A stretch of 64,000 bases of DNA from Glycera tridactyla (Eukaryota), in NCBI GenBank assembly GCA_965644265.1, contig OZ286471.1, forward strand, positions 31,062,001 through 31,126,000, in the 5' to 3' direction. Every line of letters starts with the position of its first letter. Positions within the stretch are counted from its first letter, which is position 1. The translations under genes were made by a program, and so were the position numbers. Of the stretch, positions 1 to 64,000 are shown piece by piece. The notes under the pieces are model-generated. The model did not search any database, was not told where the DNA came from, and worked only from the letters and a program-made list of their open reading frames with translations.

Positions 1-1546
1 AAATACTTTGTCTTATTGATAAATTAACCAGGTATGCTAATATAGGGGAGATTATATGTGATGAAACTTTTACAAAATAACTATTAATCGTATCATGTCC
101 AGCAGCATTAGAGCTACTCAATTCCTTTATAGCGTTTTCAATGTAAGTTACATCAATTTCTGTTAATTCAAATTCACTATCTACAGGTATGTCTGATATT
201 TCTTGAGTTAGATTCGAATTCTTGAATTTTTCTGCCAGATTAGCACCCACAGATGCGAAATAATTGTTGACCTCATCCGCCACAATCTTCGGATCATCAA
301 CGTCAATATTAGTTGGTGAGACAGGAACTTTCTGTGTCAGAGGCCAGAATCTTTTGATTTCATGCCAGAGCTTTTTACTGTCTCCTTGAGTGCGTTGCAG
401 ACAATCAGCTATATAAGACTTCTTCAGTGAGTGTTTCAGGCGATTTTTGATTCGAAAAGCCTCTTTTTTCATTTCCATATTCAATAAGGTTGGATTTTTA
501 TTCTTTATCTTAGTACGGTATTCGCAATAATCAATATGACTCAAGTACTCATGGGTTACCCATGGTTGATGATCGATTTTGGCAGGGATAGATTTGGTTG
601 GGGCATGTCTATCCATGATATGTGTGAAAATTTCCTCAAACATCTTTGATGCAGCATTCATGTCGTTATTATTAGTGACGGGAGTCCAGTTTGTATGTTC
701 TAATTCACTATTGAATTTATCAATTGAAAAATTTCTAAAGGACCGAATCTCAATCATGTTTTTTATTCTATCTGCTGTTGGACGATGTCTCACTCCATAT
801 ACTAGGTGATGGTCACTTAACGATGGGTCAATCACACCCATCCTTTGATAGTAGTCAGGGCGATTGACCAAGAAATGATCTATACAGGTGCTTGATTCTT
901 TACTGATTCTGGTGGGTACCTTAATTAAATGATGAAGGCCTAAGTTTTCAATTGTTGATTGATAGGACTTGGTTTTATGATTATTTTCCGAGAGTAGATC
1001 AATATTAAGATCGCCTAGGACTATAATGTCTGCTATCCCTGAGAGTGATTCATGTTTGACTGTGTTCATTAAATGTGATAAAGCATCTTTCACTGAGCCG
1101 TCCGGCGGTCTGTAAATAAAGAAGTAGTAGGTCGGCCTGACTTTTTCGAGGATGAGTGTGAAGGTGATAATTTCAATCGATGGGTTGCACAAGCAGAGTT
1201 CTTCATTGAGATGTATGGTGTATTGGTCTTCATAGTATACTAATAGTCCACCTCCTCCTAATTTGCCGCTATTGATAGATCTGTCTTGCCGGATGAACTT
1301 ATATCCAGGGATGGACATCTTATCATCATGTATCGACTCATTTAGGAATGTCTCTGATAGACACAATATATCTATGCGACTTCTTAATAATAGGCTCGAG
1401 ATGTCGTCAAATTTTCTTACAATACTACATACATTATAAGCACCTGAGACAATTCCTTGTTGGTTGGACAAAGCTTTTGTACAGTATTCAAACTCATCAT
1501 CATTTTCAAGTGGAAAAGTAAATTTGGGCTTACGTGCCCACGGCAT
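1..1546 (-). CDS. LINE ORF2p N-terminal part: apurinic-like endonuclease, linker and start of reverse transcriptase (runs off the window)
   Basis: Manual translation from ATG 1546 is stop-free to base 1 (515 codons). APE motifs AYNVCS, DILCLSETFL, GGGLLVY, IYRPP, VLGDLNID, PTR..STCIDH, SDHHLV; then PWVT, KKLWHEIK, NNYFASVG and GHDTINSYFVK..SPILAYLVNLSI, typical of the CR1/L2 pre-RT region. Confidence 0.95.
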   Translation of the reverse strand, partial: MPWARKPKFTFPLENDDEFEYCTKALSNQQGIVSGAYNVCSIVRKFDDISSLLLRSRIDILCLSETFLNESIHDDKMSIPGYKFIRQDRSINSGKLGGGGLLVYYEDQYTIHLNEELCLCNPSIEIITFTLILEKVRPTYYFFIYRPPDGSVKDALSHLMNTVKHESLSGIADIIVLGDLNIDLLSENNHKTKSYQSTIENLGLHHLIKVPTRISKESSTCIDHFLVNRPDYYQRMGVIDPSLSDHHLVYGVRHRPTADRIKNMIEIRSFRNFSIDKFNSELEHTNWTPVTNNNDMNAASKMFEEIFTHIMDRHAPTKSIPAKIDHQPWVTHEYLSHIDYCEYRTKIKNKNPTLLNMEMKKEAFRIKNRLKHSLKKSYIADCLQRTQGDSKKLWHEIKRFWPLTQKVPVSPTNIDVDDPKIVADEVNNYFASVGANLAEKFKNSNLTQEISDIPVDSEFELTEIDVTYIENAIKELSSSNAAGHDTINSYFVKVSSHIISPILAYLVNLSIRQSI

Positions 1547-2397
1547 TGTGCAGGTTGAAAACAGTGGTGCTTGGTATCGTGGAAGTTGTTGTCGGGAGAG
1601 CAAAGAGTGTTATTGACAATTTCAGGAACAGTTGTGATATCAAAAACGATATATAAATAGTTGGTAAATAAATAAACCAGTGCAGCTAGAAGTATGGTGG
1701 AAAAGAGGAGCAGTAGAATGATGGTCTAGATGTCCCCTATCGTCGGTACGTCTTACTGAAATGTTTTAGGCAGGAAAACCAATGTCGTTCATACAAGCGA
1801 TAAGTCGACCTTTTGACCATAATGCAATAGATGCAACAGATGCACGATGCTTGATGGTTGATACAATTTCCGTGGTCAGACAGATACACAAAATACAAAT
1901 CAATACAAATCAATGAGATACAAAAATCGTTCATGATCAACTTTTCACTAATGATATGCGTTAGTTGTATTTCACCATTCTTGAGTCAGTATTGAGCACC
2001 AAACCAGCCACACCTTGTCGTATTCCGTATATGGTCTGTCTGGTCATGACTAGGTTTGGCCAGGTTATTGAACATATGAATGCAAACAGAATATGAATCT
2101 TGAAGAAACTTTATTAGTGTAAGGCAGATGCATTTTATGTGATTAGTCATCGTGTAATGAATAATAGTATTTGATAATGTGTAGGGAGCCAGGCAACGCA
2201 ATGCTGCCATTCCCACGATAAGTACGTCAAGTATTATATATGGATATATTTGGGGCCAGGCAGCGCAATACTGCCTTCCTTGTGACATTTCAGGTAAGTT
2301 CATGTTTTATTTGTATCGTGTGTAGTACGAGACTAATATTCATAAGAATGTGAGTATGGGCATATGCCATCCCCTGTCTACTATAATGTTTAATTAT

Positions 2398-3228
2398 TTA
2401 CTGGTTTAGTGACTTCCAGTGCTCCATAATCTTTGGCAGGATGTCTCGCAGGAGTGCTTGATATCCCAAGTTGTTGAGATGAATGTTATCATCTTGTAGA
2501 AAGCCTGGAAGGATATCATCCTGGTATCCTGAGCTCACACGGGGTTTATCCTTGTAATAATACAAGGTTCTTGTTGACAGCTGACGCACCGGATGGTCCA
2601 CTTTAAAGATTCCATAGAACTTATAGTTGATACAATCTGCCATGGCACGGCCATTGTCTTCCCACCAGATACGAGGAAATACTGGTACATGGCCTAACGG
2701 GACACCAGGGAAGGCTGCACAGATGTCGTCTACCAGATTGAAGACACAGGGGAACAATTCTTTATCCCATCTCAGTTTGTCTTCATAAGCTCTTTTCGCT
2801 ACAGTTTCAGGTAGAAGATCTTCATAGGCAGTGGATGTATATTTCTCAAAATTGTCACTGTCATTACCGCCTATAATGAGAACGATAAAGTTAGGTTTCC
2901 ATGCAGAGTTGACAATGGGGTCCCATTGATTTCCATATTTCAGGGTTTTTTCTGCGCTCATACCTTGTCCTTTTAGGTTTTCCAGGAGATTCCAAGTCTT
3001 TGCTCCTCCCACTCCCAATTCTACGGTATCCATGATAAATGGTCTTAGCTCACTGGTTGGGGGAAGTTGTCTCTTTGCCTTTGTTAGATGTACCACATGT
3101 GACGATCCTATAAACAGTATTTTTGGATGGCCGTGCCTGGCAAGTACGTGCTTCGCCTTCATCAATTTGTCTGGACCGACACAAGCGATTTTGTCTTCGG
3201 CTTTCTTCTGAGTGTCCACATTACACTC
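2398..3228 (-). CDS. SGNH/GDSL hydrolase (LINE ORF1-type esterase) encoded as a separate ORF or second exon
   Basis: All four SGNH blocks present: ILFIGSSHV (catalytic Ser), LGVGGAKT, IIGGNDSD, DNIHLNNLGY (DxxH). The ORF-track start is GTG; a splice acceptor precedes 3228; the first in-frame ATG is at 3162. Confidence 0.85.
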   Translation of the reverse strand, partial: ECNVDTQKKAEDKIACVGPDKLMKAKHVLARHGHPKILFIGSSHVVHLTKAKRQLPPTSELRPFIMDTVELGVGGAKTWNLLENLKGQGMSAEKTLKYGNQWDPIVNSAWKPNFIVLIIGGNDSDNFEKYTSTAYEDLLPETVAKRAYEDKLRWDKELFPCVFNLVDDICAAFPGVPLGHVPVFPRIWWEDNGRAMADCINYKFYGIFKVDHPVRQLSTRTLYYYKDKPRVSSGYQDDILPGFLQDDNIHLNNLGYQALLRDILPKIMEHWKSLNQ

Positions 3229-4315
3229 CTGAAACAGAGATTATTAGTGTATGAGCCCAACGGAGTTTTAATTTGAGGTCCCTGTTTTCTTATGTGATTG
3301 GAGCAATAATTCACATTCATACATTCCATAGATGATACTAATGCATTTACTCAATTTAATCAGCTTATGTAGGGTGAAAGTGGGTCTTTCAATTGATGGC
3401 AAGTTTCATGTAATGTTTTTGAAAAAAATATTCCGAATTGGTATAAGACCTTAGTTGATATTTTTGTTATTATTGATCTTATCACTTGAAATTAATAAAT
3501 ACTGAAATTTCATATTCTGGATTTTCCTTTTAAGATTTTGAAACTTCAGATTATATCATTCCATCTTATATTTTCGTCTCTTCGCCCACCCTGCAATTAA
3601 ATACTACTTCTTATATATCCCGACTGATGCTCACATGTTGTGCCTTGCCAAGTCAAGCACAATTATTTAATCAAGATGACACTACTTTTAGTATCACGTC
3701 ATCGATTTCATGTGAGAGTGTTTGCTCGGTTTGACTTTACCCTCAATCATAGGCATAGAGGATATATCACTACTATAGACACTTGCGCTCATATGTGTGC
3801 ATGTCTAAGTACAAATATCCTTGATTGTAACGTTTACCTCAGCATGACGAGAAATGACACAGATATATCTTGAGAGTTTCAATTGTTCTCCTGTCCCATG
3901 ATTGCATCTTATCGTACATGCTCTGACTAACGTGTGTCATGTGAGCATCTTCTATCAATACAGTGAGGACTCATATGGTGGTCTATTCAGACAGGTACTC
4001 CTGACCAACTGGTTCGCTATGCATGTTTACTCAAGCGTGACGAGTTATGGTCGTGCACGACACCCTTTCAATCCCAGGTTCATCGCGAAAAGCACGTAAA
4101 TAAATCTCCATGTTTGATTAATCGAATCTCCATGATTGATAAGTCAAGTCATATAACCATGCGATTTTCGATATTGACAAAACCAATGCATGCATGATTG
4201 GTTCGATAATGGTGAGTCGCGGTTCACATACGCTGGTGGGCGAAGTGTGTATTGGCATATATGGACAACGGCTATTACCTCTGAAAATTACCATGTACAG
4301 ACTCATTTTACTCAC

Positions 4316-4375
4316 TCGTTTAGTTGGTTCAGTAGGGTCATAGTGGCGACGATATAATGGTACATACGCCATCAT
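4316..4375 (-). CDS. Putative mini-exon (MMAYVPLYRRHYDPTEPTKR) spliced to the esterase exon
   Basis: ATGATGG starts 12 nt after the ORF1 stop; the exon ends CGA|GTGAGT (phase 0), matching the phase-0 acceptor at 3229. Confidence 0.5.
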
Positions 4376-4387
4376 CTACGATTCAAT

Positions 4388-7273
4388 TTAGTACCAGTGG
4401 GGAGGCTGTCGTTGTTGTTGTTGCCACTGACCACTGTATTGTGCGGTGTGTGTTGGGTAGTTGGCCTTACTATTGTTGCCATTCCACGCTAGGTGGGGAG
4501 GGGACATATGTGCCGGTTGAACAAACTGGTAGGGCCTGTCAGGTACAAAAGAGGGTGCATTGTATCGAAGGTAACTTTGATGATTGTTATAATTCTGGTC
4601 ATGTGGTGGAGAGCCTTGATTATAGTACTTATTTTCATTTCTGTTTTTGTTCTCATTTATGCTATAATAGTGGTTTGATTTGTCATATAGGTTCCTTGAT
4701 TTTCTTAGTTGTTCGTTGACCATTTGTTGGTGGAATTTTTGAGTAATAGTCATTTTATTCTGTGAACTGCCCCCAGTTTCTGTTTCAATTTCTATTGCGG
4801 ATTTTTGTTGGTTATTCTGAATTGGTGCCTCAGTGGATGCATTAACTTGTTCATCTGGAGTAATATCATTTTTCTTACTGTCGATACTGTTTTCAGTCGA
4901 TTCGTTAATTGTTTCTGTCACAAGTTCTGGTGGGCTGGTTGGTGATCTAGTGGCCCAGATAATACCATCATGGGTCCACACCCTGTGAAATATGTTCTTT
5001 TTCCTAGCTTGGCGTGCTGAAAAAAAGATGCTATTATTCTTTGAAATGAGAAATTCCTTCACAAACATTTGGGTACCAGTCAACAAGCCTTTCATCTTCA
5101 TGACTTTACGTTTAAGGTCAATGTCTTTGAAACGTACTAGGATCTGTTTTGACGGTTTACCTGTCCCGCCAATGAAAGTACATTTTGCAATATGCGAGCT
5201 ATTCATGTTTATACCCAGACTTTGTTGAATGAAATATGATACATTGTCTGTGATAGAGTAGTTCGGATTGATATCAATGCCTTCGACAATAACGGTGTTG
5301 AGCCTGTCCGATAGTTCCAATTGTTCGATCCTCGTTTTTATCTTTTCCAGATCAATTTCACGTGGTGGTGCCTGGGCAGGACCGTCAGCACTGGGTTCAA
5401 CTGTTTTATCAATGATTGATTTGATCTCTTTTTGTAACGATTTTAGTTTTTGTTCCTGCTTGACAAGTTCTTTTACAGTTTCTTCAGTAACATTCTTGTG
5501 CAGATCTTTTCCTATTTCATCTTTGTGCTTTGCTGCTATATTGTCGATAATATGAGTGCATTCCTTTTCAATTAGTTTACTCATATTTTTCTCTAATTTT
5601 TTCTCAACATTGGGGATAACCGACTGTGCGATGGAGATGTTCATCTCCGCTTTTAGATCAGTGATGATATCCGATTTCATCTCCAATCTCATTTCGTTTT
5701 TCAAGTCACATTTAACTTCCGCTTTGATGGATTTCAGTAGATCCTCCCACAATTCTTTCTTGATATCGTTTTTCAATTTGATTAGCCAATCATCTGTATC
5801 AGTTGACTTTGTGACAGCGGTAGGGGTGGGTATACTCGTAGACGTTGACATGCTTTTAGTGAGGTGCCACCTGATATCGCTTTTCAGGTGAGGCGTTATG
5901 CTTGCGTCCGTGCCCGGTTTAGCCGCGGAAGGGGGACAGTCTTCACGCAATGTGAGATTCCCTGTGGCTAATCTGGGGCCATCTGTCGGCACGGAGGGGA
6001 AGGTATCCGAGCACGCTGTTCCCCGCGGTTGGTCCGAGTCATTAGCTATGGGGGGACTGTCTTCACGCAATGTGAGATTCCCTGCCGATGACTCGGAGAC
6101 ATCTGCGGGTGGTTGTGAAGACGCCTCTGAACCAGGAGCATTTTCTTGTGTATCGTCTTGAATAATGTCGTCTAATGATTTGTTGTGCTGTCCAGGGATA
6201 AAAGAAGCTGGAATACAATCATTGTTTTCTTCATCTAAATCGGGAATGACGGATTCCATTGATTGATTAGCTTGATCAGAGTTATCTTCTTTTTCGTCAG
6301 TTTCAGAGGAATTATCCTGGAATTTCGGGTCCTCTAATAATTTTTGTTTCTTATCGATGCTATTTGATGCCAATGACTCAGGGGAAACGCAGTCTCTGAT
6401 ACGTTTTCTTTCCTGTTTGTTCAGGTCTGACATTTTTACCTGTCGTAAGTTGGTAGCATGTTTTGATGTAGATAGGTACTCAATAGGGAGCGCTTGCTTG
6501 TCTTCAGAGACATCATCAGGATCAATGTCGGTACCGAAGACCACTTTTTCAGATATTTCCACATCCGCAAAATCAAAACTCTTAGGAATAGCAATCGAGT
6601 GAGCACTATCAGATTCTGAGTCGGATTTCTTATGTTTATCACTCTTGTTATCTTTTAGTGCTTTAGGCGTAGATATGATTTCAATGCTGTCACTTAGACC
6701 ATGTCTGTTTTGTGTGCTAAGTGATGGTTCATGTTCATCGTTCTTGGTATCATTGCTGGCAATATGAACGACTGAGTTTTGAAGAAACGATATTGAGTCA
6801 GCGCTGTTCACTGTGCTCACGCCAGGGGGGCTGTCACCACGCAATGTGGGACTCCCTTCAACAAAAGTTGGGTTCGAGCATGTTGAGATGGTCAATTCAC
6901 TACTCGGACTGTCGCCTGTTCCAATAGTTAGTGAAGCATCGGAGTCACCGTCATGGGAGACGTCACGGTCGACTGACTCGGCACTCTCGCGGTTTGGTAA
7001 GCCAGCTTGATCATTAGCATTAATTGCACTCACGCTCGTACTGACTGACGGCTTATTCAGGTCAGCAGTGCTATGCTGCTCATCAGAGAACTCATCCATG
7101 ACGTTGGTTTTTAGCATTGGCGGCTGCTTAGTTGTATATTTAGCATTCACTGTATCATCGCTCACCGTGGAGCGTGGTGTCAATGTAAAGAATTTTTTGA
7201 AGCTACTCGTATCAAACACGATACCTGATGATTTGGGCTTCCCGGTCGATGTCTTCTTGGTATGCTTATCCAT
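4388..7273 (-). CDS. LINE ORF1p (~961 aa): S/D/E-rich disordered N-terminus, coiled coil, L1-type RRM plus CTD, Q/N/Y/P-rich tail
   Basis: ORF track 4388-7300 starts at TTG; the first ATG is at 7273. Coiled coil (LIKLKNDIKKELWEDL...LKSLQKEIK), then IEQLELSDRLNTVIVEGI...QILVRF...MFVKEFL...ARQARKK..RVWTHDGIIW, the hallmark of Crack/Daphne/L2-type ORF1. Confidence 0.88.
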   Translation of the reverse strand: MDKHTKKTSTGKPKSSGIVFDTSSFKKFFTLTPRSTVSDDTVNAKYTTKQPPMLKTNVMDEFSDEQHSTADLNKPSVSTSVSAINANDQAGLPNRESAESVDRDVSHDGDSDASLTIGTGDSPSSELTISTCSNPTFVEGSPTLRGDSPPGVSTVNSADSISFLQNSVVHIASNDTKNDEHEPSLSTQNRHGLSDSIEIISTPKALKDNKSDKHKKSDSESDSAHSIAIPKSFDFADVEISEKVVFGTDIDPDDVSEDKQALPIEYLSTSKHATNLRQVKMSDLNKQERKRIRDCVSPESLASNSIDKKQKLLEDPKFQDNSSETDEKEDNSDQANQSMESVIPDLDEENNDCIPASFIPGQHNKSLDDIIQDDTQENAPGSEASSQPPADVSESSAGNLTLREDSPPIANDSDQPRGTACSDTFPSVPTDGPRLATGNLTLREDCPPSAAKPGTDASITPHLKSDIRWHLTKSMSTSTSIPTPTAVTKSTDTDDWLIKLKNDIKKELWEDLLKSIKAEVKCDLKNEMRLEMKSDIITDLKAEMNISIAQSVIPNVEKKLEKNMSKLIEKECTHIIDNIAAKHKDEIGKDLHKNVTEETVKELVKQEQKLKSLQKEIKSIIDKTVEPSADGPAQAPPREIDLEKIKTRIEQLELSDRLNTVIVEGIDINPNYSITDNVSYFIQQSLGINMNSSHIAKCTFIGGTGKPSKQILVRFKDIDLKRKVMKMKGLLTGTQMFVKEFLISKNNSIFFSARQARKKNIFHRVWTHDGIIWATRSPTSPPELVTETINESTENSIDSKKNDITPDEQVNASTEAPIQNNQQKSAIEIETETGGSSQNKMTITQKFHQQMVNEQLRKSRNLYDKSNHYYSINENKNRNENKYYNQGSPPHDQNYNNHQSYLRYNAPSFVPDRPYQFVQPAHMSPPHLAWNGNNSKANYPTHTAQYSGQWQQQQRQPPHWY

Positions 7274-7316
7274 AACTCCGTTCAGTCGAACTTGTTCCAA
7301 ACTTCATTATTTCCAG

Positions 7317-8952
7317 GGAAAAAGCGACCTTTGCTCTCCACGATTTGAACTGGTTACCTACTCGTGAGCGCCATGTCAACATGGACGAAACTGGCCTATT
7401 CTTCCATTCAACCACCAAGAAATCATGGATAGCATCTGGCGTTGACTGTTTGGGCGGTAAAAACTCCAAGGAATGCGTCACATTGGCACTGGCAGCAAGT
7501 ATGACAGGTAAGTGTTCCGCCATCCCGACGTGTTTTCATTGTTTTCAATGTATGCAGATGCGCAGATCTCCACTGCGCAGCTTGTTTTTGCTATAGGCCC
7601 TGCCCACTTACTCAATTATTTTTCTTAGAAATGCGCAAATTTTCGTTATTGTATCATCAATGTGATCTGTCTAATCATAAAGAAATGATCATGGGGTTGA
7701 ATTGTAAAAGATCGGCTTTATTCGGGGAGCAGAGATGGAGACGGAGAGATGTTGCCTCGGCGGCGGTCAACGAGTCATGAGGACCAGCGCAGCCATACGC
7801 TTGTATATTCGTCTTCTGCGCATCTCGCATATTAATTTTTTTCACAAACATTCTTGATTTTCGAGATTCATATCACTATTGTCTTTTAGCCATTATTAGA
7901 AGGATGTTGGGGTTCGATTGTAAAAAAAATATTATGCATTATGGGATAGAAGACAAATTGCAAATGGCTGCCACAACATCTCAAAATGGAATAATACGTG
8001 GAGTTTTCGTTGTTTATGTCGTTCCTTCTCTAGGTAGGTGTCTGATTTTGACATCGGCCTTACTTTGCCCCTTTTCTTTTGTCATACAGGAGAGAAATAT
8101 CGGCCTCTACTGATCGGGAAATCTGCGAAACCACGTGCTTTCAAGGCTACCAGCATTGACAAGTTGCCTCTTACCTACAAATTCAAGAAGGAAGCGTGGA
8201 TGACGTCTGGCATCTTTGAAGAATGGCTGAGAGGGTTCAATTTGTAAATGAAAAGGCAGGGATGAAATGTCCTGCTGTTCCTCGACAATGCTCCGTGTCA
8301 TCCCGACCTTGGCAACCTGCTTTCCAACACCAAGCTGGTCTTCTTCCCGCCCAACACTACTTCATGCAGTCAGCTGCTTGACCAAGGGATAATCAAGAAT
8401 GTCAAGGATCATTACCGGATCAAGCAGCTGACACACACCAACCACTGGATGGATCTGTTCCCTCCCAAGACAGGCACAGACTCCATGAAGATCAATATGC
8501 TTCAAGATGTCCATTGGGTGCAGATGTCGTGGGACGCCGTCACCGAGCACTGCATTGCTCGTGTTTCGCCAAGGCCGGTTTCGGTGAGACCCCTGATGAC
8601 CCCGACCTTGATGAAGATGGGGTCCCTCTGAGAGCTATACAGCTTCCCAATCAACTCTTCAGGTGCGATTTTAGGGACTTGCTCCGACTTGACAGAGATC
8701 TACAGACCTGTGAACCCATGCGAGACTGGGAAGGGAAATTATTCAGTCCGTCACTGACAACGATGAAGATGATGACAGTGATGACCACAAGGATGATGAC
8801 AAGGATGATGCACCGCCTCCACTGCCAACACCACCGATGGGAAAGAAAAGCTTTTACAGAGTGTGATGCAGCTGATCGACGATGTGGACGCAAGTCATCT
8901 TCAAGCTGCAGCCCACCAGACAAAAATGGAGGACTTCTTCATGAAGAAGTGA
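7317..8952 (+). pseudogene. pogo/Tigger-family DDE_1 transposase (DD31D), decayed, with a spliceosomal intron at 7508-8089
   Basis: NMDETGLFF...GGKNSKECVTLALAASMTG|EKYRPLLIGKSAKPRAF...AWMTSGIFEEWL...FLDNAPCH-(31 aa between Asp)-LDQGII; in-frame stops near 8245 and 8263; frameshifts; acidic tail; C-terminal PIP box QTKMEDFF (8917-8940). Confidence 0.9.
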
Positions 8953-9150
8953 AATGAGCAGAAGTGATTTTTGTGCAGATGAGGTGATTTTTGTGTATTT
9001 TTTGTGTATTTTTTTGTGATTTGTGATTGATTTTGTGATATTTGGGTGATATTTGGGTGTTCCATGTGCTTTGGTACATGTGGATGTGATAATATAGAAG
9101 ATTCTGATGCGAAAATGAAGTGTTGGTGTTATTTGTTATCATATCGGTCA

Positions 9151-9240
9151 ACCAGTAGTGAAATCCTGTGCTAAGTGAAATCCTGTCTTAAGTGAAAAAA
9201 AATTTGGCCCGTGACTTTTCACTTAAGACAGGTTTTACTG
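9151..9240 (+). mobile_element. Right terminus of the pogo/Tigger element
   Basis: Repeated AGTGAAATCCTGT subterminal motifs ending ...ACAGGTTTTACTG followed by TA (9241-9242). Confidence 0.8.
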
Positions 9241-9276
9241 TAAGTGTATATCACATGTACCTCAGGTTGAATACAG

Positions 9277-9337
9277 AATTGCATTGGAAAGTCGCGTACA
9301 TTTTTGACCCGTAACGCATTTAACTGGGAAATTGCAG
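9277..9337 (+). CDS. Possible upstream exon of the GPI-anchored protein gene (NCIGKSRTFLTRNAFNWEIA)
   Basis: tacag|AAT...GCA G|gtaact ends in phase 1, compatible with the exon at 9421; the acceptor is weak. Confidence 0.3.
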
Positions 9338-9420
9338 GTAACTCTCTGAGGAATTTCTCGAGAGTCTGACTTGAAATGTGAATATCATCTCTTATCCGGA
9401 TGAATGTTGTTTTTTCACAG

Positions 9421-9599
9421 GTCTATACTTTCCAAAATACAATCCAGTGCCCTGGACCACAGTGTCGTGTGAAGAAGGGCGAGAGCATAAATTCGTATAT
9501 AATCCAAAAAATCTGGCGATTGGAAAGGAATACAAGTTCGAGACCGCCACACTGGACTGGAGGCCATGTCGAATCTATTCATTTAATGCAACATTGATG
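9421..9599 (+). CDS. Internal exon of an unidentified extracellular protein (GLYFPKYNPVPWTTVSCEEGREHKF...FNATLM), truncated by an assembly gap
   Basis: Strong acceptor ttgttttttcacag|GT; open frame to the N-run; Cys/Trp/Tyr-rich; NAT sequon. Confidence 0.6.
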
Positions 9600-9783
9600 N
9601 NNNNNNNNNNNNNNNNNNNNNNNNNNNNNNNNNNNNNNNNNNNNNNNNNNNNNNNNNNNNNNNNNNNNNNNNNNNNNNNNNNNNNNNNNNNNNNNNNNNN
9701 NNNNNNNNNNNNNNNNNNNNNNNNNNNNNNNNNNNNNNNNNNNNNNNNNNNNNNNNNNNNNNNNNNNNNNNNNNNNNNNNNNN
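9600..9783. other. Assembly gap (N-run); further gaps at 38135-38298, 40851-41041 and 45820-45991
   Basis: Runs of n; two of the four border microsatellites. Confidence 1.
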
Positions 9784-9785
9784 CG

Positions 9786-9843
9786 TTGTCGTCGTCGTCG
9801 TCATAATCGTCATCATCGCCATAGTACTCGTCATCGCCATGAC

Positions 9844-9882
<39 letters not shown>

Positions 9883-9884
9883 TG

Positions 9885-9921
<37 letters not shown>

Positions 9922-9930
9922 TAATAAATA
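9786..9930. repeat. (TCG/TCA)n and (ATA)n microsatellites
   Basis: Direct reading. Confidence 0.95.
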
Positions 9931-10555
9931 AATAACCCATTCCAAGGAGTAATTCCCAGCTCAAATCACCACACGCTACACCACCCACACCCGATCAACA
10001 ACAATCACAGACCACATCCAAACATAAGTCAATGACATCACACACACACAACCCCACCACACAATTAACACCTAACAACACCAACACTCGCCATCAACGC
10101 ATCACAATACTTCATCATCATACAGATACTGTTTTATTTGTTTTATGGTTCATATTCATCCTATACAGGATTTACACATCGCCATGCTCAGTGAAATGAC
10201 AGTGTCTCAGAGAATTGATCACATCAAATGAATATCTAATAATTATGGGGAAATTGTGGTTGATGTTTATCCCCACTACAGTCATTATGTCATATTATGT
10301 CATCAGTAGTAGATACAGGGTCATTGTGTCAGTGGCAGTACCCGCATGAATACACACAACCAACACCAATCAGCCTTTCGCTAAAGATGAGAACATTTTG
10401 AGGCTTTCTGCGTAGCAGTGTATTCAGCTCATTTCGATACATTCTGATTCTACCAGGAAGATGAACACAGGCATTCGTGTAAACCTTTTTTGGAATGATA
10501 TTTGTGGATTTTGACGTTGTGTGAGATAACAATCTGTTGGGATATTCATTTTCAG

Positions 10556-10740
10556 AGGTGGAAGATTTCGATTCGCAGACGAGCACCAACACCTACGAAA
10601 ACAACCGAGGCTTACACGGGCACTTCTTCCCGACCAGGTTTCCCATGTCCTCCGCAGGAGGTCTCCACGACAAAACAGCAATCATTACCTTAGCCATAAG
10701 CGCCATCTGTGGTATACACATCGCACTATTCCTGAGCTGA
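10556..10740 (+). CDS. Terminal exon encoding a GPI-anchor-like C-terminus
   Basis: Acceptor tattcattttcag|AG; EVEDFDSQTSTNTY...PMSSAGGLHDKTAIITLAISAICGIHIALFLS*: small-residue site, spacer, hydrophobic tail, no cytoplasmic tail. Confidence 0.65.
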
Positions 10741-12154
10741 GTTGACCGAGACTTGGGGTCAAAGCATAGTTGATCCAGGAGAGAGAGCTAAGTTAATTGC
10801 TGCCACATCTTGCATGGGAATTTACCACTCTGGTGATAAGAGCAGCAATTCCAAAAAGACAACAACAAAAGCAGCAGCAGTGACAAGTGGCGGTTTTGAT
10901 TGATTGAGCGAATGTATCCCCAAGCATCAACACCTACCCGTGTGAAGAAAAGCATTGGCTGCCATTGACCAATTTGGATTTCGCCTTTATTTTTTTGAAT
11001 CTCGCTGGAATCCTAATATTTGTTCGTGAGGAAGAGTGTAATGGATGGACAGTAAGGGTTATTTCACTCATTCACGTGATGGTATTTGATGGGATCGCGA
11101 TTGCTGAATGATAATCTTGAGAAGGACAAATCATGTGTCTTTAATTCGGTATAGTTCTCCGTAGTGATCTGATAAATGGAATTTCGATTGAATTTCGACC
11201 ATCTCTGAAAATAGATGGATACGCAATCTCTTATGATAGTAAATATATACTATGAATATTTGTAACCATGATGAATAACCTGGCTTTACTTAAACGAGTC
11301 AGTTCTATGGCTAGCTTAATGGGGAATTCTGGATAGTAGCAATCATGATAGACAGATATTTAGCAGTGTGGAATTGAAGTTAACCTACTTATTTTGTACT
11401 TTAGATCATTCCTGTAGTCCCGAATTCAGCACCCAGTGCTATTATGCGTGTCCAATGTTTAACCAACTCATTTGATTTGTGCAATAGCTTGAGTGCACCT
11501 GCGGCTACTTCTACTGGCCGTCTGGCAAGTAATGTCTAGCTCAGATGAAAATGTCATAATTTCATGTTATTACTACAAGCTGTGAAGTTGAAGTGACCCA
11601 CACTACGGAACTATACTTTGAATGAGAGATAAGGGTCAACACCAGCAAACGTGGCTTGACTGAAGGATCCTACATGATCTCTACAAATCTTTGCAGGAGT
11701 TCTCCGTGTTTAGCTGTTGTCAATTTATAGTACAGGTAGATTATTTTGTTCACGTCGAATGTTATCCTGGGAAGCGAGATTAATGTTCATTCGTTGGTAT
11801 GTGTATTATCAATTAAACAGTGGTGTTCTCAAGTGGAGAACATGGATACCTACGCTTGATTATGCAGACAGCGTGAATCAACTTTCATACAGAGTGATGC
11901 TTTGGTGAACGACATAAGAGTGCAAGGTTTCTGTGTGATGCCTTCGTCCAAGAGCATTACTCATACTGACCTTCACGAATGTATCAGGTCCGGGATGGGA
12001 GGCAGACATGCTCTATCTTCGGAGTGTTGCACGCAAGATAGTTGTGATTTGGTTGTTTGTTAAGACATACTCTTTTTGTTTGAGGTTGTTATCAGATCCA
12101 TATAAATCAGCCTCACATCAATTCGCCGTGGATGCAAACAAGTGAATTCTAGAC

Positions 12155-12880
12155 AACTAGAACTGAAATCCTGAGGATGACTAATGCCCCCAACGCAGCC
12201 CAGCTGAAGTGAATTCATGAATATCAGGAATAAAATTCAAGGTGACAGCCTCAGGTTTGGATAATATATCATCAATACGAGAAGCTGTTACATTGTATCC
12301 CTCGCAAAGGGGCTAATTTGCACATAAGATCTACGAAGGCCAATAAATCCTCCGTGTAGAGCCCACACATATAAGTACACACAAAAAAACACACACACAC
12401 ACACTCACACACATACACACAAGGGAATATGAGTGTGTGCACGTGGTTGAGGAGAGAGCAATGGAGTAGATGGATTCAAGCAAAAGTGTTACATGACACA
12501 GGTAAGAACAACAGAAGCATTGTCAATTACCAGAGAATCTTACATAAGAATGGAAGCGAAGCCAAGAGATGTGTCGTTCATCACAGGCAGGTCTTGTACC
12601 ATGAAAAGAGAGTTAATGAGACTGGTGAAGTTTGGGTGTCTCAAAAAATGCATGTAAAATCCAACAATCTGTAGTAACCCAAAGGTCGCAGGCTCAAACA
12701 GATATGCCTATGCACACCCACCACTCATGAGTAGCCCACATACCCAAAATGGGCAATGTAGCATCAATACAGTTGACACAGCGGGCACTGCCGAAAATTT
12801 TTCACAGACGGATAGACAGACAGACAGACAGACAGACGGACGGACAGACAGACAGACTGAATCTAGTACGAACCCCTAAC
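12155..12880 (+). mobile_element. Helentron-associated non-autonomous element (HINE-like), same family as 52497-54054
   Basis: 5' AACTAGAACTGAAATCCTGAGGATGACTAATGCCCCC; one partial 157-bp-type monomer (~12703-12780); (GACA/GACG)n; 3' GACTGAATCTAGTACGAACCCC. Confidence 0.65.
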
Positions 12881-13234
12881 AAGAAGGTTTCTCAAGGTTG
12901 GTTGTAGATCGATCCTTCAAGGCACTCAAGGTGCTGAAGAGTTGCGATCGTTACCGAAGGTCTGGGTTTACCATTTCATGAACATATGGCGATCTGAAAC
13001 AGCCACGTTTTCTTTTGTCTTATGGAAGCCATGCAAACTATTCAATCAGCCTACATAGTTATGAGCATCCCTAGTACATTTTGGTGTTGTGATGCGGCAT
13101 CAGACGTTCAAATTAGCGTTTTCCCAAACAAACAAGCGTGTCATGACGGGACAAACAAGACCGTGACAAGCATACTGTGCATTCATAATTAGTATGCAAA
13201 TGAGCAAAGTTGTATTCACTAGATTAGAGGCATT

Positions 13235-13476
13235 GGTTGGTTGGTTGGTTCTGGTTTAACGTCACGTCAGCACCGTCTGGGCTATATTGTGACGCCCATG
13301 CAATGGGCATGGGTGGGATCTTCCAAGACTCCTCCTTCTCGGTCCCAAACGGAAGGTGAAATTTTATGAAATTCACAATTTTTTTCACCTTCCGTTTGGG
13401 ACCCAGAACCTTCCGTTTGGGACCCAGAAGGAGGAGACTTGGGAGATCCCACCCATGCACACTGCATGTGCGTCAC
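13235..13476 (-). mobile_element. SINE-like retro-insertion with fold-back body, (AACC)n tail and 13-bp TSD
   Basis: GATTAGAGGCATT at 13222-13234 and 13477-13489; inverted arms 13289-13361 and 13383-13476; minus-strand 3' end GACGTTAAACCAGAACCAACC. Non-palindromic relatives near 19410-19695, 20150-20345, 20625-20710 and 34800-34935. Confidence 0.75.
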
Positions 13477-14509
13477 GATTAGAGGCATTAGTGGATCACT
13501 AAATGTGTTTGATTTGGTAACATGGCTTGCATCAAGCTACTGACCGGGTTCTATATAAATCAAATGGTTCGCCTTCATTTGATGTATAAAGAACCCAGTT
13601 GGGGATTAGTAAGGTTCGTGTTGTCCTATATCCACTGACATATATTCAGATAGTTCATATCATTTGTGATTGTACTTCCTTTGATGTGTATTCTAGTCTC
13701 TGATTTCAAGGAAGTCAGATGTCTGGAAGCTGTGATTGTACTTAATGTCGGTATTTATCATATCGGTGATTCCTGAATTTCACTCAGGTCACTGGACCAC
13801 TACTGGATTAATAATTCACTTATTTGTCCAGAAGCATTAATATATTATTATCATCTATTGTCATTTATTTTAGCTTCCTGAGTTGTGACCACTGTTGCGC
13901 ATCAAAGGTGTAATCCTAAGTGGGTTTTGTCAATCAATGGGTTCACCAGGTGTGTCTGAAACGTAATTCACTTTCAATTGTCAACCTGTCTGGTTCCTGT
14001 ATTCAGGGTTTGTGAGAGTAATGTCAGCGCACGTATCTTTAGCACCATATGGCTAATATTGAGACACCCATTGAATGCACATGTATTGGATCGATCAGTC
14101 AAGACTCATCTTTCTGGATCTCAAACAGGAGATGAGAATTCGCTAATTTCATGGACGTACATGGGTCATTTCTTGATATTTTCCATGAAATTCTAATTAA
14201 TCCCATGAAAATATATCCAATGTCCACAGTGGAGCTGTTCCGCTTCAGAAGTGACACGCTCTCTTGTTGGACTAGCGTTTGGATAACCCAGCATTCAGAA
14301 CAAATGGGCTGTTCCAGTTCAATCGGAGATGGGGCAATTACAAGAAGTACGTATTTATACACCCATTGAGGACTTCCACTCAATGAAAGCATGCCGGGCG
14401 AAAGTTGCCAACACATGATTTATTCATGTTAAAACAGCAAAAAATGCATGAAGAGTAGTCGATAGTGGATCTAGCTAATGTGTGTTTGCGTTTCACTGTT
14501 GTTCGATGT

Positions 14510-14700
14510 TTGTGTTTGTTTGAGGTTCAACGACATGTATCAACCCTAGGGTTATATAGGCCGTGTGTTCCTGGTTAATGAAAGTTAGAACTTCTCTCCC
14601 CTGCAGATCTCTCTCTCACAAATCCTGAACACAAGATGATGGGGATATTAATGTTCGATGTTGTGTCCTGGTTGTGACATATCTTTTTCAGCAACATGTT
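14510..14700 (-). repeat. Interspersed retro-repeat 3' end with (AAAC)n tail
   Basis: GGTTYAACGRCATGTATCAACCC...CAAACCCTGAACACAAG shared with 18585-18965, 19785-19900, 20395-20570, 21128-21470, and partly 41870-41960 and 44410-44460. Confidence 0.75.
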
Positions 14701-14784
14701 CATCTGTTTCCTTGATATTGCTTTGAGAATCACGCAGCTGATTTGGTGATTCGTGTGCTATGATTGTACACTAGGCTAGAAATG

Positions 14785-15278
14785 CGGTGGCACTGTGTGC
14801 TGTAGTGGTAGCGTCTGCACACTTGACCCAAATGTGAAAGGGCTAATCGTGGATCGAATGACCACGACAGAGGTGTTAGGATGCCTACCCTATGTCTTAA
14901 CCATACACAACATTATAGTCACAGACTACAGAAATATCCCACCCACCCTCATGCTTAGCTGAAATCAAGAAAATGGCCATGAGCTACGCACCACCATTGT
15001 TGAGTGTGAGCACCTATCTGGGGTATGAAAAATGACCCTAGGTTAGTGGTGGCACTACAATGAACGACTACAAACTAGCTAGCCTTATACCCCTCCTCAG
15101 CATACATGCACAAGCACAAAAGAGGAGGGTTAAAATTGAATCACAGGCAGCTGGTCCACCTTACCAAGATAAGTCCTGTCGGGGATAAATAGATTGCAGC
15201 TGCTCTGGAAAGATCAGAGCCATCAGGCTCTGACGGTGGTACAGGGATGCGATTGGTCAGAACAGTCAAACAAATCTG
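14785..15278 (+). mobile_element. tRNA-derived SINE (degenerate)
   Basis: A-box-like TGCTGTAGTGG and B-box-like GGATCGAATGA; body shared with 15700-16095; head shared with 52403-52470; CAAACAAA tail. Confidence 0.6.
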
Positions 15279-15699
15279 AGCATTCAGTCCAGATACCGTA
15301 TGATAGATGACAGACGATTACTATCCTACATCTCCCCATAAACCAGTGATAAACCTTGATGACGGGCATCCATGGTATTCGGGATAACTACGCATTCTAT
15401 GGATTGCTTGATTGTACGAGGCATGTGTTCTTTCTGGCAATTTCACCTGAAAAGGTCATGTGAATAATCTGGTCGAAAAAGCTAACACTTCTAGCTAATG
15501 ATCCGGACTTCTTGGTTGAGTTCCGACATCACATCTAAGCCATACGTGCTATATTGTGATGCCCATGCAATAATCTCCATGCGATAGGGGAGCTGCGTCT
15601 CCACACTTGATCAAAATGTGGAACAGCTGTGGCTGCAGCGAGTCGTGGGATGGGTGACCATGGCAGGGTGTGAGGATGCAGTGAATACCATTATGGGTG

Positions 15700-16095
15700 G
15701 ACCATACACTACACTAATAGTCACAGACTACACAAGTGGTCTGGGCCCCCCAGTGTTGAGCTCAAAACATGGAAAGAGGCATGAACTACACACCACCAAG
15801 GCTGGGTGATGGTGTGAGCGTCTGGGATCTGAAGACAATGCTCATAGTTTAGCAGTGGCGCTATAATAAGTGACTACAAAAACCAGCTACACCAATGCCC
15901 CTCCTCAGCATACACACACATGCAGGCGCAAGAGAGGAGGTTCAACATTCAATCACAGGCAGAGGGTTGCGCCTTGCCAAAATTAGATCTGTCACCCACA
16001 AATAGCTAACAGCAGCAGTGAGAAGATCAGAACCTTCAGGTTCTGACAATGGTACTGGACTGAGATCAGTCAAAACAGTCAACCAAACAAAACCA
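15700..16095 (+). mobile_element. Second copy of the same SINE body
   Basis: Shared blocks ATAGTCACAGACTACA, GTGGC.CTA.AAT, CCCCTCCTCAGCATACA, AATCACAGGCAG, AAGATCAGA.C..TCAGG.TCTGAC. Confidence 0.55.
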
Positions 16096-17842
16096 ATCTC
16101 CAGCAGCTTGAATATTGGAGAGTGTGAAGTATGGCTCATCATTCGAGTAATATGTACCTGGTTGTCGCTGATGTGATATACTTCCTGCAATTAGCAGGGA
16201 TCTATATTGACCGAACTATTCATGGGCCAACTGCCTTCAGAATTGCTAAGTCCGGTAGCATTTTCCGAATATTGGTAGCCAATCAATACATTGTCAATTG
16301 CAACCTCTCAAAATATTAGGGGCCGATTGCTACTAACTGTCAAAATATGATAGCCAGATAGTGAATTTGGTAGACATTGGCTACTCCTAGGTGGCAACCT
16401 GTATCCTTGATTAGTGTTTTAGCAGTGGCCTACTTGTGATACAGGGAGCATTTATCATATTAGGACAACAGGCTTAGTGTCAGACGCGGTGAGGATGGGC
16501 TGGCAACCTGATATGGTACCAGCTGCCCGTCTCCTCACCAACAAAATCATGCCTTTTCTTGGTTCTTTCTCTCCACATCTCCAAATTATAAATCCCTTGG
16601 AATTGATGATCCAAAACACATTCATATTGCACCATATTTCAATCCAATGAAACCATAGATGAATTACGGATCTCCCTGAATATGTAAATATGGTTGTCAT
16701 CAAAGGGGATCCCTAAGAAGTGAATTACGTCCCTGGTTGGCTTTCATACCCTACAACATCCCGAGAACAGCCTCTTCATGAACAGAATTCTGAACTGCTT
16801 TCAAGTCAGTGTGTGAAGCCAGGCAAAGTGCTGGAAAATCATCAGTTGTTGCCATCTAGTGAGTAGTGCACGCAATATCCAGTGCCCAATCCTTCCACTG
16901 GTGGCGGTGGCATGCCAGTACGCATGGGACATTTTGCACTGACCGAAGTTCAATAGTGAGGGACATCGATTGACCCAACTACAAATGGGATCTGGTGTGA
17001 TATATACCCCATATGAAGCCTAAATAATGCAGAATGTGTCGTATTCATTTCTGGAGCTGAATTACCCGAATGCCTCTAATCATCGGCAACATGCGTGAGA
17101 ATCCATTGGTACAGACATTGCCGACATCATGTGGGAAACCGAAAAGGTTTGCCAGAAACACACGAATACTCCTGTTTATAAAGAATATTCATGCGATTTA
17201 TGTTTCATCAATGGCAAAATGTGATGTAGACAGTGAATAAAAGAAAAAGTGTACCTGACGGTTGCATGTTATCTGTTCAGCTCAGTCCCATTCCTCTTTG
17301 AAAGACGTATTTCAAGCTGGTTGGTTGGTGGGCTTTGTTGCTCATTATCCAGTGGGAGCTATCAGAGCTATTGCGGACAACATTATTTAGTTCCAGAAAT
17401 TCTCACCAGTGTACCCCACTTCCTGTTTCTATCTCTGCCATAGAAATCAAGGCGTATATCGGAGAATTTGCTCAATCGGCCTTCTCAAACACCTGTATTT
17501 CCACAAATAAAAACATATTCAATGTACACAATGAGGCTGTTCTGCCTTTGAACTGACACAACCTCTCATTGGAAAAACATTCGCATAACTCCACTGCCCG
17601 AGCAACTAGGCTGCGCCAGTTTACATGACGGTGACCATAACAATAGTAGTTTCTGTATTCATAAAGCCACCGAGAGGACTATTCCCACTCAGTCGGAGTA
17701 TGCCTACACACGGTCTATCCGTAGTGGAACAGCGAAAATGCATAGAGATTGAGATGAACGAATCATATTCCGCTTCGTGGTCCTGCCATGTGAAATCACA
17801 AGGCTCTAATCCTGAGTATATGAGGGGACTTCCCATTGATAG

Positions 17843-18279
17843 AGTCTGTCAACCTTAATCGTGGCGGGTACGTTTTTCGCCCTAGCATCGCGAATTCGGT
17901 TCAGATTGTAAAGATACTTGCAGACGGACATTGTTGACATCTCCGGCGACTAGAAATGTGATCTCGGCGAGATTCCCTCGTTTATTTCACCTTAGAACGC
18001 TAAATACGTCGATTTCACGCTGGTTTCGCGGCGAGTGCGGCGGCCGTATCTCCATTGTTTCATATATAAATATTCGCCGATAATGCCGGCGGATTCGTCG
18101 TAAAAATGCAATGCAATAATGGTGTAATCCTCGTCAGAAGCATGTAGTCTAGCCGATCCCAGGTTCGATGATCGCCGGAAGACCTACACAATCTATTCGT
18201 GCCATTAAAATTGAAATCGGACAAGAAATGGCAAAGTTATCGTCAGAAACGTACCCGCCACATTTGGATTTGACAGACT
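17843..18279. mobile_element. ~437-bp MITE with ~33-bp imperfect TIRs, CpG-rich copy
   Basis: AGTCTGTCAA..GTGGCGGGTACGTTT / AAACGTACCCGCCAC..TTGACAGACT. Confidence 0.8.
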
Positions 18280-18584
18280 TTTTTCAGCTGCCATATGCTG
18301 AAACTCTCGCCATTCACCGGGACGTAAAACATGGATGGTCGGTTGCTCGCTTGTCCCCAGTGTTCTGGGCACCAGTTGGGCTATATTGAGAATCCACTCA
18401 AGACTCAATCTGTGCGGTGTACGACATGACTTCTAGAACTGAGAGGACTGGATGTATTGCTATTGACCCCTGCAGACATCACTCTCCAAAACCCAGAACA
18501 CGCAAATAAGGGGAGTTGATTTGTTGGGGTTTCAGCGTAACGTCATGCAGCTTCATGTGTGCTGTATTGTGACTTTTTCTTTCT

Positions 18585-18965
18585 TTCTTTGAGGTTTAAC
18601 GGCATGTATCAACCCGTGGGTTATGTATGCCGTGTGTTCCTGGTTAATGAAAGCTAGATGTTCTCTCCCCTGCAGAAATCACTCTCACAAACCCTGAACA
18701 CAAGTTGATGGGGAACCTGAAAGGTTGTCAAGTGTAAGTAGCTGACAGTTCAAACACACCTCTACCTAATCTGAACATATACATAATAAACCTATGATGG
18801 CATATCTAACTATATAGCTGGCTGGAAGCTGTCACTCAAGCCTGATAGCAATGCTTTTTTTCTGTGCAAAGCGCAGCACTTGACACATGGAAAAGCATTA
18901 GGTTAGGAGAATACTCAACCAAAGTGTTCAATTACAAACTGCCAACTTCAAACCAGCTTTACAAT
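18585..18965 (-). repeat. Long copy of the (AAAG/AAAC)-tailed retro-repeat
   Basis: Collinear with 21128-21470 over ~340 bp. Confidence 0.75.
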
Positions 18966-21127
18966 ATTTTTTTGCCCTATACTCGCAGTACGATGCCATC
19001 ACACATCCTAGCAACCTAGTCATCAGCCCTAGTAACCCAGAACTGGTGTGCTTGGTACCCGCTTTTTGCATAGTGACAATATCTGCAACAGGCAAACCGT
19101 TAGCTACCTACACCAGAGACCATTTCGCTGAAGAAATAAGAAGGAGCATAGAGTGATAGAAAAGAGGTGAAGAGAAAGAAACCATGGTGATAGTATAATT
19201 TTGGTAGAAATTGCCTAAAGACAGATGACAGAAAATTTGAAGGTATGTTTTCATTCAACCCCCACACCGAAAAACTATTGAGAAAAAGGGAAGGGATGAT
19301 GCTACATCTAGGCCACATCATCCCCGATGGCAACACTTCAAAGAAAATGACCCGCGCCCATTGGTGGCTGCCTTCTATAGAAACCCTGGACTCCCACCCT
19401 ACCCACTGTATTGTGACGGCAGTGCAATGAGCATAGGTGGGATCACTCGACTCCCCCTTCTAGGTCCCAAACAGAAGGTGAAAATTGTATTAATTCATCT
19501 CTGGGGAACCATAACGTCTATCAAGTGGAAGTAGATGACACCTGGGAGAGTAGGCTGGTTGATCCTTGTTTGACGACACATCAGCGCCAAATATGCTATA
19601 TCGTGACGTCCGTGCAATGGGCATGGGTGATATCGTTTGCGGCTGTTCCTTCCGGATCCCCAACGGAAAATGAAAATTTATGAAATTCGAATTCATACAC
19701 TCAATGTCTCATTAGTGAGACACACCTCTAACTTCTTGAAATGACTGATGAATCTGGATGCATTTGATTGATTGATTGGTAAAAATTTAACATGTATCAA
19801 TCCAAGGATTATGTACACTGTGTTGCTGATCTCTGCAAGCTGGATGTTGTGTCGCCGGCCGTAATCACTCTCACAAACCCTGAACACAAGATGGAAGGAA
19901 AAGTCTGGCATATGCAACTACGTAACCAGCACACTTGAAATAAATCGAGCAAACACGCAAACTATTCCAGCTTTACATAGACACAATTATTTCACAGTGG
20001 AGCACTGGTCTTTCCTCATATTCAATCGGATGTCTGTCTGATATCTCGTGAGTCATAGCTCGGCTATATTGGTAAGGTCATCCAACGACCATGGATGAGA
20101 GGAATCGACTTCTCTGGGACCCTCCTAGCGGAAGGTTAGTTGAATACAGTCCAACGTCACATCAGCACCATGTGTTATATTGTGACACCAAGCAATGTGC
20201 ATGGGTGGTTGGTTGTGGTTTAACGTCACATCAGCTCCATTTGTGCTACATTGTGACGCCCACTTAATGGACATAGGTGGGATCTTTCAAGACTTCTCCT
20301 TCTGGGTCCCCAACAGGTGGACATTTTTGAAATTCACAAACACTCGAGCTGTCATTTCTGCTATTTAAAATGTTGACCGTGGTGTTAGCCTGTAGTTTGT
20401 TTGAGGTTTAACGGCATGTATCAACTCACAGGAGTATGTATGCCGCGTGTTTCTGGTCAATGAAAGATAGATGTTCTCTCCTCTGCAGACATCACTCTCA
20501 CAAACCCTGAACACAAGATGATAGGGAACCTGAAAGGTTGTCAAGTGGAAGTAGCAGACTGTTACCCTGTGGGCATGGGACAGATTCACATGGCTTTCAC
20601 TAGGTGAATCATTTATGGCCACTGTGTTATTTGGCATGGGTGTGATGAGTGAACGCTCGTCTGTCCGGGTCCTTAATAGGTGAAATGATATGAAATTCAC
20701 AGACACTCAGGGTGTCCTTTCAGAAACCCAACCGAAAGTGAAATGAAATGGAAATCCAAGGCATATGAGTGTTATACTAGATATTTCAAATCCAGAATAC
20801 AATGTCACCCAAGGCAACCCATAGTGTGAGAATTATGGGTTGATGTCTTGGAAAAGTGCTGCTACATGGGATACAGGAGGATTATTGGATGATCTCAGTG
20901 ATACCCATTGCATGTGCGTCTCAATATTGCACAGGTATGGCCCACGAGACGGCAGACATAAAATCAACCAACCAACCTTGTTCCAAAAAAGGGAATTTTG
21001 TAATTGGTTGCAAGACTTCATAATGGGTAGAATAGAACTAACGGACATGATTGAATGGTTGCTTTAGCTTGTCAGCAGCACATGCGCTAATTTAATATAC
21101 AGATCCAATCCACATGGGGGCAGTTCG

Positions 21128-21470
21128 TTTGTTTGTTTGAGGTTTAACCGCATGTATCAACCCTAGGGTTATGTATGCCATGTGTTCCTGGTTAATGAAA
21201 ACTAGATGTTCTCTCCACCGCAGACATCACTCTCACAAACCCTGAACACACGATGATGGGGAACCTGAAAGGTTGTCAAGTGGAAGTAGCTGACTGTTCA
21301 GATACACCTCTACCTACTCTTCATGAACAAGTGAATCTAATGATGGCATATCCAACTATGTAACTGGCTGGAAGCACTTGACGCAAGGGAAAGCATTAGA
21401 TTCGGAAAATACTCGACCAATGTGTTCAATTACAAACTGTCAACTTCAAGCCAGCTTTACAATCATGGTG
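21128..21470 (-). repeat. Long copy of the (AAAC)-tailed retro-repeat
   Basis: Collinear with 18585-18965. Confidence 0.75.
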
Positions 21471-22510
21471 CATGGGGCAGGCATTGGTGATTCACGCCCA
21501 CTGTGAAAATCTAGCACATTGGACAGCTATTACCAATCAAAATGAATGATCTGTGATAACATGGTGGATCCTACTTTTACGTTTATCAAGTTGCATCAGT
21601 GACTGGCATGGGTTGGAATAAACAAAGTCCCTTACGGAGGAACATATCAAACTGCGAAGGAATATGATGAAAAGGTCTTCCCAGCGCTTGTCCTACAGTC
21701 ATGACTGCACAAATATTTTGTAAGTATGATTCAAATATTCTCGCGTGATACCATCTGTCATCACAATCATCCAGCGAAGTAGTTCCTGCGTAATGAAAAA
21801 GCAACATTGTATATTCTGTCTATATTAAAGCATTTATTGTACATATTTTGCAGAACAAAGCATATAAAACAAATATTTATTCAACGAGGGCACCGTTATA
21901 GATATGGTTTTATATAATAAATATGAAGAATATGTTACATATGTCAGATTTTAAAACATTTCTATCATTATTATTATCATTATTATTATTATCAGTAAGA
22001 GTTGTAGTGCTAGTAGTATTATCGTTGTTATTCATATTGAGAGTATGGCTGAAACTTTGACTGTGAACTCTACATATTTATTCCAAAATATTCTACCGAT
22101 GCCCTAGTTTCCATATCTACCTCCTGAGATGGTCAATCAATTGACTAACCAATTGATTGATTGATTTTATAAGAACACATTCAAAATTTGAAGTTTTGAA
22201 TCCCATTATCAACATCAGTCATGGGATGGAACGGCAACCTTTATGTTGAAAAAAAAACAATGTTCAACAGATGCTGAAAGATTCCAAATCTGCAGCATGT
22301 GATCTTCTGATTGCTCCTCACTCAGTTTGTTGGGAAATAATGAGCCCTTCTTTTCCGAGAGGTGGGTACTTTCTATAATTCAGTCATTCACACATTGTAT
22401 CGAAAACATTCATTCTGTGGTGGAAAATAGACAATGAACATAGCAGTGACGGGACTAGATTAGGACAACTTGGCAGCATTGTACCAACTGAATATCATGA
22501 GAAGTACTCA

Positions 22511-22939
22511 AGTCTGTCAAGTTCAATTGTAGCAGGTACGTTTTTTCGCCTTAGCATCGCAAATTCGCATTGGGTTGAAACAAAACATGCTGACAGACAT
22601 TGTTGACATCTCTAGAAATGTGATCTGGGTGTATTTCCCTTGTTACTTCACCATAGAGTGCCAAATATGTCGATATCACACTGGTTTCTCGGAAAGTGCG
22701 GCGGCCGTATCTCCACTGTTTCACATACAAATATCTGCCAATAATGACAGCAGGTTAGCTGAAAAAAATGCAATGAAACTATGGTGTATCCTCTTCAGAA
22801 GCCCGCAGACTACATAAAACCAGGTTCAATGATTGCCGGAAGATCTATACAATACATTCGTGCCATTAAAATTCAGATTGGATGAAAATGGCAATTTTAT
22901 CGCGTAAAACATACCCGTCACATTCGGATTTGACAGAGT
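22511..22939. mobile_element. Second copy of the 17843 MITE family, CpG-eroded
   Basis: Collinear over its full length, same AGTCTGTCAA terminus. Confidence 0.8.
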
Positions 22940-23128
22940 ATATATCACCCACATCATCCATCATTCTAGCAACCCTGTTGGTCCCACATGATTACCATAT
23001 TTCAACAGATATCAACAATATCACAGATAACTACAATCATTTCACATGATGAATATAAGAGTAAAAACATTAGCAACATGTACACTACTAAGAATTGCAA
23101 AAGCAAAAATTTTCATGCAAGAGTGATA

Positions 23129-23272
23129 CAGTGAAACCTGCGACGGATCACCTATGACATGAGACCACTTCCGCAGGAAAGAACTATTTTTTGACACTGT
23201 CAAATAGATCGCCTCCTCTGTGAGACCAAATTTGGTGACATTTAGGTTCATCTCTTGCCGCAGGTTTCACTG
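23129..23272. mobile_element. Tc1/pogo-type MITE
   Basis: TA|CAGTGAAACCTGCG...CGCAGGTTTCACTG|TA. Confidence 0.85.
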
Positions 23273-24390
23273 TACTAAAGATGATCTAATGCATCAATAA
23301 TGATATACAATAACTGATCGCGACTAGTGAATAAAACAAATGAGTCATAATGTAAGGTAATGTCAAGCACACAAGACAAATGGGCTCCATGGTGTTTTGA
23401 AACTGTAATTTCACTTTCATTGTCTTCCCTCCTTATCATTCTGGCTCTCCCACAGGAGATACTGATGCCAAATTCCCCTGACATTATCAATTGGATGACA
23501 CCAAAAACAGATGAAACAAGTCATGTAATATCTGGGATTTGATATACCTAAGCATAAGATAACTTTTCATGTCTTTTATTATTTCTTGATTTCTCACCTG
23601 TAATAGGTGACTACGATATGTGTTGAACAACGAAAAGGAAGGTCAATATTTCCATTGGTTTTCAAGATTACTTCTGTATCTAATTTACACTATGTGACAA
23701 TACGATCCAAAAATAGCGCACATTATCATAGCATAAATGTTCAGTAACCCACGGCAGTTCGTATCAAAACTATGTCCAACAGTATCTCACATTTTCCGTT
23801 TTCATGTTGAATCAAATATCTCAAAAAAACACATGGCCCTTATAATGTCGAGACCATCTTCTACAATAAGAAAATATTTTATTGATATGCTCGAACTTGT
23901 TACAATGATGGCAACAAAATATCCAACAAATAAATAATCAAGGGCAACATTTTTGGAATGCTTCATAGTGTTTGATAACATTTTTTGATCCACGCATAAA
24001 ATTACAAACACCAAACACAGCACAATATCATAGACTCCAGCACCAAGTGAGTATGAATAAATAAATCATGAGAAATGAGAAGAACTTTGATGCATGTGAT
24101 GATCAGTAAATTGGAACGAGCAACAATTTGTCAATTTTTCAGTCGAATGTTATCGAATGGATATTCAATCTATATTTGTGCATGAACTCTTCATACCCTC
24201 AATATGCTGAATATATTCATACTAAAATTCTGGTGCTGAGATTAGATCAAGGAAGTATAAGAATACATCTGATGGAAGAAAATATAAGAATATATCTGAG
24301 GGGAAGGAAGTAATAGACTACATCTGATGGATGCATGAGGGACAGTCATTATATCAGTTTCAAGGGCAAAAGGAGTGCATTTAGGAAATA

Positions 24391-24586
24391 CAGTCAAACC
24401 TCCTCTAAAGACCACCTCTCTAAAAAGGACCACCTCTCTATAAAGACCACTTCCCTATAAAGACCACCCTGAGCTGCAACGGTGGTAGTATTTTCAACAG
24501 TAAATGGCCTCTCTATAAAGACCACCTCCCTATAATGGCCACTTTTTGATGCGACCAAAGGTGGTCTTTCTAGAGAGGTTTGACTG
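24391..24586. mobile_element. Tc1/pogo-type MITE with ATAAAGACCACC subterminal repeats
   Basis: TA|CAGTCAAACCTC...GAGGTTTGACTG|TA; same family at 56055-56232, 42599-43010 (composite), 61748-61891, and partial inverted copies ending 30592 and 63746 or starting 38858. Confidence 0.9.
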
Positions 24587-25306
24587 TACATGTATGTGTA
24601 CTGTATCAAGTGGAACCTGCTGATAGTAAGCAACATATACTACTTGAAATTCGGCTTCTTGAGATAGTTGCTGGCTGGTTGCAGAAATATCCACAAATAT
24701 AGGTAGAAAAGTGTTCAGGACTACACAATTTCTCATTGCAGGTATTTTTTGCTAAAAGGCTGCCTTGTGGCAGGTTCCAATGTATATGAAGATTTACCCT
24801 CATTTCCTTTCAACAACTCTTCATATGCAGTCTGATGTTAATAATTCCCTGAATCATCTACACCTATCAAATGTGATGACTTTCTAAATGGCGTAACTTG
24901 CCTATCTTCACCCATCATCAGCTCACAAAGAAGACACAAAATATCAGGGTAGCATCCAGGATTCCAAAAATCGCGGGGCATCTCCCTCCTTAAATTCAAG
25001 AGAAAAGGGCATCACTTCACAAAATTTCAAAAATAGGTTCACTTGATATAAAAAGGGCAGCCTCCTTTCTGATTCAAGGGGCAGTGTGCCCCCTGATTGC
25101 CTGGAGAACGGCCCAATAGCTGATAACATGTCTATGATACCCCATGCCCCCCTCTGAATGTAACCCTGAAATACACATGTACGTAGTTAACATCACAGGA
25201 CTTGTGGAGGATAAGACATAACTGGTGCTGGACGGACAAATTACTCAATTGCGTGATAAAAGTCTTCTTCAACTAGCAGGCAGGAAACGTGTTGACTATC
25301 TGCGAC

Positions 25307-25351
25307 TCATGGTGCTTCCACAATCTGTAAGTTACGTGGAGTTTCTAAACC
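25307..25351 (-). CDS. FHAD1: Putative terminal coding exon of FHAD1 (GLETPRNLQIVEAP*)
   Basis: Acceptor acttttcag|GGT in phase 0, matching the preceding donor; TGA at 25309-25307. Confidence 0.5.
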   Translation of the reverse strand, partial: GLETPRNLQIVEAP

Positions 25352-25906
25352 CTGAAAAGTGACCAAAAAAATTCATTAGTACAGACAACCCACACACAAA
25401 AAAGGATAAGGTTTTGAGACTCTTGACCTATCCATCAAGAAATTTCTAAATTACAAGCAATCAAAATTTTAACGTAGTATCTTTATCGAAAGTGACTGGT
25501 TCCAACAAATCTTAACTAGAGAGATGATAATTTTTATTTGCATAACACTTACCCTTCTATAGACACCTTTATCTTATGGATAGTTTGAGCCATGAATTCA
25601 TTCCTGAAAGATAATGACTGCCATTTTAATTCGAGGCACATACGAACAATCACCTCTACCAATAAGAGAAACGGGTTTGGATTAACAGTCATTCTATCCA
25701 CCAATCAATTCTCACCAATACGAGAAAATTTACTAAAATCTATTTTTTTGGAATTTTGTAATAATGGGTAACAGAATATGAAAGCAGCCTAAAGCAACAT
25801 TTGGACAAATATTTCTTGCACCAAATCATGGCTAGGCAATGTTTCGATAGAATTGTACATTGTTTGTGTCATACTCATGCACAGGTACACATACACACAC
25901 ACACAT

Positions 25907-25939
<33 letters not shown>

Positions 25940-25968
25940 ATAGTTCTTTATGAAATTTCATCACTCAC

Positions 25969-26109
25969 AATGTTTGATTCCAATGCCATGAGCCTTCGTC
26001 TGGTGTCTGACAAAGACCGGTCTTTGGTTGCCAACTCTCCCTTCAACACCCGTAACTCATAGTTTTTTCGGCGCATTTTTTCTGTTGTGGCTTTCTTCTT
26101 TGCTGCAGA
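25969..26109 (-). CDS. FHAD1: FHAD1 exon (SAAKKKATTEKMRRKNYELRVLK...LESNI)
   Basis: cttacag| ... |gtgagt, phase 0-0, coiled coil. Confidence 0.8.
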
Positions 26110-26349
26110 CTGTAAGAAAAACAAGAGTGCGAATGTCAGTGAAACATGTAATACAAGATAATCTGAAAACGTTTCCACTCTTTTCAATGAGAAGAAAATG
26201 AGTCAATAACCACAGTGCATATCTGGCTATACCAGATTATAAAAATCGACTTTGTAAGCAGATCTTTCAAATTAAGTATTCCATATGAGATTGAATAAGA
26301 ATTTCAGGTTCAACACTTTTTATACAGATGACAAGGATTGATTCGAATA

Positions 26350-26522
26350 CAGTGATACCTGCGACAAGAGACCCCTGGACGAGAGAACACCTCCGATGGG
26401 AGACCACTTTTCTAGCGCAGCTTTTCTATCTGACAGTCAAATATACCTCTGATGAGAGACCACCTCTTGAGAGACCGCTTTTTGGTGTCATTCAGGGCGG
26501 TCTCTCATCACAGGTTTCACTG
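26350..26522. mobile_element. Tc1/pogo-type MITE (GAGAGACC repeats)
   Basis: TA|CAGTGATACCTG...CAGGTTTCACTG|TA; relatives at 40280-40457 and 44077-44250. Confidence 0.85.
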
Positions 26523-26683
26523 TACAATCGTGAAATGCATTTTGGGTCCCTTGATTTTGTATTGCAGTTTGCTCCAATACCTACGTATCAACTGCATGCA
26601 GTTTTCTTCGTTTGTCTGCATATAAGCCAATGCACAATCAGTACCGACATATTCTCCATAGCACATTCATCACTATTACTCAC

Positions 26684-26770
26684 CTTCCCTAAAACATCTT
26701 CAAACTCGCAATGTGGTTTCTTCGCAGACAGTGGTCGATCCGAAGCTCTCTCATTCTCAAGATGGAATGT
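26684..26770 (-). CDS. FHAD1: FHAD1 exon (TFHLENERASDRPLSAKKPHCEFEDVLGK)
   Basis: ttttttcag| ... |gtgagt, phase 0-0. Confidence 0.75.
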
Positions 26771-27304
26771 CTGAAAAAACCCGCAATGAAGCCAATTGTA
26801 GCAACAAACAAGGTGTAAGCATATGTCCGGGGTGGCGGGAAGCACACCGCCATACAGCATGACATCAGGCAAGAGATTGAATTCTCACATCAGCGGTGAA
26901 ACCTAGGTAATGAGTTTTCACCTAGCAATGTATAACTTGGTCTCGCAGTGGCACCATAACAAGTCTAACAAGGAAACAATAAATCAATGACATCATAGTG
27001 GCATGCTGCGATGGTGAGAGCAAGTACAAATCTTTCCATAACTATTCTTCGATAGAAACATCATACTCTGAGCAATCAATGTCACAGAGAGGGAGGGTTT
27101 TTCCATAAAATTAATCATTCATTTCCAGGATCGCATGGCATGATTTGAGAAATGTATTGATCCGTCTGTCTCTCTCTGTCGCTCTTGGTCTGTCTGTCTG
27201 TCTGTCTCTGTCTCTCCATCTGTCTGTCTCTTCGCCTGTCTCTCTGTCTGTCACTCCATCTCCGTCCCACACTCCCCTCCCCTCCTCTCCCTCCCTGAAA
27301 TTAC

Positions 27305-27418
27305 CTTTCTTTGTTTGATGGCAGAATTTAATCTTCGCTCCTGTTCCAAATGGTCACGTGTTCTATGTAATGATTCCCGAAGATATTGTGCCTCTTCTGC
27401 ACGGCTGCGAACATCAGA
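27305..27418 (-). CDS. FHAD1: FHAD1 exon (SDVRSRAEEAQYLRESLHRTRDHLEQERRLNSAIKQRK)
   Basis: Resembles the vertebrate FHAD1 segment [33 protein letters not shown] (recalled from memory); ttttttgcag| ... |gtaatt. Confidence 0.88.
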
Positions 27419-27824
27419 CTGCAAAAAAAGAACATCAATACTAATAATGATAATTCTCAAGAGCTAGTTCATCAAGTATTAGTTATTTGTACAGAAGCCT
27501 AGAGAATCCATTCATGACCATTTTACATCCAGCAAACTTGAAATCCAAGATGGCCACCTTGACAATGATGGGTGTCATGCCATTCTTTAGATTCATCTAT
27601 ATTCCATTATTCAAAATGAGTCTCACAACTTCTTCAGTCTTTGTCTCCCCACACACACACATGCATGCATACACAGAAACACACACACACACACCCACAC
27701 ATACACCCACACACTATGATGCAAACACATGGACACATGGCTAGTATCCACCCAACAGGAAGCAAGGGCAAAAAGAAGATCCCTTTTTCACATTATCACT
27801 GACATAGCATGAAAATACACTTAC

Positions 27825-27876
27825 AGAAAGACTGGTGACCTGGGTATCACGTTGCTCAGCCAACTTCTCCGCTTGT
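27825..27876 (-). CDS. FHAD1: FHAD1 exon (QAEKLAEQRDTQVTSLS)
   Basis: tttatttcag| ... |gtaagt; phase 2-0 fits both neighbours. Confidence 0.8.
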
Positions 27877-28880
27877 CTGAAATAAAGAGAACAGACCTCA
27901 GTAAAGAATCTATCTACTGCCAGACAGATATTGTGAAGCTACCCTATGTTAATGGGAAGAGTAGTTTCTCCAGACCGGCCAATTTTCTCAATCAATTTCT
28001 TCACTCATGATTAGGGCTGGGATGAAACAAAACATTTCTAGAAACACACCTCGCGAAATGAATGACAAAACGAAATGCCATGCAACCCTCCTTCGGGAGT
28101 CTGACGTGGTCCCCCCCAATTCGATGACATGAGCAAGCCACCGGTATTTGGTGGCCTTGAAATATGGCCATCTACTATCAAATATGTAGACATTTCTACT
28201 AAAAAGTTCATCAAATCTTCATCATTTGGGCTATCCACCACGTTTTTTTTTAAAACAAGGTCTATTTTCTGTATTTATCAGCATCTGTGCGTACTCATCA
28301 GCAATGTTTCTTTGTATTTCAAAACACTCCTCCTAGTTTTGAAACAATTGTGGTTTTTTTTGCAAACAACCGATATTATCGAAATTTTGGTGAATCGTCC
28401 CACTCTTACTCATGATATGAGTGCATTTCCCAAGACGATAGAGGAATGATGGTTCCTATGAAAGCTTCTCTCTTTCACAAGCTGCTCCATGGAGCGATAT
28501 GTCCTGCCTGCAAGAGCTAAAGCAGGTAGGACAAAAACTGACTGGAATCTAAATTGGGATCTTGATCATGTTGATGATGAGAATGATGACAACAACAGAA
28601 TATGGCATACCTATGTCAAACCTGTTTGTGGCCGCTACTAGCAGTGTTTTCTTATAAGATTGGTCAAATATGATGGCCGCTGACCGCAGTCAGGGGTTGG
28701 CTGCTACACAGAGGTGATTTATAGTGAAACTTCGACGGTCGAGGTAAAGAGTGGCTGCTGTCGGCGAGTGGCCCCTATACACAGGTGGTCGCTCATGCAG
28801 GTTTGACTGTATAGTTGATATAGGACAATGAAGGAGAATTTCTATGTGACAAGTACATCAAATGTAAATTAATGCAGTAC

Positions 28881-29101
28881 CTTAATTTGGCTAGGTCCTT
28901 CTCGTAGCCTTGTAAAAGTTCATCTTTTCGTTCGATACGTTCCTTGAGAACTTTGATCCTACTGGAGATGACCTCACAGATGTGCTCTCGTTCTATTGCT
29001 AAGCGACCCCGCTCATCACGTGGTATGTGGGCCATCGTTCGTAATCCAGCAACTGTATCCAGCTCAAGAGCAGCCGAGGAGTTCCTCAATAAGGTGATAT
29101 A
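28881..29101 (-). CDS. FHAD1: FHAD1 exon (YITLLRNSS...RIKVLKERIERKDELLQGYEKDLAKL)
   Basis: Matches the recalled FHAD1 motif KEELLRGYEKDVEQLR; phase 0-2. Confidence 0.88.
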
Positions 29102-29690
29102 CTGAAATTAGAACAACAATGATCCTTCTATATACAACGTTCTTGATATACAAAATATTTGTGGCTGATATTCTGCGTCACCGACCTTCTGGTTGGCAGA
29201 ATGGATGGCAGAAGAATTGATAGATTGAATGAATAAGTAGAAGATTTATTCAAAGATAGTGACAGATGAACAAACGGACATACAGATGGACAAATTGACA
29301 GATAGATGGACACAGGCAAAACAATAAGATAATATACATTATACTGGGGATTTATCCATGATCAGTGCAATAAAATCAAAATTACATTCAACCAGAGAAA
29401 TAGAAAATAAATTATAGGATGAACTTTCTCATGGAGAATACAAGAAAATACTCATTTCCTTCACTAAACCTTTGATGATGAACAATATTTCTTATAATCT
29501 ACATTCATATAATTCATATTGGCCTAACTTTGGTATCTCCATTTTGAACTATAAACAATTGTGCACATATATTTCAGAGGAAAGATGAAAAGTGGGAAGT
29601 TGAAGATTTCATTTTTATTATCAGGAGATACTATTGTTGTCATGTATACATGTATTGCCAACCCAACCCTAGAATAAATGAGAGACCTAC

Positions 29691-29861
29691 AGAGTTCTCG
29701 CTGAGTTCGAGTGCCTCAATTGTTTCTCGATGAGCACTTCGTTCCATCTCCGCACTGGCAGTATCTTGAGGCGAGGGTTGGCCGCGTGCCTTGCTGACCT
29801 GATTCTTGAGAGTCAACGTCTCCACAAAACCGCTGTCTCCGGATGACATTGCCTGGTTGGC
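29691..29861 (-). CDS. FHAD1: FHAD1 exon (ANQAMSSGD...HRETIEALELSENS)
   Basis: gtgtag| ... |gtaggt, phase 0-0; ALELSE resembles FHAD1 ALDLSE. Confidence 0.82.
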
Positions 29862-30639
29862 CTACACATACAAAAACAAACCATTTCTTCACAGAAATTT
29901 TCCAACAAACAATGAGCATGACAATGCGAAACGATTACCATCAATCCAACTTTGTTCATGATCTCAAGTTTTCTCCCAGATTTCTCATGCAAAATTACAT
30001 TGAGAATCAACCTACATGGGCACCAAGAGAAGTGGTCACTATGAATACTGCCTCCTTTCATGGATGACGCGATTGCAATTGAGAATTATCTCAATCGTTG
30101 ATACCATTGCAAGCTTCTTTCCCATAAATCTATTATCATTCCTTCAACATCAAGCACCTGTCTTCAGAAGCCAGATTTTGAGTTGCTTGCTAATTGCACA
30201 CCAAGTTTTCTCCAGTCAATGAACACATGGCAAACAGGTATAGATTGATATATCAACTGAAAACTGGAACACTCTATCAATGGACAAGCATTTGCATAAC
30301 TCCACTTCCAGAACACAGCACTCGACAGTGTCTATGCCACTCACTTTGAGAATGAAACTATGTTTCATGATACACCCATTGCATGAAAATTTCACAGAAG
30401 GACAATGCCTACAGACTTCTACACCAGAGTATGTGCCAAACAAAAACTATTCTTTGCTGTAAGAGTTGCATAAAAAAGTGGCCTTTAAAGGGAGGTGGTC
30501 TTTATAGAGGTCATTTACTGTTGGAAATACTACCACAGTCGCAGCTCAGGGTGGTCTTTATAGAGAGGTGGTATTCAGAGGAGGTTCAACTGTATCTAAA
30601 ACATCACTGATTGTCAAAGATAGCAGCCAATTCACTTAC

Positions 30640-30704
30640 CTTCATTTCTGATAATTCTTTCTTCAGTAGGATGACCTGCTGCAGAGCTTGATCATGAGAT
30701 GGTG
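30640..30704 (-). CDS. FHAD1: FHAD1 exon (PSHDQALQQVILLKKELSEMK)
   Basis: ttgtttttag| ... |gtaagt, phase 1-0. Confidence 0.82.
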
Positions 30705-31129
30705 CTAAAAACAAGAGAAGGAGGTAATCAGTATACTGTGTCAAATTCAATTTGATGTTAAAATTTTTTCTGGATTGTTTAGGTCTGCAAATAGTCTACA
30801 TGCTTGAAAAGAGGATGCACCCTCATTTCACCATATTCATACAGCAAATCCACCAATATTATTGGCAGTTCCTGCTGTAGGAAACAATTGGCATACAGTC
30901 ACCACCCATGCTCTGAAAGCAAGATTGAATTCGGTACTTTCAGTGTGCTGGCTTGAAATATACAAGGGGATTTTGCCGAGATTACACTTCCAGTTACAAA
31001 GATGTCAACAAAGCCTGTTAGTCAGTTACATCTCAATCCGATGACAATTCCTGATGCTCTGAGGTGACAAAAATACCAATCACGATTGCACTTTTCTATC
31101 AAGTTTACACTTATTCTTAGAGAGGTTGA

Positions 31130-31330
31130 GTATTCAATTTTGGATCCACTGGCTGTCTTCGAGGAGCTGTAGATGGAGTTGGACAGGGGTCAAGATTCCT
31201 TCTATCTTGGCTGGGCCGCCAGGTCTCCCTTCTTCAGGGGTTCTGAAATTCAAAGTGCCCGAAACCCAACCTGGTATTTCACTGATGACTTGTCCAACTT
31301 TGCCTTGGCTGTTCATGGTCCTGCTGGCAT
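31130..31330 (-). mobile_element. Degenerate LINE ORF2 C-terminal fragment (RTE-like); relative at ~43480-43650
   Basis: EIPGWVSGTLNFRTPEEGRPGGPAK, shared with the 43.5-kb copy (PEEGRLGSPTK); loosely like the RTE W.P..GRR..GRP tail. Confidence 0.4.
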
Positions 31331-34300
31331 TGTCATTGTACCGGAATGAGTGTGGTATCATCTTTTTCACTTATGAGATGATTGACAGGTTTCCGCTTGG
31401 CATACCTGCCTGTGTGCACTTACAGAAACTTGGGTGGAACAAGCAGTGAGCACTGAAATTTCAAATTGATATCGGCAACAAACTGAATGAATACATCCTG
31501 CCCAACTTTTATTTTACCTTTTCATTTGTCTTCAAGAAGATACATTGAGCTGACACAATCAGCAGAACTATGTCATGAATCATATTTGTTGGTGGTTCTA
31601 TATGATACCGGGCTCTAGATAACCTTTTTCTTCAGCTGCCTTTTCAGGCAGGTATAATGGTATGTTCACCTGCCCTCTGTCATTTATACCTGCCCTTATA
31701 TATGCATATGCTCATATAGAGTGCTAAAATCACCTGCTCTAACAACAAATCTGTCTGCTTGTGAGAGTAGGGCAGGCATTGTGTAGAGCCCTGTGAGCGG
31801 GCATAAAATGTGTGAACGAAAATTTGAAAAGTGATCACTAGGGCATTTTTTACCCTGAACAAGAAAAAATGACATAAACACCTCCACTCCCCCTCTCCCA
31901 CACATGTACATGCAAGGACAAACATGCACCCTGACATACATGCATATGAAACACATACACACACAAACACATACATGCATGCATACATACACTTGGGTAG
32001 TTTAATTCCCCCAGGAATACCACTCAATACCAGAAATGTAAAATCAATATGGTATGTTAAGCTACTGAATAGAATGGCCATGGAAGAAGAGGGGAGTGTG
32101 TGAAATGAGGTTGTTTGGGTGTATTAGGAAGATTATCAAGGAATGGGGGTAAGAAGGATCAATCACTCATGAATTCTCATCATTTTAGACATACAGGATT
32201 GAGGGCCTAATTCCTGGTGAGAAAAGTCGGCGCATATCTCAAGTCCAACAGTTGTGTATACTGTACATTCCGAACAGTCAAGGCAAACTGAAGTCAGGAG
32301 ATTCACAAAGTTGGTCAGTATAGTAAAGTTTCTTGTTATAATTCTTGTGATTCTTAATAAGCTAATTCTGATTAGTCTTGTCAATCGGGAAAAAGAGACA
32401 ATAATAATGTAACTTTTCATAAAATGAACAGAGATAACATTCAGATTTCAAGATACATGGAAGGGATTGAATAATATAAGCTATCAAGGGCTCAACAAAA
32501 CAAAATAGATCTAACTTAATATGCATAAAACATAATAGTTGCTCTGAATAAGTGAAATATCGATTTTAATAATAATGATAATGATCTTTGAAAACAGATG
32601 TACTCTGCCAGCAAATTTCAATTGCTTTCAAATATAATAAAACTTTATTCTGAGTGTATGCATTTGTTAACTGAACAAGAGAGCCTGAACCCTTACTGTA
32701 TTCAATACCACATTGCAATACATGAATTCAGTCACTGCCCTGAAAGGACATTGTATTGTAGCATAAAACATATGCTGTTATGGGAAAGCCATCGTCCCTG
32801 GGATATTACAAATCCATTCAAAATTCCAATGAGCCACAGATACATAGAATTCCTTGCAGACGAGTCAATGGCTTATATCTGATCACACCTAGACCTTTGA
32901 TGGTCGCAAAAACGGCTCCTACATCTGCTTCTCGTATTACCCTTTGTATTTCTATTTTTCTGATGTATGCTACCTTCTGCAAATTGAAATAAAATGTTTG
33001 TCATTCCGACACTCTGCCAACAAATGAAACAAAAAAATGGGACTTCTCGATCAAAATGGATCAACTCAATAAACTGTTTTCCTGCACCATATACCCGAGA
33101 ATTTCCAGATAAAAACAGGAGCAAACAAAGATAAAAACGGACAACAGAGACAGAAATAACATCAAAAATAATTGAATGTGTGAGTTTTCAATTATACAAA
33201 ATGGGGTATGTCCTGATTTTTTTAATTTCCACATCAATCTTAGGAGGACATACCTTTCTCACCAATGGCATCAAAATAACCTAGATCTAGCAAAATTAAT
33301 AGAAGAAAATTACAATATAGAATACTGTGCATATATACCTTTACCTGCGCATTTCTGCCTTATGTTTCATGCAATGTACGCTCTTTCTATGATTTTTCTT
33401 AATGTTATGGCATGTTTTCTATGCATCATTTGATGGCCAGATTTGGGGACCAAGATTTCAGAAGCTTGGACATTTAGCAACTATTACAATAAAAAGAACA
33501 AGATATCACTCGGTAATCATAAGATGTCTATTATTGTCCAAACTCTGGCAATGTCAAATGGGCCCAAGTTCTTATTTTGAAGTGGCTTTCATAGGAGCAT
33601 GCTGCCTTGAGAAGGATTTACCATTATCAGCCAAGATGTGGCAGGATATAAAACTAAAAATTATTATATAGAATGAAACTATGTTTCACAATATACCATC
33701 AAAGTGTACAAATTGCATTCTCAGCAATTGTCAGATTTTTTTGTTCGATTTGATCCTGGATCTCCAGTATGGCACTAACGACCTACCCTGTGAAGGAGAA
33801 AGCGGTCTTATATGCTGAGCTATGCAGAATGCTTCAACAAAGCAGCTACACACCCCCACCAGGAGCACACTCCACCCTTAGACAGACACCAAGAGATCCA
33901 GTTGACCATCGGGTCATACACATGTTCAAGCCATTCGTGAAATTTTCACGCAATGGGAGATGGTTAGAATGAAACTATATTTCACAATACATAATCGCAA
34001 TGTACAAATTGCATTCCCAGAAATCATCTAATTTCTTGTAGTTTTGAATCTGGAGCTCCAGTATGGTACCAACTACCTAGCCTGTGAAGGAGCAAGCTGT
34101 CTTATGTGCTGAGCTACACAGACTGCCTTCAAAATAAAGCTGAATAACCTGGCCTGGATGTTTGTCAATATGACCTCCATCTTGTTCAGTGTCGAAAAAA
34201 AATAGTGCAATATTACGAAGCATGTAATGTGTGGTACGCGTACACATATATCACAAAACAAGTAAAGCAGTCTCATGCATCATGCAAAGTTTCACATGAA

Positions 34301-35124
34301 TAGCTCAATTTCCGCTACGCATTAGAAAATAAGGATATTTGAAGGAATACAGTAGTGATGCCTGAAGCCACAAACACACCAGTCTTTTCTTTGTCATCGG
34401 AATTTGGATCAGAATTCCGGCAGCCATCGGGAAAAATCCCACCCATATGTTTGAACCAACCCAGAAGACACCTGTTCAAATCCGACTCAAAAGCCAAATC
34501 TGCCTCCAAATCACTCTAATTGTGAACAACTTGGACTCATATTGACAGGCGATAATTTGTCATACAAGGATGTCAGATATGAGATTAGACTGAAAAAAAT
34601 GAATAAGTTTGTTCACTCATCAGACTAGTTTGTTCACTCATCAGACTACCGGTACTGGTGAGTATCATAATTCTAATCTGAAATCTGGCAGCGAAAAAAG
34701 GAATAGTGTATTCGCCGCTTTGTACTGTTGTATTTCATATGATGGAAAAACTCGGAATTATGTCACCAATTAATCCATGGAGGACAATAATTGGATTGCT
34801 GTTTGGTTGTTTTCTTATCAGATTAGTACAATCCGAGCTATATTGAGATGTCCATGTGATGAGCACAGGAAGGATCATTCATGATTCCTATTCCTGGGTC
34901 CCCGATGGAAGGTGAAATGATATGAAAGTCAACGGCGTTTGAGGTATCATTCCAGGATAAGAAAGATTGCTGCACCTGCACCTGATCCAATACACCACAG
35001 TCATATATATCATTGGAGTCACCAATTCGTCGACTGATATTTTATGAAACATAGTTTGCGTTTTGCACGAATTTGAACCAATGCTGTGATACATCTATGA
35101 ATTTACTTCTTGTACATTAAAATA

Positions 35125-35297
35125 CAGTAAAACCTGCGATAGTGTTATCCTGTTCACAGTGAAATCCAGTCTACAGTGAAAGAAAAATCTGGCCCAAACG
35201 TTTTTTTCACTATAATTGACCTGTATATAGTGAAATCCTGTCTACAGTGAAAAGATAAATCTGGCCCGTGACTTTTCACTATAGACAGGTTTTACTG
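35125..35297. mobile_element. MITE sharing its terminus with the pogo element at 9151-9240
   Basis: TA|CAGTAAAACCTG...TGGCCCGTGACTTTTCACTATAGACAGGTTTTACTG|TA. Confidence 0.88.
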
Positions 35298-36381
35298 TAC
35301 ATCATAGTGGTGTACATCCCAAAAGCCCTGGAATTGTATTATTGTGCACTAATTTATTAAAGTTTGTGTAGAAATGAATGCATCTAAGTTAGATGGTGAT
35401 ACTGATTTATTTAAAACAGTGCTTCAGAATGTGCTTTTCTGCTCCGTACCCCCCCCCCCCCTTTCTAAGTTGCAAGAAAATAGCATAAATAAAGCCATCA
35501 AATGTGAATGTGAAATTGACATGCTTGAATGCTGAACCTGTAAAGGAAGAACTTACTCAAGGGATTCCCGGATCCTCCTATATAAATGGAAAGTCACTTA
35601 CGTTTTGAAATTACAACAAATCAAATTGTTCACTGATAAGTTTCAATGACATGAGAACGATGCTACAAATGAGGATCTAAGTAAAAATTCACACAGAACT
35701 ACTGAGTCAAAGTCCAAGCACTAATGTGGGTGATGTCTCCACTGAGGTCTATCTGACTATATTGACTCCAATAACTTCCCTGTTAAAGTGGTCTCCTGTG
35801 GGAGATTGGTTTTTCACCATGGGAGGTGAATTTCACTCTAATCATCAAATAATGGTATTCAAAACTTGACATCACTTCTCGTAGTAGAAGTTAAACGTTA
35901 TTCACAGCGTAATTTTAGGAAGCGGAGCTTTCAGACATATCTATCCGGCGTCTTTTCTCAACTAAGACAACTGCGGTTGTGCGTCTTCACATGACTCTGT
36001 TGTTGGGAAAGTCACGTGACGTCGTGAAGATGGATAGTAAACTGAATAGGTTTGTTCACTCGTCAGACTTCTGATGAGTATCAGAATTCTAATCCAGATT
36101 CTGATGTCTATCTATTCTAACTCTTCTTTTTGACATCACTTTTCGACATCACTTGTTAGCCTCATGTCAATTCTTATCTTACCAATCAAGTCCCTCTATA
36201 ACCATATGACTAAATATGTATGTACACAAATTTGTTGCACATATTGAATACAGACCAATAAAAGGCAACTCATATAGTTCATAGACTGGGAACTATCCCC
36301 TAAACAGCTGCTAGGGTAGGCAATAAAAACCCAATAAAAGGAGGGTAGCAAACAAGACAAAAGAACAAGATAGAGACAAAC

Positions 36382-36653
36382 CTTGTGGTCGAGTTTGCTC
36401 CAAAGCCTTGATTCGAGACCGCAATTCTGTCAAAGCTTCTCTCTGACGGGTGATGACCTGTTCATGTCGTTCCCCTCGACACTGCGCACCCAGTGACGTC
36501 AACTCTGATGTAATCCGCCCGTCTTCTTGTAACAATTCGATTTTCTTTTTGCTGGCAGATTGTTCTTTCATTAACATATCCTCCAATTCCTTTATCTTCC
36601 CATCTTTGTCTGTATGGACAGTCTTGAATTTACTCAGAGTCGTCTTTTGCTTC
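36382..36653 (-). CDS. FHAD1: FHAD1 exon (KQKTTLSKF...LGAQCRGERHEQVITRQREALTELRSRIKALEQTRPQ)
   Basis: Diagnostic FHAD1-like motif RHEQVI.RQ..AL.ELR.RIK.LE; phase 2-1. Confidence 0.9.
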
Positions 36654-36935
36654 CTACAGAACAATAAAGATGACAGTAGTGGTTATAGTCACTAGCGGTT
36701 AGACATTTTTGTTCCGGAATCGATTTCAGCGATTAAATTGATCTTAAATTCCACTAAGTCATACTATCACATTGGATTTGTTTCTCTCGATTCTATTCGC
36801 TAAACATGTACTTTGATCACATGGTGCGTGAGAAAAAAATCTGACAAGTTGAATTGGAAACTGTTTTGAATCAATTAAATTTGTCAACATGACCAATACA
36901 GGATATAGGCAATGGCCACAAGGTATTCAACTTAC

Positions 36936-37095
36936 GAAAGTTCTGAGTTGTAGTCTTTCAATTCCACTTTTTGTCTATCCACTATCTCCGAAAGCACACA
37001 CATTTTCTGCCGCAGATCGACAAGCTCCTGCTCCTTGGACTTGACCGCCAGTCGATATCGTTCCAACTCCTCTTTCTGTGTTTCAGATAGTTCTC
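36936..37095 (-). CDS. FHAD1: FHAD1 exon (ELSETQKEELERYR...KDYNSEL)
   Basis: ttcattccag| ... |gtaagt, phase 1-2. Confidence 0.85.
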
Positions 37096-37677
37096 CTGGA
37101 ATGAAATGTATACAATCATCTGAATCTGCTATTTTTCTTTGGAATATCTCTGAAAAAATACTGCGCAAATGAGAGAGGCAATCACAGTCCCCCATCAGGA
37201 CAGCAGACTGAAAGAATCACTTTCCCGAATACAAATTCAAGTTCAAAAAGATAATTGAGCAAAAGCTAGGTTATCTGGCGTTAGAACCTTATCAAGACAT
37301 AAATTCCAACTTGTGGTGATTACTTTGGAACCATTCTCCCATCAAGAGACGTAGTTCGGTCTTTTCACTCTCCGCAAACCCAATTTATTCTCCCTGGGAT
37401 TCATTATGCATTCATCAGCATGATCAGATGTGACTAATGTAATGCATAAAATCCATTACATACCTTGTATCATCAGAAATCTTAGTTCATGACGGATCAT
37501 GTGTTTACTATCAATTTCCATGTACATATTTCTTTGATCTGCATCAGGAATCATGATTGAATTATTGTATCAGTCATCCAGCAAATGAAGAGAAACTTCT
37601 TCCCTGGTGGTCAGTCTAACCTAAAGGCATCTCAATGGATCACTGTCAAAGTCTATCAAGAATGTTATGATGCTCAC

Positions 37678-37887
37678 CTGTGACGTCAGTCAAGCGAGCG
37701 GTAGCTCCCGTCAGATCTCGACGTAATCCAGTGATGACGCTCTGCTGCTCATTGACCTGCGTTTTCAACGTCATATTCTCTTTTCTTAACTCGGTGATTG
37801 TTTTCTCTAACGTTAAAATATCATTATTTGTCTTCTCAACCAGTACTTTTGTGTGTTTTGGAGAGGTCTTTGGTTTTTTGTGTAGTT
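37678..37887 (-). CDS. FHAD1: FHAD1 exon (LHKKPKTSPK...ITGLRRDLTGATARLTDVT)
   Basis: ttctttgtag| ... |gtgagc, phase 1-1; conserved GLRRDL.GA.ARL motif. Confidence 0.88.
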
Positions 37888-38446
37888 CTACAAAGAAAAG
37901 ATGAATACAGCATGACAGAACAGCCAATAATCATAAATCAAAATATAACTTTCAAGTTGAAAAAGTTTGTCATGTGAATGATGATGGAGTGAGGGGATTT
38001 CATTTGGGGTTCCATCGCATACTGCATCTAGGTCAGAATAAATCATGTAATGATATAAATGCAACTGCAGGATTTGAAAACATATAACATCAAGGGATGG
38101 CCATTTTAAATATTTACTAATATGTGAGTGCACANNNNNNNNNNNNNNNNNNNNNNNNNNNNNNNNNNNNNNNNNNNNNNNNNNNNNNNNNNNNNNNNNN
38201 NNNNNNNNNNNNNNNNNNNNNNNNNNNNNNNNNNNNNNNNNNNNNNNNNNNNNNNNNNNNNNNNNNNNNNNNNNNNNNNNNNNNNNNNNNNNNNNNNNGG
38301 GGAATGGGAGTAGAGATCGGCAAACAGATGTATGGAAGTTTGGGCGGCAAGACGGACAGACAGGCAGACAGATGGATAAATAGATGGACAAGACACACTG
38401 ACAGACCGACAGAAAATGACAGGTGTCAATGATAACTTCTATTTAC

Positions 38447-38684
38447 CTGTGATGGTATGCTTAAGATGAGTGATCTCGGACTGATAATCTTTATTCTTCT
38501 TCACAAGTTTGTTAAGTCGCTCCTCAAGTGTACATATTGTAACACTGTGCTGGTGAACTTGCTCCTTATAGCCGGTCACACTCATTTCCACCTTGACTTC
38601 GCTCTCTCCAACCAACTTCTTCAATTTTGCCATCTCTTCTGACTGGCCTTGTTCCAATGTACTGATCTGAAGTTTATATTCTTC
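38447..38684 (-). CDS. FHAD1: FHAD1 exon (EEYKLQIST...QHSVTICTLEERL...HTIT)
   Basis: tttttccag| ... |gtaaat, phase 0-1. Confidence 0.85.
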
Positions 38685-38996
38685 CTGGAAAAAAAGAAAA
38701 TTGCTCTGTGAATGGATACATTCTTCTGGATGCCTAGCTATACATGAGCGATCTTTTGAGGAAGATATGTCTAGCACTGTCAATGAGAACTACAAATATT
38801 CATCTAATCTTATAGATGCAAGATGAAACCAATCTAATGAAAAAGTTCTCCCTTCTACAGTCAAACTTCTCTATAAAAACCGCCTATTGGTCGCACAAAA
38901 AGAGAGGCCTTTATAGGGAGGTGTTCTTCATAGAGAGGTCATTTACTGTTGAAAATACTACTGCAGTCACAGCTCAGGGTGGCCTTTATAACTTAC

Positions 38997-39077
38997 TTCT
39001 CGTGCCTTCAATACATCGATCTGCAGGAGCGCGGTCTTCAGTTCCTCTTTTGTCTCACCTTCTTTCTCTTCAATGGA
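38997..39077 (-). CDS. FHAD1: FHAD1 exon (SIEEKEGETKEELKTALLQIDVLKARE)
   Basis: catttcag| ... |gtaagt, phase 0-0. Confidence 0.8.
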
Positions 39078-39963
39078 CTGAAATGAAATGAGCAAATCAC
39101 CACTCAATCACCACCCTCATGATATATTAAAATACAGACTGCATTAGTTGTTTTTTCTTCTTCCACTTTCTACCTTGAACAATGAACTCCTAATACATAC
39201 CTTTATGGATCATTTACTCTCCCCTACACCCACAATATACATAACCTTCTAGGCTGATACATGCCAGTAAACCACAAACAAACAAACCACCACACCCACT
39301 CTCAATTTCAAAACATGAACCTTTTAACCCATATTCATAACAATTCTAACATCCACAGGAAATCTGATTATTCCTGAAAATACAATTCCTACATTTCCCT
39401 GGCGTATAATGAAACATGGTTCAATTCTTAGAATGTCTTTTCACAAAAATCTGGTGAAATAACTGGTCTTCCACATGAATCAAACAATATAGAAGCCTCA
39501 AATCAGGGCTCTACGATAAGGGTTCCCCTACTGGCACAGACAGGCAGATTTGTTGTTAGAGCAAGTGATCTTAACACTCTGCCTGACCGATGAACCCACC
39601 ATTATTTATAGTATGAATATATGCAGGAGGGCAGGTGAAAGGACAGGGAGTGCAAAATTTGAGCTATGTGGATTCAGCAGTGTCTGAGACTAATGCAGAT
39701 GGTGACAATGCAGATTTGATTTAGGTGATTTAGATGGAGAAAGTGAATTCTTTGGAGCAGATCAGTGCTGATGGAGAACAGATTTACATGGATCATCTCT
39801 TGTTAATCCGGGATGAACTATATTTGAAAATACTTCCATCACTTTGCAATCAGGAACTGAAACAACTATTGCTAGAAGTTACTCATCGGAATGGACTGTA
39901 ACAATATAAGTCGGTACAAACTCAGAAGCTTGTATTTCACATCGAGAACTCAAACGTACATAC

Positions 39964-40091
39964 CAATTTCAATGTCTGTAGATTTTCCTCCATTGATGTG
40001 TATTTTTCTCTCTCCATCTGCAGTTGATTCTCTCGTTTTTCTGCCTCCAACGAGCGAATTTCATCAATCATACGGTTCAGCCGCTCCTCAG
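39964..40091 (-). CDS. FHAD1: FHAD1 exon (EERLNRMIDEIRSLEAEK...LQTLKL)
   Basis: attcttctag| ... |gtatgt, phase 1-0. Confidence 0.82.
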
Positions 40092-40517
40092 CTAGAAGAA
40101 TGAAAGTTACATGTCAATCAAAGCGGGCAAATATCTGAATTCATCACAGTGCAGATTCCAGTTGCTTTCTAACATAGGAGTGAACAAATGTATCTGCATA
40201 TACCCAAATGGCATACAACCAAATATGACCTTCATGGGGGGGGGGGCTCATGGAGATCATCAACTGTCGAAAAGTACAACAGTGGAACCTCTTTTGAGAG
40301 ACCACCCTCTTTTGAGAGACCTCCCTCTTTTGAGAGACTGCTTTCTATTGGTTCATTTCTATTTGACATAGTCAAATGCACCTCCAATGAATCCACCTCT
40401 CTTGAGAGACCGCTTGTGGTTGGCATTTGTTGGGGTCTCCCAAAAGACGTTTTACTGTATCACAGTTGCAGCTCAGGGTGCAATTTTAATGATGAGTGAA
40501 TTGCTGTTACTACTTAC

Positions 40518-40706
40518 ATTCTAATTTCACTCGTTCCACTTCATCTGTTGTCTGGTTTGACACTTCCTGGCGTATATTCGCGATGGCTAGTTCTACGTCT
40601 ATCTTGTGTCGCTGCTCAGCAGTGTTTAGTTGCTCCGTGAGCGTCTGTATCTGCGTGTTCAATTCCTTCATCTTCTCTTTCAGTGAGAGTATATGAGCTG
40701 CCGGAC
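40518..40706 (-). CDS. FHAD1: FHAD1 exon (PAAHILSLKEKMKELNTQ...VERVKLE)
   Basis: ccacag| ... |gtaagt, phase 1-1; the polypyrimidine tract is supplied by the adjacent (TTCCA/TTTCA)n microsatellite. Confidence 0.82.
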
Positions 40707-40709
40707 CTG

Positions 40710-40850
40710 TGGATGAATGGGATGAATGGAATGAAAGGAATGAAACAAAATGAAACGAATTGAATGAAAGGAATGGAATGAAAGGAATGGAATGGAATGA
40801 AATGAATGAAATGAAATGAAATGAAATGAAATGAATGGGATGGAATGAAT
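40710..40850. repeat. (GAATG/GAAAT)n microsatellite
   Basis: Direct reading; borders a gap. Confidence 0.95.
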
Positions 40851-41604
40851 NNNNNNNNNNNNNNNNNNNNNNNNNNNNNNNNNNNNNNNNNNNNNNNNNN
40901 NNNNNNNNNNNNNNNNNNNNNNNNNNNNNNNNNNNNNNNNNNNNNNNNNNNNNNNNNNNNNNNNNNNNNNNNNNNNNNNNNNNNNNNNNNNNNNNNNNNN
41001 NNNNNNNNNNNNNNNNNNNNNNNNNNNNNNNNNNNNNNNNNAATAACTTCATTTTTGTTAGGTACAACAGTTTGATCAAAATCTTTGTTACAGAAAGGCA
41101 TAGCCTTTCATACTGCTGAAAATTAATAAACCACGATGATGATTTCTCAGTAAATCACAGGATTAAATAGCTGATTCCGAATTGGCTGAAGCTCACATGT
41201 ATGAGGTGTATAATGGAATCTTTGTACCACATTAGTTATCATGTTGGATATATATCAACTATATTGCACATTGCTTTCTATGGTAGTGATGTCAACACAG
41301 TGAGATAACCTGGTGAAAATTTCTAGAACAAAATACTGTTATCCTCTATGCATTAGCACCTATGACAACAGAGGCCCTGGTATGAGACCATTTGTTTTGA
41401 AATCATTTTTCGAAGGCCACTCTTATTTTTGACAAATTTAGTCAGATATACCTCTGATGAGAGGCCCTCTGTTTGGTTAGAATTTGTTTAAATTCCCAGT
41501 GATCTGTAAACAATAGATTTTCACTGAGCTTACATTTCATCATAGCAATCTCCAGCAAAGCTAAACATGGCTATGAGAATGCAGACGCCATTAATATTAC
41601 TCAC

Positions 41605-41803
41605 GTTCATCAGATATTTTAACGTTGATGCCACATTCCTCAAGTGCCATCTCTATTTCGTGCTGCCAACCAAACTGTCCCGAGAATAATCGTATCAATT
41701 CTTCTTGCATCCACGACATTGATGGATTGACAGCCATTGTTCGTAGGAGGTCTGTATGCTGGCGGAGGCAGGAGGCTCTAAAACCATCCGACAGTAGCTT
41801 CGA
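41605..41803 (-). CDS. FHAD1: FHAD1 exon (SKLLSDGFRASCLRQHTDLL...EMALEECGINVKISDE)
   Basis: tttgattgcag| ... |gtgagt; phase 0-1 supplies the phase needed by the next exon. Confidence 0.82.
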
Positions 41804-44800
41804 CTGCAATCAAATAAAAGCTTATCAATTGTGATGGAAATCTCACACTATCCTATGGTGCATCGAGTTTGGTTTGCTTGAGGTTTGACAGCATGTATCA
41901 GCCCAAGGAGATTATGCATGCTATGTGTTCCTGACAGGGTACAACAAGATCACAATCATCCACCTGACTGGTGGGCACGTACATTTTCCAGGGATGTCAT
42001 TGGCTCACGAACAAAAACACTGAAAACCAAACCGGGAGCACTTTTTGTGGATCAACAAACCCAAACAACTGGTGACTGAAGGCTACCACAACTCCATACA
42101 AACATTGTGCTCTATCTCCACTAATACTGGTTCGAATTTCATGATCTAAAAGCCAAAATACACAGCAGAGAAGGTTCTTTGCTGTTATGTACATGGCCTT
42201 CTGATTCTCATGGAAATCTGTGGATCTGCGGAAGAATCACATCCCTGGTTTTCAGATCCAGCTGCCACCTACAAAATTCAGCAATCCCCCATTATGCGTT
42301 CATTGCATATATTAACATTTTCTACCTGTTCACCAGGCAATTGGGTTTATAAATCAACCTGCCCACCTTAAAATTCCACCAGCAGGTGGGAAGACATCTT
42401 GTCACACACTGGTTGTGCAATTAAAGCTAGCTGTCCCATCCCCTGCAGGCATTATTCTCACAAACCCTGAGCACAAGATGATGGGGATGTGTGCATACAC
42501 ACCATTACCAAATATGGTGCTGACCATAACCCTACCGAGCATGAACAGGTGACCCCAGCATGCCCACAAGTTGCGCCATGGGCTCAGCTGAAAAACTACA
42601 GTCAAACTTGTCTACAAGGACCACCATTGGCTGCACCAACTCATAGTCTTCGTAGACCAGAGGACTTTGTAGAGAAATTGTTTGCTGTATAAAATACTAT
42701 TGTGGGGTGGCCTCTGTATGCAGGTGGTAGTCTTCTGAACAGGTTCAGGTTCAGGTCCTTTCATTAAGGAGAATGACTTCACAACTGTTGATTCCTCCAT
42801 CAGACCAGATATGCATGTCCTACAAAGTTTCCTGTCCAACCTGCTCTAAAGACCACCTCTCTATAGAGACCACCTCTCTATAAAGACCACCCTGAGCTGC
42901 GACCGTGGTAATATTTTCAACAGTAAATGACCTCTCTATAAAGACCACCTGCCTATAAAGACCGCTTTTTTAATGCAACCGAAGGCGGTCTTTATAGACA
43001 GGTTTGACTGTATTTGAACTTCTGGGAGGTTTTACTTCAAGTCTGTTGCGAACAAGACATCCAGCACTACCAAATTTTGATCACAGGTGGTCAAGTATAT
43101 ATCGTAGCTCAGGCAGTACATCAGTTTTGAGGAAAACAGCTATTGTTGAGAAGATTGTACTTTTGCTGTTGTTACATATATCCTGAGTTTGCTGATGTGG
43201 TCACTAACTTCACCGGACATGACACGCATTTCCTATCCGATTTCACCCCAGACCCACAATAGCAACACTGAGTTTGTTTGTTTGTTTGTTCAGGTTTGAC
43301 ACCTGTTCTATCTTCTATGGTCAAAACTGTAAATGCAACCTTTTCACATATTTGAAGGAGCCCCTTGCATCTGTTTGGATCCACATCCTCGACCGCTTAT
43401 GTTCTGTCTTTTGCACCCAGCAATTCTCCTATGTTGTTCTCCCTCTTTCTCATATCTGTATTTAATTTTGATTTTTAGGAGGGCCCAGCATCCATTGGGA
43501 TCCATTAGCTGCTGACGAATTATGGTGTACATCCCAGCAGGAGTCGAGATTCCTCAAATCTTGGTCGGGCTGCCAAGTCTTCCTTCTTCAGGGATATGGA
43601 ATTCGATGGCCTGAAACACCAGCCTGGTATTTCACTTATGTGACTCTGCCTCACCAACTTCTGCTGTTGCTGAGTCAGTCATGAGTGGGATGTTTTGGCA
43701 ACATTTTTCTCTACTGATCTTATTACAAATTCATAGGGACCTGTGTTCTCCATTGCAAGCAAGGATTTCTTCCCGGGAATAGACAGTAATCAGTCGATAT
43801 ATGGTTTCATGATCATGGAACTTGTACGGGGAATGCTGATTCCCCTCTTCTCAATTGTGTCCTCAGTACAAATGGTGCATCTGCCCTGAAAGTGTCTGGC
43901 CAATAATCATGGGGCACATGTGTTACCATATATACTAGAAAAGATACTGACACCACAATTCATAGATGGAAGTATGTTTATTTATCAAAGGTAAAAATAC
44001 ATAAATATATGAAGTAGTAGTCAAAAAATCGAGTTGTATAACACACAAGTAGAGAAAAAAGTGTAAATCAGTAGCACAGTGAAACCTCCTATGGGATACT
44101 TTCTTCCAAGAGACCGCCTCCAATGGGAGACCAGTTTTTCAAGGCAGCTTTTCTATTTGACATAGTTGAATAGACCTCAAACCAAAGACCACCTCCTGGG
44201 AAGCTGGATTTTGGTAACATATAGAAGGTTTTTCATTGCAGGTTTCACTGCTTTATATTCAAAGAAATCTTATCTGATCTGAATGATCACATTACAGCAA
44301 TCATGTCACAAAAGGAACCTTTTTTTCACTATCGATCTTTTTAGGTACATTTCTGAAATATCACCATTCTTTTCATATGAGAAGGATGAGCAGGATGCAT
44401 AGAATTTGGTTTGACTGGGTTGGGATTCAACAGCATGTATCAACCCATAGGATTACGTATAAGTTCCCAGGATGTTCGTAGTGACCACATACAATTTCCT
44501 CGAGGAATATTTCTCATGCCAGATGTTGTGGAGAATGTTGCATACATTGAGACTTAAACTAGGAACAGTTATAGCTAGAGGCTGTAAATGCCCACCAGGC
44601 AATCAAAAAAGAAAATAAATATGGGCAACACAATAGATTTAACTTTCCAGGACTAAATGGCAACAAAACTGGTCTCACAAAAGAGGTAGTCTCTCGTTCG
44701 ATCTTTACTTGCCCAAGTCAAATAGACAAGAGGATCATGCACAATGGTCTTAAAAAACAGGTGGTCTCTCATTAGGGGTCTTCTGTATATGATCTTCCCT

Positions 44801-47661
44801 CAGGATATTGAAGTTATACGTTCCTGTTCTCCACCAGAGACTGGCAGGTAAGATCCAAAACTGGGCGGCAGAATTGTGAACCAACATGTGTATAGGCCAT
44901 ACCCCTTTCTGTTCACCTCTTTCATCTTTCACCCAAGTTCACCATTTTTTCTCACCATAAGGAAGATTTGACTGTTGAATCTATTATTTGCAGTTGTTTT
45001 GAGACATGCAAACAAAAATTTTAACCAGGGGTCATTTCATATTTTTCATGACGGACACCACCAGGATAGACATATCACTTGTCACATTCGACAGACCAAC
45101 ACAAATCTGTGAGATGCCTATTCCAAGATACACACGTGGTTATAAGTAGAGGAAACAGATATAAGTCAAGGGAAAATGCTGATCATCAAGACAGGTACCC
45201 AATGTCATGAGTACCTACAGATGAATGGTTCTCACAGCTACATGTCTCCATGCATGCATTCTCACATACATACAAATGCTTCATACAACTGTATCCATGT
45301 ACCCACGCATTCATGTTCACATACAATTGCATACATATACACACATTCACAGACATACAAGACACACATAAACATAGTGATGCAAGTGCACTGAAACAGA
45401 AGTTCCTGAAACCTGACCAAATTTCATGAAATTTACAATACCTCCTCCCTCCCCCCCCCCACCCCCCCCCCCCCAATACTTCCAACAGCACCAGAATTGA
45501 AATTTTCAGCCCAATATTAAAAACTTTTTCATTTTGAATTTTGTGACAAATTTCGTGACTTCTGGGAATTTCCTAAGAACTTTTATCACAATACACAAAT
45601 GAATGTATACTAGTGCTCCAACAATTACCCGATTATATCAATTTTTCATCGTTGAGAGGTCCAATTTGATCAATCGAACATGAAAATTTATAATCGATCA
45701 AAATATTGATTCAGGATTTTTGTACTTTTATTGAATAAAATCAGTATCCAAGCGTCATCGTGGGAACCTCTAAATTTGATGCAGAAATTTCACCAAGTCA
45801 GCACTGTGAGGTCAGCCATNNNNNNNNNNNNNNNNNNNNNNNNNNNNNNNNNNNNNNNNNNNNNNNNNNNNNNNNNNNNNNNNNNNNNNNNNNNNNNNNN
45901 NNNNNNNNNNNNNNNNNNNNNNNNNNNNNNNNNNNNNNNNNNNNNNNNNNNNNNNNNNNNNNNNNNNNNNNNNNNNNNNNNNNNNNNNNNNCCATTAAGG
46001 CAGCAAGATTTGAAGAAAGCACACCACCCATCAATTAATTATCCCCCGAGATCCCTGAGATGTGCACCTTAATGAACGCCTCCTCGCTCCGACGAAGGCC
46101 ATCAGTGCTAGCGAGAACTCTCAAAGGTCCTATTTGCTTTCAGAATGAGGCTGACATGGATGCACAGGTAAATCAACGAAACTCATCTAGTACACTAGCG
46201 GAAAACAAGGCACACACAAAAACTGCTCAAATGAGAACTGACTGCATCCCAACCGCTAATCTCCTGGGGCTGCATCTCATTTATTTCATCCATGCATTGT
46301 GAGAATAAAGCAGCACTGCATATGGTTATGATGGTATAAGACCTGCCCTATTTTAAATAGTGTAATATAAATTCACCATTTCAAGTAGGAAATTTCAAAA
46401 TACATGTATCTTGAATGATTGAACCAAGGCCTCAAAGTCCAGGCAGTCACTGGGTTGTGCCTGTGGGGATTCAAAGTCTTCCGGGGCAGATATTTTTCCA
46501 GAATCAAATGATCGCTGGATGGATGGCAGTAGTGACTGAGGTACCTCCTATATATATGTGACTCAGTTATTCGATTTCCATCAATACATCAGAACACAGC
46601 CGAAATTAAAACTGAGATGGCCGGGAACCCGATGGGATGAAAAATCAAGCTAATGATCTCAGCAAAAAGGAGTTAATTCCAGCAATTCAGAAAGGATTTT
46701 GTAGAAAACATGGAGCATTTGATTGAATCAATCCACCAAAAACAAAATAAATGGAATTCTTATGCCCTATTGCATTCTTCCACCAAAACAAATGAAGTCA
46801 TGAAAAAGTCCATCTACAATCTAACCCCAGCTTCACCATTGTGCCACCAGGAATGGAAAATATGTTAGCAATTTATTTGAGAATTTAATTTCTCTGAAGC
46901 ATTTGACTTCACTTACTGGCTATAGCTAATGCACTAATCCATAGAGGGAACCCTGGGTGGCTGAATATCTAGTATCATAATTACTTTGAATTGTAGCACT
47001 GCATCCGGGAGTGAGAAATCGTCCTTGGGCGGATTTTGTTCAAACCTATCTTCACCCCGACCATCAATTGTAACAGAAGAAGGTACCATGTCTGCCCAAC
47101 CAAACCATCAAATTGATATCCAATAGACATGTGGAAATAAGATGTGCAATGTATCGAGTCAAATTTGAATAACCAAATAGTGAATCGATTTGAAAGCATA
47201 GTCTTGAATGCATATAATTTCCAATCATCAGCACCATTCCATGATAATATGCTAAGCATTTTCAATATATTCACGACAGATATAAACATACAAAATTCAC
47301 AGCCGAGTCATGGAAGCAATTGAATAATTGATTGCTATGCTGATTGAACAAGTAATTTTTGAATATCTTATCGAATATCATGACTGAAGTCTTAAAAACA
47401 TGCTGATGTATATTGAGTAGGTTTCATCATAGCACAGGTATTTATTTTGAACTGTTCCTAATACATGCATTCACACCATTTGTGGATTTCACTCAGTCAA
47501 ACACCCATTCACTCACCTGTCCCCATTAGTTATTATAAAGATATGACTTGATGGAAGCACTGGAGGGCAGGTATATAGAAAGGCCATGAATCCATAGATT
47601 TTGCATGCACATTAATGCTGGCATATTAATGTCTTCATTTTTTCAAGAACTGTCAAGTTCA

Positions 47662-47811
47662 TCATGATGAATTCAAATTAACTCACTTTGGAAGAAACTG
47701 TTGAAACGATCACAACATTTGGACCACTCTTCCAGCATTCTAAACGTACGAAACCTTGTGGTCATTTCAACAATTTCATTCCAAAGTGACTCAATTTGAA
47801 TTCATCATGAT
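47662..47811. mobile_element. Fold-back MITE; same family at ~57076-57247
   Basis: ~55-bp imperfect inverted arms ATCATGATGAAT...CTTTGGAA..A.TGTTGAAAC. Confidence 0.6.
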
Positions 47812-48129
47812 TCAGCTTGGAACCAAGAACAATCTATTCGAAACAAAGTCATGATCTTTTGCAGGCAGTCCAACATGTAAAGTAAGTCTTTTTCAGCGCG
47901 CAGCAGTTGGGTGAGACTGGAAGACGGTGCAGAGCTACCGGGCGATCTACTCTGACCTTCTGTGTGACCTTGAGGAGTAACTCTCAGGTTTTCTTACCAC
48001 CGCCCCGAGTGTCCTGCAAGAGGACAACAGAAGGTCAGAGTCAGCCCAGCAACATAAAAACACCCACCCAGTCATCAACCTCAACATTTCGATACAATAA
48101 TGAACTTTGTGATAATTTCACACAATGGG

Positions 48130-48321
48130 AGTTTGAATGAAACTATGTTCCGCGATACATCATTACAATTTGTATAATTAATTCCTGAGAAATCATCCAA
48201 TTTCATCTGAATTTGAACATGGATGGATATCCAGGTTTGATCCACAAGAAATCTAATGATTTCTCAGAATGTAACTTGTTCATTCCAATGGTGTGTCATG
48301 AAACATAGTTTCATTCGAACT
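48130..48321. mobile_element. MITE with GAATGAAACTATGTT TIR; partial copies near 30350, 33670 and 33965
   Basis: GTTTGAATGAAACTATGTT / AACATAGTTTCATTCGAAC. Confidence 0.65.
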
Positions 48322-49600
48322 ATAAACTTGCTTTCCGGCCTTTCTGGCAACCAGCCATGATGGAGAATGTGTTTTACAAACATCACTGATTACATTCTTT
48401 TCATCGAATAACAGCCTCACTTTCCAATGTCCGACAATGGAAAGCAAACCTTCTTTCAGTCAACACACTGTAACCAGCGAGAATTCTTTTCCTGGGCACT
48501 AAGTTTGCTCATAGAATAATCTGAAAAATGTCTTTTGAGCACTTACAAATTTTCCTCTGAGAATATATCTGATATTTCATTCAGCAATAAAGCTGGATAT
48601 GATATGATATGAAATGTTATCCAAATGTTCAAGGTGGTGAAATTTTGAAATGCAAAGAGGAGATACCGGTGCAACTTAAGAGTATCTAATGACAGGTATA
48701 CTATGGTGCATTGGTGACAGAGAAATTCAATCTAGAAGATATAAGCTTTGAATTGAGTGCAAATACTGAACAATACTCAAGTGCAACATTAAACAATACC
48801 ACTGAGCATACTACACAACTGATACAGGTGAACAACAAGGACGATCTATATGAGAGATATGATGGGCATTTTTATGCTTGATATGTTAAATTCTTCCACA
48901 TGAGACCCAATCCCACCATTTAATGCAGGATTCGTTTTTGTCTCCGAATGATACTGCCGATGACTAATTTGAACCTCGCACATTGATCACCCAAACCCAA
49001 ATTTGGTCATCTGAAAGCCATACTAGAGACACACAAATGTCATAGGCTTGCTTGATGTCTTTATCTTAATATCTGTTATATGATCTCGCTCAAATCTGAT
49101 AAATGATTTCATTTACAACATCTCAATATCTCATAAGCCAATGGGGTGAAAATGGAGGATATGTAAATCTTCTAATCTTCGGGTCACATGGTCTCGCGAC
49201 AGCAAACGCCGCAGTAGCCAGTAGCTGAAGACAGAATGCGGATGCATTTTGAAAGCCTCTAAAACTTTCACTGTGAGTACCGAGAATATATTTGATTTCT
49301 AAATTCTTGTGATGAGAAGATTTTCTCTGCGAAGGCATGCAAGTTTCCTACATAGATTTTTATCATTTTCAAAGCGGTTCTTGAAAGAGATTCACTGGAG
49401 AAGATAAAGCCTTCAGGAAATCAGCAAATATATGTAAGAAATATTGACCACTTATGGGCTCATGAGAAATGAATCTTATCAATCTTTTATTGCAGTTGAT
49501 CAGAGAGATCATAGCTGGAAGCTGAGGGAGGTTTGTGGAGTGCCATGAATCAGGCACAACATAACCATCCGTGAATAATTTCACCAGGTTGGAATCGATA

Positions 49601-49815
49601 TCACAGTATAAAGTTAGTATTCCACAACCAAGGCAAGAAGATTCTCACCGATCGTTGACGTTTTGACCACCATCGGCAGCCATCATCAGAACTAATTCCC
49701 GCTAGGTGGTGTCGCTGGAATTAGTTCTGATGATGGCTGCCAATGGTGGTCGAAACGTCAACGATCGGTGAGAATCTTCTTGGCTGGGTTGTGGAATACT
49801 AACTTTATACTGTGA
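49601..49815. ncRNA. 215-bp palindrome containing two inverted Penelope-type minimal hammerhead ribozyme motifs
   Basis: Plus strand: CTGATGA (49727-33), U, stem II GGCTGCC-AAT-GGTGGTC, GAAA (49752-55), CGTC, with 3-bp stem I GTT/AAC. The minus-strand mirror has AAAA instead of GAAA. Confidence 0.7.
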
Positions 49816-50077
49816 CAACATAACCATGGTTAGAAAAATTACCTTCTCAAATTCTAGGGTCTCCTGCAGCTCTGTGAAAAGGCTGCCAAAGTTACTCAAA
49901 CGTTCGAGCAATAGCAGTGAGTAAGATATACATGTTTATAATACCCATATAAAACCTAACCTACATTCCTGAATACTTGCCCCAGAAATGCCGCATTTAA
50001 AACAAATGGGAGACAATGGTGATCACAACATACGCAGATATGATACAATATAATTAAAAAGATTATCTTTTACTTAC

Positions 50078-50317
50078 AATTGTTTCATTCATCTGCTGCT
50101 TCAACTTCTTGGTACTATCGTTGACTTCTTTCTTCGTCATATTCGCCTGATTGACTTCCTGCTTCAGATCTTGTGTTTGTCGTTTCAGGTCAGTTCGCTC
50201 GTCGATGAGTTTTTTCAACGTTTTCACAAGGTCGTCATCATTAATCTCTGTGTCAGGGGCTTTGATACCGGGAGTGGAGAAGGTCGTCTGAATGATGCGG
50301 CTACGAAATCGCTCCAA
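50078..50317 (-). CDS. FHAD1: FHAD1 exon (LERFRSRIIQTTFSTPG...KQQMNETI)
   Basis: atgcag| ... |gtaagt, phase 0-0; LERFRS.I motif is FHAD1-like. Confidence 0.87.
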
Positions 50318-50731
50318 CTGCATTCAGAGAATAAATGACATCTCGTCAGTCCACTGAGCAAGTCATATATACAGAACAAAGGAAACTAGTTTTCCGGGAA
50401 ATTACATTACTTTGATGTCCATCTGTAATTGACGATTGACAGTGTTGAGACAATTTGCCATTCACATCAATTGCTGAGATGATATTTCATATACCATAGT
50501 TTTCACACTTGGGATCTCAGTATAAACCTTTTGCTGCCACAAAATTGAAGAAAGGCATCTCATCAAAACAAGATTCCCCAGACTTTACAAGCTTTGAAGA
50601 ACGGTGAAATCCACCATCAAAATCACCACTGTGATCAGTCTAACCCAAGATTAAATTACGTAATTACACATACATATATTTCGAAAGGGAAGAATTTACT
50701 TTTGGTATAGAGGGTAGGGGACCTGTATTAC

Positions 50732-50839
50732 CTTTTTCGAAACTTGCTCAAGGTCAACCCGAACAGCACGCTCCGCCCTCTCAAAGTCTACTGTCCTAGA
50801 CTTTGCCAGATCAAGATCCTTCTGCACTTGGGAGAAACG
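50732..50839 (-). CDS. FHAD1: FHAD1 exon (RFSQVQKDLDLAK...VDLEQVSKK)
   Basis: cttttttcag| ... |gtaata, phase 0-0. Confidence 0.82.
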
Positions 50840-51054
50840 CTGAAAAAAGAAGATGAGAAGACCATGAGGCGGTGATCAAGCAGCAGAAAATAATCAAGAT
50901 CTATATAGAGTGAGTCATGTCATGAGAGACCACCATGTGGACAGAGCTTCAGATTGTCCTTGGGCCCAGATCCTTGTCCCTCATTTTCGCCTTTCGGGTC
51001 CACTGATATTGCCAATCATGGTTCCACTGGCCCAGAATATTTGTTCCTTCCCAG

Positions 51055-51223
51055 TCATTGGGCCCATTCGACTGGTACTTCACAAAAAATAATTACTTCA
51101 CGATCGTGAAGAAGTTACTGCCCGGAGAAAACCGGGCGTGGAGTAAAGCTTCCAGTCGAATGCAAAAGTTACTTCACGATTTTTCGTGAAGCACGAAACT
51201 GCCCAGTCGAATCGGCCCAATGA
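51055..51223. mobile_element. Small MITE with 21-bp TIR
   Basis: TCATTGGGCCCATTCGACTGG / CCAGTCGAATCGGCCCAATGA (1 mismatch), followed by (TA)n. Confidence 0.7.
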
Positions 51224-52496
51224 TATATATATATATATGAGATGACGCATCATTTTGACTTATGGCTAATGGTATTTCTAATTCCTGAGCTATATGCGCC
51301 CCTTATTCTTTCAGAAAATCTGTAGCTCTGCAAACAGTTGTACCATAGACTAGTATGTCTTATCGCAGGTTTCAGTGAGACTAACAAATGTGATCAACTT
51401 CTCAGACAAAATATTTACCAATCAACCAATCTCAGTCAGATTCTGTCCATGATATTAGAGTGGATAATCGAAAGCGGTGGTCTCTCAATTATGGGAGTCA
51501 TGTGCATCGAATGTTCAGTGAGGGTTGCATCCAGCATTTTCAGAATTGGGGGCATCTGCCTCCAAAAATTAAGAATAAAAGGGTATTTTCCCATGAATTA
51601 TTTCAAAATAGGTTTGTTTGATTCTGAGTCAATGCAATCCTCTCACTGATTAAGGGGGCACTGCGGCCCCAAGATGACTTGACAAGGGACCCAAGCTCAA
51701 AAAAAAGGGAAAAGCCTCAATGCTGCCCCTGGATGCAACTCTGACAGTGCCTATGTGACCTCTTATCTGCTTGGTCAAACCGAGTGCACGATCATCCCAA
51801 AGTAACAAATGTGAATACGAGCTATAGCTCAAAACAAAAGTAATTTAATGTAGCCATGAATGACAATATGCCACCCTTCGACTCTTGCAAAGCACTATGA
51901 CGAGAACATCAAAAAAGAGTGTCTTTGTATGAGAAGTTTGGTGAGTCCATCCTAAATGATCCACGATACAATTATAGTGCTACTGACGAAAACCAATTTC
52001 ACCACTGAAACTTACCCCTTTGTCTTCTAATGCTGTTTTGCGAACTTTTTCAACCTCCTCCTTCAAAGAGCTAATTAGGTCAGTTTGCTCTTGTAGTCGG
52101 TTCTCGGTAGTTCTGAATTTCTGAAATTAATAGAAATCAAGCATTACACTCGAATCAAATCATTTTCCTCAAAAGGTTCTCCGTCGATATTCAATCTGGA
52201 TGATCAAAAGTTTAAGGAATCAAATCAGGGCTATCCATTAACATTCTACTTTGCCCATCCTTTGACAGGTGAAATGAAATTTGCACCAGCCGAACACTAC
52301 AATCTTCACCTGCTCTTTTCCATAGGAATATCAACTGAATTATAGGGTCAGGGACCTGCCTTTTGGGTGGCTTAGCTGATCAATTCACCAGCCCTGAATA
52401 GGGGTGCCATGTGGTGTAGTGGTAGCATCTTCACACTTGACCCAAATGTTTTCAGGCATGATTTGATTCCTGCATTTTTGCCCAGGATAATGGACA

Positions 52497-54054
52497 AACT
52501 AGAACTGTAATCCAGAGGATATACTAATGCCCCCCCCCCCGCCATCTTATTCAAGGTCATATCTCCAAGGTCACAGGGACAGAATGACATGCTCATGTAC
52601 ACCTACCGCACTTGGGTAATCCACATACCAAAAATGGAAGCTCTCGCATCAATAGCTTGGATACAATGAGTGACACAAGATTTCATGGCAATTTCGAAGG
52701 TCAAGGTCACTGGCCCAAGGTCAAAGGTCATAGGGGCAAAATAACATGCCCATGCACACCTACCCCTAATGGGTAACTGATATACCAAAAATGGAAACTC
52801 TCGCATCAATAGCTTGGACACACTAGGTGCCACAAGATTTCATGACAATTTCCAAAGTCAAGGTCACTGGCCCAAGGTCAAAAGTTGTAGGGGCAAATTG
52901 ACATGCCCATGCACACCTACCCCTCATGGGTGATTTACATAGCAAAAATGGAAACTCTCGCATCAATAGCTTGTACACACTAGGTGCCACAAGATTTCAT
53001 GACCATCTCCAAGGTCAAGGTCACTGGCCCAAGGTCAAAGATCGTAAGGGCAACATGACATGCCCATGCACACCTACCCCTCATGGGTGATTCACATAGC
53101 AAAAGTGGAAACTCTCGCATCAATAGCTTGGACACACTAGGTGCCACAAGATTTCATGACAATTTCCAAGGTCAAGGTCACTGGCCCAAGGTCAAAGGTT
53201 GTAGGGGCAAAATGACATGCCCATGCACACCTACCCCTCATGGGTGATTCACATAGCAAAAATTGAAACTCTCGCATCAATAGCTTGGACACACTAGGTG
53301 CCACAAGATTTCATGACCATCTCCAAGGTCAAGGTCACTGGCCCAAGGTCAAAGGTCGTAGGGGCAACATAACATGCCCATGCACACCTACCCCTCATGG
53401 GTAATTCACATAGCAAAAATTGAAACTCTCGCATCAATAGCTTGGACACACTAGGTGCCACAAGATCTCATGACCATCTCCAAAGTCAAGGTCACTGGCC
53501 CAAGGTCAAAGGTCATAGGGGCAACATAACATGCCCATGCACACCTACCCCTCATGGGTAATCCACATAGCAAAAATGGAAACTCTCGCATCAATAGCTT
53601 GGACACACTAGGTGCCACAAGATTTCATGACCATCTCCAAGGTCAAGGTCACTGGCCCAAGGTCAAAGGTCGTAGGGGCAACATAACATGCCCATGCACA
53701 CCTACCCCTCATGGGTAATCCACATGGCAAAAATGGAAACTCTCGCATCAATAGCTTGGACACACTAGGTGCCACAAGATTTCATGACCATCTCCAAGGT
53801 CAAGGTCACTGGCCCAAGGTCAAAGGTCGTAGGGGCAACATAACATGCCCATGCACATCTACCCCTCATGGGTAATCCACATACCAAAAATGGAAACTCT
53901 CGCATCAATAGCTTGGACACACCAGGTGCCACAAAAAATTGTTAACAGACGGACAGACGGACAGACGGACAGACGGACAGACGGACAGACGGACAGACAG
54001 ACGGACAGAGTGAATCCAGTATGCCCCCCCTACCTTCGGTTGGGGGGCATAATA
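52497..54054 (+). mobile_element. Helentron-associated element (HINE-like) with a central array of ~9 x 157-bp repeats
   Basis: CTCTCGCATCAATAGC recurs at 52641, 52798, 52955, 53112, 53269, 53426, 53583, 53740 and 53897; (GACG/GACA)n; 3' hairpin ATGCCCCCC..GGGGGGCAT. Confidence 0.85.
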
Positions 54055-54423
54055 AGTGGATCTCGATATCTGTGTGTACCTTGTTCCGAAGAACATGTGA
54101 AAAGGACTTCAATGCCCTCAGTTCACAAGGCTCGGGATATTCAATATTCAATAGAGGCAATCTTATCAAATGAGTGGATGAATTCCCCCCCCCCCCCCTC
54201 CATCCCCATCAACCCATACCCTGAATTTGGAATTAATTGGTACTGGTACCACTGAATTTCAAATATGATCTTCGAAGTTTTCTCATTTGGCAACTATAAT
54301 CTTCCTATCACTGAATTCTGGTTCTGAGAACCATCCCACAAACATTGGTAATTTCCAAAAGAGATTCCATCCACCCTAACACCGTCTCAAATTTTGAAAA
54401 TGGAAATGCCTCGTGATACTTAC

Positions 54424-54501
54424 AAGTCGCATCGCAGCAAGCTCCTTGTCTTTCACCTCCATCTCCTCATTCGTCTTCCTGCACTCCTCCATACGTTTGA
54501 A
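54424..54501 (-). CDS. FHAD1: FHAD1 exon (FKRMEECRKTNEEMEVKDKELAAMRL)
   Basis: tttgttgtag| ... |gtaagt, phase 0-0. Confidence 0.8.
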
Positions 54502-54761
54502 CTACAACAAAGATCAACACATGAAATACCAATTTCTCCATTGCGCACCACCATGGGACTTCACCATCACATCACATACCAGAAATGTTTGATGAGAGAC
54601 CACCCAGAATGTTGGCAAAAGTTGTCTTCCAAACGAGATGGTGTCTCATTTTGGGCATATGATGGTCAACAAACAGTGGTGATCTCTCTGGAGGGGGATA
54701 CTCTTGTCACAATTCATGTACTGTATCTATTCAAGCCATAATGGACAAGAGCCCATAAAAC

Positions 54762-55225
54762 GGTATCAGGACGACCGACCGACTCGCCAACCGACCGCCG
54801 CTTTTCGTTGGTCGACCGACCGACCTTATTTCCTTGACTCACCAACTTTGATGCTGGATATTTCAGCAACCACTTCACATACAACGAAGGCGAACATGGG
54901 ATTGTAGAGAACACAACTGGAAGATTCCCCGATCTAAGTTCTTAATTTTTCAATGAGTTTATCACCTCCAAATACGAGCGCAAATATACAATTTCACGGC
55001 AAACTTTCGCCATTGCGGCGGCCATCTCCCGGTGATTGATTCCCACACAGAACTCCGCCATTTATCATATTTATAACACAAAATGTGTGCGAACGATCGT
55101 GATGGTTACTGGTGAAAGTTGATGTATTTATGGCTGTATATCGACCAGGATTCGGCGTTGAGTGGCGGTAGGTTGACCCGAGAAAAGCGGCGGTCGGTTG
55201 GCGAGTCGGTCGGTTGACATGTAAT
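54762..55225. mobile_element. Element with 33-bp perfect subterminal inverted repeats
   Basis: 54774-54806 is the exact reverse complement of 55182-55214; CCATAAAAC flanks directly at 54753-54761 and 55226-55234. Confidence 0.6.
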
Positions 55226-56054
55226 CCATAAAACTTGACAAAACTGCCACATTCAAAAATCTTATAGAACTGACAAAATTCAATCAATCAAAGATTTGAC
55301 TGACTGATCAAATCTAAAAATCTAAACATAGGACTAATTCCTATCAATGCTGTGCTAGCACTCGGGTCATATTCTGTTTAGTCCATTTGGCACAAATTAT
55401 GCAGTTTCCTTCACCCAAATGCAAGAGCATGTAGCTAAATCTTTGATACATTGCTGAGTAGGTGATGATAATTTTCCGAAAAAACTGTGCTGAAGATTAT
55501 TCTATCTACTCTTTCAATTACCAGATGGCAGATGACATCTGGTAATACCCATCTTCTGCATCCATCTCAACAAAATACCAGATGGGTAAGATCTTACACA
55601 GACAGAAAAAAAATTCACTTACATTAACAATTTCAAATTTTCAATGACAATATCAGCCATCTTCCTCGAAACACCGCAGAAGATGACCAATGTTGTCACC
55701 GAAACTGTGAACTTGAGTGAAGTTATTTTCTGTCTGTGTAAGAAGATCTCACCTATTTGAATCACAATCTCTAGCCCGATGAAGGTATTTGTAGTACCTA
55801 GCATAACATCATGATGTGAACCCCAAGTACAGGCAACTAACCAAGCATTCGATCAGCATGAGCATAGCCTAATACAAAAGCTGGTGGGTGCACAGTGACA
55901 TAAAAGAATAGCAATCTTGTGTATCCTGTGAAGAAAATCCTATAAGTACATGCAGAACATACATTCCAGGTTATATTTTTCCCATGGCAGACATGTGGAA
56001 TGACTGGAGTAAATGTCAAAATGAGCCCCCAGAATTATCATTATTTGCCATATA

Positions 56055-56232
56055 CAGTCGAACCTCCTCTAAAGACCACCTCTCTTTAAAGACCACCTCC
56101 CTATAAAGACCGTCCTGAACTGCGACAGTGGTAGTATTTTCTACAGTAAATGACCTCTATATAAAGACCACCTCCCTGTAAAGGTCACTTTTTGGTGCGA
56201 CCGAAGGCGGTCTTTATAGGGAGGGTCGACTG
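56055..56232. mobile_element. Tc1/pogo-type MITE (24391 family)
   Basis: TA|CAGTCGAACCTC...GAGGGTCGACTG|TA. Confidence 0.88.
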
Positions 56233-58081
56233 TATATGAGGAAGTCACAAAGGTGATAAATTCTTCTGGTTGAGAGTTTTCTCAGAAAACCAATTCAATC
56301 AGGACCCATCTGATTGATATTTGGAGCACTCATATGTGAAAAAGAGAGAAATTTTCATGTCACAAGTGAACTTATCAAAAGAGAAATAATCAGACAAGGA
56401 GCTTCAACCATTTCCCAATTATCCTGTATGCCAACAAGTATGTGGAAATCAGCCTATGATTGAGAAGCACATCTTGCGTAATCATGCCATCAAGAAGAAA
56501 CAAATAGCAACGTGAAATGAGTGATACACCTAGAAAAATACTAAAAAGCAAAACACTGAGAAAGTCCATTCCATATTACCAAATCATATTTTTTTTAATT
56601 CAAATACAAAATTGGATGTCACATTGAAAAACATGATCAATGTCACAAGGGGCATGCAATTCCTGATTGAGAGAAAAATATACACATTAAAATTTCTCTG
56701 AATATATATGTGAACCTGTGTGATGTCCGTACTGGACGACATCAGACATGCTAATGATCGTGAAGTGATCATTTTTGGCATCAAAAATATACAAAATTGA
56801 GATTGCATCAAAGAACAGATTTATTCATTCTCAATAATCATGCAGATCGTGCAAAACTGAGATGATGATTAATGAAAGAAGTGGTCCGTTTCCTACAGCA
56901 GAACGATAGCATAAGTCACTTGAACAATCCTGCTAGGTCGTCTGATTGAGGGATACCCTCCACTTTATTCAGAAGCGCTGCAAAAAGTCTCTGGCATAAA
57001 TGACATATCTCATTGATTTTATCAACATCATTTGCTCACAGGGGTTTGCAACACAGACAATAATCAAGAGTTTGATCATGATGGATCAGAAATTTGCTTA
57101 CTCTGGAACAATTGTTGAAACAATTTTGACGATGTTTCAACTCCGCCTAGGAGTCTTGATCAAGTGATGTTACATGCGATCCGGGAAATGTCGTCAAAAT
57201 CGTTTCAACAACTGTTCCAAAGTAAGCAATTTTCGTATTCATCATGAATCATGAAAAATTTCATCTCTAAGAGTTTGATCAATCAGAAAACTCTTGGGAG
57301 TGCCAGCAGGTGATGAATGATCTATCATGTTGGAATTCTCGGCAAACTATGCATACAACTAAGTGAAAAACATCAGCCTGTCCAGTATTGATACATGAAC
57401 AATCGCACATAATCTGTGAACATATATTATGCCGAGAGTATCAATTAACATGTATGAAACCCCATTTGGAATCCATGAACATATACCGTGCCTTTAATAT
57501 TTGTTTCTCCATAATTCATTGGCATGAAAATGAAGGTGACTGGAATCTCAAGTGATCATTCGAAAATTGAGCATCAAGCAGAAATTTCCATCATTTGCTG
57601 GAGTACCTTTCACTTCATCTGAGGTAGTAGATCCTGCTATGAGACAATGGTTCTACTGTCAATTCCACTCTTTTAATTAACCCTGTTCTCCATGATCTTA
57701 TCAGTGAAAAACTTGAGCAGGGTATATTCTTCAGTGTGAAAAAGGTGTGCCTTTATGTTTTGCTTCAGTTGGTAGATATACAATTGACGAACGAATCAAC
57801 TGTCATCATATAGAGATCAGTGAAAGAAGCAGTCTGTACTCGTTAAACATGGTGACATCGCCATCAAAGGAGAGTGCCACCATTGGACACATGACTGCTT
57901 GTTATGAAGTAAAACTGAATCCGCCCCCGATTTCAAACCATGAACAATTTAACATGTGATCAGAACTCATCAAACGTGAGGAATTATGGTTGCGTCAAAC
58001 AGGGAATCACTGTTCATGCACAGCGACTCAAATCTCTATTGTAGCCCATTTCAGAATATTTCTCTTCAACACATCCACGTC

Positions 58082-60490
58082 CAAGATATTTCCAAATCAT
58101 AGCCTTCACTGAAGGCGGACCTCGTCTCAACGAAGCCAACTCAAACGCCTCGAATATATGTAACACATAGATGACCCAACTCATGCTGTGGAAATCAATT
58201 TTCAAACAAAGGTTGGATCTATCAGCTGATGCTCATCACATTTACATTTTTGTCCCCAAAATCAAGCAAGGTTGTCATCAGTCCTGATCCATTGCAGGCA
58301 TTTGTGAAGGAATGCTATGAAAGGCATCTGTGTCAAGTTTAGTGTGTGGCTAGGGGCAGCGACAATCTTTAGAAAAATCCATTTCTGAAAATCCACTTTT
58401 GTCCCAAAAGTCAATCAGCATTGTCAGGAACCCTGATCCCTGGCTGGCATTCATCAGGGAATGATATAAATTGCATCTGTACCAAGTTTGGAGTGGCTAC
58501 GGACAGCCAACATCTTTAGAAAAGTCCATTTCTGAAAAAAACATTTTCACCCTAAAACCCACCAGGCCTGTTGGGAGACCCCATCTATGGCTAGCATTCA
58601 TTAGGGAATGCTATCAAGTACATCTGTGCCAAGTATGCTGTGGCTACGGACAGCCAACATCTTCAGAAAAATCCATTTCTGAAAAACCAATTTTCACCCC
58701 AAAAGCAACCAGTCCTGTTGGGAGAACCCTATCTATGGCTAGCATTCATTAGGAAATGGTATTAAGTACATCTGTACCAAGTATGGTGTGGCTATGGACA
58801 GCCACTTTCTTTAGAGAAATCCATTTCTGAAAAACCAATTTTCACCCCAAAACCAACCAGGCCTAATGGGAGACCCCATCTATGGCTCGAATTCATCAGG
58901 GAATGCTATTACATACATCTGTACCAAGTATGGCAAGGCTACAAACAGCCACCTTCTTTAGAAAAATCCGTTTCTGAAAAACCAATTCTCACCCCAAAAC
59001 CCATCAGGCCTAATGGGAGACCCTATCTATGGCTAGCATTCATTAGGGAATGCTATCAAGTACATCTGTACCAAGTATGGTGTGGCTATGGCCAACGACC
59101 TTCTTTAGAAAAATCCTTTTCTGAAAAACCAATTTTCACCCCAAAACCAACCAGGCCTGTTAGGAGACCCCATCTATGGCTAGCATTCATTAGGGAATGC
59201 TATGAACTACATCCATGCTAAGTTTGCTGAGGCTACAGACAGCCAACATCTTCAGGAAAATCCATTTCTGAAAAACCAATTTTCACCCCAAAACCAACCA
59301 GGCCTAATGGGAGACCCTATCTATGGCTAGGATTCATTAGGGAATGGTATTAAGTACATCTGTACCAAGTATGGTGTGGCTATGAACAGCCACCTTCTTT
59401 AGAAAAATCCATTTCTGAAAAAACAATTTTGCCCCCAAAACCAACCAGGCCTGCTAGGAAACTCCATCTATGGCTAGCATTCATCAAGGAATGCTATGAA
59501 CTGCATCCATGCCAAATTTGGACTGTCTATGGACAGCCACCTTCTTTAGAAAAATCCATTTCTGAAAAATCAATTTTCACACCAAAACCAACCAGGCCTG
59601 TTGGGAGACCCCATCTATGGCTAGCATTCATTAGGGAATGCTATGAACTGCATCTATGCCAAGTTTGGTGTGGCTACGGATGGCCAACATCTTTAGAAAA
59701 ATCCATTTATGAAAAACCAATTTTCACCCCAAAACGAACCAGGCCTCTTGGGAGACCCCATCCATGACTTGCATTCATTAAGGAATGCTATGAGATCCCT
59801 CTGTATCAAGTTTGGGGTAGCTGGGTACTGAAAAACTCACCAGAAATGACCAAGTTCATTCATTTCAAAAAAGTGATTTTTTGCCCCAAAATCACCATCT
59901 CACACATATCAGTCTTTCATGGGCAATATACAATCACAGGGGATAAGGACACATGTGGAGAATCAACTGCAAACTGAACATGAATAAATCGGATCATCAG
60001 AAATAGCTCATAGATGGCTAAGTCCCATCACTTCAAAAAACCCAATTTTCATCCCAGAATTAATCAAGCAGAACACTGGGATGCTACCTTGATGATGGCT
60101 GGATTCATTAGCAGATGTACTGAAGTATATGCATGCCAAATTCCATGGAGCTGGGCACTCTAGTTGCTGAGCAATGTGACTTTAACATGACTTCAACATT
60201 GCCCCCAATGACAGAGTCCCATCACTTCAGAAAACACAAGTTTCAACCCAAAATTAGTTAAGCAGAACATTGAGATGGCACCTTGATGGTGGCTGGATTC
60301 AATAGCAAATGTACTGAAGTATATGTGTGCCCAATTATATGGAGCTAGGCCCTCTAGTTGCTGAGCAATGGGACTTCAACATGACCTTAACGCTGACCTT
60401 AACGCAGATGAGGACGCCGACGCCGACGCTGACGCCGACGCCGGAGTGACCGCAATCCCTCCCCTCAACTTCGTTGAGACGAGGTAAAAA
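58082..60490 (+). mobile_element. Second Helentron-associated element with ~10 x 147-bp and 2 x 194-bp repeats
   Basis: ATTTCTG period of 147 (one 148) from 58381 to 59705; (GACGCC)n near 60414-60442; 17-bp inverted repeat ACCTCGTCTCAACGAAG 58119-58135 / 60469-60485; 5' hairpin GCCTTCACTGAAGGC. Confidence 0.8.
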
Positions 60491-60618
60491 CGGGGTTCCC
60501 AAGAAAAGTGGAACTGATGGTAGCTACTTGTTGGGCATTCAAACCATCAATATGTCTTGATAAAATCGTACGCAACTGAGTACATGCACACACACAGACA
60601 TGCACATGAATGCACGTA

Positions 60619-61067
60619 CACACACATTTTTTTTAGTGATAGAAATCATGTCAGAGACATATTTCCAGATTGTACTGGCAACAGGTCCATGAAATGTGTT
60701 CCAAATGCCCAAATTATTTTTTGGCTTGTATGGGATTTGAACCATCAACCTTCCAGTTTGGCACCCTCGCCAGCAACAAACTGCCAACGCTCTTGTCCTC
60801 TGCCCCACGGCCGATCCACAAAAATGGATCTGCAATGGAGGCAGTCAAGCCAGAGCGCTGGCAGTGTGTTACCCCCAGAGGTCAATGTATCACGAAACCT
60901 GGCACTCACATTCACACACATTTTTTTAGTGATAGAAATCATGTCAGAGACATATTTCCAGATTGTACTGGCAACAGGTCCATGAAATGTGTTCCAAATG
61001 CCCAAATTATTTTTTGGCTTGTATGGGATTTGAACCATCAACCTTCCAGTTTGGCACCCTCGCCAGC

Positions 61068-61071
<4 letters not shown>
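60619..61071 (-). repeat. Near-identical ~160-bp direct duplication of a tRNA-SINE-like head
   Basis: 60619-60778 matches 60914-61071; minus-strand B-box GGTTCAAATCC; A-box-like TGGGGCAGAGG upstream of the first copy only. Confidence 0.65.

Positions 61072-61151
<80 letters not shown>
61069..61151. repeat. (CA)n microsatellite
   Basis: Direct reading. Confidence 0.98.
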
Positions 61152-61153
<2 letters not shown>

Positions 61154-61974
61154 ACACACGACACAGGAATTCTGTTTCACCACACCCAAAGCTGGTAACA
61201 TCATATAAAGAGGGACCTGTCATGAGTAAACTATATTCCTTCAAAAACAATTTGGTGCTCATTGATATATTCGCAAAGGAATGATAGAAAATTGTCCTAG
61301 AAATTTTGCTTGCTCATTACAAGATCCACAGAAAATGCACATTCATGGCCAAATATTGACGGTCAAAACCATGCAAGCATGCATGACAGACAAGAGACAT
61401 TTAGAATGGTTTCTTGCCAATAGAGCTATGTCCATTTCATTGCAAATCCCCATTCCTGTAATGAACACACTGCCATCACACACAATGGGAGGGACGGATG
61501 GGGGGCAAGATATATTGAAGAGCAAACAAATCTGGCGATAGAAGACTGGGAAGTACACACAGCACAGAAAGTAGCATAGCCACGGGGATAGCATATTGGT
61601 CTTACCACAGCCTCCATCTGTACGTGTAAATATCCACAGATGTTGAAAATGACCAGAGGTGATTGTAAGAAAAACAGCATAATGTTGATTAGATGAGAAG
61701 GGAGAAAATGTTGCGGGCTCATGGGTCAAAGCGAGATCAGCCATAAACAGTTGAACCTCCTCTAAAGACCACCTCTCTAATAGCCATGCTGAGCTGCGAC
61801 CGTGGTAGTATTTTCAACAGTGAATGACCTCTCAATAGAGACCACCTCCTTTAAAGATCATAAAGGCAGTCTTTATAGAGAGGTTTGACTATAAATTGCA
61901 GGAAAACAGGTTTGTTCTTCACACAGGGTGAGCACGCACTATCAATTCACGCCTTCAAGTGAGAGAACAGTGTA

Positions 61975-62157
61975 CAGTCAAACCTGTCTACAAAGACCAC
62001 CCTTCGCCACATCATGAAGTGGTCTTCGTAGAGGGCTGTTCTTTGTTGATAGGTCACTTATTGTAGAAAATGCTATCACTGTCCCCACTTTTGCTGGCCT
62101 CCATAGGCTGGCCTTTGCATATATGCAAATAGATTGTCTCTCAAGCAGATTCAACTG
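61975..62157. mobile_element. Tc1/pogo-type MITE, diverged
   Basis: TA|CAGTCAAACCTG...CAGATTCAACTG|TA. Confidence 0.7.
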
Positions 62158-63009
62158 TAATATGCATTAGTCAATAACGTCAGATAAAAGTATAGTCTGA
62201 CAGCATAAAGGAAAGCCCAGATTGAACACATCAAACCATAAGATATGAGATAGTCTTCTATGTTAGCCAAACGCCATAGTATGCTCTACCACCATCACAA
62301 AATATAATTCATTCATTCAACACATCTAGAATGTCAGGAAAGGTTAAAAGACTCTTTCATGGGAATAAACTGGAGTCAAAGTCAATGCCCTATATTGAAA
62401 ACAATTATGACATGTTATTTGTCATACATCAGGTGATCGGAAATAGTACATAATTCTTTGGGTTAATACATGTCATTAAACTCCACCTAATTGAGTTTAC
62501 CATTTATCACATGGTAAATATCAATTCTACAGTAAAACCTATGATGGAAGACTGCCCCAAATGTCAACTAAATATGGTCTTACAAAAACATATGGTCTCA
62601 TAACATATACTTGAACATGTCACAAGGAATAGAGCCTCTTAAAACAGGTAGTCTCTTGTCAGCGGGGCTTTCATTGCAGATTCCTATGTATTTGCCAGAT
62701 TTCACTTGGCTGGAATGAATATCAGTCATATGGGATAGTCAGAATGAGTACTATATGCCAGAAGAGTGAGTCAGAATCAGTACATGAGGAGTCCCCAAAA
62801 TGTCCGGTGTGCGCGATATAATCACATTCATTTTCTCAGAGTAATGAGAATGAATGTGAGAGGGTAATTCTAGCCATAAAGGCATCGCTATCAGTTAGGG
62901 TGTCTAAGGTATACTAGAAGTGCATTCTAGTTACCATACAATATCTTGGCAGTAAAAAAGGAAAGAATCCTAATTCATTTGATGATACACAAAAAAGTAA
63001 TTAACTCAC

Positions 63010-63102
63010 CTTGGTTTGCATGGATAACAACTGAGTGTCTTTTTCACCGATTTCTTTTTTGAGGCTTTCTATCTCTCTACTCAACCGACTGACTGTTGTG
63101 TC
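63010..63102 (-). CDS. FHAD1: FHAD1 exon (DTTVSRLSREIESLKKEIGEKDTQLLSMQTK)
   Basis: gttttgcag| ... |gtgagt, phase 0-0. Confidence 0.82.
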
Positions 63103-63763
63103 CTGCAAAACACATCATTATCCGAGTTGATTAAATGTATAGTGGCCGAATGAAACCTATGATGGCAGACTGAAACCTAGTTCCCTATGGATTACATCTC
63201 ATGTGAGCTCCCACTGCCTGTGTAGGAAATAGAAATAGCTCTCAATGAAGAATTGATTTCAAAGACTGAATACATCAAGATGAGATGAGAATAATGATAG
63301 ATTCCTTTCACTGTGACTGGAAAAAGTACACGTATCAATTGTGGTAAAAACAGTAACTCATATGGTTGCAAACATGAAATACATTGGCTGGGATCTCTAT
63401 AGCATGAATAACGTTTTAGTGAATGATTTTTAGTAAAATTAAATGACTTAGCAATTCTGATAAACAATCAGAAAGTATTCCATTGAATCAGTTTACGAGA
63501 ATGAAAAGTTAAGGCATCCACATGTCAAATCAATTTCTCTTGCATTTTTTAACCAAAACAAATGAAATTAGGAAAATGCTAATTTTCAATCAATCACAAC
63601 CACAACCACCATATGGCCTTTATAGGGAGGTGGTCTTTTTATAGAGGTCATTTACTGTTGAAAATACTACCGCTGTTGAGGCTCAGGGTGGCCTTTATAG
63701 GGAGATTGTCTTTAGAGGCAGTTGGTCTTTAGAGGAGGTTCAACTGTACTTTTGGTGACCTAC

Positions 63764-63949
63764 CTTATTGGCCATATCTCGCTGCATGTCTGAGACGAGG
63801 TTGGAGAGTAGATTCTTGTCTTTGCGTACCCGTTCCATCTCAGAACGCAAACTGTTGAGCTCGGCGATGCGATCGTTCATCTCCTGACGTGACATCCCAT
63901 TCTGCCCCTGTACGCTCACCTCTACACTGGTTGTTTTCATTCGACTGAT
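63764..63949 (-). CDS. FHAD1: FHAD1 exon (ISRMKTTSVEV...DMQRDMANK); upstream exons including the FHA domain lie outside the window
   Basis: tttgattgtag| ... |gtaggt, phase 0-0, coiled coil. Confidence 0.82.
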
Positions 63950-64000
63950 CTACAATCAAAAAAATTCAAATATCTCAATCTCTGATTGATTGATTGATTG

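Follow-up and report, generated by a model that had tools for sequence, protein, structure and literature searches.

A Glycera tridactyla LINE with an intron-split esterase gene and a candidate two-RNA programme

Element architecture

The window, a 64,000-nt stretch of DNA (G000:C32:31062001–31126000) from the 2.04-Gb host genome that we searched, carries on its minus strand an element that, by its sequence, is a LINE with three ORFs: ORF1, an SGNH esterase as the middle ORF and an APE-RT ORF2. Copies share the order leader, ORF1, exon 1, intron, esterase exon, spacer, ORF2 and 3′ end. The 5′ end and leader span about 100 nt (7274–7374), where the homology of 14 copies begins and beyond which their flanks differ. 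ORF1 (4388–7273, ~960 aa) is an open frame conserved among copies, with an acidic, low-complexity N-terminal half and a conserved core that we take to resemble that of type II ORF1; its single Pfam match, to Baculo_FP_2nd, is weak (E=0.02). The esterase is encoded in two parts, exon 1 (4316–4372; 57 nt, 19 codons) and exon 2 (2398–3228; 276 codons), the latter matching Pfam Lipase_GDSL_2 at E=1e-4, below the cut-off. Between them lies a phase-0 GT-AG intron of 1087 nt (3229–4315), whose splicing we infer from a donor and an AG conserved across copies. The spacer contains a short hairpin conserved in the window's clade and present here in two copies (2276–2258 and 2208–2192), a candidate internal poly(A) signal, AATAAA, assigned by its position after the hairpin and followed by GU/U-rich sequence (2110–2115), a second AATAAA after the esterase (2311–2306) and, upstream of ORF2, a conserved stem-loop of ~75 nt predicted by RNAalifold (1683–1758). 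ORF2 (1–1546), with Pfam domains Exo_endo_phos and RVT_1, continues past the window edge. Just upstream of the LINE, on the plus strand, is a DDE_1 transposase fragment (8266–8631; Pfam E=4e-18) from a separate, broken DNA transposon.

The 3′ end of the element is a stem-loop with AATAAA followed by (TCTTA)n; the window copy reaches its stem-loop and (TCTTA)n ~1.97 kb past the window edge, with ORF2 frameshifted after codon ~705. ORF2 is uninterrupted in 34/78 copies, and the Pfam scan of an uninterrupted relative, L146, returned both Exo_endo_phos and RVT_1 (E=6e-39). The window copy's ORF2 is 69–73% identical to that of L019, and the nearest public RTs, mostly unnamed, are at most 47% identical to the element's. 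The repeat tail and type of ORF1 suggest the CR1 group (CR1, L2, Crack, Daphne, Kiri). An Rfam scan of a 10-kb stretch of one copy (L050), from the 5′ end of the element into ORF2, returned nothing near the gathering score.

Exact patterns for the window's clade found 81 3′ ends and 15 5′ ends, a comparison between patterns that differ in stringency, and 19 of the first 30 3′-end loci lose homology within 1.2 kb, indicating 5′ truncation. We saw (TCTTA)n ends in 18 copies and no LTRs. Between young copies, identity over the whole element, 5′ end and tail included, is 97.7–99.6%, and their flanks are unrelated. Being a 5′-truncating, tailed LINE, the element evidently moves through RNA. Many insertions sit in simple repeats of the (GATA)n/(TATC)n type, which resemble the tail (flanks of L004, L005, L006, L016 and L100) and may reflect a target preference.

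The element does not have the type IV arrangement, in which the esterase lies within ORF1: a stop separates ORF1 from exon 1, and over the 63 copies measured the distance between them ranges from 1 to 49 nt, with all three frames represented. As the frame is not kept, we rejected the idea that ORF1 is read through or fused into exon 1. In one copy that is otherwise decayed, L003 (G000:C13:52903900–52904028), the ORF1 stop is missing and the frame continues into exon 1, probably through mutation.

Splice signals and the esterase product

The first-pass annotation of this DNA had proposed a spliceosomal intron that builds the esterase gene, and every coordinate it gave proved correct: an ORF1 stop at 4390–4388, 12 nt, ATG ATG G at 4375 and an exon ending in CGA before the donor GTGAGT at 4315. 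The acceptor AG at 3230–3229, the intron length of 1087 nt and phase 0 at both junctions were reconfirmed in the sequence, and the esterase frame is indeed closed just upstream of the acceptor, by an in-frame stop at 3243–3241, four codons up. That an ATG opens the exon also held; the choice of the first ATG (4375), with a product of 296 aa, did not. The conserved start is the second ATG (4372), to which alone the strong start context belongs, giving 295 aa. Nor is the proposed branch point, ACACTAAT, demonstrably conserved: a branch-like motif occurs at −50 to −10 in 46/80 copies, against 32/80 for a control window, and the same 8-mer recurs at 2120 in the window copy.

We assembled 85 distinct loci, 25 from a DNA search and 60 from 140 scored protein matches, among 3511 first-look candidates; the esterases of these copies diverge to ~40% identity. 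An AG stands exactly before esterase residue 1 in 80 of the 85, while 170 control offsets gave a mean of 4% and a maximum of 13%. The five exceptions comprise three in which small indels leave the AG 1–3 nt off and two point changes. Position −3 of the acceptor is C or T in 79/80, and a pyrimidine tract is present. At the other junction, a stop-free ATG exon of 57 nt ending at GT was found in 68/85 copies, and a scan that assumed no exon length returned 57 nt in 45/60. The 68 donors read GTAAGT (42), GTGAGT (9), GTAAGC (8) or another GT sequence (9). Donor, acceptor and phase, whose decay among copies had been named beforehand as evidence against an intron, are thus kept across deeply diverged families, as is the exon length.

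The sequence between these signals behaves otherwise. Introns range from 319 to 1680 nt, with lengths in all three frames, and are alignable in only 49 of 2016 pairs. Both exons are under purifying selection, with pN/pS of 0.20 for exon 1 and 0.13 for exon 2 in eight copies, and an unspliced exon 1 hits a stop 2–83 codons into the intron. The combination of a GTRAGT donor, a pyrimidine tract, a YAG acceptor, a conserved phase and a free interior is that of a U2 intron, and on these signals we regard the intron as very likely real. In one case, L007 and L247 (G000:C11:84223497–84255950), the 5′ half and the esterase half lie ~29 kb apart, apparently one element split by insertions inside the intron. 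Three further splice candidates were rejected. A second intron before ORF2 lacks a conserved AG ahead of the ORF2 ATG; a leader donor, AG followed by GTAACC, occurs in some clades only; and a YAG in the stem-loop finds no support as an alternative acceptor among genomic copies, with exon 1 joined to it in 0/62.

Could the esterase be made without splicing, with exon 1 an unrelated small ORF? The first-pass annotation had cautioned that an ATG at 3162 might serve as an unspliced start, and a non-AUG codon could be used in the same way. The former suggestion failed on comparison, as residue 23 is Met in 13/80 copies only, and 30/80 lack any in-frame ATG from the upstream stop to codon 40. Protein conservation starts exactly at the AG, the donor phase is fixed and homologs exist in which the two segments are joined. 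Although a family that has lost exon 2 keeps exon 1, as an unrelated ORF might, we consider this explanation scarcely credible.

Each of the catalytic residues S43, G75, N122, D247 and H250 is present in 67 of the 68 open copies. A model of the homolog P0018 (pLDDT 91.6) has an SGNH fold (Z 14.0, rmsd 3.7, 190 aligned residues), with PAF-AH and GDSL esterases as its best fold matches; its first 20 residues, which are exon-1-like, are ordered (pLDDT 84–87). By sequence and model, the product of the esterase ORF is an SGNH hydrolase of putative activity. The ZfL2-1 esterase was not among the sequence or fold matches listed.

Homologs outside the genome

A word-based protein search found no esterase homolog; a full HMMER search found 103 distant ones. 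In many of the public homologs, a PIYRR-like, exon-1-like segment is joined directly to the start of exon 2, and P0030 has exactly 19 residues before that point, matching the exon-1 profile at E=1.6e-4. Because distant homologs carry both segments joined, exons 1 and 2 would encode one protein. Eleven other homologs, picked by eye, start at the exon-2 position in an acceptor-like stretch of hydrophobic residues and Gln, as if read from unspliced DNA.

In a FastTree, midpoint-rooted phylogeny, 13 core joined proteins form a clade (support 0.987) that is sister to the esterases of this genome, with the acceptor-like proteins outside. This suggests that an old intron was lost in the sister clade, or that the joined records derive from RNA. 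A contig related via P0018 (L287, 1–1895) carries the end of an ORF1-like frame, followed after a 390-nt spacer by an uninterrupted esterase that has no intron at the site; the spacer might hold an untranslated intron. Two further records, P0106 (a joined esterase) and P0125 (an ORF2), both cite a 10,385-nt NCBI contig and possibly belong to a single full-length intronless element. Since the sister clade is contiguous, the intron appears not to be needed in every lineage, unless those records derive from RNA.

The copying template

Intronless genomic copies, which the first-pass annotation had proposed to look for, did not turn up: exon 1 adjoins exon 2 at 0 of the 85 exon-2 loci. A search with exon 1 alone gave 62 matches, judged by eye, of which 60 have GT after 57 nt and one after 58 nt, while in the remaining one other DNA intervenes and the esterase follows at a distance of 2.4 kb; this sample overlaps with the exon-2 sample. 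If insertions are independent, 0/85 bounds the intronless share near 3.5%. The annotation had also held that unspliced RNA is the template for transposition, and here it finds support, since a LINE with the hallmarks of RNA copying has left no intronless copy that we could find. We consider it very probable that unspliced RNA is the template.

The intron would also persist, passively, if the element spread as DNA, by segmental duplication or on a DNA-transposon vehicle, or were copied from an antisense template. Some copies do form near-identical pairs, L274 is an instance of local tandem duplication, and an antisense template has been put forward for Penelope-like elements (PLEs) in the available text of PMC3846280. 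Against these explanations, homology reaches no further than the 5′ end and (TCTTA)n tail of the element itself, 5′ truncation is common, ORF2 is an APE-RT and not a GIY-YIG enzyme, and the esterase and ORF2 trees, compared by eye, contain the same main clades. We regard this whole group of explanations as very improbable. The trees, made with FastTree and midpoint-rooted, have weak support inside the window's clade, where any count of esterase losses would be provisional.

Poly(A) signals and esterase-less copies

In the window's clade, the esterase stop is followed in order by the hairpin, A[AT]TAAA and GU/U-rich sequence, with A[AT]TAAA 17–75 nt after the hairpin in 12 of 14 members, the 12 being those that match the hairpin pattern. 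Over a wider sample, AATAAA occurs within the first 450 nt after the esterase stop in 36/66 copies, compared with 20.7 in shuffled sequence, a count inflated by the relatedness of the copies; the controls gave 20 on the other strand and 8/52 in introns. It is absent from these 450 nt in 30/66 copies, mostly from long-spacer clades, so that on this evidence only some branches of the tree have a clear candidate poly(A) signal. In several clades (L029, L193, L205, L162, L170, L173, L191 and L203) the spacer between esterase and ORF2 measures 1.7–3.8 kb. Also conserved in the window's spacer is a motif of ~25 nt (1999–2019, minus strand), flanked by the poly(A) signal and the stem-loop. We considered and rejected a fourth small ORF in the spacer, since indels and stops break its frames.

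We found a dispersed family that has lost exon 2, represented by 12 full-span copies 94–98% identical to the query copy. All 12 keep the donor, 11 have AATAAA 314 nt downstream, and the succession of hairpin, AATAAA and GU-rich sequence is preserved. The donor is likewise present in L249, a second esterase-less copy. In L274 (G000:C26:63.985–63.994 Mb), a deletion that starts within exon 1 and reaches almost to the end of the esterase has removed the donor; this form was seen at a single locus only, where it occurs as rearranged copies in local tandem (n=1). Exon 1 in the esterase-less family is not more conserved than its neighbours, in a table that includes one mis-oriented row, set right in the donor count. 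The retention of the donor is consistent with a coupling between U1 and the poly(A) signal; the numbers are small, and simple recency could explain it. The family (L248, L254–L265; G000:C4:32340131 and others) is young, with a possible short-intron acceptor ~100 nt after the donor. In esterase-bearing copies the donor lies 1.4–2.6 kb from the poly(A) signal, which is a long distance for suppression by U1.

Complementarity between the leader and ORF2

An 11-nt motif in the leader (7339–7329) is complementary to a site just before ORF2 (1605–1595), 5.7 kb away, and the complementarity covaries across families. We refer to these as the two halves of a predicted long-range duplex. When the sites were located separately, both were found in 33/58 copies, and the core of the pre-ORF2 site was found in 55/58. 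Cognate pairs match at 12.9 of 19 positions and non-cognate pairs at 11.0, a difference equalled in 0 of 10000 permutations, although the kinship of copies overstates the figure. Three duplex columns swap in step (AT/GC 28:4, CG/TA 27:6 and AT/GC 23:6), the third of them outside the search pattern; these changes reflect, as far as the sequences indicate, only a few independent events at the level of clades. In each of the five elements scanned, the pre-ORF2 site is the leader's best partner along the element. In many leaders (L162–L205) a GACGTG motif lies shortly before the duplex site and may be an internal promoter element.

The positions of the two halves bear on their function. The leader partner is found 30–45 nt into the element, and its counterpart invariably sits shortly ahead of ORF2, 28–276 nt from the AUG. 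In 15 of 33 copies the stretch from the duplex site to ORF2 contains at least one ATG, a difficulty for a simple shunt. Upstream of the duplex site, the ~75-nt stem-loop has 18 pairs, six with two-sided changes (RNAalifold, 15 copies), and may be another part of the same apparatus. According to the available text of PMC3894237, the translation of ORF2 across long spacers is an open question. The intervening ATGs, the variable distance to the AUG and the chance that the separate stem-loop is part of an IRES would all suit a duplex whose motifs serve RNA packaging, template recognition or a promoter, and not ORF2 translation. This is quite possible, if somewhat doubtful: the placement of one partner near the 5′ end and of the other always just before ORF2 speaks for translation, and the paired changes favour base pairing over a protein-binding motif.

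A proposed two-RNA mechanism

Taken together, we propose a model with two RNAs, in which coupled poly(A)/U1 control is combined with duplex-assisted translation of ORF2, and we think it rather probable that this is the best mechanism on the sequences and by analogy with other elements. The short RNA would be spliced, with its end at the poly(A) signal that follows the esterase; having translated ORF1, ribosomes would reinitiate 1–49 nt further on, at exon 1, and so make the esterase. Stringent LINEs are copied via their own 3′ end. The short RNA would lack the 3′ stem-loop and tail, which would exclude it from copying and so prevent intronless elements from forming. The long RNA, unspliced and full length, would be the sole template for copying. 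On it the donor would go unused, and U1 bound there would keep the internal poly(A) site silent, as in plant Ty1/Copia; exon 1 would run into the intron stop, and the leader would pair with the site 28–276 nt before the ORF2 AUG, bringing ribosomes loaded at the 5′ end across ~5 kb. Underlying the model are the architecture, the splice signals, selection on both exons, the lack of intronless copies and the covarying complementarity, which are observed; splicing, cleavage at the internal signal, U1 control, reinitiation and shunting are the steps it predicts.

An alternative scheme would have all RNAs full length. The intron would be spliced, AATAAA would be incidental, and intronless copies would be missing owing to slow splicing with entry of unspliced RNA alone into particles, or to poor expression of intronless copies. 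The absence of AATAAA near the stop in 30/66 copies and the contiguous relatives elsewhere fit such a scheme, and the duplex alone could favour one isoform. A spliced full-length RNA would, however, keep both duplex halves and the tail, which predicts dead-on-arrival intronless copies, and none was seen (0/85 and 0/62); the order of hairpin, AATAAA and GU-rich sequence is also kept in the window's clade and in the esterase-less family. We judge this scheme unlikely.

Our two-RNA model can be extended to the lineage as a whole. We suggest, tentatively and with a little less than even confidence, that the sequences record an old, hitherto undescribed LINE radiation with a retrovirus-like two-RNA programme, in which the donor permits full-length RNA by silencing an internal poly(A) site and thereby keeps intronless offspring from arising or spreading, and a ~5-kb duplex loops out two ORFs for translation of the polymerase from the unspliced RNA.

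Significance

Intron loss is a standard signature of retrotransposition. A LINE lineage that keeps a coding intron through deep divergence breaks this rule, and implies that the element chooses which of its RNA isoforms is copied. The predicted duplex offers a concrete, mutable handle on ORF2 translation across long spacers, and the coexistence of esterase-bearing and esterase-less families in one genome provides a natural comparison for the role of the esterase in LINEs. Repeat annotation that relies on ORF finding would mis-call the esterase gene. New here are the candidate poly(A) signal after the esterase in part of the family, the covarying complement between the leader and the site before ORF2 and the esterase-less family that keeps its donor.

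Comparison with known systems

Human L1 undergoes cryptic splicing, and ZfL2-1 has splice sites. Our literature searches turned up no LINE whose ORF is split by an intron and no two-RNA strategy of this kind described for LINEs; a description could exist in Repbase reports, subscription journals or supplements. Esterase-bearing LINEs of the CR1, L2 and RTEX groups, for example zebrafish ZfL2-1, also have an APE-RT ORF2, a 3′ stem-loop with a short repeat tail and an SGNH esterase with an intact catalytic set, as described in the accessible parts of PMC3905857, PMC4120745 and PMC13343379. In those LINEs the esterase is the ORF1 protein, whereas in our element it has an ORF of its own, placed between a long ORF1 and ORF2, and is split by an intron, a feature that goes unmentioned for them in the same parts of the three papers. 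The esterase of an esterase-bearing LINE is dispensable for transposition (PMC13343379, in part), and the element shares this trait, as its esterase-less family has dispersed in this genome.

Retained introns, and in some cases esterases, are known from PLEs, and the available portions of PMC3846280 and PMC8557442 present PLEs as the one group of retroelements that retains introns, and explain this by their unusual mechanism. PLEs are a different RT class with a GIY-YIG endonuclease and pLTRs; our element has neither, and carries an APE domain and a LINE-type tail. Bdelloid LTR elements share the extra esterase ORF, a GDSL esterase in ORF3 after pol, and such ORF3s are typically expressed from spliced messages (PMC5408684, in part); they differ in being LTR elements, not LINEs. 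Drosophila TART is a non-LTR element with splice sites and multiple poly(A) sites (PMC1636488, in part), but its introns sit in antisense transcripts and build no protein, while the intron described here splits a coding ORF.

The plant Ty1/Copia element EVD makes shGAG from a conserved donor, with splicing coupled to early termination and an unspliced full-length template; U1 suppresses the downstream poly(A) site, and an intronless mutant terminates early (PMC5580714, in the text available). Our model shares with EVD the donor, early termination, the unspliced template and U1 suppression, the last of which is demonstrated in EVD and inferred here. EVD, however, is an LTR element whose short RNA makes Gag only, while the present element is a LINE whose short RNA is bicistronic in the model and whose ORF2 needs its own initiation. 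By this analogy, the element would work like a Copia or retroviral two-RNA system, and yet it is a member of the APE LINEs.
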